Shown in pieces: positions 1 through 57,182 of a stretch of 57,182 nucleotides of DNA. The stretch lies in the sequence record DRR378314_1779; one strand, written 5' to 3'. The notes below the pieces were generated by a model. The model worked only from the letters and a program-made list of their open reading frames with translations, was not told where the DNA came from and did no database searches. The translations under genes and the position numbers were made by a program. Within the stretch, counting starts at the first letter, position 1; each line of letters begins with the position of its first letter.

Positions 1-1300
1 AATCAATAACTAACGAGCCAGAATCCGATGACGTTACGAAAAAGGTGATGATGAGTAATACTGTCAGGAAGCTCAAGATACTGGTCATAGGCAGGTTTTC
101 GTAGAGCTTAAATAGTGCTATTGCCTGGTTATCCTGAACTTCTGAAATTAAGGTGGTGTAACCCTCGTTCATGATCATATTTAGTGCTGTGTCACCGAAT
201 ACAGCAAACCAGAAGAAGGTGAATATAGTTGGTACCAGCATAACGCCAAAAACAAATTGGCGAATAGTGCGGCCGCGGCTGATTTTGGCAATAAATAAGC
301 CGACAAAAGGTGCCCAGGCGATAGTCCAGCCAAATATGAATAAAGTCCAGTTACCTATCCAGTCACTGCGCTCATAGGCTTGTAAGTTGAAAGTGCGCTC
401 GACAATGCCACTCAAATACGCGCCAGTATTTTGCAGGAAGGTTTCCAGAATATGGATAGTAGGCCCAACAGCAAAAACAAACAGAACCAGGAACAGGACT
501 AAAGCTATATTGATCAAAGATAATCGTTTAATTCCTTTATCCATGCCTGCAACTACTGAAGCAATTGCGGCCAAGGTAATAATGCCAATAGCGATAACCT
601 GAACCGTGGTTCCGACCGGAATGTCTTCCCACAAATAGTTGAGACCGGCATTAATTTGAATAACCGAAAGCCCTAACGTGGTGGCAATGCCGAACATGGT
701 GCCGAGAATGGCGAAGGTATCAATAGTATGCCCAATGGGGCCATTAATTTTATCACCGATGAGTGGGTACAAGGTTGAGCGCATGGTGAGCGGTAAGCCG
801 TGGCGAAATGAAAAATAGGCCAGAACCAAACCGACCAGGCCGTAAATTGCCCAAATGTGAAAGCCCCAGTGAAAATAAGCGATTTGCATCGCCTGTTTAG
901 CTGAGCCGACGGTTTCAGCCGCACCAGCCGGGGGCTCGGCATAATGTAGTATGGGCTCAGAGACACCAAAAAAGAGTAAGGCTATGCCATAACCTGCTGA
1001 AAAGAGCATCGCAAACCAAGAGGTGAAACTGTATTCGGGTTCGCAATGATCGGGGCCGAGTTTAATTTTCCCCCAGCTTGAAACACCCACGCCAATAATG
1101 AACATGAGGAAAAGTGCGACGGCTAACATGTAGAACCAACCGAAATTTTCGGTAATACCAGCAAGAGTCCAGCTAAACAGCTCGCCGGCTTTTTCCGGGG
1201 CACTTAAAGTGCCTACAACCAGTAAAGCTATAACGATAACCGCAGGAAGAAAGACAGGCAGTAAAATCGCTGAATGCCACTTTCGCTTCTCGGTCGACAT
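1..1300 (-). CDS. BCCT-family (betaine/choline/carnitine) transporter, 3' end outside window
   Basis: Not in the ORF track because it runs off the edge. Translated by hand from ATG at 1300 (RBS AGGAG just upstream): MSTEKRKWHSAILLPVF...WGKIKLGP...WFAMLFSAGYGIALLFFG...FHWGFHIWAIYG...WTLFIFGWTIAWAPFVGLFIAKISRGRTIRQF, which are BCCT signature segments. Confidence 0.93.
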   Translation of the reverse strand, partial: MSTEKRKWHSAILLPVFLPAVIVIALLVVGTLSAPEKAGELFSWTLAGITENFGWFYMLAVALFLMFIIGVGVSSWGKIKLGPDHCEPEYSFTSWFAMLFSAGYGIALLFFGVSEPILHYAEPPAGAAETVGSAKQAMQIAYFHWGFHIWAIYGLVGLVLAYFSFRHGLPLTMRSTLYPLIGDKINGPIGHTIDTFAILGTMFGIATTLGLSVIQINAGLNYLWEDIPVGTTVQVIAIGIITLAAIASVVAGMDKGIKRLSLINIALVLFLVLFVFAVGPTIHILETFLQNTGAYLSGIVERTFNLQAYERSDWIGNWTLFIFGWTIAWAPFVGLFIAKISRGRTIRQFVFGVMLVPTIFTFFWFAVFGDTALNMIMNEGYTTLISEVQDNQAIALFKLYENLPMTSILSFLTVLLIITFFVTSSDSGSLVID

Positions 1301-1439
1301 AAAAGCTCCTGTTTTTATTATGATTTATTTATATATAGACTACTTAAAAAGATTTGTAATGGGTCACTTTGCATTTATTTGCTGTTTAGTTTCTGGTCTG
1401 TGAGTTAATATTGCGGCGTATGTTTATCGATAATGAGTT

Positions 1440-2618
1440 ATGTTGCAATTTATGGATCATGAGAAACAACTGGTTAATCTTGAACATTTAGCAAACTCGG
1501 TACCGGGGGCGCTATACCAGCTTGAACGCTCACCGGACGGGCAATTGAAATTTAATTATGTCAGTCAGGGCGTTGAGGCTATTTTTGGATGCTCGGCTGA
1601 GTCACTGGCAAATGACGTGACATTGCTGAGTGAAATTATTCATCCCGACGACTTACAATCTGTTTTGAGCAGTATGCATAACTCTGCCCGCTATCAATAT
1701 TTGTGGGTGAAAGAGTATCGGGTGATTAAAAATGGCAGAGTTAGCTGGATATATGGGCACGCAGTAACCAGTCAACAGGCCGACGGCAGTACGCTCTGGA
1801 ATGGACAGATGCTGGACATTACTGAGAGAAAAATGCTGGAGCTGAAAGTTGAAGAAAACCAGCGCAATTTAATGCTTGCTGAGCGAGTTGCCGGGCTCGG
1901 GCATTGGCAGCTTGATTTAGAAACCGGGCAGTCGCAGTGGTCGGATACCATGTACAGTTTACATGGTTTGGACAAGTCCAGGGTAACGCCCTCATTAGCC
2001 CTGACTTTAGAAAGAACTCATCCCGAAGACAGACAAGCGGTAACCGACGCAATTAATGCCGTTAAACAGTCTGGCGCGAGAGATGTCGAGCATCGTATTA
2101 TGCTTGGCGACGGTGAAATCCGATGGTTACGGCAGTCGGGGATTTATCGCATTGACGAAGCCGGGCGTGAAATTATTTTTGGTACCACGCAGAATATTAC
2201 CGACTATAAAGAACTTGAGCTCAAGCTCAGGGAAACCGGTGGCAATGACGAGCACACCGGATTTTATAATCGACGGCTTATGCTGCAGTCTCTGCAACGG
2301 CGCTTTAGTTTATACCAGGCTCATTCTGAGCATCAGTATTATGTCATGGTCGTGCGCGTTGCAAATAACGCAGAAACGTTAAAAGCCGTCAGCAAAATTG
2401 TCCGTCAGAACATTCAGGATTACGACACTCCGGGTTGCTTAGGAAAAGGAATTATCGTTGTACTCATGTCAACGCTGTCAGCAGAGCAAAATAAGAATTG
2501 CCTGCAGGCTACCCGGCAGTTGTTAGAGCAGCACGGCATTGAGCATAAAATAGCGTTGGAATCTGCACAAATAACAGATCTGAGGTTTGACGATGTGTTA
2601 TTACGTGCGTTGAATTAA
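1440..2618 (+). CDS. Two PAS domains plus a degenerate GGDEF-like domain
   Basis: Two PAS/PAC repeats (IHPDD...EYRV...WI...DITERK; THPEDR...EHRI...RWL...NITDYK). The C-terminal DEHTGFYNRR is a GGDEF entry motif, but the catalytic loop reads GKGII. The true start could be Met5 (1452). Confidence 0.8.
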   Translation: MLQFMDHEKQLVNLEHLANSVPGALYQLERSPDGQLKFNYVSQGVEAIFGCSAESLANDVTLLSEIIHPDDLQSVLSSMHNSARYQYLWVKEYRVIKNGRVSWIYGHAVTSQQADGSTLWNGQMLDITERKMLELKVEENQRNLMLAERVAGLGHWQLDLETGQSQWSDTMYSLHGLDKSRVTPSLALTLERTHPEDRQAVTDAINAVKQSGARDVEHRIMLGDGEIRWLRQSGIYRIDEAGREIIFGTTQNITDYKELELKLRETGGNDEHTGFYNRRLMLQSLQRRFSLYQAHSEHQYYVMVVRVANNAETLKAVSKIVRQNIQDYDTPGCLGKGIIVVLMSTLSAEQNKNCLQATRQLLEQHGIEHKIALESAQITDLRFDDVLLRALN

Positions 2619-3883
2619 TTTAACGGCTTACCCGTTGGCGAGTTATCGATACTCCAGTCTTGCGCCTTACCCATGGAATTTATGGGTAATTGCTCTCCAA
2701 AGCTAATTCGCTCCGGTATTTCCGCAGCGCAGAGGTTGTCACTTAACCAGGTTTGAACACTTTGTTCAGTTACCGTTTCACTAATATTCTCCTGTAAAAC
2801 AATAAAGGCCTTCAGTCCATAGCCTTCGTCGGATCTCATCGGGCGTACCGTTGCATCGGCAACTGCCGGGTGTTGACGCAGACACTTAGCAATATGAGCC
2901 GGGAACACATTGATTCCTCGTATCGAAACCGCCTTGTCGACTCGTCCGGTGATTTGGAATTCATCCTCTGTATGCCACTGGGTATTATCTGGTATTTCGT
3001 AAATAACCTTTGTTTTCTTATCAATTAGCTGCTGATGGTTTTCTGTATTTCTGCGCCAGCGGGATAACAAACGGTAGTTGTTTTCTGGTTTACTCCGGTA
3101 AGCCATACCTGCAGTTTCAGAGCTACCATAAATTTCGACAGTGCGTGCTGCTCCTATGGCATATAACTGGTGCGAGGTACTGCCAGGGCACGGTCCGGCA
3201 GAGCTAATAAAAAGTACTCCGGGTGGTAATGGCGGCATCTCCGACGATAACTGAGTGAGCAATTCAGGGAAACCGACAACGACATCTCCGGCACGTAAGC
3301 CACCGTTGCGAACGTGGCTATAAGCTTTAAAACCACGCAAAACCGGCGCATCGACAAGATGTGACAACAATACGGTAAACAGAAATCCATAAATATGGTG
3401 GCTTGGCACTAAAGCGACAATACGAACTGGAGATAACTCATAATCGTTGTCAAAGATACGGACAAACTCTCTCACTTCCTCAACTAATGCACTCCATGAA
3501 TGCTCGCAGGCTTTGGGTTGGCCGGTGCTGCCGGAAGTGGTAACTGTCAAGTTTTGGGTGTGAACTTGCCGCGATTTCAGAACAACTTCAGCCCATTCAG
3601 CCAGACTGTTACGGCGCAGAAGGTAATCTTCTACTCCGCTGTCCCCCATATGAAAGAACTGAACTACCCGGCCAGCTAAGGCCAGTCGTTCCAGCGAATC
3701 AACTACAACGTCATCCTCGCCATTGTCTTTGGTTGACTTGTGTTTTGCCACTAACGTGTCGTCTTCATGCCATTGGCGACGCTTCCAGTACTCACTTTCA
3801 GCCGGACGCATACGCGCAAGTTCATCGGCGATAAGATCGCCTATGACAGTAACAATAAGGTGCTGCTGAAGTGAGTCTGTCAC
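2615..3883 (-). CDS. pcl: p-coumarate:CoA ligase, PYP-activation family
   Basis: ANL adenylation motifs TTSGSTGQPK, YGSSET, GRVD and PINSMGK. GTG start 1 nt after the pyp stop. Confidence 0.9.
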   Translation of the reverse strand: MTDSLQQHLIVTVIGDLIADELARMRPAESEYWKRRQWHEDDTLVAKHKSTKDNGEDDVVVDSLERLALAGRVVQFFHMGDSGVEDYLLRRNSLAEWAEVVLKSRQVHTQNLTVTTSGSTGQPKACEHSWSALVEEVREFVRIFDNDYELSPVRIVALVPSHHIYGFLFTVLLSHLVDAPVLRGFKAYSHVRNGGLRAGDVVVGFPELLTQLSSEMPPLPPGVLFISSAGPCPGSTSHQLYAIGAARTVEIYGSSETAGMAYRSKPENNYRLLSRWRRNTENHQQLIDKKTKVIYEIPDNTQWHTEDEFQITGRVDKAVSIRGINVFPAHIAKCLRQHPAVADATVRPMRSDEGYGLKAFIVLQENISETVTEQSVQTWLSDNLCAAEIPERISFGEQLPINSMGKAQDWSIDNSPTGKPLN

Positions 3884-3884
3884 T

Positions 3885-4262
3885 TTATAGTCGCTTAACG
3901 AATACCCAGTAGGTGTCGCCGGTTAAAGCTTTTTTCATATGAACTTTAACTTTGGTCGGTTGCATTTCGTAGTCAAAAACATATTCAAACATGGTGTTTA
4001 AATTGCCGTTTTTAACGCCTTCGTCGAAGCGTCCTTTAAACTCAGGGCTGTTGGTGCATGGTGCCACTTCGTTAAAGAAGTTTTTGCCAACGACAGCACC
4101 CGGGTCACGACCGGTAATGTCACCTTCGGCGGCGTTGTATTGAATGATTTTACCGTTGGCGTCTAACTGAATAGCACCAAACGCAATGTCGTTTAATTTG
4201 TCGTCTGACATTTTAGCTAAGGTGTTTTCGATATCATCAGAACCGAATTGAACAATTTCCAT
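3885..4262 (-). CDS. pyp: Photoactive yellow protein
   Basis: 125 aa with Tyr42, Glu46, Thr50, Arg52, Cys69 ([10 protein letters not shown]), Phe96, Tyr98 and Met100 at the canonical PYP positions; ends YWVFVKRL. Confidence 0.98.
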
Positions 4263-4344
4263 TGTGTTACCTCTAAGTACGAAATGTATGGGTTAATAGT
4301 GGAGCCCGAGACATTTAGATCATGTTTTCTTAACACTTCTTAAA

Positions 4345-4377
4345 GTGAAATTAACAACAAGCAGGTCTATACTTGCT
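4345..4377 (+). promoter_or_regulatory. Candidate sigma70 promoter for tetR with an overlapping imperfect palindrome (possible operator)
   Basis: GTGAAA(4345)-17 bp-TATACT(4368). AGCAGGT-CTAT-ACTTGCT (4360-4377; 6 of 7 arm positions match) covers the -10. Confidence 0.4.
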
Positions 4378-4405
4378 CCCAGGTAAATAATTAAGGATAA
4401 AAATA

Positions 4406-4996
4406 ATGCCCAGAACGCCTAAATTTCACCGGGAAACAGCGCTTAACAATGCGCTGAAGCTTTTCTGGCGCAAGGGGTACCACGCAACCTCTATGAAAGA
4501 CATAGAGGAAGAAATGGATATGAGGCCAGGAAGTATTTATGCTGCATTTGGCAATAAAGAAGCCTTATTTAAAGAGACCCTTGAAGAATACTCCTCTCTT
4601 GCAGAAGATGAGTTTAAGCAAGCCTTAGCGCAGAAATCTTCGGTGCTGCAGGGAATAAGTTTGTACCTTCGTAACATTGCGGTAATGACAGAGACCTGTG
4701 CACCAACTCAGGCGTGTATGCTGGTAAAAACCTTGCTGGAATTTACGCCGGAAGACAAAGCGTTTAGCGAGCCTGTACAAAGTTATCTTGATAAATTTGA
4801 ACAGCTTTTTACAGAGGCGTTTCAGCAGGCGCAGCAGCGTGGAGAAATCGGTAGTTCGCAGTCTCCTGAACGTCTGGGGCTTTTATTACAGACGAATATT
4901 ATTGGTTTGCGCACCATGGCCAGGCGAGAAATTCCGCGGCAGCAGCTGGAAAGCTTAGCCGATGATATAATTGCGAGAATTATTCCCGCAAGTTAA
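4406..4996 (+). CDS. TetR/AcrR-family regulator (ComR/NemR-like)
   Basis: N-terminal HTH ALKLFWRKGYHATSMKDI...PGSIYAAFGNKEALF and a C-terminal CMLV segment. Confidence 0.9.
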   Translation: MPRTPKFHRETALNNALKLFWRKGYHATSMKDIEEEMDMRPGSIYAAFGNKEALFKETLEEYSSLAEDEFKQALAQKSSVLQGISLYLRNIAVMTETCAPTQACMLVKTLLEFTPEDKAFSEPVQSYLDKFEQLFTEAFQQAQQRGEIGSSQSPERLGLLLQTNIIGLRTMARREIPRQQLESLADDIIARIIPAS

Positions 4997-6188
4997 ACAG
5001 GCCACGGTAGCTATTAGGGTTAAATTGCCAGGTTATCAGCAAAATAAGAATGCCGACAATAATGTGTAACTGCCAGCCGAAACTGTAATTACCGGAAACG
5101 TCTCTGAACCATCCGGTTAATAACGGCATCAGGCTGGCAAACATAAAGCCAATACCCTGCATAAAAGAAACCAGGCGTCCTGCCTGCACAGGGTTATCGA
5201 TATGGTCCAGCGCCATAACAATGCATAGCGGGAAAGCGCCACCTAAGCCAAAGCCGCAAAGTGCCGACCATAGCCACGGAGCGTCGGTCGGAAACCAACT
5301 TAACCCCGCAAAGCCGGCCATTTGAATAAGTACGGCGGCTGTGAGCCATAACCGTCGGTCTTGTGTGCGCGATAGAGCCGGCAGCAGCAAAGCGCCGATA
5401 ACCTGAACCAGAGAAAACAGCGCCAGTAAATTCCCTGCTTTTTGTGCCGGCCAACCGAATTCACCATAAAAGGGTGCTATCCACGCAATAAATCCGGCGT
5501 ATCCTGCATTCACCAGGGCAAAATAAATACCCAGAAGCCAAGCCCGAGGGTAACGGTGAGCCCGCAGTAACAGGTGCCGGGGAGGAATGCTGGCAACCGG
5601 TGTGCGATTAAATGGTAAGTACCAAATAATCAGCACTATTGCCGCCAAAAGAGACCAGCTGCCTAGTGCCTGAAAGCGCTCAGGTAATAAATTGGCAGCC
5701 CATGGAGTCGCGACAGCACCTAGTGCCGCGCCGCCCATGAGTGCCGCAGACCAAAGGCCAGTGACCATGCCTAAGCGATTCAAATACTGTTGTTTGGTCA
5801 GTTCCGGAATAACGATATGCAGTAATGCAATGCCAACTCCGCCTACTAAAGCACTGGTAATCATGCTGGTGCTGGTCGGCTCAAATAGCCGGGTGATAAG
5901 GCCTGCGCACAGAATCAGCAAGCCCAGCCCAATACCTTGCCGGTAACCCAAAGCTGTCGTCACCCGCCCGGCAAATAAGGCCATTAAGCCAATCATTAGA
6001 ATGGGCAGTGTCGTTAACAGCGATATCTCACTGAAAGACAGGCCTGTGATGGTTTGTAGCTCATCGGTTAGTGGCCCTACGGATGTCAGCAAAGGGCGCA
6101 GATTAAGCCCTAGCAATACCAGTACGAGCAAGCCGAACAGCAGGGGGAATTTAGACGGTTTTGCGACAGGCGCCGATTGAGTCTGCAA
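4980..6188 (-). CDS. CynX-like MFS transporter
   Basis: LGLNLRPLLTSVGP N-terminal motif and about 12 hydrophobic segments. Start placed at TTG 6188 (GGTGG upstream); the ORF track starts at 6227. Confidence 0.82.
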   Translation of the reverse strand: MQTQSAPVAKPSKFPLLFGLLVLVLLGLNLRPLLTSVGPLTDELQTITGLSFSEISLLTTLPILMIGLMALFAGRVTTALGYRQGIGLGLLILCAGLITRLFEPTSTSMITSALVGGVGIALLHIVIPELTKQQYLNRLGMVTGLWSAALMGGAALGAVATPWAANLLPERFQALGSWSLLAAIVLIIWYLPFNRTPVASIPPRHLLLRAHRYPRAWLLGIYFALVNAGYAGFIAWIAPFYGEFGWPAQKAGNLLALFSLVQVIGALLLPALSRTQDRRLWLTAAVLIQMAGFAGLSWFPTDAPWLWSALCGFGLGGAFPLCIVMALDHIDNPVQAGRLVSFMQGIGFMFASLMPLLTGWFRDVSGNYSFGWQLHIIVGILILLITWQFNPNSYRGLFNLRE

Positions 6189-6302
6189 AGTAATACCACC
6201 AGTCCTTAAAAGCCATACTTTACTCAATTTTCATCGCGGTGTGAAACCGTGTTATTATTTCGCGCCAACAGTGATCGTCCGTTTTTTAAAAGAGAACCCG
6301 TT

Positions 6303-6935
6303 ATGACCGCGTCTCCGGTGTTAGGGAATTTGTTTATCATTGCGGCCCCGAGTGGCGCAGGGAAGTCGAGCCTGATTCGGGCTTTGTTGGAAAAGCATCC
6401 TGATCAGTCTATGCAGGTGTCTGTATCGTCCACCACTCGCGCTCCGCGTCCGGGAGAAGTACAGGGTGTTCATTATCACTTTCTCAGTACTGAAGAATTT
6501 GAACAACGTATTGATGCCGGTGAATTTTACGAATGGGCACGTGTATTTGGCAACTATTACGGCACTTCCCGTAAAGTTGTAGAGTCTTTATTGGCTGAAG
6601 GCAAAGACGTATTTCTGGATATTGACTGGCAGGGCGCTCAGCAGGTTCGTGAACACCACCCTGAAGTGCGTTCGGTTTTTATTGTTCCGCCCAGCCTGGA
6701 AATTCTGGAGGAACGTTTGCGTGTTCGCGGACAGGATTCCGACGAAGTTATTGCTGAGCGCATGGCAAAAGCTCAGGCAGAAATGTCGCATTATCATGAG
6801 TTTGACTATCTACTGGTAAATGATGACTTTAACAACAGTCTGGCATCGCTGGAGCATATCGTTTTAGCCCAGCGACAAAAAATGCCGCATCAGCAAATAA
6901 GATATTCAAGCGTATTGAAGGAATTACTTGGATAA
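6303..6935 (+). CDS. gmk: Guanylate kinase
   Basis: [11 protein letters not shown]-loop, [23 protein letters not shown]. Start moved to ATG 6303. Confidence 0.97.
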
Positions 6936-6956
6936 TAGGCCTTAATTCCGTATAAT
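6928..6956 (+). promoter_or_regulatory. sigma70 promoter for rpoZ-spoT
   Basis: TTGGAT(6928)-17 bp-TATAAT(6951), overlapping the gmk stop. Confidence 0.65.
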
Positions 6957-7003
6957 TCTTAGCCTTTCGAAAAATACGACTCACGCTTTATTGGGAGTAA
7001 ACC

Positions 7004-7273
7004 ATGGCTCGCGTAACTGTAGAAGATGCTGTAGACCGTGTTGGTAACCGTTTTGATTTAATTTTGTTAGCCTCACGCCGCGCGCGTCAGCTGGCCAATG
7101 GTAAAGAGCCATTAGTTGAAACAAAAAACGAAAAACCAACTGTTATTGCTTTGCGTGAAATAGAGCAAGGCCTTATCGACAACGAACGTCTTGATATTGA
7201 AGACCAGGCGGCTCAAAAGCAGCAAGACGCTGAAGAACTGCGTGCGGTAGATGCACTACGCGGTATCGAATAA
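7004..7273 (+). CDS. rpoZ: RNA polymerase omega subunit
   Basis: [47 protein letters not shown]. Confidence 0.99.
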
Positions 7274-7285
7274 AAGTTTCTGTTC

Positions 7286-7309
7286 GCCAACGGCATCAAT
7301 GCCGTTGGC
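7286..7309 (+). other. Perfect 10-bp intercistronic hairpin without a U-tract
   Basis: GCCAACGGCA-TCAA-TGCCGTTGGC between rpoZ and spoT. Confidence 0.7.
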
Positions 7310-7375
7310 AATTCCGTCAAATCCCCTTATTCTGAAAGTATATTCATAGTCCGGTATTATCCGGGGAGTTAACTG

Positions 7376-9481
7376 GTGTACTTATTTGAAGGCTTAAAGG
7401 CTCAGGTTAGTGAGTATCTTCCGTCCGAGCAGGTGGAACGTATTCGTGATGCCTTTGTTGTAGCAAACGAAGCCCACAGTTCGCAAAAACGCAGCAGCGG
7501 CGAGCCTTACATTACGCACCCGGTTGCGGTTGCAAGCCTGCTTGCTGACATGAGGCTGGATTGCGAAACCTTAATGGCGGCTTTACTCCATGACGTTATT
7601 GAAGATACTGAAACCAGCCGGGAAGATCTGGCCGAGCGTTTTGGGGCAACTGTTGCCAGTTTAGTAGAGGGCGTGTCTAAACTGGATAAGTTGCAGTTCA
7701 ACTCCAAAGAAGAAGCCCAGGCCGAAAACTACCGCAAGATGATTATGGCGATGGTGCAGGATATTCGGGTTATTCTGATTAAACTGGCTGACCGCACCCA
7801 TAACATGCGCACCATTCAGCATTTGCGCCCCGACAAACGCCGCCGTATTGCCCGTGAAACCTTAGAAATTTATGCACCTTTAGCGCACCGCCTGGGTATG
7901 CACGATATTAAAAATGAGCTGGAGCAACTGGGCTTCTGGGCGCTGTACCCCTGGCGTGGAAAATTGCTTGAGTCAGAAGTAAAACGTGCCCGCGGTAACC
8001 GTCGCGAGTTTACCGAGCGAGTGCAAAGCGAAATCAGTTCGCGCCTGGATGGTAACAATATTCAGGCACGGGTGTCTGGCCGTGAAAAGCATCTGCACAG
8101 CATTTACCGGAAAATGCAGGCCAAAGAAGTGAAGTTTGAACAGGTCATGGACATATACGCTTTCCGCGTCATTGTGGACAGTGTCGATACTTGTTACCGG
8201 GTTCTTGGGGCGCTGCACAATTTGTATAAGCCTATTGAAACGCGGTTTAAAGACTACATTGCTATTCCAAAGTCGAACGGTTATCAGTCGTTGCATACCT
8301 CTTTGAAAGGCCCTCACGGGGTGCCGGTAGAAATTCAGATTCGTACCGAAGAGATGGATCTGATGGCTGATCGCGGTGTCGCAGCGCATTGGATGTACAA
8401 ACAATCGGATGACTCCAGTACCACGGCTCAGGTGCGTGCGCGTAAGTGGATGCAAAGCTTGTTAGAGTTACAACAAAGTGCGGGTAACTCGTTTGAATTC
8501 ATTGAAAGCGTAAAGTCTGACTTATTCCCCGATGAAATATATGTGTTCAGTCCCGATGGCCGAATTACCGAATTACCTCAGGGCGCTACCGCGGTAGATT
8601 TTGCCTACGCTGTGCACACCGACGTTGGTAACACCTGTATTGGTGCGAGAGTTAACCATCGTACTTATTCGTTGAGTAAACCGCTGGAAACCGGGCAAAC
8701 GGTTGAGATAAAAACAGCACCTAACTCGCGGCCGAATATTGCTTGGTTAAACTTTGTGGTAACCGGTAAAGCCCGGGCTAAAATTCGCCAGTACCTGAAA
8801 AGTCAGGAAGCTGACGAAGCGCAACAGTTGGGTGAGCGCTTACTTCGCTCAGCACTCGGTCAGGTCAGTTACGATGAAATTCCAGAGTCGGAATTTAAGC
8901 GGGTATTGCAGGAAACAAAAATTGATAGCCGTGAGAATTTGCTGAAACAAATTGGGCTGGGCAATATGATGTCGGTGGCCATTGCGAAGCGGCTTTTAGG
9001 CGACTTACAGCCGATAAAAGATGACAACGCATCACAGAAAAGCCTCTCAATTAAAGGCGCAGAAGGTCTGCTGGTCAGTTTTGCCAAATGCTGTCGCCCC
9101 ATTCCGGGCGACGATATCATTGCCCATGTGAGTCCGGGTAAAGGTTTGGTTATTCATCGTCGTGAGTGTAAAAACGTTCGTGGCCATGAAGATGACCCGG
9201 GGCGTTACTTCCCGGTTGAGTGGGATAACAAACCCGAAGCCGAGTTTATTTCTGAAATTCGCATTGAAATTGTCAATAATCAGGGCGTGCTGGCTAAGTT
9301 AACATCGGCTATTGCAACCACGGGCTGCAATATTGATGGTCTGCAGACCGAAGAAATTGATGCCAACATTTATTTCATTGATGTGGCTTTAACGATAAAA
9401 AACCGTAAGCATTTAGCGGATGTGATCCGTCATATTCGCAAGATGCCGGATGTTCAGCGCGTGACGCGCTTAAGGAAGTAA
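7376..9481 (+). CDS. spoT: Bifunctional (p)ppGpp synthetase/hydrolase
   Basis: HD domain ([20 protein letters not shown]), synthetase ([20 protein letters not shown]), TGS and ACT domains; GTG start. Confidence 0.98.
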
Positions 9482-9482
9482 T

Positions 9483-9875
9483 ATGTCTAAAGTGATTATT
9501 TCAACGGATAAAGCGCCAGCAGCTATCGGCACTTATTCGCAGGCGGTAAAAATTGGTACGACAGTATACCTTTCCGGACAAATTCCTCTGGTTCCTGAAA
9601 GTATGGAGCTCGTTAGCGAAGACTTCACGGCCCAGGCCGAGCAGGTGTTTAAAAACCTGACGGCTGTTTGTGAGGCATCCGGCGGCGAACTGCAGGACAT
9701 GATAAAGGTACAGATTTACCTGACCGATCTGGGGCAGTTTGCCATTGTAAATGAAGTCATGGCGAAGCATTTCAGAGAACCGTATCCGGCTCGCGCGGCT
9801 ATCGGCGTAAAGCAGTTGCCGAAAGGCGCGCAAATCGAAATTGACGGCATTATGGAACTGCCCAGTACCTATTAA
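9483..9875 (+). CDS. ridA: RidA/YjgF-family enamine deaminase
   Basis: [33 protein letters not shown]. Confidence 0.9.
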
Positions 9876-11216
9876 TTAAGCTGTTTCTGGTGTCGGCTCT
9901 CTGTCTTCCAGAGGGCGGCGCCAGATGATAATGGCAATAGCCACGGCTGCCAGAATAAAGCAATATCCCGTATGCAGACTGACCGATAGTGGCGATATTT
10001 TAAAGCTGGCTCCCATCAACAGTGCCTGTGCCCCGTAAGGCAAAGCTCCCTGCACAACGCAGGCAAAAATATCCAATAAGCTGGCGCTTTGGCGCGGTGC
10101 TAAATTGCCCACTTTGGCCAGACGTTTACTAACTTCGCCGGCCAGTAAGATACTGACGGTGTTGTTGGCGACGCATAGATTTGTCAGAGCGGTCAGGGCT
10201 GCCACGCCAATAGCTGATGCCCGCTGCTTGTGTTTACTGACCTTATTCGCTGCGCTTTCGACAAAACCCGCTAAGAAAGCGAGCCCTCCTTGCTGACGAA
10301 TTAACGCCGACAAGCCGCCAATGAGCAGCGACAGCAGGAAGATTTCCTGCATACTGCCAAAACCTTCGTAGATATCCTGACTAAAAGCCACCCATTCGTA
10401 ATTGACAGTGAACATGCCAAAAGCGGCTGCTAATACAATGCCAAGCCCGAGTACGGCAAAAACATTAAGCCCCATAACCGCTAAAACAATAATGATGAAA
10501 TAAGGTAATGATAGCCATAAGTTGGCTTCCGGAATTTCTAAAGGCACCTGGCTGGTGTCGTAAGTGACTAACCAAATTACGGTAAAGATAGCCGCGGGTA
10601 TGGCAATTTTTAAGTTCGCGCGGAATTTGTCCCGCATGGTACAGCCCTGTGTACGAGTCGCGGCAATGGTGGTGTCTGAAATAATGGATAAGTTATCGCC
10701 AAACATGGCACCGCTAACAAGTACCCCGGCCAGCAGCGGCAAACTAATATCGGTTGCTTCACCAATGCCCAGAACCACCGGAGCCAGCGCCGCCAGTGTG
10801 CCCATAGAGGTGCCCATAGCGGTAGAGATAACCCCGGCAATAATAAACAACCCGGGCAGCAGGAAAGAAGCCGGAATAACATTTAGCCCAAGTGCCACCA
10901 TAGCATCGACCCCACCGGTTGCCTCTGCCACCGTCGAAAACGCACCCGCCAGCAAGTAAATGAGACACATGGTAATAATGTTGTTGTCGCCAACGCCGCC
11001 AACGAAGGTTTCGATGCGCTCTTCAAATGCCTGCTTACTGAGTAAAATGCCAAGGACTATGGCCGGCAGAATCGCAACCGGGCTGGGTAATTGGTAAAAC
11101 GCGTATTCAACCCCTTCGCTTTGAAAATACAATCCGGTTCCTAAGAACAGGATCAAGAATAAAGCCAGAGGTAACAGCGCTTTAGCGCTAGCCGGTTGTG
11201 GCGAAGCATTGGTCAT
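9876..11216 (-). CDS. NhaC-family transporter, probable methionine transporter (MetT-like)
   Basis: AMGTSMGT and GAMFGDNLSIISDTTIAATRTQG are NhaC-family motifs; tandem Met boxes lie upstream. Confidence 0.85.
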   Translation of the reverse strand: MTNASPQPASAKALLPLALFLILFLGTGLYFQSEGVEYAFYQLPSPVAILPAIVLGILLSKQAFEERIETFVGGVGDNNIITMCLIYLLAGAFSTVAEATGGVDAMVALGLNVIPASFLLPGLFIIAGVISTAMGTSMGTLAALAPVVLGIGEATDISLPLLAGVLVSGAMFGDNLSIISDTTIAATRTQGCTMRDKFRANLKIAIPAAIFTVIWLVTYDTSQVPLEIPEANLWLSLPYFIIIVLAVMGLNVFAVLGLGIVLAAAFGMFTVNYEWVAFSQDIYEGFGSMQEIFLLSLLIGGLSALIRQQGGLAFLAGFVESAANKVSKHKQRASAIGVAALTALTNLCVANNTVSILLAGEVSKRLAKVGNLAPRQSASLLDIFACVVQGALPYGAQALLMGASFKISPLSVSLHTGYCFILAAVAIAIIIWRRPLEDREPTPETA

Positions 11217-11240
11217 GTGTCAGCCTTCTTATTTTTATTT

Positions 11241-11264
11241 GGACGTCCAGAAGTTTATACAGCT
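11241..11264. promoter_or_regulatory. Tandem MetJ boxes
   Basis: Three in-register 8-mers GGACGTCC, AGAAGTTT and ATACAGCT match AGACGTCT at 6/8, 6/8 and 5/8; located 25-48 bp upstream of the NhaC-family gene. Confidence 0.7.
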
Positions 11265-11338
11265 AATTATCCTGATGCAACCTTATTCCAATTACGTGTA
11301 GACTGTCGGTGAAGTTGTTTTAGATCAGGATAAAGATA

Positions 11339-12868
11339 ATGAGCCCCGATGAACTGCATTTGCAAATACGAAATTTGCGGCTGGAAGATTACGAACAGTT
11401 AAAAGAATTAATGGATGCTGTCTATACAGACATAGGCGGCTCCTGGAGCCAGTTCACTATAGAAAAGCTGATAAAAGATTTTTCTGAAGGTCAGTTTTGT
11501 CTGGAAGATAATGGCCGCATTGTCGGTGTCGCCTTAACGGTTAAGGTGGCCTACACCAAGTTTTCTAACCCTCACGCCTATGACGATTTAATTGGTCACA
11601 GAGAGGCCATTCTTAACAATAAAAAAGGTGACGCGCTTTATGGGCTGGATGTATTAATTCATCCGGAGTATCGCGGTTATCGTCTGGGACGTCGCTTGTA
11701 CGACGCACGTAAAGAGTTGTGCCGGCAGGCCAATCTGCGCGCCATTCTGGCTGGTGGCCGTATTGTCAATTACCACAAATATGCGAATGAGCTGACGCCA
11801 AGTCAGTATCTGGACAAAGTGCAGCGGCGTGAAATTTATGACCCCATTCTGACCTTTCAGCTGGCGAATGACTTTAGCGTAAAGCGCCTGTTGGGTAAGT
11901 ATCTTCCGGAGGATAAAAAGTCACGCGGCTTTGCCACATTGCTGGAGTGGAATAACTTTCTGTACGAGCCTTCGGATAACATTCTGACAACCCGTATTCA
12001 AAATGTGCGTGTGGGCGCCGTGCAGTGGCAAATGCGCTCGGTGGAGTCGGTAGAAGAGTTGCTGAAGCAGGTGGAATACTTTGTTGATGCTCTGTCGGGT
12101 TATCAAAGCGACTTTGCCGTCTTTCCGGAGTTTTTCAATGCGCCGTTAATGGGGCTAACTGACCAGAGTCAGCAAATGGACGCAATTCGTTTTCTGGCTG
12201 GGTACACCGATCTGTTTAAGCGTGAAATGTCGCAAATGGCAGTCAGCTATAACGTCAATATTATTACTGGATCGATGCCGGTGCAGGACGGAGATAGTAT
12301 TTATAACGTCTCATATTTGTGCCGTCGCGACGGCTCGGTAGAAGAGCAGTACAAATTGCATATTACCCCGCACGAAAAGCGCGACTGGGTCATTGAAGGC
12401 GGCAACGAAGTTAAAGTGTTCGATACCGACGCCGGACGCATTGGTATTTTAATTTGCTATGACGTGGAGTTCCCTGAATTGGGTCGCATAATGGCAGATG
12501 AGGGCTTAGAAATTCTGTTTGTACCGTTCTGGACAGACACCCGTAACGCCTACCTGCGTGTACGACATTGCGCTCAGGCCCGTGCGGTGGAGAACGAATG
12601 TTATGTGGTGATTTGCGGTAGTGTTGGTAACTTGCCTGAAGTGGAAAGTCTGGATGTGCAATATGCGCAGTCGGCAGTATTCTCTCCTTCGGATTTTGCC
12701 TTCCCGCACGACGCCATCATGTCGGAGACCACGCCGAACACGGAAATGCTGATGTTCTCAGACTTAAATCTGGATGAGCTGCGTTATTTGCACCATGAAG
12801 GCTCAGTGACCAATAAAAAGGATCGTCGTACGGATATCTATGAAGTATCTCGTAAACGGATGAGCTAG
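11339..12868 (+). CDS. GNAT N-acetyltransferase / carbon-nitrogen hydrolase fusion
   Basis: N-terminal acetyl-CoA motif IHPEYRGYRLGRRL; C-terminal nitrilase triad segments FPEF, QYKLH and ICYDVEFPE. Confidence 0.9.
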   Translation: MSPDELHLQIRNLRLEDYEQLKELMDAVYTDIGGSWSQFTIEKLIKDFSEGQFCLEDNGRIVGVALTVKVAYTKFSNPHAYDDLIGHREAILNNKKGDALYGLDVLIHPEYRGYRLGRRLYDARKELCRQANLRAILAGGRIVNYHKYANELTPSQYLDKVQRREIYDPILTFQLANDFSVKRLLGKYLPEDKKSRGFATLLEWNNFLYEPSDNILTTRIQNVRVGAVQWQMRSVESVEELLKQVEYFVDALSGYQSDFAVFPEFFNAPLMGLTDQSQQMDAIRFLAGYTDLFKREMSQMAVSYNVNIITGSMPVQDGDSIYNVSYLCRRDGSVEEQYKLHITPHEKRDWVIEGGNEVKVFDTDAGRIGILICYDVEFPELGRIMADEGLEILFVPFWTDTRNAYLRVRHCAQARAVENECYVVICGSVGNLPEVESLDVQYAQSAVFSPSDFAFPHDAIMSETTPNTEMLMFSDLNLDELRYLHHEGSVTNKKDRRTDIYEVSRKRMS

Positions 12869-12873
12869 GACAT

Positions 12874-14082
12874 TTAGAATAGGGCTAAACGGCACCATTG
12901 ACTGGCATCGATATAAAGCTGGCCAATATCGGTGCCGTTCAATTTTTGTTTTAGCGGGTGCTTATCCAGAGCTTCCCACTCGCCGCGCTCATAAAGCTCA
13001 GTCATTTGCAGCAGATATCCCCATACACCCTCGCGGTTTTTCAATGCTTTTGTAATTTCTGAAGACAACGGAAGCTGTCTAAGCACCTCCTGCATAGATA
13101 CGCCCAATATGATATCCAGTAATGACAGCATGCCTGTTAAAAAAGCACTGGAACGGTGCTTTTCGTTAAGAATTTCAACCGTAACCAATTCCATAAAGCG
13201 CGCTCGGGTGACCGATTTAATGGTCAACTCTTCAGGCTGTCCTGCTGACACATTAGCTAAAACAATCAGAGTGATAAAACGGCGAATTTCGGTAGTCCCC
13301 AAATAGACCAGGGCATGCTGGATGTTTTCAATCTTCTTGCGGCCGCCGTATAGTGCGCTGTTGACCAGTTTAAGCAAGCTGTAAGTGAGTGATAAGTCCT
13401 GCTCAATGGCCTGTCGTATGGTATCTAAGTCTAGCTCTTTTTTATGCGCCTCAGACAACAATGTCAGCATACTAATGCGGTTAGGCGCGAGCGATTTTTG
13501 CTGGACTATTTGCGGCTTTTCGAAGAAAAAGCCCTGAAAATAATCAAAGCCTAACTCCAGGCAACGCTCGAACTCGTCCCGGGTTTCAACCCGCTCGGCG
13601 AGCAGTGGAACGCCCTTTTCTTTAAAGAAGCGAATTTTTTCATCAAGCTCTAAACCTTGCTCCTGGATATCAACTTTCACCATATTGATCATAGGAATGA
13701 GAGGTTCCCATTGCCCGGCAAAATCATGATCATCCAATGCAATTCGGTAACCTTTGGCGCGAGTGGCACTGCATGCTTCTAATAAAGGCGCATCAACCCC
13801 CACGGTTTCCAGAAGCTCTACCCACACGGTGCGGGCGTTGAGGAAAGAAGGGAAGTCATTTAGCAAAGTACGGGCATGAAAATTGATAAATGCCTGCTTT
13901 CCCATACAAAGCGTCTGAATGTCACCCAGTAAATGTTGCTGCAAAAGCAGTTTAGAGGTGGCCTCGTTAGGATCAATATTCGGAAAACTGTTTTCAGTAC
14001 TGTTGCGGAACAGCAGTTCATAACCAAAAACTTTTTGGTCTCTGGTTAAAATAGGTTGCCGCGCAATGTAGGAGTACGACAT
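12874..14082 (-). CDS. EAL and HDOD domain protein
   Basis: ARQPI, GYELLFR, IALDD, LLAERVET, FQGFFF; HDOD segment DLSLTYSLLKLVNS...AFLTGMLSLLD. Confidence 0.9.
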   Translation of the reverse strand: MSYSYIARQPILTRDQKVFGYELLFRNSTENSFPNIDPNEATSKLLLQQHLLGDIQTLCMGKQAFINFHARTLLNDFPSFLNARTVWVELLETVGVDAPLLEACSATRAKGYRIALDDHDFAGQWEPLIPMINMVKVDIQEQGLELDEKIRFFKEKGVPLLAERVETRDEFERCLELGFDYFQGFFFEKPQIVQQKSLAPNRISMLTLLSEAHKKELDLDTIRQAIEQDLSLTYSLLKLVNSALYGGRKKIENIQHALVYLGTTEIRRFITLIVLANVSAGQPEELTIKSVTRARFMELVTVEILNEKHRSSAFLTGMLSLLDIILGVSMQEVLRQLPLSSEITKALKNREGVWGYLLQMTELYERGEWEALDKHPLKQKLNGTDIGQLYIDASQWCRLALF

Positions 14083-14178
14083 TGTTATTCTTATTATCCT
14101 GAGTGGAGCATAGGGTTAGTTCTGACCGAATCTCTCGGGTATACTGCTTATATCTAGTCCTATTTTCATAAAAAAGCA

Positions 14179-14859
14179 ATGAGTCCTGAACGATATCAAC
14201 GAATTAACCAAATGTTGGACAAACGTCAGCCAGACCTTACCGTTGTCATGGAGAACGTGCATAAAAACCATAACTTGTCTGCGGTGGTTCGCTCAGCAGA
14301 TGCGATAGGTGTACATGAAATGCACGCCATATGGCTGACCAAAAAGGCGCGTTTGTCGGGTGGTACTGCGCTTGGCAGTCAAAACTGGGTGAAAATACAT
14401 AATCATAAAACGGTTGGTGAAGCGCTGGAGGCAACTCAAGGTCGGGGCATGCAAGTGGTGGTGACTCACCTTTCGGAACACTCGGTGGATTTTCGTGAAG
14501 TGGACTACACCAAACCAACCGCAATTCTGCTGGGGCAGGAAAAGTATGGCGTTACCGATGAAGCTTTGGATATTGCTGATTATCACGTAATGATTCCTAT
14601 GGTAGGCATGGTACAGTCACTGAATGTCTCTGTTGCTGGCGCGGTGATGCTGTATGAAGCGCAGCGACAACGAGAGCAAGCTGGCTTATACGATAAAACA
14701 CATATCAGCGCCGAAGAGCGGCACAGGGTGTTATTTGAAGGTGGTCATCCAATTTATGCAAAGGCGTGTAAACGTAAGAATATGCCTTACCCGGAGCTGG
14801 ATGAAAATGGACAAATTGTCGCTGATGAAGCCTGGTGGCTGGCGATGCGCGCAAGATAA
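14179..14859 (+). CDS. trmH: tRNA (guanosine18-2'-O)-methyltransferase
   Basis: RQPDLTV, HNLSAVVRSADA, GQEKYG, IPMVGMVQSLNVSVA; directly upstream of recG. Confidence 0.96.
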   Translation: MSPERYQRINQMLDKRQPDLTVVMENVHKNHNLSAVVRSADAIGVHEMHAIWLTKKARLSGGTALGSQNWVKIHNHKTVGEALEATQGRGMQVVVTHLSEHSVDFREVDYTKPTAILLGQEKYGVTDEALDIADYHVMIPMVGMVQSLNVSVAGAVMLYEAQRQREQAGLYDKTHISAEERHRVLFEGGHPIYAKACKRKNMPYPELDENGQIVADEAWWLAMRAR

Positions 14860-14868
14860 GGAGCAAAG

Positions 14869-16950
14869 GTGGCGGTAAAAGGACTGCAGCACATTCCACT
14901 GACGGTACTTAAAGGTGTGGGCGAAAAGGTTGCGGTTAAGCTGCGCAAGCTTGGCTTAGCCTCTGTCAGTGATGCACTGTTGCATCTGCCGTTGCGGTAC
15001 GAGGATCGTACTCAGGTAACTGACGTTGCAAATTTACGTGCGGGTGTGGCGACCAATGTTTTGGTCACGGTGCGGCACGCCGATATCAAGTACGGTCGTA
15101 AGCGTATGCTGATTTGTCAGGCCAGCGACGAAACCGGCAGTATCAGTCTGCGGTTTTTTCAATTTAGCGCGGCTCAGCTAAAGCAATTCGCACAAGGCAC
15201 GCAGTTACTAGCCTTTGGCGAAGTGCGTCGGGGCATGACCGGCTGGGAGATGATTCACCCCGAGTACCGAATGGTCAAAGCTGGCGAGCCATTGAATATG
15301 CAGGAAACTCTGACGCCGGTTTACCCCATGACAGAAGGCGTGACTCAGGGAATTTTGCGCAAGATCATCGAGCAGGCACTGACGTATCTTCAGCCCGGCT
15401 CTTTACCTGAACTGCTGCCTGAAAATTTAAGACCCCATCAACTTTCTTTAGAGCAGGCTATTTTGACTCTGCACCGGCCGCCGGTGGATGTTCCCCTGGC
15501 ACTGCTGGAGCAAGGCGAGCATCCCGCGCAGCAGCGCCTGGCATCGGAAGAACTTATTGCTCACCAGTTAAGTTTGCTGCAGTTACGCCAGGCTCGACAG
15601 GCTCAGGCGGGCTTTACCATAAAAGGCAATGGTGCGTTACAAGAGGCATTTTTAAAGCAGTTGCCGTTTTCACCCACTGGCGCGCAGACAAGAGTGGTGA
15701 AAGAAATTACCAGCGATATGGCGCAAGGTCAGCCAATGATGCGACTGGTGCAGGGTGATGTCGGCTCAGGCAAAACTCTGGTTGCTGCGCTCAGCGCTCT
15801 GGCAGCCATTGAAGCTGGATATCAGGTGGCTTTAATGGCGCCGACCGAGCTTTTGTCTGAACAGCACGCCATTACTTTTAGCCAGTGGCTGATGCCCCTG
15901 GGTATTAATGTCGCTTGGTTGAGCGGCAAATCCAAAGGTAAGTCCCGTCGGGAATTGCTGGCACAGTTAAAGCAGGGAGATATTCATTTACTGGTTGGTA
16001 CCCACGCGTTGTTTCAGGCGGATGTTGAGTATCGGCGCCTGGCATTGGTGATTATTGACGAACAGCACCGTTTTGGTGTGCACCAGCGGTTACAATTACG
16101 CGAAAAAGGCGTTCAGGCCGGCGTGCATCCTCACCAGTTAATTATGACTGCAACACCCATCCCGCGAACTTTGGCTATGACAGCGTATGCGGATTTAGCC
16201 ACATCAGTTATTGATGAATTACCGCCCGGACGCACACCGGTAACCACGGTTGCCATTCCGGATACCCGGCGGGAACAAATTGTGGAGCGTGTGCGGGAGG
16301 TCTGTGCCACTGAAGGCCGTCAGGCGTATTGGGTCTGTACCCTTATTGAAGAGTCCGATGTACTTGAATGTCAGGCCGCAGAAGACACCGCCAATGACTT
16401 GCAGGAGCAATTGCCTGGCTTGAGTATTGGCCTGGTGCATGGCCGGCTTAAACATGAGCAGAAAGAACAGGTGATGCAGGCGTTTAAAGCGGGTGATATT
16501 GACTTATTGGTCGCAACGACGGTCATAGAGGTTGGGGTGGATGTTCCCAACGCGTCGCTCATGATTATTGAAAACCCGGAACGGCTGGGCTTAGCTCAGT
16601 TACACCAGTTGCGCGGCCGCGTTGGCCGGGGCTCTGTAGCCAGTCATTGCGTGCTGCTGTATCACAGTCCGTTATCGCAAACTGCACAGCAGAGGCTGGG
16701 CGTTTTACGCGAAAGTAACGACGGTTTTGTGATTGCACAGCGCGATCTGGAAATTCGTGGGCCGGGTGAATTGCTAGGCCACCGGCAGACAGGGTTAGCT
16801 GAATTAAAAGTGGCTGACTTAGAGCGCGATGAAGCGTTAATACCAGAAGCCCAAAATATTGCTCAGCACGTATTAGAGCATTATCCGCAAAGCGCAGAAG
16901 CGCTAATTGAGCGTTGGTTACCGCGTCGTGACCACTATGCTCAGGTGTGA
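14869..16950 (+). CDS. recG: ATP-dependent DNA helicase RecG
   Basis: LPLRYEDRT, QGDVGSGKT, DEQH, TATPIPRTL, QLRGRVGRG, DLEIRGPGE. Confidence 0.98.
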   Translation: MAVKGLQHIPLTVLKGVGEKVAVKLRKLGLASVSDALLHLPLRYEDRTQVTDVANLRAGVATNVLVTVRHADIKYGRKRMLICQASDETGSISLRFFQFSAAQLKQFAQGTQLLAFGEVRRGMTGWEMIHPEYRMVKAGEPLNMQETLTPVYPMTEGVTQGILRKIIEQALTYLQPGSLPELLPENLRPHQLSLEQAILTLHRPPVDVPLALLEQGEHPAQQRLASEELIAHQLSLLQLRQARQAQAGFTIKGNGALQEAFLKQLPFSPTGAQTRVVKEITSDMAQGQPMMRLVQGDVGSGKTLVAALSALAAIEAGYQVALMAPTELLSEQHAITFSQWLMPLGINVAWLSGKSKGKSRRELLAQLKQGDIHLLVGTHALFQADVEYRRLALVIIDEQHRFGVHQRLQLREKGVQAGVHPHQLIMTATPIPRTLAMTAYADLATSVIDELPPGRTPVTTVAIPDTRREQIVERVREVCATEGRQAYWVCTLIEESDVLECQAAEDTANDLQEQLPGLSIGLVHGRLKHEQKEQVMQAFKAGDIDLLVATTVIEVGVDVPNASLMIIENPERLGLAQLHQLRGRVGRGSVASHCVLLYHSPLSQTAQQRLGVLRESNDGFVIAQRDLEIRGPGELLGHRQTGLAELKVADLERDEALIPEAQNIAQHVLEHYPQSAEALIERWLPRRDHYAQV

Positions 16951-16991
16951 TCATCAAGTACACTAGTACAAAATCAGTTCGGGATAGTTGA

Positions 16992-17747
16992 ATGAACGAT
17001 AAAAACGAAGAATCCATTGATTTTGGGTATCAAAAAGTCGCCCGTAATCAGAAAAAAAACCTGGTCGCTGATGTCTTTCAGTCGGTAGCGGCAAAATATG
17101 ATGTTATGAACGACTTAATGTCGTTTGGTATTCATCGTTTATGGAAGCGTTATACCATTGACTGCAGTGGTGTTCGCCGTGGTATGAAAGTATTGGATAT
17201 TGCCGGCGGAACTGGCGACTTAACGGCTCAGTTCTCACGTCGTGTTGGTGCTGAGGGCGAAGTTGTGCTGGCCGATATTAACGACGCTATGCTGAAAGTG
17301 GGTCGTGACAAGCTGCGTGACAGAGGCATTATTGGCAATGTTCGTTACGTGCAGGCTGACGCGGAAGAACTTCCGTTTGATGACAATACCTTTGATGTTA
17401 TTACCATTGCTTTTGGTTTGCGCAATGTCACCGACAAAGACAAAGCTCTTCGCTCTATGTTGCGGGTACTGAAACCTGGCGGTCGGGTACTAATTCTTGA
17501 ATTTTCTAAGCCGGTATCGGCTACATTGAATCAGGTGTACGACTTTTATTCGTTCAACATTTTGCCAAAAATGGGGCAGGTTGTTGCTAACGACTCTGAC
17601 AGCTATCAGTATTTGGCGGAATCTATCCGTATGCACCCGGACCAGGAAACACTGAAGTCAATGATGGAAGCTGCTGGTTATGAAAAAGTCGACTACCAGA
17701 ACATGACTGGTGGCGTGGTTGCACTGCACCGAGGGTATAAGTTCTGA
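16992..17747 (+). CDS. ubiE: Ubiquinone/menaquinone C-methyltransferase
   Basis: [42 protein letters not shown]. Confidence 0.98.
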
Positions 17748-18352
17748 TGACGTTATTACCGCTTATTCCAATCTTGTTGGTCGAGAAGTTAGCAAACAAT
17801 GTGCTGCACCGTGACCCGGAATCGGCGGAACGTTTGCAGCGGCTGGACGGTAAGCGCCTGCGTTTTGATCTGAAGGAACTGCCCTTTGAAGTCACTGTGA
17901 GTGTTGATGCCCATGGTGTTCAGCTTAGTACCTCGGATGACAGCGAAGTAGACTGCCGTATTGCAACAGAAATGGGTGTATTGCCGGAGTTGCAGGATAC
18001 CGCTAACCTCACGCGGCTGATAAAAGCGGACTTACTGGATATTGATGGTGACCCCATGCTGGCGCAACAAGTGGTTAGCTTGTTTAAGTCGCTGAACGTT
18101 GACTGGGAAGCTGAGCTCGCGAAAACCGTTGGTGATGCGCCTGCCTACTGGCTGGGAAAGCTGTGGCGACGTAGCCGTGAGCAGGTAAAAACACATTGGC
18201 AACAGCAGCAGCGCTGGGTGCATGGTGTGTTGACCGAAGAGAAGAAATTATTACCGGTAAGAGCTGAATTTGACCAGTTTAAAACCGATTTACAACAGCT
18301 GCGGGCTCAAATCGAGCGCCTTGAACGCCAGTGTCGTGAGAAGAAGGGTTAA
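17747..18352 (+). CDS. ubiJ: Ubiquinone biosynthesis accessory factor (SCP2 domain)
   Basis: Lies between ubiE and ubiB; SCP2-like N-terminus, DWEAELA..VGD motif and coiled-coil C-terminus. Confidence 0.85.
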
Positions 18353-20016
18353 TGATGCGGACGCGCCGCTTTTACAAAATCACCAAAACACTACTGAGTT
18401 ACGGGTTAGATGATCTTATCCCTGCGGGTTGGTTGCCCTGGACTATCCGTTTAGGCCGCCATGCTTTTTTCTGGTTGCCTAATAAGCATAAAGACAAGCC
18501 TGCCGGTGTGCGTTTAAGACTGGCACTGGAAGAGCTGGGCCCGGTGTGGGTCAAGTTCGGGCAAATGCTCTCAACCCGCCGCGACTTATTACCGCCTGAC
18601 ATTGCAATTGAACTGGCACGCCTGCAGGACAAAGTTCCTCCTTTCGACGGTCATGCCGCACAGCGTATTATCGAAAAGTCCTTAGGCTTGCAGAGCATCA
18701 ATGACTGTTTTGCAGATTTTGATACAACGCCTTTAGCCTCAGCGTCAATCGCTCAGGTGCATACTGGGAAACTGAAAACCAGAGACGGTGAGCTAACGGA
18801 TATTGTTATAAAAGTTATTCGTCCGGATATCCGTGAGACCATTAATGCGGATTTAGAATTGATGGAAACCCTGGCCTCGGTAGCTGCGCACCATTTACCC
18901 GACGGGCGGCGCTTAAAGCCTAAAGAAGTGGTTAAAGAGTATCGCAAAACCCTGCTGGATGAGCTGGACTTAATGCGCGAAGCCGGTAACGCGATACAGC
19001 TGAAGCGCAACTTTGAAAACTCCGACATGTTATACATTCCGGTGGTTTACAGCGACTACAGCCGCCACAACGTGATGGTAATGGAACGCATTGATGGCAT
19101 TCCGGTGAGTGATATTGCCACCCTGAAAGCCCGCGGCGTAGATATGAAAAAACTGGCTGAGCGGGGTGTTGAAGTCTTTTTCACTCAGGTATTCCGCGAC
19201 AGTTTTTTCCATGCCGATATGCACCCTGGCAACATTTTTGTGGCGAAAGATGACCCATTGAATCCGCGCTACATTGGTATTGATTTTGGTATTGTCGGAA
19301 CTCTGAACCGCGACGACAAACGTTATTTAGCTGAAAACTTTTTGGCATTTTTTAACCGAGATTACCGTAAAGTTGCGGAGCTGCATGTTGATTCAGGCTG
19401 GGTACCCAAACACACCAATATTGAAGAGTTTGAGTCTGCCATAAGAACGGTTTGTGAACCTATTTTTGAGAAGCCGTTGGCGGAAATTTCATTCGGGCAT
19501 GTGCTGATTAACTTATTTAATACGGCGCGACGCTTTGAGATGGAAGTTCAGCCGCAGCTGGTATTACTGCAGAAAACCCTGTTGTACATTGAAGGTTTGG
19601 GGCGTCAGTTGTACCCGGAGCTGGATTTATGGAAAACGGCAAAACCCTTCCTTGAACGCTGGATGAAGGAACAGCTGGGCTGGCGGGCGATTGTGCGGTC
19701 GGTAAAAGAGAACGCGCCGTACTGGGCGGAAAAACTGCCGGAAATGCCAATGATGTTGTATGAAAACCTTCGTCAACAACATAATATTGATGAGCGCGAG
19801 CGAGAGTTACGTAAGCAGCAGTTATTAACACAAAGACAAGCATCGACGTCGCTGTTCTGGACTGTGTTAACCGGCAGCGGCTTAATTTGTACGACTCTGC
19901 TCTGGAACCAGACTGAGCTTTCAGAAGTGACGATTGGAGCGGGTATTGTCACTGTACTGCTGGGCCTTATGGCCTGGCGCACTCGCCCGAAAACAAAGAA
20001 TAGTGAATTTGTTTAA
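18352..20016 (+). CDS. ubiB: Ubiquinone biosynthesis ABC1-family kinase-like protein
   Basis: [42 protein letters not shown]. Confidence 0.97.
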
Positions 20017-20036
20017 CTTAAACGGTAGGAAATAAC

Positions 20037-20258
20037 ATGGGTGTATCACCTTGGCAGTTACTCATCTTGTTGGTCATTGTTGTATTGCTGTTTGGCACCA
20101 AGCGTCTGCGTAGCCTGGGTTCAGACTTAGGTAATGCGGTAAAAGGCTTTAAAAAGTCTATGGGCGACGAAGATGACAGCAAAGATAAAGACGACTCTTT
20201 GCAGCACAAAGAAGAACATGACGATAAGTCCAATTCGGATAAATCCGGGAAATCTTAA
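20037..20258 (+). CDS. tatA: Tat translocase subunit A
   Basis: WQLLI...[21 protein letters not shown]. Confidence 0.96.
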
Positions 20259-20609
20259 ATGTTCGATATTGGTTTCTGGGAGTTATTGCTGATTGCGATA
20301 GTCGGCTTGCTGGTGCTTGGTCCCGAGCGCCTGCCTTCGGCTATTCGTGGCTTTCAGAGAACCTTGTCGAGTATTAAGCAGTACTCTCAAAAAGTACAGA
20401 ATGAGCTTGACCATGAACTGCGTATTAAAGAGCTGCACGAACATTTGAAACAAGCTGAGAGTCAGGACCTTGAAAATTTAAGTCCGGAACTGCAACGCTC
20501 GCTAGTCGAATTAAGAAGTGCGGCAGAAGAGGTTCAGCGACCCTATTCTAAGCCAGATTCCGAACCCAAAGAAAAAACCGGAACCGATGTGGGTAAAGGT
20601 AATGAGTGA
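20259..20609 (+). CDS. tatB: Tat translocase subunit B
   Basis: [10 protein letters not shown]...VLGPERLP. Confidence 0.96.
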
Positions 20610-21336
20610 CTCCCCTTTATTAAATCATTTGCTGGAGCTCAGAAGCCGACTATTACGCTCGGTATTGGTTATTCTGGTTGTGTTCGCTGCGCTCGCTTAC
20701 TTTGCCAATGATATTTATCATTTTGTCGCCCAGCCCCTGCTGATGAACATGCCGGTTGGTTCGCAAATGATCGCCACAGACGTTGCGGCGCCGTTCTTTA
20801 CCCCTTTTAAATTAACTTTGGTCGTGGCTCTGGCTCTGACCGTCCCTTATTTACTGTGGCAAATATGGGGCTTTATAGCGCCGGGCTTGTATGGTCGAGA
20901 GAAGCGCTTAGTAATTCCGCTTTTGGCTACCAGCACTTTGCTGTTTTATGCGGGTATTGCCTTTGCCTATTTTGTGGTTCTGCCTCTTGCCATGGCATTT
21001 TTCAGCAGTGCAGCGCCGGAGGGGGTCACGGTTGCCACCGACATCTCCCGTTATCTGGACTTTATTCTGGCTATTTTTGTTGCTTTTGGTATTGCCTTTG
21101 AAACGCCGGTTGCCATTATGCTGTTGATCTGGACTGGCACCTGTACCCGTGAGTCACTGGCTAAAAAACGGCCTTACATTATAGTTGGTGCGTTTGCTAT
21201 TGGTATGTTGCTAACCCCACCCGATGTTATTTCCCAAACGTTACTGGCAATACCTATGTGGTTGTTGTTTGAGTTAGGCTTACAAGTTAGCCGTTGGTAT
21301 ACACCCACCCAGCAGGAAGACGACGATGTGGTTTGA
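20602..21336 (+). CDS. tatC: Tat translocase subunit C
   Basis: [28 protein letters not shown]. Start at ATG 20602, overlapping the end of tatB. Confidence 0.96.
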
Positions 21337-22109
21337 TGCCGGAGTGAATTTAACCAACAAAAGGTTGTTGAGCGATCTGGACGGGGTTATGGCTCGTGCA
21401 GAGCAGAACAATGTGAAAAAGCAGCTGATTATATCGACCTCTATTGAAGAGGCTGAGCAAGCCGTTAAATTGTGTCAGCAGTTTCCTGAGAAGTTGCTGA
21501 TGACCGTGGGTATTCACCCACACGACGCCGGCGAGGCGTCAGCAAATTACAAAGAGCAGTTACGGGAATTGGCTGGGTTGCCTTATGTTGTGGCTATTGG
21601 CGAATGTGGTCTGGATTTCAACCGGAATTTTTCTCCCCGCGATGTTCAGGAAGAAGTATTCGTTGCTCAAATTGAGCTGGCTAACGAGCTAAGCCTTCCG
21701 CTGTATTTGCACGAACGTGATGCAATCGACCGTCAAATAGAGCTGTTAAACCAGTATTGTAATGACTCAACACCCTGCTTAACTCATTGCTTTACCGGTG
21801 GCGTTGAAGCGCTGAACCGTTATGCCGAGCGAGGCCATTGGTTTGGCATTACCGGTTGGGTATGTGATGAGCGACGTAACCAGGAACTGGTGTCAGCTTT
21901 GCCGTATTTGCCTCTGAACAGGTTGGTACTTGAAACGGATGCACCGTTTTTATTACCGCGGGGGCTGAAGCCGCGTCCTAAAATGAATGAGCCTGCGCTT
22001 TTACCAGTAGTTGGAGAAGCTCTGGCTCATTATCTTGACGTGTCGGTAAAGCATTTAGCCGAGCTGACCTACGCTAATACGGAACGGTTTTTCGGGCTGG
22101 GAGAGAACA

Positions 22110-22117
<8 letters not shown>
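21326..22117 (+). CDS. tatD: TatD-family nuclease
   Basis: [35 protein letters not shown]. Confidence 0.93.
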
Positions 22118-25836
<3,719 letters not shown>

Positions 25837-25837
25837 A

Positions 25838-27115
25838 TTATGACGCGTTGCGCGGAGGTCCCGAGCGACGGCCGCGAGGTTTGCCCTTGCCTCCGCCTGA
25901 GTTATGACGACGACGGCGCTGAATTGGACGCGGACGTCGTAAATCAGAAAGCAAAGCATCGCCATCGTATTTGGTGACCGGAATGGTGTGACCAATATAG
26001 TCTTCAATAGCCGGTAAGTTGTATACGTACTCTTCGCACGCCAGGCTTATTGCAGCGCCACTGGCGCCTGCGCGACCTGTGCGGCCTATACGGTGAACGT
26101 AGTCTTCGCAGTCATCCGGTAAGTCGAAATTATAGACATGGGTTACTTCAGGAATGTGCAGACCACGCGCAGCGACATCGGTAGCAACTAAAAAGTCGAG
26201 CTTTCCTTCGGCAAAGTCTTCCAGAATGCGTAAACGCTTTTTCTGTGGAACATCACCGGTTAACAGACCCGCACGGTGCTCGTTCGCGACCAGCCAGCCA
26301 TGCACTTTCTCGCAACCGTGCTTGGTGTTGGCGAAAACAATGGCTTTATCCGGCCAGTCTTCTTCTATTAATGTCAGTAGCAACGGAAACTTTTCGGGTT
26401 TAGAAGGATAAAACAGTTCTTCAGTTACCCGTGTGGCCGTTTTTTGTAACGGTTCTACTTCGAGCTTGGTCGGTGCATTCATGTGTTCGTACGCCAATTC
26501 CTGCACACGATAAGACAAGGTTGCAGAGAACAGCAGATTCAGACGTTTGGATGGATCCGGCATTTTCTGTAACAGGTAACGAATGTCATCAATAAAGCCC
26601 AGATCGAACATGCGGTCGGCTTCGTCCAGCACCACAACTTCAATATCTTTAAGGCTAAATAGATCCTGCTTATAAAAGTCGATAAGACGACCCGTGGTGC
26701 CGACCAGTATGTCTGGTTGTGCAGCCAGTTGTTCTTTTTGACCTTCGTAGCCTTCGCCGCCGTAAATTACGCCCATTTTCAAACCGCAATGCTCAATGAG
26801 GGCATCCGCGTCGTGTGCTATCTGAATAGCGAGCTCCCGAGTCGGTGCCATAATCAGTGCGCGTGGGCCCGATTCGGTTTTTTCGGACGATTCGTTCTGC
26901 ATTAAGCGGTTGAAAGTAGCCAGCAGAAATGCCAAGGTTTTGCCTGTACCTGTCTGAGCCTGACCAGCAACATCGCGGTTAGACAGAGCAACGGGCAGAC
27001 TTAACGCCTGAATTGGAGTACAATACTCAAATCCGGCACTGGATATTGCTTGCTGGATTTTGGGGTGAAGCGCCAAATCAGCAAAGCGAGTTTCTGTAAG
27101 ATGTTTTTTAGTCAT
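25838..27115 (-). CDS. rhlB: DEAD-box RNA helicase RhlB
   Basis: MTKKHLTE N-terminus, [23 protein letters not shown], basic tail. Confidence 0.97.
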
Positions 27116-27206
27116 AAGTTATAAGCATATCAGTTTGCGCTTGTATTCAAAAACAGAAATAATACTATTCTAATATTTCCACGCGAAGAAAGTAGCGGAG
27201 AGTACC

Positions 27207-27533
27207 ATGAGTGACGTAATAGTTCAGCTAAGTGATGACAGTTTTGATGCTGATGTCATAAATTCCGATAAACCCGTATTAGTCGACTTTTGGGCTGAGT
27301 GGTGTGGACCATGTAAAATGGTAGCGCCTATTCTTGATGACATTGCCAGCGAGTACGCTGATAAATTAGTTATTGGTAAGCTGAACGTCGACCATAATGA
27401 ACAAACTCCACCTAAGTACAATATTCGTGGCATTCCAACGTTATTGCTATTCAAAGGCGGAGAAGTCGTTGGAACTAAAGTGGGCGCATTATCACGTGCT
27501 CAATTGACTGAGTTTTTAGACCAGCATATTTAA
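27207..27533 (+). CDS. trxA: Thioredoxin 1
   Basis: WCGPC active site; divergent from rhlB and upstream of rho. Confidence 0.98.
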
Positions 27534-27542
27534 TGATTGTCA

Positions 27543-27569
27543 AAAAACGGCGTGTTATGCGCCGTTTTT
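27543..27569 (+). terminator. Intrinsic terminator after trxA
   Basis: AAAAACGGCGTG-TTA-TGCGCCGTTTTT GC-rich hairpin with flanking A/T tracts. Confidence 0.85.
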
Positions 27570-27580
27570 GTTGAGAAAAC

Positions 27581-27609
27581 TGGACGAATCGCTTTTTTGG
27601 TGATAACTT
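27581..27609 (+). promoter_or_regulatory. rho promoter candidate
   Basis: TGGACG-17 bp-TAACTT with extended -10 TG. From memory it resembles the enterobacterial trxA-rho intergenic promoter. Predicts a leader of about 165 nt. Confidence 0.6.
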
Positions 27610-27782
27610 CTGCTCATTAACTGTTCATACGGGTTCACCAACTCCACCGGTTAACCTGTTTTTAAATGAAACGTCTGTTTCTGGTTTCGCACTTCGCGAA
27701 TTCCGAATGTTCCAATTGTTTTACTTTCTAGAGTCAAATTAAAAAAGGCTTTGTGTTCAATCGATAACTCGAAAACCCTCCT

Positions 27783-29051
27783 ATGAATCTAACAGAACTT
27801 AAAGATAAACCCGTAAACGAGCTAGTTCAGCTCGCGGACTCAATGGGCCTTGAGAATATGGCCCGCCTACGTAAGCAAGACATCATTTTTGCTATCTTAA
27901 AAGCTCACGCTAAAAGCGGTGAAGACATTCACGGCGGTGGTGTGCTGGAAATTTTGCAGGATGGCTTTGGCTTCTTGCGTTCAGCCGACTCGTCTTACCT
28001 GGCTGGCCCGGACGATATCTACGTCTCGCCAAGCCAAATTCGTCGCTTTAACCTGCGTACGGGTGACACAATTGGCGGGAAAATTCGCCCACCGAAAGAC
28101 AGCGAACGTTATTTTGCCCTGCTGAAAATTCGCGAAGTTAACTTCGACAAGCCTGAAAACTCCCGCAATAAAATCTTATTTGAAAACTTAACGCCGCTAC
28201 ACGCGGAAGAGCGTTTTCACTTAGAACGCGGCAATGGCAGTAAAGAAGATATCACTGCGCGAGTACTGGACTTATCAGCGCCAATAGGTAAAGGCCAGCG
28301 TGGTCTTATTGTTGCGCCACCAAAAGCGGGTAAAACCTTACTATTGCAGAATATTGCAACTTCTATTGCGGCGAATCACCCTGATGCTGAACTGATTGTT
28401 TTGTTGATTGATGAGCGTCCGGAAGAAGTCACCGAAATGCACCGTCTTGTACATGGCGAAGTGGTTGCTTCAACCTTTGATGAACCTGCCAGCCGTCACG
28501 TTCAGGTGGCCGAAATGGTTATTGAAAAAGCCAAGCGCCTGGTTGAGCACAAAAAAGACGTAGTGATTTTGCTGGACTCAATTACTCGCCTTGCCCGTGC
28601 TTATAACACCGTTATTCCAAGCTCCGGTAAAGTGTTAACCGGTGGTGTGGATGCTAACGCATTGCACAAACCTAAGCGTTTCTTTGGAGCTGCGCGTAAT
28701 GTAGAAGAAGGCGGTAGTTTAACCATTATTGCAACCGCGCTTATTGATACCGGCTCGAAAATGGATGAAGTCATCTACGAAGAGTTTAAAGGTACCGGTA
28801 ACATGGAGCTGCATCTGAACCGCAAGTTGGCTGAACGCCGTGTGTTCCCTGCCATCGACTTCAACCGTTCAGGTACGCGTCGCGAAGAGTTGCTGACTAC
28901 GCCGGACGAGCTGCAAAAAATGTGGATCCTGCGCAAAATCATGCATCCAATGGGCGAAGTTGAGGCCATGGAATTCCTGATTGACCGTCTGCAGATGACC
29001 AAAACCAATGACGAATTCTTCGAATCGATGAAACGTCAACGCAACAGTTAA
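27783..29051 (+). CDS. rho: Transcription termination factor Rho
   Basis: [39 protein letters not shown]. Confidence 0.99.
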
Positions 29052-29058
29052 GTGGCGT

Positions 29059-30531
29059 ATGAAATATCAAGATCTGCGTGACTTTATCGCGCTCCTCGAG
29101 GAGCGCGGTGAACTTAAGCGCATCCAACAAGAGATCGATCCCTACCTCGAAATTACCGAAATATCAGACCGTACGTTAAAAGCACAAGGCCCGGCCTTAT
29201 TGTTTGAAAACGTGAAAGGCCATGATATGCCTGTATTAGCTAATTTGTTTGGCACACCCGACCGCGTGGCTTTAGGCATGGGTCAGGAGTCAGTAACCGC
29301 TTTACGGGATGTGGGCAAATTGCTGGCCTTTTTAAAAGAGCCTGAGCCTCCTAAAGGCTTTCGCGACGCGTTGAATTTACTGCCTAAGTACAAAAAAGTG
29401 CTGAGTATGTCGCCAAAAAGCATTAAAAAGGCACCGTGCCAGCAAGTGGTTATGAGCGGCGACGACGTTGACTTAACCAAGCTGCCTATTCAGCACTGCT
29501 GGCCGGGCGACGTTGCGCCTTTGGTGACCTGGGGTCTTACGGTAACTCGAGGTCCGCATAAAGAACGTCAGAACTTAGGCATTTATCGCCAGCAACTCTT
29601 GGGTCCGAATAAGCTTATTATGCGCTGGTTGTCGCATCGCGGCGGCGCGTTGGATTTCCAGGAATGGTGCCAGCAGCATCCGGGCGAAAAGTTCCCGGTG
29701 TCAGTTGCTTTGGGCGCAGACCCTGCGACTATTTTGGGTGCGGTAACCCCTGTGCCTGATAGCTTGTCGGAATACGCCTTTGCCGGTTTGTTGCGCGACA
29801 GCAAAACCGAAGTAACGCAGTGTCTCAGTAACGACTTACAAGTACCTGCGCACGCTGAAATCATTCTGGAAGGTTACATAGAGCCGGGTGAAATGGCGGC
29901 AGAAGGGCCTTATGGCGACCATACCGGCTACTATAACGAAGTGGATGAGTTTCCGGTGTTTACCGTGACTCATGTGACCCACCGCAAAGATCCTATTTAC
30001 CACAGCACCTATACCGGACGTCCACCGGACGAACCTGCGGTGCTGGGCGTTGCTTTAAATGAAGTTTTTATTCCGTTGCTGCAAAAACAATTCCCCGAAA
30101 TTGTCGATTTTTATTTGCCACCGGAAGGCTGTTCGTACCGTTTGGCCGTAGTCACTATGAAGAAGCAGTACCCGGGTCACGCGAAGCGTGTGATGATGGG
30201 TGTCTGGTCTTTCTTGCGTCAGTTTATGTACACCAAGTTCGTGATTGTGTGTGACGACGACGTAAATGCGCGTGACTGGAAAGATGTTATCTGGGCTATG
30301 ACAACCCGGATGGATCCGGCACGTGATACGACCCTGGTCGAAAATACGCCAATAGATTACCTTGATTTTGCTTCACCGGTTTCCGGACTGGGCTCAAAGA
30401 TGGGAATGGACGCCACCAATAAATGGCCGGGTGAAACCGACCGTGAGTGGGGCGAACCAATCGTCATGAGCGATGAGGTAAAACAGCGTGTTGACGAGCT
30501 GTGGGACGAACTGAATATTATGGAGTCGTGA
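29059..30531 (+). CDS. ubiD: 3-polyprenyl-4-hydroxybenzoate decarboxylase
   Basis: [45 protein letters not shown]. Confidence 0.98.
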
Positions 30532-31233
30532 ATGAGTCAACAAATGACCTGTAAAGCTAAAATTTCGCGCCAGTTGGCGGATGCTGTGTGGGAAGTGCGT
30601 TTACAATTGCCGCAGGCGGTTGAGTTTAAAGCAGGCCAGTACCTTATGGTGGTGATGGGAGAACGAGATAAGCGGCCTTTCAGTATTGCGTCGTGCCCGT
30701 CCAATAAAAGTGAGTGGTTACTTCATGTTGGCGCTACGCCGGACAACAGCTATGCCATGGAAGTGTTGGATAAAGTGCGTGACGATGGGGAACTAGAAAT
30801 TGATGCGCCGGACGGTATTGCGTTTTACCGTCAGGAAAACACGAAGCCGGCAGTGTTAATTGCTGGTGGCACCGGTTTCTCGTATACCTATTCTATTTTG
30901 CAGCAACACTTACGTGTGTCGCCAGAGCGGCCTCTTACACTTTACTGGGGTGCAAAAAGCTTAAGCGACCTGTATTTGCATGACGAACTGGAACGCTTAG
31001 CAAGCCAGTACGAGCACTTTGATTATCACCCGGTGGTCGAAGACGCGGATAACAACTGGACTTATTCTATTGGTTTAGTGCACCACGCGGTTATGGCCCG
31101 TGAGCAAAGTCTGCCTGAGTGTGAAATTTACATGGCTGGTCGCTTTGAAATGATACGCGTTATTCGCGACGATTTTGTCGCTAAAGACGTACCGTTAGAA
31201 AACCTTTACGGCGACGCTCTGTCCTTTATTTAA
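30532..31233 (+). CDS. fre: NAD(P)H-flavin reductase
   Basis: FKAGQYL, KRPFSIAS, IAGGTGFSY, YMAGRFEM; follows ubiD. Confidence 0.93.
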   Translation: MSQQMTCKAKISRQLADAVWEVRLQLPQAVEFKAGQYLMVVMGERDKRPFSIASCPSNKSEWLLHVGATPDNSYAMEVLDKVRDDGELEIDAPDGIAFYRQENTKPAVLIAGGTGFSYTYSILQQHLRVSPERPLTLYWGAKSLSDLYLHDELERLASQYEHFDYHPVVEDADNNWTYSIGLVHHAVMAREQSLPECEIYMAGRFEMIRVIRDDFVAKDVPLENLYGDALSFI

Positions 31234-31288
31234 TTGCACTGAAAGTAAATTTATTTAACTAACAAGCTGCGTTATACTGACGCCGCTT

Positions 31289-31370
31289 TACCAAGGGGTG
31301 CCGGCAACGGCTGAGATGCATTAGCGAACCCTTAAAACCTGATCCGGTTAATACTGGCGTAGGGATGGTA
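31289..31370 (+). ncRNA. TPP (thiamine pyrophosphate) riboswitch
   Basis: P1 TACCA/TGGTA, GGGGTG...CTGAGA, AACCC, ACCTGATCCGGTTAATACTGGCGTAGGGA: the THI-box consensus. Confidence 0.97.
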
Positions 31371-31431
31371 GAAAACCCGTCTAATACAGCCTTACCGGAT
31401 CGTTTCTGACTTTGTTTTGAGGAAATGATCC

Positions 31432-33561
31432 ATGAAAATAATCAATTCATACTTAGCAGCCAGCATTGCCGCTGCGTTATCCAGTGTTCCCGCTTTTGCC
31501 TTTGCAGCAGAGGACACACAAGATACAAAAGACATTGAAATTATTGAAGTGAGTGGTGACTTTCACCGCCGCACCTTAAATGAAACCACCAGCAGCGTTT
31601 CTATTATTGATAAAGATGCGATGCAACAGCGTCACTCACAGCATTTACAAGACACTCTGAACAGTTTGGCCAACGTGAATTTCTCGGGTGGTACTTCCAC
31701 GGCTCGGTTTATTCAAATTCGTGGTATTGGCGAGCGCTCTCAGTTTGTTGATCCTGTAACGCCCTCGGTCGGTTTGATAATTGATGGTATTGATTACAGC
31801 GGATTAGGCAGTGCCGCATCGCTTTTCGATATTGATCACGTGGAAGTGTTTCGCGGTCCGCAAAGCGGACGTTTTGGCGTGAACGCTATGGCCGGTTTAT
31901 TGTTGCTGGACAGCACCGCACCGAGCAGCGACTTTAACGGCCAGTTTCAGCTATCAGCAGGCAACTATTCCGAAGCCATGGGCGGCCTTGCTATGGGCGG
32001 AAACCTAGGGCTGTTAGGTAACGCCCGCTTCTCGGTCAGCCAGTTTCAGCAAGACGGTTACATTGAAAATACCTATCTTGAACGCGACGACACTGAACAG
32101 CGCGACGAACTCACTGCGCGCTTCAAGCTGGATACAGAGCTCAGTAAAGACTGGTTGCTGCAAACGGTTCTGCACTATAACGATGTCGACAATGGCTACG
32201 ATGCGTTTAGTCTCGACAACACCCGCGAAACTTTGTCCGATGAACCGGGTTTTGACCGCTTAGAAAGTCAGGCATTGCGCTTGCAGCTCAGTTACCTGGG
32301 TTTTGACAACAGCCGTCTGGAAATGTCTGTTAACTACCTGAATGCAGACACCGGCTACGCTTACGACGAAGACTGGACCTATGAAGGTATCGCTCCGGGC
32401 TGGGAATACTCAGCTTTTGACGCGTACTTCCGCGACCGTGACGACAAAACCGCCGAAGTTCGCTGGGTATCCGACGAGCCCGAAAGCCTGTTTGGTATTG
32501 ATAGCGAATGGGTTTTAGGTTTGTACTATTACGACAAATCGGTTCAGCTGACACGTGACTATTTTAACTGGGACTTAGGCCAGCCAAGCATTTTCAACAG
32601 CGACTATGATAGCAATCACGTTGCTATTTATGGTGAGCTAACTCAGCATTGGAGTGACCGGGTTAGTACTATAACTGGCTTGCGGGTAGAACGTTACGAC
32701 AATGACTACCTCGACAGTCGCGGTATTACCGCTGAACCTGAAGACACCATGGTGGGTGGTAATTTCAGTGTCCGCTATCAGGCGTCTGACGACAGTTACC
32801 TGTACGCGACTCTGGCGCGCGGATACAAAGCCGGTGGCGTTAATGGTGAAGCTTTAGGAAAAGCTGAAGATCAGGGTCTGGAAGAATTAGAAAACTACTT
32901 GTTAGACCGCTCAACCTTTGCTCCGGAAACGCTCTGGAGTACCGAGTTTGGCGTAAAAGGCAGCAGTGCCGATGGGCGTTTAACCTCAAGAGTCAGCGCA
33001 TTTTACCATTGGCGTGACGATGTGCAGCTCAAGGGCTGGGTAAACCGAGACCAGTCATTTGTGGGTTACATTGAGAACGCCGCTGAAGGCACAGGTTACG
33101 GTCTGGAAGCGGAAATTCGCAACCAGTTTACGGATTGGTTGGCGGTTTTCGCTTCGGCCAGCTGGTTAAAAACCGAAATTGAAGGTTTTGTCACCGAAGA
33201 CGGCACCGATATGACCGGGCGGGAGCAAGCGCAAGCGCCTAATTACCAGTTGAATATTGGCTTTGAAGGTTGGTTAGGCGAGAACTTCCAGTGGGTGATT
33301 CAGGCCGACGCGAAAGACGAGTTCTACTTCTCTGACTCTCATAACCAAAAAGCGGACAGCATGGCAGTGTTGCACCTTGCGCTAAACTATCATTATCAGG
33401 ATTGGCACTTTAGCTTATGGGGGCGTAATTTAACGGATGAAGACTACGAAACTCGCGGTTTTTACTTTGGTAATGACCCTCGTAAGGAGTATGTGCCGGA
33501 AACTTACGTCCAATACGGTGAACCGCGTCGCTTTGGTATCACTGTCAGAAAATCGTTTTAA
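31432..33561 (+). CDS. TonB-dependent receptor, probable thiamine uptake
   Basis: Signal peptide, plug motifs IRGIG and VEVFRGPQ, C-terminal Phe; directly under the TPP riboswitch. Confidence 0.9.
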   Translation: MKIINSYLAASIAAALSSVPAFAFAAEDTQDTKDIEIIEVSGDFHRRTLNETTSSVSIIDKDAMQQRHSQHLQDTLNSLANVNFSGGTSTARFIQIRGIGERSQFVDPVTPSVGLIIDGIDYSGLGSAASLFDIDHVEVFRGPQSGRFGVNAMAGLLLLDSTAPSSDFNGQFQLSAGNYSEAMGGLAMGGNLGLLGNARFSVSQFQQDGYIENTYLERDDTEQRDELTARFKLDTELSKDWLLQTVLHYNDVDNGYDAFSLDNTRETLSDEPGFDRLESQALRLQLSYLGFDNSRLEMSVNYLNADTGYAYDEDWTYEGIAPGWEYSAFDAYFRDRDDKTAEVRWVSDEPESLFGIDSEWVLGLYYYDKSVQLTRDYFNWDLGQPSIFNSDYDSNHVAIYGELTQHWSDRVSTITGLRVERYDNDYLDSRGITAEPEDTMVGGNFSVRYQASDDSYLYATLARGYKAGGVNGEALGKAEDQGLEELENYLLDRSTFAPETLWSTEFGVKGSSADGRLTSRVSAFYHWRDDVQLKGWVNRDQSFVGYIENAAEGTGYGLEAEIRNQFTDWLAVFASASWLKTEIEGFVTEDGTDMTGREQAQAPNYQLNIGFEGWLGENFQWVIQADAKDEFYFSDSHNQKADSMAVLHLALNYHYQDWHFSLWGRNLTDEDYETRGFYFGNDPRKEYVPETYVQYGEPRRFGITVRKSF

Positions 33562-33572
33562 GGGAGCTTAAT

Positions 33573-33830
33573 ATGCAAGTTTCAGTAGAAATGTCGCTGT
33601 ATCCACTGGCTGAAAATTACCTGGATACCATTAAAGATTTTATTGAGCGTTTAAATCAGCATTCAGAACTAACGGTTCTGACTAACACCATGAGTACGCA
33701 AGTATTTGGTGAAATGCAGGACGTTATGCGCATTATGGGTGAAGAAATGGAGCTGCTTTTCCAGAATGTGCCTTCGAATGTTCTGGTTTGTAAATTTATT
33801 AACAAAGACTTAAGGCCGGATAATGCCTGA
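33573..33830 (+). CDS. YkoF/thiamine-binding-like small protein
   Basis: VEMSLYPL...TNTMSTQVFGE pattern of the DUF77/YkoF ferredoxin-like family; RBS GGAG. Confidence 0.7.
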   Translation: MQVSVEMSLYPLAENYLDTIKDFIERLNQHSELTVLTNTMSTQVFGEMQDVMRIMGEEMELLFQNVPSNVLVCKFINKDLRPDNA

Positions 33831-34449
33831 GTCTTTGCTCGAATCCTGGCTTGAGCAGTTGATGGTCAGTTCCCCCTGGGAGCTGACGGCTTTAGTCATG
33901 GCTTTGGGGTATTTAGTTCTGGCGGCGCATCAGCGCCAGTGGTGCTGGGCTGCGGCGGCGGTCAGCTGTACTATATACGCTGTCTTGTTCTGGCAAGGTA
34001 AGTTGTATATGGAGTCTTTGCTGCAAACAATCTACATTGCGTTGGCAGGCTATGGTTGGTGGCAATGGCAGCGTCAGCAAAGCGCAGCAAAGGAGAGTCC
34101 TGATGGCGCGAAATACCCGTTTCGTTGGCACCTGCTGCAATGGGCGTGGTTGGTTCCTCTGGCTGCAGGCATTGCTTATTTACTCTCGGTTTATACCGAC
34201 GCAGACGCAGTATGGCTCGATACTTACACCACAATATTCAGTTTGCTGGCCACCTGGCTGGTTACCAAAAAAGCGTATGAAACCTGGTGGTACTGGCTGG
34301 TTATCGACACTGTTTACGTTTATTTGTACGCCAGCAAAGGCTTTGTCGCCACCGCCTTGTTGTTCGTGGTTTATCTGATACTGGTGATTTATGCCATGTG
34401 GCGCTGGCGCCATGACATTTCGCTGAAATCTGCGAGTGAAGCCGGGTGA
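33823..34449 (+). CDS. PnuC-family transporter, probably thiamine (PnuT-type)
   Basis: YGWWQW, D..TT..SLLA and ETWWYWLVID motifs; in a TPP-regulated operon. Confidence 0.88.
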   Translation: MPESLLESWLEQLMVSSPWELTALVMALGYLVLAAHQRQWCWAAAAVSCTIYAVLFWQGKLYMESLLQTIYIALAGYGWWQWQRQQSAAKESPDGAKYPFRWHLLQWAWLVPLAAGIAYLLSVYTDADAVWLDTYTTIFSLLATWLVTKKAYETWWYWLVIDTVYVYLYASKGFVATALLFVVYLILVIYAMWRWRHDISLKSASEAG

Positions 34450-35189
34450 TTGGCCAGCCCTGCGAAATACATCTGCTTGCTTCCGGGCAGTCGAATCAGA
34501 CGTTGCGACTGCGAACAGATACAGAAGATTATGTGTTAAAACGCTGGCGCTATGAACAGGTATTCGCGGTTGATCGTGAGCTGGAAGTATCTATACAAAA
34601 AGAGCTGGCGCAACAGGCTCTTGCCCCCGAAGTTTTAGCTTACGATGCTAAGCAAGGCTGGTTTTTACAGCCTTACTACCAGGCTCCGTCTTTACAGCAA
34701 GTTACGCTGTCGCCTTTGATTAAAGCCACTGTACTGGCTGAAACGCTGTCGAAAATTCACAATACACGAGTTGATATTCCGGCCTGGTCTATGTCTGAGC
34801 GGGTCGAGCATTATTTGCAGCAGTTGCGTTCGGTCAATTCGGCGGTTGCTGCTCAAATGAGCCAGAAATTGGTACCCATGCAACCCTTGTTAGAGGACTG
34901 GCTCAGTTATCCGGTGTTATGCCACAACGATTTATCTATGAATCATATTTTAATGGCCGATCCTATCCGGGTTATTGACTGGGAATACGCGGGTATTGGT
35001 CACCCTTTGTTTGATATTGCCAGCGCAATTATACTGAATGAACTCAGTGACCAAGCCTCGGTTCGCTTAATAACAGAGTACGAAAAAATAGCCCATTATC
35101 AAATTGATCGGCAGCGTTTAGCGCAATGGTGTGAGTTTGTGGAATGGTTGAATAAAGTATGGCAGCATCTATTTCGACACCTTTCTTAA
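34446..35189 (+). CDS. Choline/aminoglycoside kinase-fold phosphotransferase, probable thiamine kinase
   Basis: GQSN, CHNDL..NH, IDWEYAG..P.FD; GTGA overlap with the pnu stop. Confidence 0.8.
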   Translation: MIGQPCEIHLLASGQSNQTLRLRTDTEDYVLKRWRYEQVFAVDRELEVSIQKELAQQALAPEVLAYDAKQGWFLQPYYQAPSLQQVTLSPLIKATVLAETLSKIHNTRVDIPAWSMSERVEHYLQQLRSVNSAVAAQMSQKLVPMQPLLEDWLSYPVLCHNDLSMNHILMADPIRVIDWEYAGIGHPLFDIASAIILNELSDQASVRLITEYEKIAHYQIDRQRLAQWCEFVEWLNKVWQHLFRHLS

Positions 35190-35204
35190 AATGAACACTT
35201 TGCC

Positions 35205-36530
35205 ATGACTGATAAAAAACTGACTGAACGCGTTTACGGCTACTTAGCTGAAGACGAAGATGCTCGCGTTTGTAAAGATATTCCTGAGTCTGCCTGTAAC
35301 GAGCAACCGCGTTCATTCGTTTTGATGTTGTTGTCGTTAACTCTGACAAAACTGGGTGACAGCTTAGTCAGCGCGCGCCTTGTATTGCCGTGGATGTTGA
35401 GCTCGCTGGGCGCTCCGGCGGTGTTTATTAGCGCTTTAGTGCCTTTAAGGGAATCTCTGGCTTTATTACCTCAGCTCTTTGTTGCTCAAAAGCTCCGTGA
35501 GCAGCCGGTACGCAAATGGTTCTGGGTTGCGGGCAGTGTCGGTCAGGCAGTCTCGTTGCTGGCTATGTTGTTTGCGGTAGCAACTTTAGATGAATCTGCA
35601 CTGGGCTGGTCTGTAGTTGTTTTACTGGCAATATTTAGCTTGTCACGGGGCATTTGTTCTGTGTCGAATAAGGATGTGACCGGTAAAACGGTATCTAAAA
35701 CGCGCCGTGGACGAATGTCCGGTGTCGCAGCCTCCGCCGCCGGATTACTCACACTGTTAACCGCACTCGTTATTATATTTGCACCCGATATGGAAGGTCA
35801 GCGCTCATTATTTATTGGACTACTAGGTGCCGGTGTTTTGCTCTGGTTTGTTGCGGCTCTACTTTATGCGGGCATTCCTGAGGTTGCCGGTGCAACCGAG
35901 GGCGGTGGTAACGCGCTGACCGAAGCACTGAAATCAATGTCTTTGCTGTGGCAGGATCGTCAGTTTGGACACTTTGTCATTTCGCGGGCGTTACTGGTCG
36001 CCGCCGCTTTTGCTATTCCTTATATCGTGGTTCTAATTCAGCGCGAAGGTGAGTCCGAACTGACTAGTCTGGGCAGTTTAATGCTAGCGAGTGGGCTTGC
36101 CGGTTTGTTGGCGGGGCGCTTTTGGGGTCGTTGGTCCGATTCTGCCAGTCACCATGTGATGGCAGCAGCTTCCGTTATGTCGACTTTGGTAATATCGGCT
36201 GCGCTGGCACTTTATTACTGGATACCTGAGGCGCTGGGCGCGCAGTGGATTGCGGCATTACTTTTATTCAGTTCGGCGGTTGCGCATCATGGAGCACGAG
36301 TTGGCAGAAAAACCTATCTGGTTGATATGGCAACGCAAGATAACCGGGCGCAACTGACGGCGGTATCTAATACCGTGATGGGGGTAGTGCTTTTAGCTGG
36401 TTTATTACTGGGGTGGGTTGATGCTGCTTATGGCGTTGCTGCCGTTTTATGGGTACTGGGAGCTATTGGCTTACTTGCTACCCTTACAGCCTTAAGACTG
36501 CCAGACGTATCAGACGACACGTCTGGCTAA
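35205..36530 (+). CDS. MFS-like permease
   Basis: About 12 TM segments; N-terminal EDARVCKDIPESAC extension; GARVGRKTYLVD. Confidence 0.8.
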   Translation: MTDKKLTERVYGYLAEDEDARVCKDIPESACNEQPRSFVLMLLSLTLTKLGDSLVSARLVLPWMLSSLGAPAVFISALVPLRESLALLPQLFVAQKLREQPVRKWFWVAGSVGQAVSLLAMLFAVATLDESALGWSVVVLLAIFSLSRGICSVSNKDVTGKTVSKTRRGRMSGVAASAAGLLTLLTALVIIFAPDMEGQRSLFIGLLGAGVLLWFVAALLYAGIPEVAGATEGGGNALTEALKSMSLLWQDRQFGHFVISRALLVAAAFAIPYIVVLIQREGESELTSLGSLMLASGLAGLLAGRFWGRWSDSASHHVMAAASVMSTLVISAALALYYWIPEALGAQWIAALLLFSSAVAHHGARVGRKTYLVDMATQDNRAQLTAVSNTVMGVVLLAGLLLGWVDAAYGVAAVLWVLGAIGLLATLTALRLPDVSDDTSG

Positions 36531-36544
36531 CCACGTTTACTAGG

Positions 36545-36742
36545 TTACTTTCCGCGAATGACCGCGTAGAGACCAATAATAACTGCGGCAACACCACCAA
36601 TTAAATACCAAATGGTGTTGTCAGTTGGTTCATTTGTAGCCACTTCTGATACGCTAGAGGCAATTGATTGTGAGGCCTCATATGAGAAATACAATAAAAT
36701 AGCGCCAACAACTAATAGAACAATACCTACGATACGAGTCAT
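36545..36742 (-). CDS. Small two-TM membrane protein (DUF3185-like)
   Basis: Two hydrophobic helices around a loop ending PTDNTIWYLIGG; RBS AGGA. Confidence 0.7.
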   Translation of the reverse strand: MTRIVGIVLLVVGAILLYFSYEASQSIASSVSEVATNEPTDNTIWYLIGGVAAVIIGLYAVIRGK

Positions 36743-36921
36743 AAAGTCTTCCTTTTGTTGTGTTTACAACTATCAATATAAAGCACTCTGTCAGATCCGC
36801 AAGTTTCCTTACAAATATTGATTTATATCATCTGGTATATTCCCAAGCCAATGAAATGGCTGTAGTTGTTAAAAAGCTGGTCGCGTTTAAAACAAAAAAA
36901 CAACAAAAGTAAGGCAGAACT

Positions 36922-39378
36922 ATGAGCAGAGCATCTTTTAAACTTGGGTATTTGGCCATTTCAATGTCAGCAGCGTTAGCAATCCCGGGTACCGGTTTTG
37001 CGCAACAAGCGGATGCTAATGCAGAGTCTGACGAATCTATGGAGCGCATTGTCACCTTGGGTTCACGGGTTAATGGCAGAACAGCGACAGAATCGGCTTC
37101 GCCAATTGATATTATTTCTGCAGAGCAACTCGTAAATACAGGAGCGACTGAACTCGGTAAAGCCCTGCAAATGAGTGCGCCTTCTTTTAACTTTTCCAGC
37201 ACAACCATTTCTGACGGTTCTGACATCATTCGTCCGGCAACACTGCGCGGACTCAATCCGGATCAGGTTCTGGTTCTGGTTAACGGTAAACGCAGGCATC
37301 AACAAGCTCTGGTGAACGTCCAGGAGACCATTGGTAAAGGCTCGGCAGGCTACGACATTAACGCCATTCCAATTACCGCTGTTGCGCGCGTCGAAATTCT
37401 ACGAGACGGTGCGGCGGCTCAATACGGCTCTGATGCCATTGCCGGGGTCATTAATATCACGCTGAAAAGCTCCGAAGGCGGCAGTGTCTCCGCTGAAATA
37501 GGTCAAACTTACGAGGGTGATGGCGAAGTTAATACTATTGGCGTTAATTTTGGTGTTGAGTCAGACAACGGCTTTTTCAACGGCACGTTGGAGTACCGTG
37601 ACCGGGGAATGACGAACCGGGCGTCTCCAGCTGAAGCATCGCTCATAGGAGACTGGTCATCGCCCAGCGGCGACCCTGTGGTTCGTCTGCATATTGGTGA
37701 TGCCGATTCGGAGAACTTATACGCCTGGTTTAACTCCGGTTATAACTTTAGTGAAACGACAGAGCTTTATGCTTTTGGTGGTATCTCCAGCCGTGACGGT
37801 GGTTCTTCAGGTTTCTTCCGCGGACGCGGACACCCGAGAACCATAGAAGCAATTTACCCCGATGGTTTTCTGCCGAAACTAGAGACCGAAGCGGATGATC
37901 AATCGTTGGCTGTTGGAATTCGCGGAGACCTGCCTAACGCCTGGCTATGGGATGCCAGTGTGGTTTACGGGAAAAATGAATTTGGCTTTAATTCGTCAAA
38001 CTCAGCAAATGTTAGTTGGTACTACGAACCAAGTCCGGACGGCGGTATTTACGGCGAAACACCAACAGAGGCTTTCGATGGCGAACTGGTCTTTGAGCAG
38101 ACGACATTCAATTTAGATTTTAATGGTACGGTTGATATCGCAAATGAGCTGCTTTATCTGGCGGTGGGGTTAGAGATGCGCCGTGACGGCTATCAAATTA
38201 ACCCTGGTGACCCGGTATCCTGGTCCTATGGCAGAGCTAATGATCCCAGCATTGAAATCCTAACCCCATCTGGTGACCCTGCTGAAGCCGGCATACAAGG
38301 TTTTCCGGGTTTTAGTCCGAGCCAGGCGGTAGACGCTGACCGTGACAGTTATGGTGCTTATGTCGATGCAGAATACTATGTAACGCCGGACTTCTTGTTA
38401 GCCGGGGCTTTACGCTACGAAGATTATGACATAGCCGGAGACAATATTTCCGGTAAACTGTCTGCCCGATATGATATCAACAGTGACCTCTCTGTGCGTG
38501 GCACAGTATCGACCGGATTCCGGGCTCCTGGTGTACAGCAAATTTATTACAGTCAGGTATCCACTAACATTGTTAATGGCACTCTGGTAGAAACCGGGAC
38601 CATTGCTAATGATGACGAAGTCGCACGTCAGTTTGGTATTAACGAGCTGGAAGAAGAAACGTCTGAAAGCATAAGTATGGGTCTTATAAAGCGTTTCAAC
38701 AACGGTTTCGATCTGACCATGGATTTTTATCAAATCAATATTGATGATCGCATTGTGTTGTCGGAGTCACTGACAGCTGATGTGGGCGCAGAGTTTGGTC
38801 AAATTTTGGAAGACAATAACCTGGGCGCCGCTCAGTTTTTTACCAACTCTGTTGACACCAAAACCACAGGTCTGGATGTGATCGCGTCTTACCCGACTGA
38901 GTTTATGGACGGCAATTTGAATTTAACTGCCGCAATGAGCTTTATGAATACCGATGTAGAGCAGGTGAATTCGGTCTCTTCATTAATTCCGGGGGAACAG
39001 ATCTTCAACGACACTCAAGTCCTGCGTCTTGAAGAGGGACAACCCAGTGAGAAAGCAACGTTAAGTGGTGACTGGACTCGTGATGCCTGGAATGTGAATT
39101 TAGCCTTTAATTATTTTGGGCCTGTTGAAGGGCAAGCCTTTACCGGTGTGCGTCATGAGTGGGGCGGTAAGTGGTTAACTGATCTTTCTATTGGTTACGA
39201 CTTTACTGATAGTTTAAATGTTCGTATTGGTGCGAATAACCTGTTTGACACTTACCCCGACGAATGGGGCAGTGCTGGTTCACCATTTTCTGATGCGGGC
39301 TTTAAATATGGCTGGGAAACTTTCCCGTTCGGTATTAACGGTGGTTACTACTACGCTCGGTTGAATTACACTTTCTAG
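36922..39378 (+). CDS. TonB-dependent receptor, substrate unknown
   Basis: Signal peptide, TonB-box-like ERIVTLGSR, LRGL...LVLVNGKR, RVEILRDGAAAQYGSDAIAGVINI; ends YTF. Confidence 0.95.
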   Translation: MSRASFKLGYLAISMSAALAIPGTGFAQQADANAESDESMERIVTLGSRVNGRTATESASPIDIISAEQLVNTGATELGKALQMSAPSFNFSSTTISDGSDIIRPATLRGLNPDQVLVLVNGKRRHQQALVNVQETIGKGSAGYDINAIPITAVARVEILRDGAAAQYGSDAIAGVINITLKSSEGGSVSAEIGQTYEGDGEVNTIGVNFGVESDNGFFNGTLEYRDRGMTNRASPAEASLIGDWSSPSGDPVVRLHIGDADSENLYAWFNSGYNFSETTELYAFGGISSRDGGSSGFFRGRGHPRTIEAIYPDGFLPKLETEADDQSLAVGIRGDLPNAWLWDASVVYGKNEFGFNSSNSANVSWYYEPSPDGGIYGETPTEAFDGELVFEQTTFNLDFNGTVDIANELLYLAVGLEMRRDGYQINPGDPVSWSYGRANDPSIEILTPSGDPAEAGIQGFPGFSPSQAVDADRDSYGAYVDAEYYVTPDFLLAGALRYEDYDIAGDNISGKLSARYDINSDLSVRGTVSTGFRAPGVQQIYYSQVSTNIVNGTLVETGTIANDDEVARQFGINELEEETSESISMGLIKRFNNGFDLTMDFYQINIDDRIVLSESLTADVGAEFGQILEDNNLGAAQFFTNSVDTKTTGLDVIASYPTEFMDGNLNLTAAMSFMNTDVEQVNSVSSLIPGEQIFNDTQVLRLEEGQPSEKATLSGDWTRDAWNVNLAFNYFGPVEGQAFTGVRHEWGGKWLTDLSIGYDFTDSLNVRIGANNLFDTYPDEWGSAGSPFSDAGFKYGWETFPFGINGGYYYARLNYTF

Positions 39379-39393
39379 TCATTATCGACATAA

Positions 39394-39422
39394 AAAAACG
39401 CCCCGAATACCGGGGCGTTTTT
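39394..39422. terminator. Bidirectional intrinsic terminator (TonB receptor / dps)
   Basis: AAAAACGCCCCG-AATAC-CGGGGCGTTTTT between convergent genes. Confidence 0.9.
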
Positions 39423-39442
39423 ATTGTTACTTCTCGGAGCGA

Positions 39443-39919
39443 TTAATTGCCCATGTAAGACGTCAGCATCCAGGCTGTTTTTTCCTGCTCTTTGATGTAG
39501 TCACTCATCAACGCGTTGGTTCCTTCATCGCCTGCTTCATCAGAAATTTCAAGAATTTCACGCTGCAAACGAATGGTGGTCTGATAGCTATCCAGAATAT
39601 TGGCTACACAGGCACGACCGTCGTGTACATCTTTAACTTCTTCAATTTCGCTGTTCTTGATGTAAGTTGAGTAAGCATGCTGAGGGCGCTGACCCAAAGT
39701 TAAAATACGCTCTGCAATTTCATCAATTTTAAGCAGTAAATCGTCGTAGGTCTCTTCGAATTTAGCGTGCAGTTCAAAAAAACGCTCGCCCTTAATGTTC
39801 CAGTGAAAACCGCGAACATTCATATAAAAAACTTGGTAATTTGAAAGTAGCTCATTGAGCTTGTCACCAAGTTGTTCTGCTTTTTTCTGGTCTAACCCAA
39901 TAACGCTTAACTGTTTCAT
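39443..39919 (-). CDS. dps: DNA-protecting ferritin-like protein Dps
   Basis: HWNIKG..FFELH..FEE and DEIAER ferroxidase motifs. Start ATG 39919 with AGGAGG RBS. Confidence 0.95.
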   Translation of the reverse strand: MKQLSVIGLDQKKAEQLGDKLNELLSNYQVFYMNVRGFHWNIKGERFFELHAKFEETYDDLLLKIDEIAERILTLGQRPQHAYSTYIKNSEIEEVKDVHDGRACVANILDSYQTTIRLQREILEISDEAGDEGTNALMSDYIKEQEKTAWMLTSYMGN

Positions 39920-39995
39920 AAACCCTCCTTTATCATCGTTATGCTTTAACCATAGTTGAATCATAGGGTTAAAGAAAGCGATGAAAATCGATAAC

Positions 39996-40024
39996 GCTGA
40001 CAGTTAAACTCGATAACTGTCAGC
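39996..40024. repeat. Perfect 11-bp inverted repeat between trhO and dps
   Basis: GCTGACAGTTA-AACTCGA-TAACTGTCAGC; possible trhO terminator or operator. Confidence 0.7.
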
Positions 40025-40064
40025 TTATGCTTACATAAGGAGTATGGGGGTGCTGTGAGTTAAA

Positions 40065-40988
40065 TCAACTCAGGCTTTCAAGTTTACCGTCGCGGATATG
40101 TTTCTCGCCACGGGCTTTAGCTAATTGAATTTGGCGCTCACGCTCGGCAAATCGCTCTTTTTGTTCTGCCGAGGTTTTGTCGTAGCAATGCGGACAACTG
40201 ACACCTTTTTGGTAATGTTCTGACTGCATTTCTTCAGCAGTAATGGGCATGCGGCAGGCATAACATTGGTCGTATTCACCCGGCTCCAGACCGTGCTTAA
40301 CGGTAACGCGTTGGTCAAAAACGAAGCACTCACCATTCCAGCGACTGTTGTCTTCCGGCATCATTTCCAGATATTTAAGAATTCCGCCTTTTAAGTGGTA
40401 AACCTCGTCAAAGCCCTGCTCTTTTAAATAAGCGGTCGATTTTTCGCAGCGGATACCACCGGTGCAGAACATAGCAACTTTCTTATGTTTTTCCGGATCC
40501 AGATGCTGCTTCACGTACTCCGGAAACTCGCGGAAAGTATCGGTCTTAGGGTTAATGGCGCCTTCAAAGGTTCCTACGGCGTATTCATATTCGTTGCGGG
40601 TATCAATAACCAGCACTTCCGGATCGGCTATCAGGTCGTTCCATTTCTCCGGGTCTACGTAAGTACCGACCGAGCTTTTGGGGTCAACCCAGTCAACGCC
40701 CAGGGTGACAATTTCTTTTTTCAGTTTTACCTTGGTGCGATAAAACGCTTGCTCGTCACTGGGGGATTCTTTGTGTTCAATGTCAGCAAAACGTTCGTCG
40801 GAACGTAAGTAATTCAAAACGTTGTCAATGGCTTCTCGGGTACCGCAAATGGTGCCATTAATGCCCTCCCGGGCTAACAACAAAGTGCCTTTTACATCGT
40901 TTGCAATAAGCGTCTGATACAGAGGTTCGCGGAGTTCTTTATAGTCATTGAGCTCAACAAATTTATACAATGCCGCACAAATATACAT
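40065..40988 (-). CDS. trhO: Oxygen-dependent tRNA U34 hydroxylase (rhodanese domain, YceA family)
   Basis: [51 protein letters not shown], and C-terminal CYAC/CPHC. Confidence 0.93.
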
Positions 40989-41008
40989 ATCATGTTACCT
41001 TTTTCAGC

Positions 41009-41032
41009 GGTCCGGAACGTAAATCCGGAGCC
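41009..41032 (-). promoter_or_regulatory. Leader hairpin resembling a tRNA anticodon stem-loop (UAC)
   Basis: mRNA sense GG(C)UCCGGA-UUUACGU-UCCGGACC just upstream of the trhO SD (AAGGU, 41001-40997). The hairpin is seen directly; its function is inferred. Confidence 0.5.
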
Positions 41033-41067
41033 TTCATTTAAATTGCTTTAGCAATTCGCGTAAAAAT

Positions 41068-41104
41068 CGCGCGGATTATACCGTTTTGATCCCAATCAGC
41101 GCAA
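41068..41104 (-). promoter_or_regulatory. sigma70 promoter for trhO with a GC-rich discriminator
   Basis: Minus strand TTGCGC-18 bp-TATAAT-CCGCGCG, typical of stringently controlled translation genes. Confidence 0.6.
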
Positions 41105-41133
41105 ATTAGGAACTCAGGGAGTAGTAAGAAAGC

Positions 41134-41892
41134 ATGATTAACGAAGCCTTGTTCTATGGCCTGGTACTCTTATCGGCCGCAACCTCTTTATTGACAGCCG
41201 TGGCCGGCGCCGGTGGGGGCGCTGTACTCATCGGTGTAATGGCATTAGTTCTGCCCGGCAGTGCGGTTATTCCGGTACATGGATTAGTGCAAATGGGGTC
41301 GAATGTGGGCCGAACCGGGTTGTCCTGGAAACACATTCATTGGCCTACCGTTGCCTGGTTTGTGCCCTTTGGTTTGTTAGGCACTTTTATCGGCAGTTTA
41401 TTATTGGTTCAGCTTCCGACACATTTTCTGCAAATTACCATCGCACTATTTTTAATCTGGCTAACCTGGGGACCTAAGTTGCCACAGAGTTTCCGTGGGC
41501 GTGCTGGTCTGGTCGGTGGTGGCTTGGTTACCGGCTTTATTTCTCTTTTTGTTGGTGCGTCAGGGCCACTGGTTGCCGCTTTTGTAAAAGCCCGATTTAG
41601 TCAGCGAATGCAAACCGTCGCGACGTTCTCCGCAGTAATGACCATGCAACACGCGCCTAAAGCGCTGGTGTTTGGCATGGCCGGGTTTGTATTTCAGGAC
41701 TGGCTACCGCTGGTATTAGCAATGATAGCGGCCGGTTTTGCCGGTACCTGGATTGGCCTGCACTGGCTGAAAAAAATTACTGACCAGCGCTTTGACCAAC
41801 TATTCCGTTTAATCATTACCTTGCTTGCTTTGCGCCTGCTTTGGGTCGCGCTTGAGCCGTTTGTCCCAGCGTTGACGAGCGTAGCGTCGTAA
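41134..41892 (+). CDS. TauE/SafE (TSUP) family transporter
   Basis: GAGGGAVL...IPVHG and GFISLFVGASGPLV repeat motifs; about 8 TM segments. Confidence 0.85.
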   Translation: MINEALFYGLVLLSAATSLLTAVAGAGGGAVLIGVMALVLPGSAVIPVHGLVQMGSNVGRTGLSWKHIHWPTVAWFVPFGLLGTFIGSLLLVQLPTHFLQITIALFLIWLTWGPKLPQSFRGRAGLVGGGLVTGFISLFVGASGPLVAAFVKARFSQRMQTVATFSAVMTMQHAPKALVFGMAGFVFQDWLPLVLAMIAAGFAGTWIGLHWLKKITDQRFDQLFRLIITLLALRLLWVALEPFVPALTSVAS

Positions 41893-42855
41893 ACTGGCTA
41901 TGTTATCGGTTTCATCCATGATGGGGGTACCGAGTATGGTTTCGATAATATCTTCAAGAGTGATGAGTCCCAGCCAGCTGCCGTGTTCGTCGTAAACCAG
42001 AGCCATATGCTGACGCTCTTTAAGCAGATGGCTCATTAGAGCCTCAACACTGACGGTTTCTGTGACGATCTCAACCGGTCGCACAATGTCTTTCAGCGAG
42101 TCTGATTCCTCAGCATCAAGAATATCACTACGAAAAACAATGCCTTGTGGCTCCTCGTCGGTATCAATGACCGGGTATCGGGAAAAAGGCAGCTTTCTAA
42201 TCCTTTCGCTGACTTCCGGCATGCTTAAATCTGGTCGAATGGATTCACATACTGTTCTTGGAGTCATGACCTGACGTACCCGAATTTCATGTAAGTCGAG
42301 AATGTTCAGAATGACCCGACGTTCGTCGTCATCTAACGCTTTTTCTTCGTGGCCAATAGTGGCCATGGCCTTAATTTCGGAGCGAACGTCAATGTCCGCT
42401 TCTCCGCTGCCAATGCGTTTGGTGATTTGATCGGAAAGCCAGATAAACGGCTTAAGCGATAAAATTAAAAAATTTAGTACTGGAGGTAGCATAGGAGCTA
42501 TCCCACGCCAGAATTTAGCACCTATGGTTTTCGGAATTATTTCTGATAGCACCAGAATAAGCAGCGTCATAACTGCTGAAGCTACTCCCAGATAACCGTC
42601 ACCAAAGACGACCCCAACTTGTGCTCCAACTCCTGCGGCACCTGCTGTATGAGCTATAGTATTAAGTGTCAGAATAGCTGCCAGCGGTTTATCGATAGAA
42701 TCTTTTAGCTTGCGCAACTGTTGATGGGTTTTAGGCCGGGATTCTTTTAGCTGGGCTATATAGCTTGGTGTAACCGACAAAATGGCAGCTTCTAAAACTG
42801 AACAAATAAATGAAACGCCAATGGCAATAACAGCAAAAACAATGAGTAGGAACAT
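41809..42855 (-). CDS. CNNM (DUF21) plus CBS-pair membrane protein
   Basis: SFICSVLEAAILS, ILTLNTIAHT, SEIIPKT, VMTPR, FSRYPV, GLITLEDIIE. Confidence 0.92.
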   Translation of the reverse strand: MFLLIVFAVIAIGVSFICSVLEAAILSVTPSYIAQLKESRPKTHQQLRKLKDSIDKPLAAILTLNTIAHTAGAAGVGAQVGVVFGDGYLGVASAVMTLLILVLSEIIPKTIGAKFWRGIAPMLPPVLNFLILSLKPFIWLSDQITKRIGSGEADIDVRSEIKAMATIGHEEKALDDDERRVILNILDLHEIRVRQVMTPRTVCESIRPDLSMPEVSERIRKLPFSRYPVIDTDEEPQGIVFRSDILDAEESDSLKDIVRPVEIVTETVSVEALMSHLLKERQHMALVYDEHGSWLGLITLEDIIETILGTPIMDETDNIASLRRYARQRWDKRLKRDPKQAQSKQGND

Positions 42856-42870
42856 TGGTACCTTAAATAC

Positions 42871-43455
42871 TTACAAAAACTGCATTAGTAATAACATAGT
42901 TCCCGCGACGATGAGAATAGACCAACCGACGAGACCTGCGTATTTACCCCATAAGCGTTCAGTATAAGGCCCTAACCATAAAACGATAAGTGCTAATACA
43001 TAATAACGTAAAGCTCTTGCGGCACCAGCCGCTAGCATAAATAGCCAAAGCGGATAATCACCAGCACCTGCAGCCAGCATGGCTACCTGGAAAGGAACGG
43101 GAGTAACGCCCACCAGAAAAATAGCAATAAAACCGTCTTCACTCAGAGTGTCCTGGAATTCTTTATAGTAGTCCTGAATGGACAGGTAGTTGATGAACCA
43201 TTCTCCAGCGGTATCAAATAAGGCAAAGCCAATGTAGTAACCGACAATAGCCCCGGCCAAAAAACCCGCTAAAGCGACAGTCGAAACCAGCCATATGCGT
43301 TTGCGTTCTAGTACCATGTAAGGTACTAAGACCAACTCTAAGGCTATGGGAAGTATCGTTGCCTCCAGGGCAGACAGAAAAAATAGAAGTATCAACGCAT
43401 GGGGGGAACTGGCCAGTTTCTGATACCATTGTTGCGTCTTCGAGTTTTCTGTCAT
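42871..43455 (-). CDS. YqaA/DedA (VTT domain) membrane protein
   Basis: SALEATILPI, GAIVGYYIG, GVTPVPFQV, ARALRY. Confidence 0.82.
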   Translation of the reverse strand: MTENSKTQQWYQKLASSPHALILLFFLSALEATILPIALELVLVPYMVLERKRIWLVSTVALAGFLAGAIVGYYIGFALFDTAGEWFINYLSIQDYYKEFQDTLSEDGFIAIFLVGVTPVPFQVAMLAAGAGDYPLWLFMLAAGAARALRYYVLALIVLWLGPYTERLWGKYAGLVGWSILIVAGTMLLLMQFL

Positions 43456-43589
43456 TGGCGCGTCAACATATTATTTTCGATAGCATTCATCGGCCCAGTG
43501 TAGCGTGATTTTTTTGCAAATAGGGATCGAAGCCGTTAAAACTTACGTAAAATTTGCACTTACATCGTGTTGTTAAAAGGTAACTCAAA

Positions 43590-44684
43590 ATGAAATATCA
43601 AGGAAGCCCGGGCTTTTCTCATGGGCAGGCGGACAAAATTGGTGTCTTGGTTACTAATCTGGGAACTCCAGAGGCTCCAACAAAAAAAGCGCTCAAGCCC
43701 TATCTAAAAGAGTTTTTATCCGACCCTAGAGTGGTGGAAGTTCCGCGCTTACTTTGGTTTTTGATTTTAAACGGCGTTATTTTGCGTTTTCGGCCTAAAC
43801 GTTCAGCTGAAGCTTATAAAACTGTCTGGACTGATCGTGGCTCTCCCTTGTTATTTCACACGCAAGACCAGGCTTCGGCCATTGAGGCAAAACTGAAGCA
43901 AACCTGGGGTGACAACATTGTTGTGGATTTTGCCATGCGTTACGGGAACCCGGCTCTTGGCGATGTGGTTGAGAAGATGATGCAAAAAGGCGTTCGCAAA
44001 CTGCTGGTGTTGCCTTTGTATCCGCAGTACTCGGCATCGACCACGGCCTCAACCTTTGATGCGCTGGCCAAAGACTTTACCAAACGCCGCTGGTTACCTG
44101 AACTTCGTTTTATTACTCACTATCACGATTTTTCACCTTTTATTGAGGCAGCTGCACAGCGCATTGAAAAACACTGGGACGCTCATGGGCGGGCTGATAA
44201 GTTGCTGTTTTCCTATCATGGGATTCCATTGCGTTACTTGAAAAATGGTGACCCTTACCACTGCGAATGCTACAAAACATCGCGCTTATTGGCAGAACGA
44301 TTAGGGCTTGGAAAAGACGAGTATCTGACGACTTTTCAGTCACGTTTTGGCCGCGAAGAATGGTTGCAGCCCTACACCGATATGACGATGAAAGCACTTC
44401 CCGGTAAAGGAGTAAAGTCGGTTCAGGTCTTTTGTCCGGGATTTTCTTCTGACTGTTTAGAAACCGTAGAAGAAATTGGGGAAGAAAACCGTGAATACTT
44501 TATGGAAAGTGGCGGTGAGCGGTACGAGTACATTTCAGCTCTGAATGCCGAAAGCGGGCATATTGATGCGTTAAGTCAGCTTATTGAAAATAATTTGCAA
44601 GGCTGGTCAGTTGAAGACGTAACCGAACAGCGACAGCAAAGAGCCGATCAGGTAAAAAAGCAAAGTTTACCCTATGATGATTAA
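43590..44684 (+). CDS. hemH: Ferrochelatase
   Basis: NLGTP, FLSDPRVV, AMRYG, PLYPQYS, FSYHGIP, FQSRFG, DCLET.EE. Confidence 0.97.
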   Translation: MKYQGSPGFSHGQADKIGVLVTNLGTPEAPTKKALKPYLKEFLSDPRVVEVPRLLWFLILNGVILRFRPKRSAEAYKTVWTDRGSPLLFHTQDQASAIEAKLKQTWGDNIVVDFAMRYGNPALGDVVEKMMQKGVRKLLVLPLYPQYSASTTASTFDALAKDFTKRRWLPELRFITHYHDFSPFIEAAAQRIEKHWDAHGRADKLLFSYHGIPLRYLKNGDPYHCECYKTSRLLAERLGLGKDEYLTTFQSRFGREEWLQPYTDMTMKALPGKGVKSVQVFCPGFSSDCLETVEEIGEENREYFMESGGERYEYISALNAESGHIDALSQLIENNLQGWSVEDVTEQRQQRADQVKKQSLPYDD

Positions 44685-44695
44685 AGGAGATTAAC

Positions 44696-45199
44696 TTGGC
44701 GCGTACGACTTCTTTCGGCAAACCTTTTATGTTTATTGCCTGGGGGCTAGCCCTTGTCATGTTGGTCTGGTTTTTTGAAGACCAGTTGCAGCAACAGTTT
44801 AACCCGAACTCTCAGGTGCAAAGCCATGTTGATAACGGACAAGTCACCGTTTTGCTGGAGCAAAACCGGATGGGTCACTATGTGGCTCAGGGTAAAGTGA
44901 ATGGTCAGCCTGTGACTTTCTTGTTGGACACCGGTGCGACACTGGTTGCTGTTCCTGAAAACCTGGCTAAAGAACTGGGCTTGCGTAAAGGCCGCCAAGG
45001 TATGTCTCAAACCGCGAACGGACGTGTTATAACTTATAGAACAGAAATTGACAGATTAGAACTGGGTGAAATTCAGCTAACGAATGTCGCGGCGTCTATC
45101 ACTCCCGGAATGGATGGGGATGTCATACTTTTGGGCATGAGTGCTTTGAAGGAATTTGAGTTAACGCAAAAAGGCGATACTCTTACATTACGTTATTAA
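44696..45199 (+). CDS. Membrane-anchored clan AA (retropepsin-like) aspartic protease
   Basis: FLLDTGAT, TANG, LLGMSAL; N-terminal TM; TTG start with AAGGAG RBS. Confidence 0.88.
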   Translation: MARTTSFGKPFMFIAWGLALVMLVWFFEDQLQQQFNPNSQVQSHVDNGQVTVLLEQNRMGHYVAQGKVNGQPVTFLLDTGATLVAVPENLAKELGLRKGRQGMSQTANGRVITYRTEIDRLELGEIQLTNVAASITPGMDGDVILLGMSALKEFELTQKGDTLTLRY

Positions 45200-45222
45200 A
45201 TAAAACAAAACAGGAATGATGT

Positions 45223-45726
45223 ATGTACAAAACATTACTAGGGGCAAGCTTATTGTTGGTGGCGGGCAGTGTTAATGCACAACAAGAGGCATTGCAGCAA
45301 TGTGCAGGCATTGAAGACTCGCTGGAGCGACTGGTATGTTATGACAATATTGCTAAGCAGTCTCAGGGACAGGTGAAGCAAGCAGAAGGAAAAGCCAGAG
45401 GAAAAGCGCAGGCAGAAAAACAAAAATCAAAGGCTGAGCGCCGTGGTAACTCTTCTTTAGAGCGAACTTTTGGTATGGAGCATAAAGACAAAGAGGAAGG
45501 CCAGCTTGACCGAATTGAGGTTGAAGTCGCAGCGAAAGAGCAGGGACCTTATGACAAGTGGCGTATTGAACTGAGTAATGGCCAAATTTGGAAACAGACC
45601 GACAGCGGTGGTTATTTTCCCTGGGACGAAGACGATACCTATTATATTGAACGCGGCGCATTAAATTCATTTTTCTTTGGCCGTGAAGGTTCGAATCGCC
45701 GTATGCGAGTGCAGCGGGTTAAATAA
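45223..45726 (+). CDS. Secreted hypothetical protein
   Basis: Signal peptide, C-x(8)-RLVCYD motif, Lys-rich linker, C-terminal beta domain LSNGQIWKQ. Confidence 0.75.
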   Translation: MYKTLLGASLLLVAGSVNAQQEALQQCAGIEDSLERLVCYDNIAKQSQGQVKQAEGKARGKAQAEKQKSKAERRGNSSLERTFGMEHKDKEEGQLDRIEVEVAAKEQGPYDKWRIELSNGQIWKQTDSGGYFPWDEDDTYYIERGALNSFFFGREGSNRRMRVQRVK

Positions 45727-45753
45727 AACAGGCGGTAAATATGCAGCGAGCCA

Positions 45754-48054
45754 ATGCAGGATAGCCTCCCCGAATACAGCCTGTTGGCGACAGGCATAGC
45801 TATTGTTCTGATTGCTACGACAATTTTTGTCGTAGTGATCCGCAAAAGAGCGGAAAAGAAATACCAAGGCACAAATTACTTAATTCAGTCACATTATGAA
45901 GCGTTTAACTCGTTAGCCCGGCACCGGGATATTGAAAGCCGCCTGTTGGGCATCTGTCGGCTTATTGAGTCTCAAATTGATGGTGCCATGTGCTCCATTA
46001 TGGCGGTTGATAAAAAAACACAAACCTTATCAACTGTCGCTTCTGTTTCCCTGCCTAAGTCCTATAACCGCGCCTTGGATGGCTTAGCCGTAGCAGAGGG
46101 TATTGGCGCCTGTGGTACAGCGGCAGCGCTCGGTGAGCCCGTGCTGGTTGCTGATATGAGAAAGGATGAACGTTTCAGTCAATTTAGGTCGCTAATTGAC
46201 CAACAAGGTTTAGTGGCGTGCTGGTCCCACCCTATTTTTGCAACCTCTGACAGTGACGTTATTGGAACTTTCGCAATTTACTTTTCAGAGCCGAGAGTGC
46301 CTTTAGGACCTGAACTTGAAATTATTGTCCGTAATCGTGATCTGGTGGCTCTCATCATTGAACAGGAGGAGCAAAGAAGGAAACAAGCTCGTCTTGAGCA
46401 AAGTCAAAGTTCACTCTTTACTCACAACCCTGATGCCGTGTTTATGCTCGACTTAGAAGGCAACTTTACGAGTGTCAATCGTTCAGTTTGTGAGCTTTTA
46501 TTGCTTAAAGAAGAGGATTTACTGGGTAAACACTATGAGCTGGCAGTGCCTGAAAGTGACCAGAAACGAACCTCAGAGCATTTTGAAGCGGCTAAAGCCG
46601 GTATTCCGCAGTCCTACGAAATAAAGGTAAAAGACCAGACCGGTCAGCTTCATGACTTAGCGATAACCAATATTCCTATTATTATCGATGGCGAAATTAC
46701 CGGTGTACACGGCATAGCTAAAGATATTACCGAACGAATTCAGCGAGAAGAAGCGTTAGAATTTTTCACTTCTCACGACAGCTTAACGCACCTGGTAAAC
46801 CGCAGTGCAATGGAGCAGCGACTACAGCAGTTGCAGGAAAACAAGAGTGACGCGGCAATATTCGTTCTCTTTATCGATTTAGATGGCTTTAAACCTATAA
46901 ATGACAGCTTGGGACACTACCTTGGAGACGAGGTCTTAATTGAAACGGCGCAACGCTTGCAGCAGGTTGTTTCGGAACCTAACTTACTTTGCCGTTTTGG
47001 TGGCGATGAGTTTGTCGCCGTTATTCAGGATATGAGTGCTGTTGAGCAAGTTAATGCGTTATGCGCGGAAGTTTTAGCGGTATTCGAACAGCCTTTTCGG
47101 ATTGGCGAAGTCGAGGTTTCTTTATCGGCAGCAATTGGTGTTTCAGCAAATGATATTGAATTTAAACACCCGATGGAGCTTACTCAACGTGCCGATGTTG
47201 CTATGTATGAAGCGAAAAAACGCGGTGGTAACTCTGTTTACTGGTATTCCGCAAACCTTGATGAAGGCTTAGGTTACAAAGTGGCATTGCGGACCAAAAT
47301 TCAGGAAGCGCTTGCGCAAGAGCAGTTTGAGCTATTTTATCAACCCATTATGACCGACAAAGGTCAAGTTGCCGGAGCCGAAGCGCTCATTCGCTGGCAA
47401 CATCCAACCAAAGGTTATGTTTCACCCGCAGACTTTATTCCTGTTGCTGAGCGCACAGGGCAAATCATTCCAATTAGTGAATGGGTGCTAAAGCAGGCTT
47501 GTCGCGATCTGCAGCAGCTTAAGCGATACGGTATAAAATCTGTTTCGGTGAACTTTTCGCCTATCCAGTTTTATCGTGAAGATTTTGTCAGTAAAACGAA
47601 AGCGATACTCGAACAGTTTGATATTAAACCCGGCGAGATCACCGTCGAAATTACAGAGAATGTATTAGTTAATGATACTCAGCGTATTGCTGAGTTATTG
47701 CAGCAATTGCGAGATCTGGGTTTGGATGTGGCCATTGACGATTTTGGTAGTGGCTTTGCCAGCTTACGTTATTTAAATATGTTGCCGGTAAATAAGCTCA
47801 AAATTGATCGCAGCTTTATTGAAAATATTCATGAGAACTCGCATAACGCTGCTATTACCTGCGGTATTCTGAGTATGGTTGCAGGCATAGGTATTGAAAC
47901 CGTTGCTGAAGGTGTAGAAAAAGAAGAAGAATGTGCTTATTTAGTGGAGCATGGTTGCCACTTTATGCAGGGGTTCTTATTCAGTAAACCGAAGCCGCTG
48001 GGCGAACTGCTCAAATGGGCAGAACGCCAGCAATCTTTCGAAAACGAACGTTAA
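45754..48054 (+). CDS. GAF-PAS-GGDEF-EAL c-di-GMP enzyme
   Basis: N-terminal TM, GAF (GACGTAA, CWSHPI), PAS (NPDAV...DITERI), GGDEF, EAL (EALIRW, DDFGSG, KIDRSF, AEGVE, QG). Confidence 0.95.
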
Positions 48055-49691
48055 CGGATTCGGAACTGACGGAGTTCCTGTTGCAGGTTGGCAGATAGCT
48101 CTGCCAAGTTTTCACTGGACTCTTTTACCTGCGCCGAACTTTGCGCGGACTGATCTGAAATACTACTAATAGTATTAATGTTCTGATTAATTTCCTCTGT
48201 AACTGAGCTTTGCTCATCAGCCGCGCTGGCAATATGACTGTTCATATCATTAATTTCTGCTACCGCCGAGGTTATTGCCTGGAGTGACTCATCAGCATTT
48301 CTTGCTCTTTCCACTGTGTGATCCGCCTCTTCCTTACCGGTGTTCATTGAGCGGACAGCTTCATGAGTTGCTGTTTGTAAACGCTCAATCATTTCCTGAA
48401 TCTCCTGGGTTGATTTTTGTGTGCGGCTGGCTAAGGTTCTGACCTCGTCAGCAACAACAGAGAAGCCCCTTCCATGTTCCCCTGCGCGCGCAGATTCAAT
48501 AGCCGCGTTTAACGCAAGCAAGTTTGTTTGTTCAGCTATGCTACCAATAACGTCCAGTACCTTACCTATGTTGTCGCTATCTTCCGCTACCTTAGAAATG
48601 GTTTGAGATGTTTGATTCACGTGGTTAGCTAAACTCTGAATCGCATCAACTGTCGACTTAACGACATCGCGACCTTGCTTGGTATGATCGTCAGCTGTTT
48701 TCGCAGAAGTCGCTGCGTCATTAGCACTTTTGGCTATTTCGTCCACTGTGGTCGACATTTCATGGATAGCCGTTGCCACCTGCTCGACCGCTTCGTGTTG
48801 CTTCCTGATGCTTTCGTTAGACTCTTCTGAAATGCTGGAAAGCTCTTCTGACGATGTTGCCAGTTGTTCGGTCATTTCATTAATTTTGGTAATAATGCGC
48901 TGAAGCTTTTCGACAAAAGCATTAAATGCATCGGCTACTCGACCCAGTTCATCTGTTCTGTCCAGATTAACGCGTGCGGTTAAATCTCCTTCGCCTTTGG
49001 CCATATCTTCAAAACGCTCAAGCATTAAGTTCAATGGCCTGGTAATTAATGGTGGAAAGAATAACGCCAGCAATACGCAGATAGCTAAACCTATGGTCAG
49101 GACAACCATCTCTGTCCAGTTACTTTGAATGATGACTTCGTCAATAATGTCAGACTGACTGAGCGCAGCTTCCTCTTTGCGTTGCTCTAGTTGGTCAAGA
49201 ACGTCCCGCATGGTCTCGAACTGAGGGCCGCTTTGCTGCTCACTTAAACTAATGGCTTCTTCAACCCTGTTTTGACCATGAAGCTCTATTACTCGCTTAG
49301 TGGTTGCGACCCAGGTCTCATTTTTTCGCTTGTAATCAGCAACCATTTGACGTTCTTCGGCACTTGAAGTGATAGCTAAAAAGCGGTCCACCCGTTGAGA
49401 AGCTTGCTGTAGGTTCTCATTGACTGTGTCGACAAGTGCTTGTTTTTTTGACGAACCTGGTGGAACTGAAAGTAAGGTTCTTTCTGCTACCAGAGCCTGA
49501 TGTAAGTCTCGATCCGCTTGCAATAAATAATTAAGGCCGGGTAAGTGTTCACTGGCTATTTCATCAACGCTGTTAGCAACGGATTTAAAATTCACGGTAC
49601 TGACGGTAGCAATACCAATAAGCACTAAAGCCAGTAGTGCAATAGGAAGTATTAATTTGTACCGAAATGTAAGGTTGTTAAACCAGCTCAT
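48051..49691 (-). CDS. Methyl-accepting chemotaxis protein
   Basis: TM-periplasmic four-helix bundle-TM, HAMP (DELG), [34 protein letters not shown]. Confidence 0.97.
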
Positions 49692-49734
49692 AATTGTGCC
49701 TCTAGATAGCTTGTGACCGAAGTCGTGTTACCCA

Positions 49735-49762
49735 TTATCGGAAGCTAAGCAGGCTTACTTTA
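49735..49762 (-). promoter_or_regulatory. sigma28 (FliA)-like promoter for the MCP
   Basis: Minus strand TAAA-16 nt-TCCGATAA versus consensus TAAA-N15-GCCGATAA; spacer one base long. Confidence 0.5.
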
Positions 49763-49777
49763 GCCGGTCAACAGTAA

Positions 49778-49805
49778 ATGCTGAGCGTCATATTACACTC
49801 AGCAT
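49778..49805 (-). terminator. Hairpin downstream of the peroxiredoxin gene
   Basis: Minus strand AUGCUGAGUGU-AAUAUG-ACGCUCAGCAU (11 bp with one G-U pair); weak U-tract. Confidence 0.55.
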
Positions 49806-49819
49806 AGCTGCTTTTTGCA

Positions 49820-50449
49820 TTACTTAATATCGGTCAGTCGCAAATACGGACGTAAGGTTTTCCAGCCCTGCGGAAATTTCTCTTTTGCGTCTTCGTCGCT
49901 GACCGTTGGACGAATAATGACAGAATCTCCGGGCATCCAATCTGCCGGGCATGCCACTTCGTCACGGTCAGTCGTTTGCAGAGCATCAATAACCCGTAAA
50001 ATCTCGTTGAAGTTGCGGCCGACAGTCATTGGGTACGTCATGATTAAACGAACTCTTTGGTTCGGATCGATAATGAAAACCGAACGCACTGTTGCTGTGG
50101 CGCTTTCGTTTGGATGGATCATGTCGTAAAGCTGCGCGACTTCTAAATCTTTGTCGGCAACGATAGGAAACTCAAGTACGGTATTTTGAGTGTCGTTAAC
50201 ATCATTGATCCAGCCTTTGTGAGCTTCCACGGTATCGGTAGACAGCCCCAGAGGTTTCACGTTGCGCTTTTCAAACTCTGGTGCCAGTTGTGCTGTGCGA
50301 CCCATTTCCGTTGTGCAAACCGGTGTATAGTCTGCCGGGTGGCTGAAGAAAAATACCCACGAGCCTTTCGCCCAGTCGTGGAATTCTATCGAACCCTGTG
50401 TGGTATCAATGGTAAAATTCGGTGCAGTATCGCCAATACGTAATGTCAT
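49820..50449 (-). CDS. 1-Cys peroxiredoxin (Prx6/LsfA type)
   Basis: FSHPADYTPVCTTE, TVRSVF, GRNF.EILR. Confidence 0.95.
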   Translation of the reverse strand: MTLRIGDTAPNFTIDTTQGSIEFHDWAKGSWVFFFSHPADYTPVCTTEMGRTAQLAPEFEKRNVKPLGLSTDTVEAHKGWINDVNDTQNTVLEFPIVADKDLEVAQLYDMIHPNESATATVRSVFIIDPNQRVRLIMTYPMTVGRNFNEILRVIDALQTTDRDEVACPADWMPGDSVIIRPTVSDEDAKEKFPQGWKTLRPYLRLTDIK

Positions 50450-50576
50450 AGAGTGCCTCCTGAAGCAATTATTGATAAGCTTTGCTGGTAACCATTAAAT
50501 GATAGCGAACTGAACACATTACAAGGCATTGGGCTTATAACCTTTTACTCTAATATAGATGCGTGGACTATTAGCA

Positions 50577-51020
50577 ATGACTTTATTTATTGATGCCGAT
50601 GCCTGCCCTGTGGCAATACGGGAAATTCTCTTTCGCGCGGCACAACGAAAACAACTGCACCTCTACTTAGTGGCTAATCAACGCATTCAAACACCTAAAT
50701 CTAAATTTATTCATATGGTGCAGGTAGGTAGTGGTTTCGATGTGGCAGACCATGAAATAGTCCGGCGCTGTGAAGCGGGCGACTTAATCATAACCAGTGA
50801 CATTCCGCTGGCGTCAGAAGTGATAGACAAAGGCGCTAAAGCATTAAGCCCCCGGGGGGAGCTCTTCACTCCCGATAATATTCGTCAGCGGCTGAACATA
50901 AGAGATTTTATGGACACCATGCGCAGTAGCGGTATTCAGTCTGGTGGTCCGCCGCCGTTGTCGAATGTGGATCGCAAAAACTTTGCGGATCATTTAGACC
51001 GTTTATTAGCAGGGAGTTGA
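50577..51020 (+). CDS. YaiI/YqxD-family protein
   Basis: [26 protein letters not shown]. Start at ATG 50577. Confidence 0.92.
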
Positions 51021-52219
51021 ACTTGACCTTTTTTGCGGCGTTACCGGCAATTATCTGGGCTCTTATGGTTTGGTTTTTTCCTGAGTGGCTGACGTCTGTC
51101 TCGTTTTCAGTTCCCGGAACTATCTCAGCAGCATTAGGGCTGGTGTTCTTGGTTGCCGCTTTCTTTCGGCAATGGCAATGGTTTTATTGGTGCGCCTGGG
51201 TTGGTGGTATCTACGCTACGATTCAGCTCGGTTTGCAGCAACCGCTGGCGCAGAAAGAGGTTTCCCAACTGTACGAGGCACTTCCTGTGTGGTTATCGGT
51301 TAGTGCCTTGCTTCTGACCTTCCTGAAAAAGCCAATGCTACTAACCGGAAAAGGCATACTGATATTTGTTGCTTTGGCAATACTGCCTTTATCGTTATTG
51401 CTGACTCCAGTTGCACAAACCCTTGCGTTATTGAGTCCCGCAGAGGTTCTGACTTTACCTGACTGGCAACAAAGTTCGTTTGCTATTGGGCTACTAATTT
51501 GGACGGTCGCCATGGGCGGCGTCTGGGCAACTTATTTGCTTTATAAAAGCGCTTCCGCTTTTGCCTGGAGTCATTGGGCGGCCTGGTTTTCGCTTATGGT
51601 CTTTTTGTTGGCCGTGCAGTATCAACAAGCCTCCACCTGGGCCGCTTTGGCAGCCAGTGCTTGCTTATTGCTGGCGCTGGCCGACCAAATGTTGAAGCTG
51701 GCTTACATTGATGAACTAACCGGGCTGCCGCAACGGCGTGCGTTGATGAGTCAGTTGCAACACTTACGCAAACGCAGTGCCGTTTGCATGCTCGATGTTG
51801 ATCATTTTAAAAAGTTTAATGACCGCTATGGACACGAGGTTGGTGATCAGGTGTTGCGGCTGTTAGGCAGTATCTTAAAAGAACACGGCGGGTTTAAGGC
51901 ATACCGCTATGGCGGAGAGGAATTTACCTTAGTATTTTTCCACAACGATGAAGAAAAGTTAAAAAGTACGCTGGAAAGCGTTCGTAGCCAGGTAGCTAAT
52001 TACCCGCTTAAATTGCGAGAGCCCTCGCGGCCGGAGAGTAAGACAAAAGGCAAAGAAGCGCGAGGTAAAAAGGAGCAGAGTAAAACGGTCAAAGTCACTA
52101 TCAGTTTAGGTGCGACGTTAAAGGAGCCTGATGATACCGCGGACAGTATTTTGAAACGTGCTGATGAAAACCTTTATTCTGCGAAAAAAGCTGGGCGTAA
52201 TAAAGTGGTGCTGAAATAG
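51017..52219 (+). CDS. Multi-pass membrane diguanylate cyclase
   Basis: About 8 TM segments, [29 protein letters not shown] start overlaps the yaiI stop. Confidence 0.9.
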
Positions 52220-52266
52220 AAGCGATCTAAAACCAACGATATACGTTAATAGTTATATTGTTTTAA

Positions 52267-53634
<1,368 letters not shown>

Positions 53635-53763
53635 TTTAATTAAGCTCGTTTTTTCCTTTAAATTCAGACAAACGTTTGAAACAAACCATTGGTCGCAAAA
53701 GTGCTTTAGTGTTTTTAATAATAAAGGCATGCTCAGTTAATAAACAACTGGGGAGATGAAAAT

Positions 53764-55452
53764 ATGAAAAAAGCACTTTTGGCGACGGCCTTTGTCCCAT
53801 TAATTATCGGCGGGTGTGCCGGCATTCAGCCAAAGGAAACTCTGACTGAAACCTTGGAAACTGGTGGCGCACTAAAACCAGAGCATCAGCACATTAATCT
53901 TGAAAAAGCGCATTTATTTTTCGATATAAACCCGGAAAAACGTGAAGTTAAAGGCAAAACTGAACTGGTGCTCTCTGTTACTGAGAAACAGTCAGACTTC
54001 CTTATCGATTTTGACAATAACTACCAAATCTCAGCACTCTCTATTAATGGCCGTGAAACAAAAGACTACACTCACGAACTCGGTGAAATTCGTTTTAGCC
54101 TTGAAAAACCAATAGCTGCTGGAGATAAGTTAAGAGTCACGATTGAATATAAAGGACAACCTCATGTCGCAATAAACCCTCCCTGGGATGGCGGCTACGT
54201 GTGGGACGAGACTGAAAATGGTAAGCCCTGGATAGCCACAGCCGTACAGGGAGAGGGTTGTGATTTGATCTGGCCCTGTATTGACCACCCGACGTTTGAA
54301 GCTAAACAAACCGATATTGTTATCCGGGTGCCGAAAGGTCTGGTTGCAGCCAGTAACGGAAAGTTAATTGAAAGCAGTGAGGGCGAGGACTGGTCGCAGT
54401 ACCACTGGCGTAGTGAGCAGCCACAGAATAACTATGGTATTGCATTAAATGTGGGTCCTTATGAGGTTCTTAAGGATACATACCAAAGCCGTTATGGACA
54501 TGAGTACCCGTTGGTTTTTTACTATTTAGAAGGTAAAAAAGCTGAAGCGGAAAAGTTATTCAATGAGTTCTCTGAGCAGTTAGACTTTTACGAAGATGTC
54601 ATTGGCCCCTACCCATTCTACGCTGAAAAAATGGGCGTTGTGGAAACGCCGCATTTGGGGATGGAGCATCAAACCATTAATGCGTATGGGCAAGAATACA
54701 AAGCTGGAAAATACAATTTCGACTGGTTACTTCATCATGAGCTGGCTCATGAGTGGTTTGGGAATCAAGTCACTAATACTGACTGGGACCACATGTGGCT
54801 ACATGAAGGTTTTGGCGCTTATATGCAGCCATTATATGGGCAATATTTGCATGGAGACTTTGCCTATCACAGCATGATGTATGACTCACGTATAGGTATA
54901 CGAAACGAGCATCCGGTTGTATCGAATAAGCCAATGTCAGAAGATGACGTTTATAAAGCTGACAGAGGGCCGGGTAGCGATATCTATCAAAAAGGCGCAT
55001 GGATACTGCATACTTTGAGAAACTTGATTGGCGACGATGATTTCTTTGCAGCAACGAGAAAACTGGTTTACCAAACTACTGATCCGAAACCTGGAAATTT
55101 CGAACCGCATTTTGCGGACTCACAAGACTTCATTGATGCTGTTAATGAGCAAACAGGCGAAGATTTTACATGGTTTTTTGAACACTACCTTTATACAGCG
55201 AAGTTACCAGAGCTGGTTGGTGAGCAAGAAGGGAGTCAGTTAAGCTTGCATTGGAAGACCTTTAACGAAGCAGCCTTTGAATTACCAGTAGAAGTGAAAG
55301 TTGGTGACACGATATCGACAGTTGTTGTGGGAAAGACTCCGGTTCAAGTTGAGTTACCTACAACCGATGCACATTATGTATTAGACCCGTTGCATAAGAT
55401 TTTGAAGCAGGAAGATTATTTAGATGCTTACGCGAAAGAGCAACCTCAATAA
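53764..55452 (+). CDS. M1-family zinc aminopeptidase, probable lipoprotein
   Basis: Lipobox-like IIGGC, GMEH (GAMEN variant), HELAH-x18-E, IYQKG. Confidence 0.9.
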   Translation: MKKALLATAFVPLIIGGCAGIQPKETLTETLETGGALKPEHQHINLEKAHLFFDINPEKREVKGKTELVLSVTEKQSDFLIDFDNNYQISALSINGRETKDYTHELGEIRFSLEKPIAAGDKLRVTIEYKGQPHVAINPPWDGGYVWDETENGKPWIATAVQGEGCDLIWPCIDHPTFEAKQTDIVIRVPKGLVAASNGKLIESSEGEDWSQYHWRSEQPQNNYGIALNVGPYEVLKDTYQSRYGHEYPLVFYYLEGKKAEAEKLFNEFSEQLDFYEDVIGPYPFYAEKMGVVETPHLGMEHQTINAYGQEYKAGKYNFDWLLHHELAHEWFGNQVTNTDWDHMWLHEGFGAYMQPLYGQYLHGDFAYHSMMYDSRIGIRNEHPVVSNKPMSEDDVYKADRGPGSDIYQKGAWILHTLRNLIGDDDFFAATRKLVYQTTDPKPGNFEPHFADSQDFIDAVNEQTGEDFTWFFEHYLYTAKLPELVGEQEGSQLSLHWKTFNEAAFELPVEVKVGDTISTVVVGKTPVQVELPTTDAHYVLDPLHKILKQEDYLDAYAKEQPQ

Positions 55453-55463
55453 TGAGGTTGCTC
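55438..55463. terminator. Hairpin between convergent peptidase genes
   Basis: GAGCAACCTCA-ATAA-TGAGGTTGCTC; the M1 peptidase stop codon lies in the loop. Confidence 0.6.
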
Positions 55464-55477
55464 AATACTAGGCGTTA

Positions 55478-57182
55478 CTACTGCTTTTCCATCTTCTGGT
55501 GAAACTCAGCCAAATCGGAAATAACTTTCTGGTTTGGCAATTCCGCGTAGGGTTGTTCAGCAAACTTAGTACCACGTAGTTGCACCGAAATACGTGCCGC
55601 ATCGGGGTTTAACATGGTTTGCTGGTAAAACGCTTTGGCGTCCGCAAGGCTTACGTTTTCAACGGCATCAATTAACTGCTCTTTGCTGTCGAATTCGAAG
55701 CGCTGCAAGCTTAAGTCAGCCAGAAATGGAGACACTTCTTCCATTAAGTTCTTAGGCTTTTCGTTCAATGTAATCAAGGTACTCTGTTTGATTTGATTGA
55801 ACTCTTCTGGCGTCATTTCCTGTAAGTCTTCCCAGTATTCTTCCTTGAAGCTATCAAAGCGTTCCTGCATATCGGCAACGCTTTTAACCGGCGTCTGAAT
55901 ATACAGCCCAAAACCTGCGTAATTATCCAGGCTCGGTGCGAAAGAGCCCACAGCATAGGCCAGTTGCTCTTCTGTACGCAGGGTATCAAAGGCTACGGTA
56001 CGGAAGTGACTTTGCAGAACCGTTCCTGCCGCTAACGCGGCAAAACCCGGTTGAGGGTGAATGTGCGCATCGACCACCGCTACGTCAGCAACGTCCAGGT
56101 CACGACGTAGTACAATGGATTTTCCTGTTTCAGGCTTCCAGAATTGAGCCATTTTAAAGTCAGTAACCTTACGGTCTTCGGGTAAGCTGGCCTGAATGTT
56201 TTTAACAGACTCCTCCAGGTCACCTCGGTCATAATTACCAAAGGCAAATACGCGTATCGCATTATTGCCCAGTAAGGTATTCATAAAGTCAGACAAATCT
56301 GCCGGAGTTAATCCTTTTGCTGTTTCAATTAAGTCCGTTTGATTAAAACCACCTTCACGAATCAACTGTCCGTAGGCGTCAAAACTTTGATAAATAGGAA
56401 ATTGCTGACCTTTGTTCTGCAGTTCTCTGATATAGCGATCAACGGCCTGTTTAAAGGCCTGCTCTTCTACGTTGAAGCTCAAATTATCGATAGCTCGTTC
56501 AAGCAACTGAGGCTGCTTATCGGTAAAGCCGGACACCGTTAGTGACAGGCCGGTGCCATCACTAAGGTTCAGGTTCATACCCGCAATATTCGCCTCGGTG
56601 TCCAGAGCGCTAACATTCATATTGTATAAATCGCGCCATAAAGCAGTTAAAACGTCCGCTTTTATACTTTTAATAGGTGCGTCGTTGTTTATTTGAATAT
56701 AAAACACACCGCGCGGCTGGTCGCTGTATAACTGACTTGGATATTGCCAGACCTGAATGCCTTCCTCTTCGATAACCACTTTGGGTTTATCAAAAGCGTC
56801 GTTCTGCTTAATGGCAAAACTCTCTGGCAACAAGGTATTCACTTTCGGCAGGTTAATGGACATTTTCGGTTCGTTATCCCAGCTCGCGATTTCTTCTTGC
56901 GGTATGTCAACAACCTTGTATTTGCCTTCATAGAAATCGAGCTCGCTGTCGTGCGGCTCGTCCTGACTAATATACCAAACGCGCAGTCTTTCCGGTGTTA
57001 GTTGTGACAGTACCGAGCGGATGGCTTCAGGATCAAACTCACGGTATTCATAGGGGGCGCTGATGGCATATTCGGCAGGGAAGTTCTGCATTGTTTCAGC
57101 CAGAGAAGAAACGTAGCTGAACTCATCGCTTTTTTCTAAGAAGCGAAAACGATTATTCAGGCTGGTTTTTATTTCTTTAAAG
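55478..57182 (-). CDS. M16 (insulinase/pitrilysin-like) protease, 5' end outside window
   Basis: The frame is open to the window edge (…FKEIKTSLNNRFRF…). FDTLRTEEQLAYAV is the M16A C-terminal RTxEQLGY motif. Confidence 0.88.
   Translation of the reverse strand, partial: FKEIKTSLNNRFRFLEKSDEFSYVSSLAETMQNFPAEYAISAPYEYREFDPEAIRSVLSQLTPERLRVWYISQDEPHDSELDFYEGKYKVVDIPQEEIASWDNEPKMSINLPKVNTLLPESFAIKQNDAFDKPKVVIEEEGIQVWQYPSQLYSDQPRGVFYIQINNDAPIKSIKADVLTALWRDLYNMNVSALDTEANIAGMNLNLSDGTGLSLTVSGFTDKQPQLLERAIDNLSFNVEEQAFKQAVDRYIRELQNKGQQFPIYQSFDAYGQLIREGGFNQTDLIETAKGLTPADLSDFMNTLLGNNAIRVFAFGNYDRGDLEESVKNIQASLPEDRKVTDFKMAQFWKPETGKSIVLRRDLDVADVAVVDAHIHPQPGFAALAAGTVLQSHFRTVAFDTLRTEEQLAYAVGSFAPSLDNYAGFGLYIQTPVKSVADMQERFDSFKEEYWEDLQEMTPEEFNQIKQSTLITLNEKPKNLMEEVSPFLADLSLQRFEFDSKEQLIDAVENVSLADAKAFYQQTMLNPDAARISVQLRGTKFAEQPYAELPNQKVISDLAEFHQKMEKQ

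Follow-up and report, generated by a model that had tools for sequence, protein, structure and literature searches.

A lineage-restricted hairpin with the geometry of an anticodon arm upstream of trhO, a candidate cis-acting RNA element

The window, by which we mean the whole 57,182-nt stretch of sequence record DRR378314_1779 analyzed here, carries a trhO gene on the minus strand (positions 40065 to 40988, 307 amino acids; start codon ATG at 40988-40986). The product has the Pfam domains UPF0176_N, Rhodanese, and Rhodanese_C and matches the NCBIfam equivalog NF001133 ("oxygen-dependent tRNA uridine(34) hydroxylase TrhO") at 343.6 bits, against a cutoff of 170. Its translation contains the active-site loop CTGGIR, fitting the CXGGXR motif that the accessible text of PMC6599085 defines for TrhO, and it is 34% identical to Escherichia coli TrhO (E value = 3e-47). 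The gene across from trhO is divergent and belongs to the TauE family, and the region upstream of trhO is thus a divergent promoter region.

The likely -10 hexamer of the trhO promoter, TATAAT, lies on the minus strand at 41075 to 41080 and recurs without a mismatch at each of the 25 loci of the genus. It is followed on the same strand by a GC-rich discriminator, CCGCGCG, and then by AUUUUUA (together 41061 to 41074). A transcription start site is predicted at about 41067-41068, which would give a leader of about 80 nt. This promoter had been proposed in a first-pass annotation made from the letters of the window; the hexamer, its conservation, and the position of the hairpin downstream of it are consistent with the proposal, whereas a promoter scan of the window left TATAAT uncalled, owing to a weak -35. 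RNA-library contigs (one sample, from a strain about 6% different) cover the whole 1 kb of this region and are therefore silent on transcript ends.

The 33-nt conserved element, delimited by our covariance model R1, occupies 41004 to 41036 on the minus strand and is made up of an outer helix, a bulge, an inner stem, and a 7-nt loop. In the trhO sense, a 5' arm UCCGGA (41029-41024) and a 3' arm UCCGGA (41016-41011) close the loop UUUACGU (41023-41017), which in tRNA numbering reads U32 U33 U34 A35 C36 G37 U38. C41030 is bulged, and beyond it the pairs G41031-C41010 and G41032-C41009 lengthen the helix, so that C41010 and C41009 form the 3' strand of the outer 2-bp helix (41009 to 41010). The stem in the window is 6 bp long; the 5-bp stem found family-wide has 41028-41024 as its 5' arm, and the pairing of U41029 with A41011 is confined to the genus. 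A Shine-Dalgarno (SD) sequence, AAGG (41001-40998), lies 9 nt past the stem and 9 nt ahead of the ATG, and the sequence downstream of the stem on the trhO strand is ACCGCUGAAAAAGG. The stem, the loop, the bulged C, the two extra G-C pairs, and the 9-nt distance from stem to SD are all as the first-pass annotation described them. It also listed a second, small hairpin in the spacer (AAUUGC/UAAA/GCAAUU, 41041 to 41056, minus strand), which does fold in the centroid structure of the leader but lacks conservation, even among members of the genus: there too, the stretch separating the -10 from the main hairpin differs in length and content, and most of these relatives have another sequence in its place or none.

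RNAfold predicts the hairpin as described in the isolated 33-mer (-12.1 kcal/mol, z = -2.29). The complementary strand folds equally well (z = -2.30), and the folding of the entire 96-nt leader is not unusual (z = -0.91). Thirty-eight hairpins of this size (stem of 6 bp, loop of 7 nt) occur in the window, compared with about 25 in shuffled sequences, and Y32-U33-R37 occurs in three of them, compared with 1.45 in shuffles. Judged from the window alone, the hairpin is not beyond chance, and the case for its reality therefore rests on comparative evidence. Model R1 finds one strong match in the window (38.7 bits, E value = 1.8e-9), the next scoring 11.4 bits.

Two familiar identities for such a hairpin were rejected. 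It is not an intrinsic terminator or attenuator, because the sense strand lacks a U tract after the stem; the terminator-like call that a scan made here is on the plus strand, where no gene ends. Nor is it a tRNA gene, since ARAGORN reported 0 genes in the window and an Rfam scan of 40500-41600 gave no tRNA match. The same scan (Rfam 15, up to an E value of 10) returned no family for the element, agreeing with the first-pass annotation, which named no described RNA family for it; the sole output was a chance match (16.6 bits) to a viral CRE, away from the hairpin.

For the comparative analysis, 110 TrhO loci were used, comprising 30 found by searching the whole genomes of relatives (25 species of the window's genus and 5 other families) and the 80 closest in a collection of species genomes. 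The latter take in Pseudidiomarina, Rheinheimera, Catenovulum, Kangiella, Psychrobacter, Marinobacter, Halomonas/Vreelandella, Pseudomonas, Microbulbifer, Methylococcales, and others. Up to 260 nt upstream of trhO was scanned with a preset pattern, consisting of a loop [A/C/U]UU[A/G]CG[N] closed by a stem of at least 4 bp. The pattern found the hairpin at 95 loci and the covariance model added one more (L108), bringing the number to 96 of 110. Its carriers, marine and soil bacteria, include Idiomarina, Pseudomonas, Psychrobacter, Halomonas, Marinobacter, methanotrophs, and others. Several of the 14 loci without the hairpin have trhO right behind another gene or a tRNA, and none of the 14 has, at that place, a hairpin with another U33-U34 loop or xo5U anticodon. 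Thirty-one Pseudomonas species drawn separately all had trhO, and the hairpin was present at 30 of the 30 loci fetched (the model found it at 28, and inspection by eye at 2).

Alignment A2 comprises 86 distinct 33-nt sequences and is gap-free; the structure scored in it was the outer 2-bp helix, the bulge, and the inner 5-bp helix. The inner helix is 97.2% paired, with changes on both sides in all five pairs. Compensatory cells number 119, compared with 21.3 +/- 3.8 in shuffles, and the covariation score is 0.62, compared with at most 0.195 when partners are slid. There are 22 distinct arm pairs among the 86 sequences; the requirement for at least 4 bp raises the percentage paired, but it cannot generate many arm types around one constant center. 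In the other taxa, the outer helix corresponds to alignment pairs G6-C30 and C7-G29 (86.6% paired, with 14 C-G to U-A changes), and one unpaired nucleotide on the 5' side parts it from the inner stem. Of the 86 sequences, 61 have an uninterrupted stem of exactly 5 bp, 13 one of 6 bp, and 7 one of 4 bp; the closing position is U.U in 5. Wobble counts in the broad alignment (7 G.U versus 5 A.C) do not fix the strand; within Pseudomonas, one pair on the sense strand appears as G-C, G.U, or A-U and another as U-A or U.G. The first-pass annotation had suggested looking for stem covariation around a conserved 7-nt loop, which is what these sequences contain, and had named as the alternative a conserved TCCGGA repeat around a random loop, the reverse of the variable arms and conserved loop observed. 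Variable, covarying arms around a conserved asymmetric center are the signature expected of an RNA hairpin, and they are unlike a DNA operator bound by a dimer.

The loop consensus across the family is N-U-U-R-C-G-N. U33 and G37 are present in 86 of 86 sequences, U34 and C36 are likewise invariant, and position 38 is variable. Position 32 is U in 81 sequences, C in 3, and A in 2. The anticodon-loop geometry noted at first pass thus extends to the family, with a 5-bp stem in 61/86, a pyrimidine at position 32 in 84/86, and U33 and G37 throughout. Position 35 is A in 63 sequences and G in 23, so that the loop centers are UAC (63) and UGC (23), with no others. The expectation that the center would vary only among cmo5U anticodons is therefore borne out for UAC and UGC, while UGA, UGU, UGG, and UAG were never seen. 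A35 and G35 are exchanged between close relatives (e.g., L098/L099, L102/L103, and L017/L018), as expected if only a purine matters. The loop statistics of A2 are partly circular, because the loci were chosen by a preset pattern. Two checks lessen this circularity: the 14 loci lacking the hairpin have no other U33-U34 loop in its place, and an independent, model-derived alignment of Pseudomonas loci has the same loops as the pattern-derived set.

Several other folds and pairings were considered and set aside. A pseudoknot between the loop and the SD region (UUAC with GUAA in the window) is not supported, as variants with G35 lack a downstream GCAA. Sequestration of the SD by an extended outer helix is possible in Pseudomonas and in some taxa with a U-rich 5' flank, but it is not general. 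A UNCG-tetraloop fold of U-R-C-G was rejected as the main fold, its closing pair U33-N38 being possible in only 41 of the 86 sequences. A -10 element within the loop (TACGTT) would be lost in the G35 variants, and kissing with the anticodons of tRNA-Tyr or tRNA-Cys would require the partner to switch between sister species.

The position of the hairpin relative to the gene is well conserved. From the 3' end of the inner stem to the first in-frame ATG there are 14 to 24 nt in 91 of the 95 loci, with the SD in between; in relatives, a purine-rich SD begins a few nucleotides past the stem, often right after the outer helix. An exact TATAAT precedes the stem by 5 to 61 nt in 52 of the 95 motif-bearing loci, and at least 5 of the 7 nt that follow it are G or C in 48 of those 52. 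In many taxa the -10 lies just 17 to 23 nt ahead of the stem, whereas others have 30 to 60 nt or an extra hairpin before the element, and ahead of the hairpin there is a U-rich tract. A fixed distance to the start codon combined with a variable distance to the -10 argues for an RNA hairpin rather than a DNA site.

In the genomes searched, the element is specific to trhO. In 41 whole genomes, all 29 matches to model R1 at an E value below 1e-3 lie directly upstream of trhO; they come from all 25 genomes of the genus and from G026, G031, G035, and G039. A weak match in G033 likewise adjoins trhO. The best matches elsewhere in these genomes have E values of at least 0.004 and lie inside long open frames; second-tier matches in G020, G007, and G011 (within open frames of 410 to 442 amino acids) and in G026 (intergenic and weakly paired) were dismissed as chance. 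No second copy was found ahead of any other gene in the 41 genomes, which fits gene-specific rather than pathway-wide control. The genomes containing L101, L099, and L107 have one R1 match each, at trhO, and the genome containing L073 has no match at an E value of 0.05 or below even though the L073 locus was in the training set. The whole-genome search route scores only part of the candidates and missed L167 and 20 of the 30 Pseudomonas hairpin loci, and its negatives are therefore weak. In Pseudomonas, it recovered the other 10 loci, together with 5 weaker matches elsewhere.

Across the wider class, the distribution is patchy. In an even draw across 151 gammaproteobacterial families, a TrhO homologue was found in 51, and among the best 29 loci besides that of the window's relative, the hairpin was present in 2 (L164 and L167). 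In the class-wide R1 search of the 151 genomes, all matches outside the genome nearest to the window (G001) were weak (E value of at least 1.2e-3) and none adjoined trhO; two of them fell on a genuine tRNA anticodon arm or the antisense of one, and the presence of a tRNA-Gln arm among the weak matches fits the likeness of the element to anticodon arms. The trhO gene of E. coli K-12 gave no R1 match, and what stands there is a degenerate remnant in which a 3-bp stem, GGA/UCC, closes a U-rich loop of 9 nt with UUAC in it. Conservation in orthologs, on which the first-pass annotation had made its idea depend, thus holds for 96 of the 110 nearer loci but not for the even family draw (2/29) or for E. 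coli. This pattern indicates that only some lineages have the element and that TrhO in general does without it. On the comparative evidence, we regard it as a real RNA element, restricted in lineage, that has the geometry of an anticodon arm and lies in the predicted trhO leader.

How closely the hairpin resembles actual anticodon arms was assessed against all 56 tRNA genes of G001. The loops of its six xo5U tRNAs are CUUACAA for Val(UAC), CUUGCAC for Ala(UGC), CUUGUAA for Thr(UGU), CUUGAAA for Ser(UGA), UUUGGGU for Pro(UGG), and UUUAGGU for Leu(UAG). Like these arms, the leader hairpin has a 5-bp stem, a 7-nt loop, U33, U34, and R35, and U33-U34-R35 is common to the leader loop and all six tRNAs; unlike tRNAs, it has no D, T, or acceptor arm. 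The loop UUUACGU is identical to that of Leu(UAG) at 6 of 7 positions and to that of Pro(UGG) at 5, but to those of Val(UAC) and Ala(UGC) at only 4. CUGGA/UCCAG, the stem of Leu(UAG), ranks second in frequency among the leader stems (12/86), and the Leu(UAG) stem-loop differs from several leader hairpins solely at position 36. C36 and G37 occur together in 0 of the 56 tRNA genes. The leader hairpin is thus no Val-specific mimic, contrary to the first-pass annotation, which had named it after tRNA-Val(UAC); it reads instead as a generic, slightly chimeric anticodon arm of the xo5U type.

Reports on the E. coli enzymes bear on this mixed character. According to the accessible text of PMC6599085, TrhO mainly hydroxylates Ala1, Ser1, Thr4, and Val1, whereas TrhP favors Leu3 and Pro3; in electrophoretic mobility shift assays (EMSA), TrhO bound tRNA directly, with Ala1 bound and Leu3 not. 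The centers of the leader loops, UGC and UAC, are the anticodons of Ala1 and Val1. C36 suits the TrhO group of tRNAs, and U32 and G37 suit the TrhP group.

Taken together, the covariation, the fixed position, and the exclusive linkage point to a conserved RNA element acting in cis from the 5' leader of the trhO mRNA; it is under selection as a structure and specific to trhO. We infer that the hairpin is transcribed, that TrhO is its binder, and that binding represses. The mechanism would be autogenous translational repression of trhO by TrhO through substrate mimicry, a reading to which we give about an even chance. Free TrhO would bind the leader hairpin as it would an unmodified substrate tRNA at its anticodon arm, and, with the SD starting within a few nucleotides of the hairpin on its downstream side, the bound protein would exclude the 30S subunit. 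Abundant unmodified U34 tRNAs would compete for TrhO, and translation of trhO would resume. Exclusive linkage to trhO, adjacency to the SD, the arm geometry, the U34-purine sequence, and the free choice of A or G at position 35 were counted in favor of autoregulation. Counted against it were the invariant C36-G37, which plain substrate mimicry does not explain, the match of the real Val and Ala loops at only 4 of 7 positions, and the patchy distribution, as well as the fact that the closest loop, that of Leu(UAG), belongs to the tRNA that E. coli TrhO failed to bind in the data accessible from PMC6599085.

It is conceivable, though rather improbable, that the leader is a true substrate of the enzyme, with TrhO hydroxylating U41021, the equivalent of U34, and CmoB possibly extending the modification. 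If so, a covalent xo5U mark would record TrhO activity and oxygen supply, and by altering mRNA binding or translation, the mark would make mRNA modification a feedback switch.

Autogenous repression by TrhO has to be weighed against other readings of the same hairpin. One, which we consider unlikely, is that the hairpin serves as an operator for a different factor, either another xo5U-pathway enzyme recognizing these anticodon arms (CmoB, CmoM, or TrhP) or an unrelated regulator, and would couple TrhO synthesis to that factor's own state. The known TrhO substrates leave the invariant C36 and G37 unexplained, and the loop is nearest to those of Leu(UAG) (6/7) and Pro(UGG) (5/7), the tRNAs that E. 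coli TrhP prefers in the accessible text of PMC6599085. On the other hand, G039 has trhO and keeps the hairpin but has no Peptidase_U32 match, so that no TrhP was found in it, and TrhP is thus not a general binder. In the 41 genomes, moreover, the element stands ahead of trhO only and ahead of no other pathway gene, and no candidate covaried with it in the data examined.

A reading of similarly low probability is that the stem-loop acts independently of any protein, guarding the mRNA from decay that depends on the 5' end or setting basal initiation at the SD. With the -10 only 17 to 23 nt before the stem in many taxa, the hairpin would lie near the 5' end there, and the U-rich tract ahead of it also suits this reading. 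A stabilizer, however, needs neither a 5-bp stem nor a fixed 7-nt loop with four invariant positions and one restricted to purines, and in other taxa 30 to 60 nt or a whole extra hairpin come before the element.

We think it very unlikely that the loop senses tRNA through loop-loop contact in the manner of a T-box specifier, with R-C-G (positions 35 to 37) read as a codon, ACG or GCG. Such codons would pair with the anticodons UGU and UGC through a U34-G wobble that xo5U strengthens, and the leader would thereby report how far the tRNA pool is modified. The invariant C and G and the free purine do fit a G35/U34 pairing with two TrhO substrates, and loss of ho5U reduces decoding of G-ending codons such as GCG (PMC6599085, accessible text). 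This reading nevertheless offers no reason for the invariance of U33 and U34; UCG and CCG, which would do just as well, are never seen; no conserved partner structure and no match to the T-box or another Rfam family were found; and three base pairs alone are weak, with the nucleotide 3' of the "codon" variable. Least probable is an inverted repeat in the promoter DNA of trhO to which a transcription factor binds as a dimer. In its favor, the arms in the window are identical hexamers, TCCGGA is itself palindromic, no more than about 60 nt separate the site from the -10, and both strands fold equally well. Against it, the 22 covarying arm pairs around a conserved asymmetric center are the opposite of what a dimer operator would have, Pseudomonas has G.U intermediates on the sense strand of trhO, and the spacing is fixed to the start codon and not to the -10 (5 to 61 nt upstream).

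The closest precedent for autogenous repression through such a hairpin, and the one cited in the first-pass annotation, is the thrS operator of E. coli, where threonyl-tRNA synthetase represses its own mRNA through hairpins resembling anticodon arms. In both cases, a hairpin with an anticodon-like 7-nt loop adjoins the SD of the gene for an arm-binding protein, and the logic proposed here is the same, with tRNA and mRNA competing for the protein and the protein competing with the 30S subunit. Unlike thrS, trhO encodes a tRNA-modifying enzyme and not a synthetase; its leader has one hairpin of about 33 nt, compared with a four-domain operator with two tRNA-like arms; and its loop is chimeric and matches no single tRNA, the likeness in our case being drawn from sequence. 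T-boxes are large, multistem leaders that bind tRNA itself and act through a terminator/antiterminator switch. The trhO leader would share with them a tie between an mRNA leader and recognition of the tRNA anticodon, but its hairpin is 33 nt long, resembles the tRNA rather than its complement, and has no T-box match. To our knowledge, the known cases of autoregulation by mimicry are aminoacyl-tRNA synthetases and ribosomal proteins.

A yeast aminoacyl-tRNA synthetase binds an anticodon mimic in its own mRNA in a manner responsive to tRNA levels, as seen by RIP-seq (PMC6542539, in the part accessible). There, too, a tRNA-binding enzyme meets an anticodon-like element in its own mRNA, autoregulation being our proposal in the case of trhO; that system is eukaryotic, concerns a synthetase, and was found by RIP-seq, whereas the trhO element was found by conservation. 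As in ribosomal-protein leaders such as that of L20 (PMC1888825, accessible portion), the trhO leader would mimic the RNA target of the protein, with repression as proposed here; those leaders mimic rRNA, and many are in Rfam, while the trhO element has no Rfam match.

The element is previously undescribed as far as our literature and Rfam searches reach. Full-text searches for trhO, yceA, UPF0176, and COG1054 returned no description of it, although unnamed entries in supplementary motif lists are possible. The accessible text of PMC6599085 and PMC12288880 makes no mention of a UTR, a hairpin, or autoregulation, and the accessible main text of PMC5737381, a paper describing 224 motifs, mentions no rhodanese, anticodon, or hydroxylase. 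In the accessible text of PMC12288880, "stem-loop" appears a single time, with reference to the anticodon stem-loop of tRNA. In a 2026 review and a 2025 preprint, TrhO comes up solely as an enzyme or as a protein that binds zinc. Within the literature searched, we found no report of a bacterial tRNA-modifying enzyme that controls itself through a mimic of its tRNA substrate.

Whichever molecule binds it, the hairpin is a clean, short, and well-covarying candidate for a new family of cis-regulatory RNA. If TrhO is the binder, the element would reveal how a wobble-modification enzyme is kept in step with the cell's pool of unmodified tRNA, and it would supply a minimal 33-nt ligand for the study of U34 recognition by a rhodanese-type hydroxylase whose mechanism is described as open in the accessible text of PMC6599085. 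Its presence in all 30 Pseudomonas species sampled makes these ideas testable in organisms with good genetics.

The likely trhO promoter in the window (41061-41080, minus strand) consists of a perfect -10 element followed by a GC-rich discriminator, CCGCGCG. Among the 52 motif-bearing TrhO loci with an exact TATAAT in the same place (collected from L001-L110), 48 have G or C at at least five of the 7 nt after the -10 element, and in many taxa the GC-rich stretch is followed by a run of U residues that begins at about +2. By analogy, this layout of a -10 element plus GC-rich discriminator resembles that of stringently controlled promoters, and, by similar analogy, reiterative transcription could occur at the U run.

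The covariance model built from the leader hairpin is itself tRNA-like, as shown by two of its weak matches in unrelated genomes: one is a tRNA-Gln(UUG) anticodon arm (L121, 1476-1551, minus strand), and the other lies antisense to the anticodon arm of a tRNA-Tyr(GUA) (L122, 1470-1554, minus strand). This model found no match in E. coli. Upstream of trhO in E. coli K-12 (L126, 11740-11810), a GC-rich stretch is retained behind a -10-like hexamer and is followed by a U-rich tract that contains UUAC and is flanked by GGA and UCC, with GCAGGA and the trhO ATG downstream. Judged from its sequence, this stretch resembles a degenerate relative of the leader hairpin.

In Pseudomonas, a BolA-like gene (Pfam PF01722) lies upstream of trhO (L102, 779-1180; also L095, L100, L103, L110, L202, and L219), and the interval between the two genes holds, in order, a -10-like TAGAAT, a terminator-like hairpin, and the anticodon-arm-like hairpin. 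The second of these elements is GC-rich, has eight consecutive U residues, and gives the impression of an intrinsic terminator. Since the space between this putative terminator and trhO is too short for a promoter, the trhO mRNA must either extend across the terminator or begin at its base, and this arrangement may represent a second layer of control. The anticodon-arm-like hairpin is absent upstream of trhO in the Alcanivorax-type loci (L059, L079, L094, and L104), where trhO stands immediately behind an open frame whose end resembles the Pseudomonas BolA-like protein.

A consensus scan tagged the anticodon-arm-like hairpin (window 41011-41029) as "terminator-like" on the plus strand. A terminator there was rejected, as no plus-strand gene ends at this site and the flank is A-rich on the plus strand in other taxa; the label is an artefact of a simple pattern. 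Elsewhere in the window, a TauE-family open reading frame (41134-41892, plus strand) and a CNNM/CBS open reading frame (41809-42855, minus strand) are convergent and, as listed, overlap by 84 nt (41809-41892); one of the two may have an over-called end.
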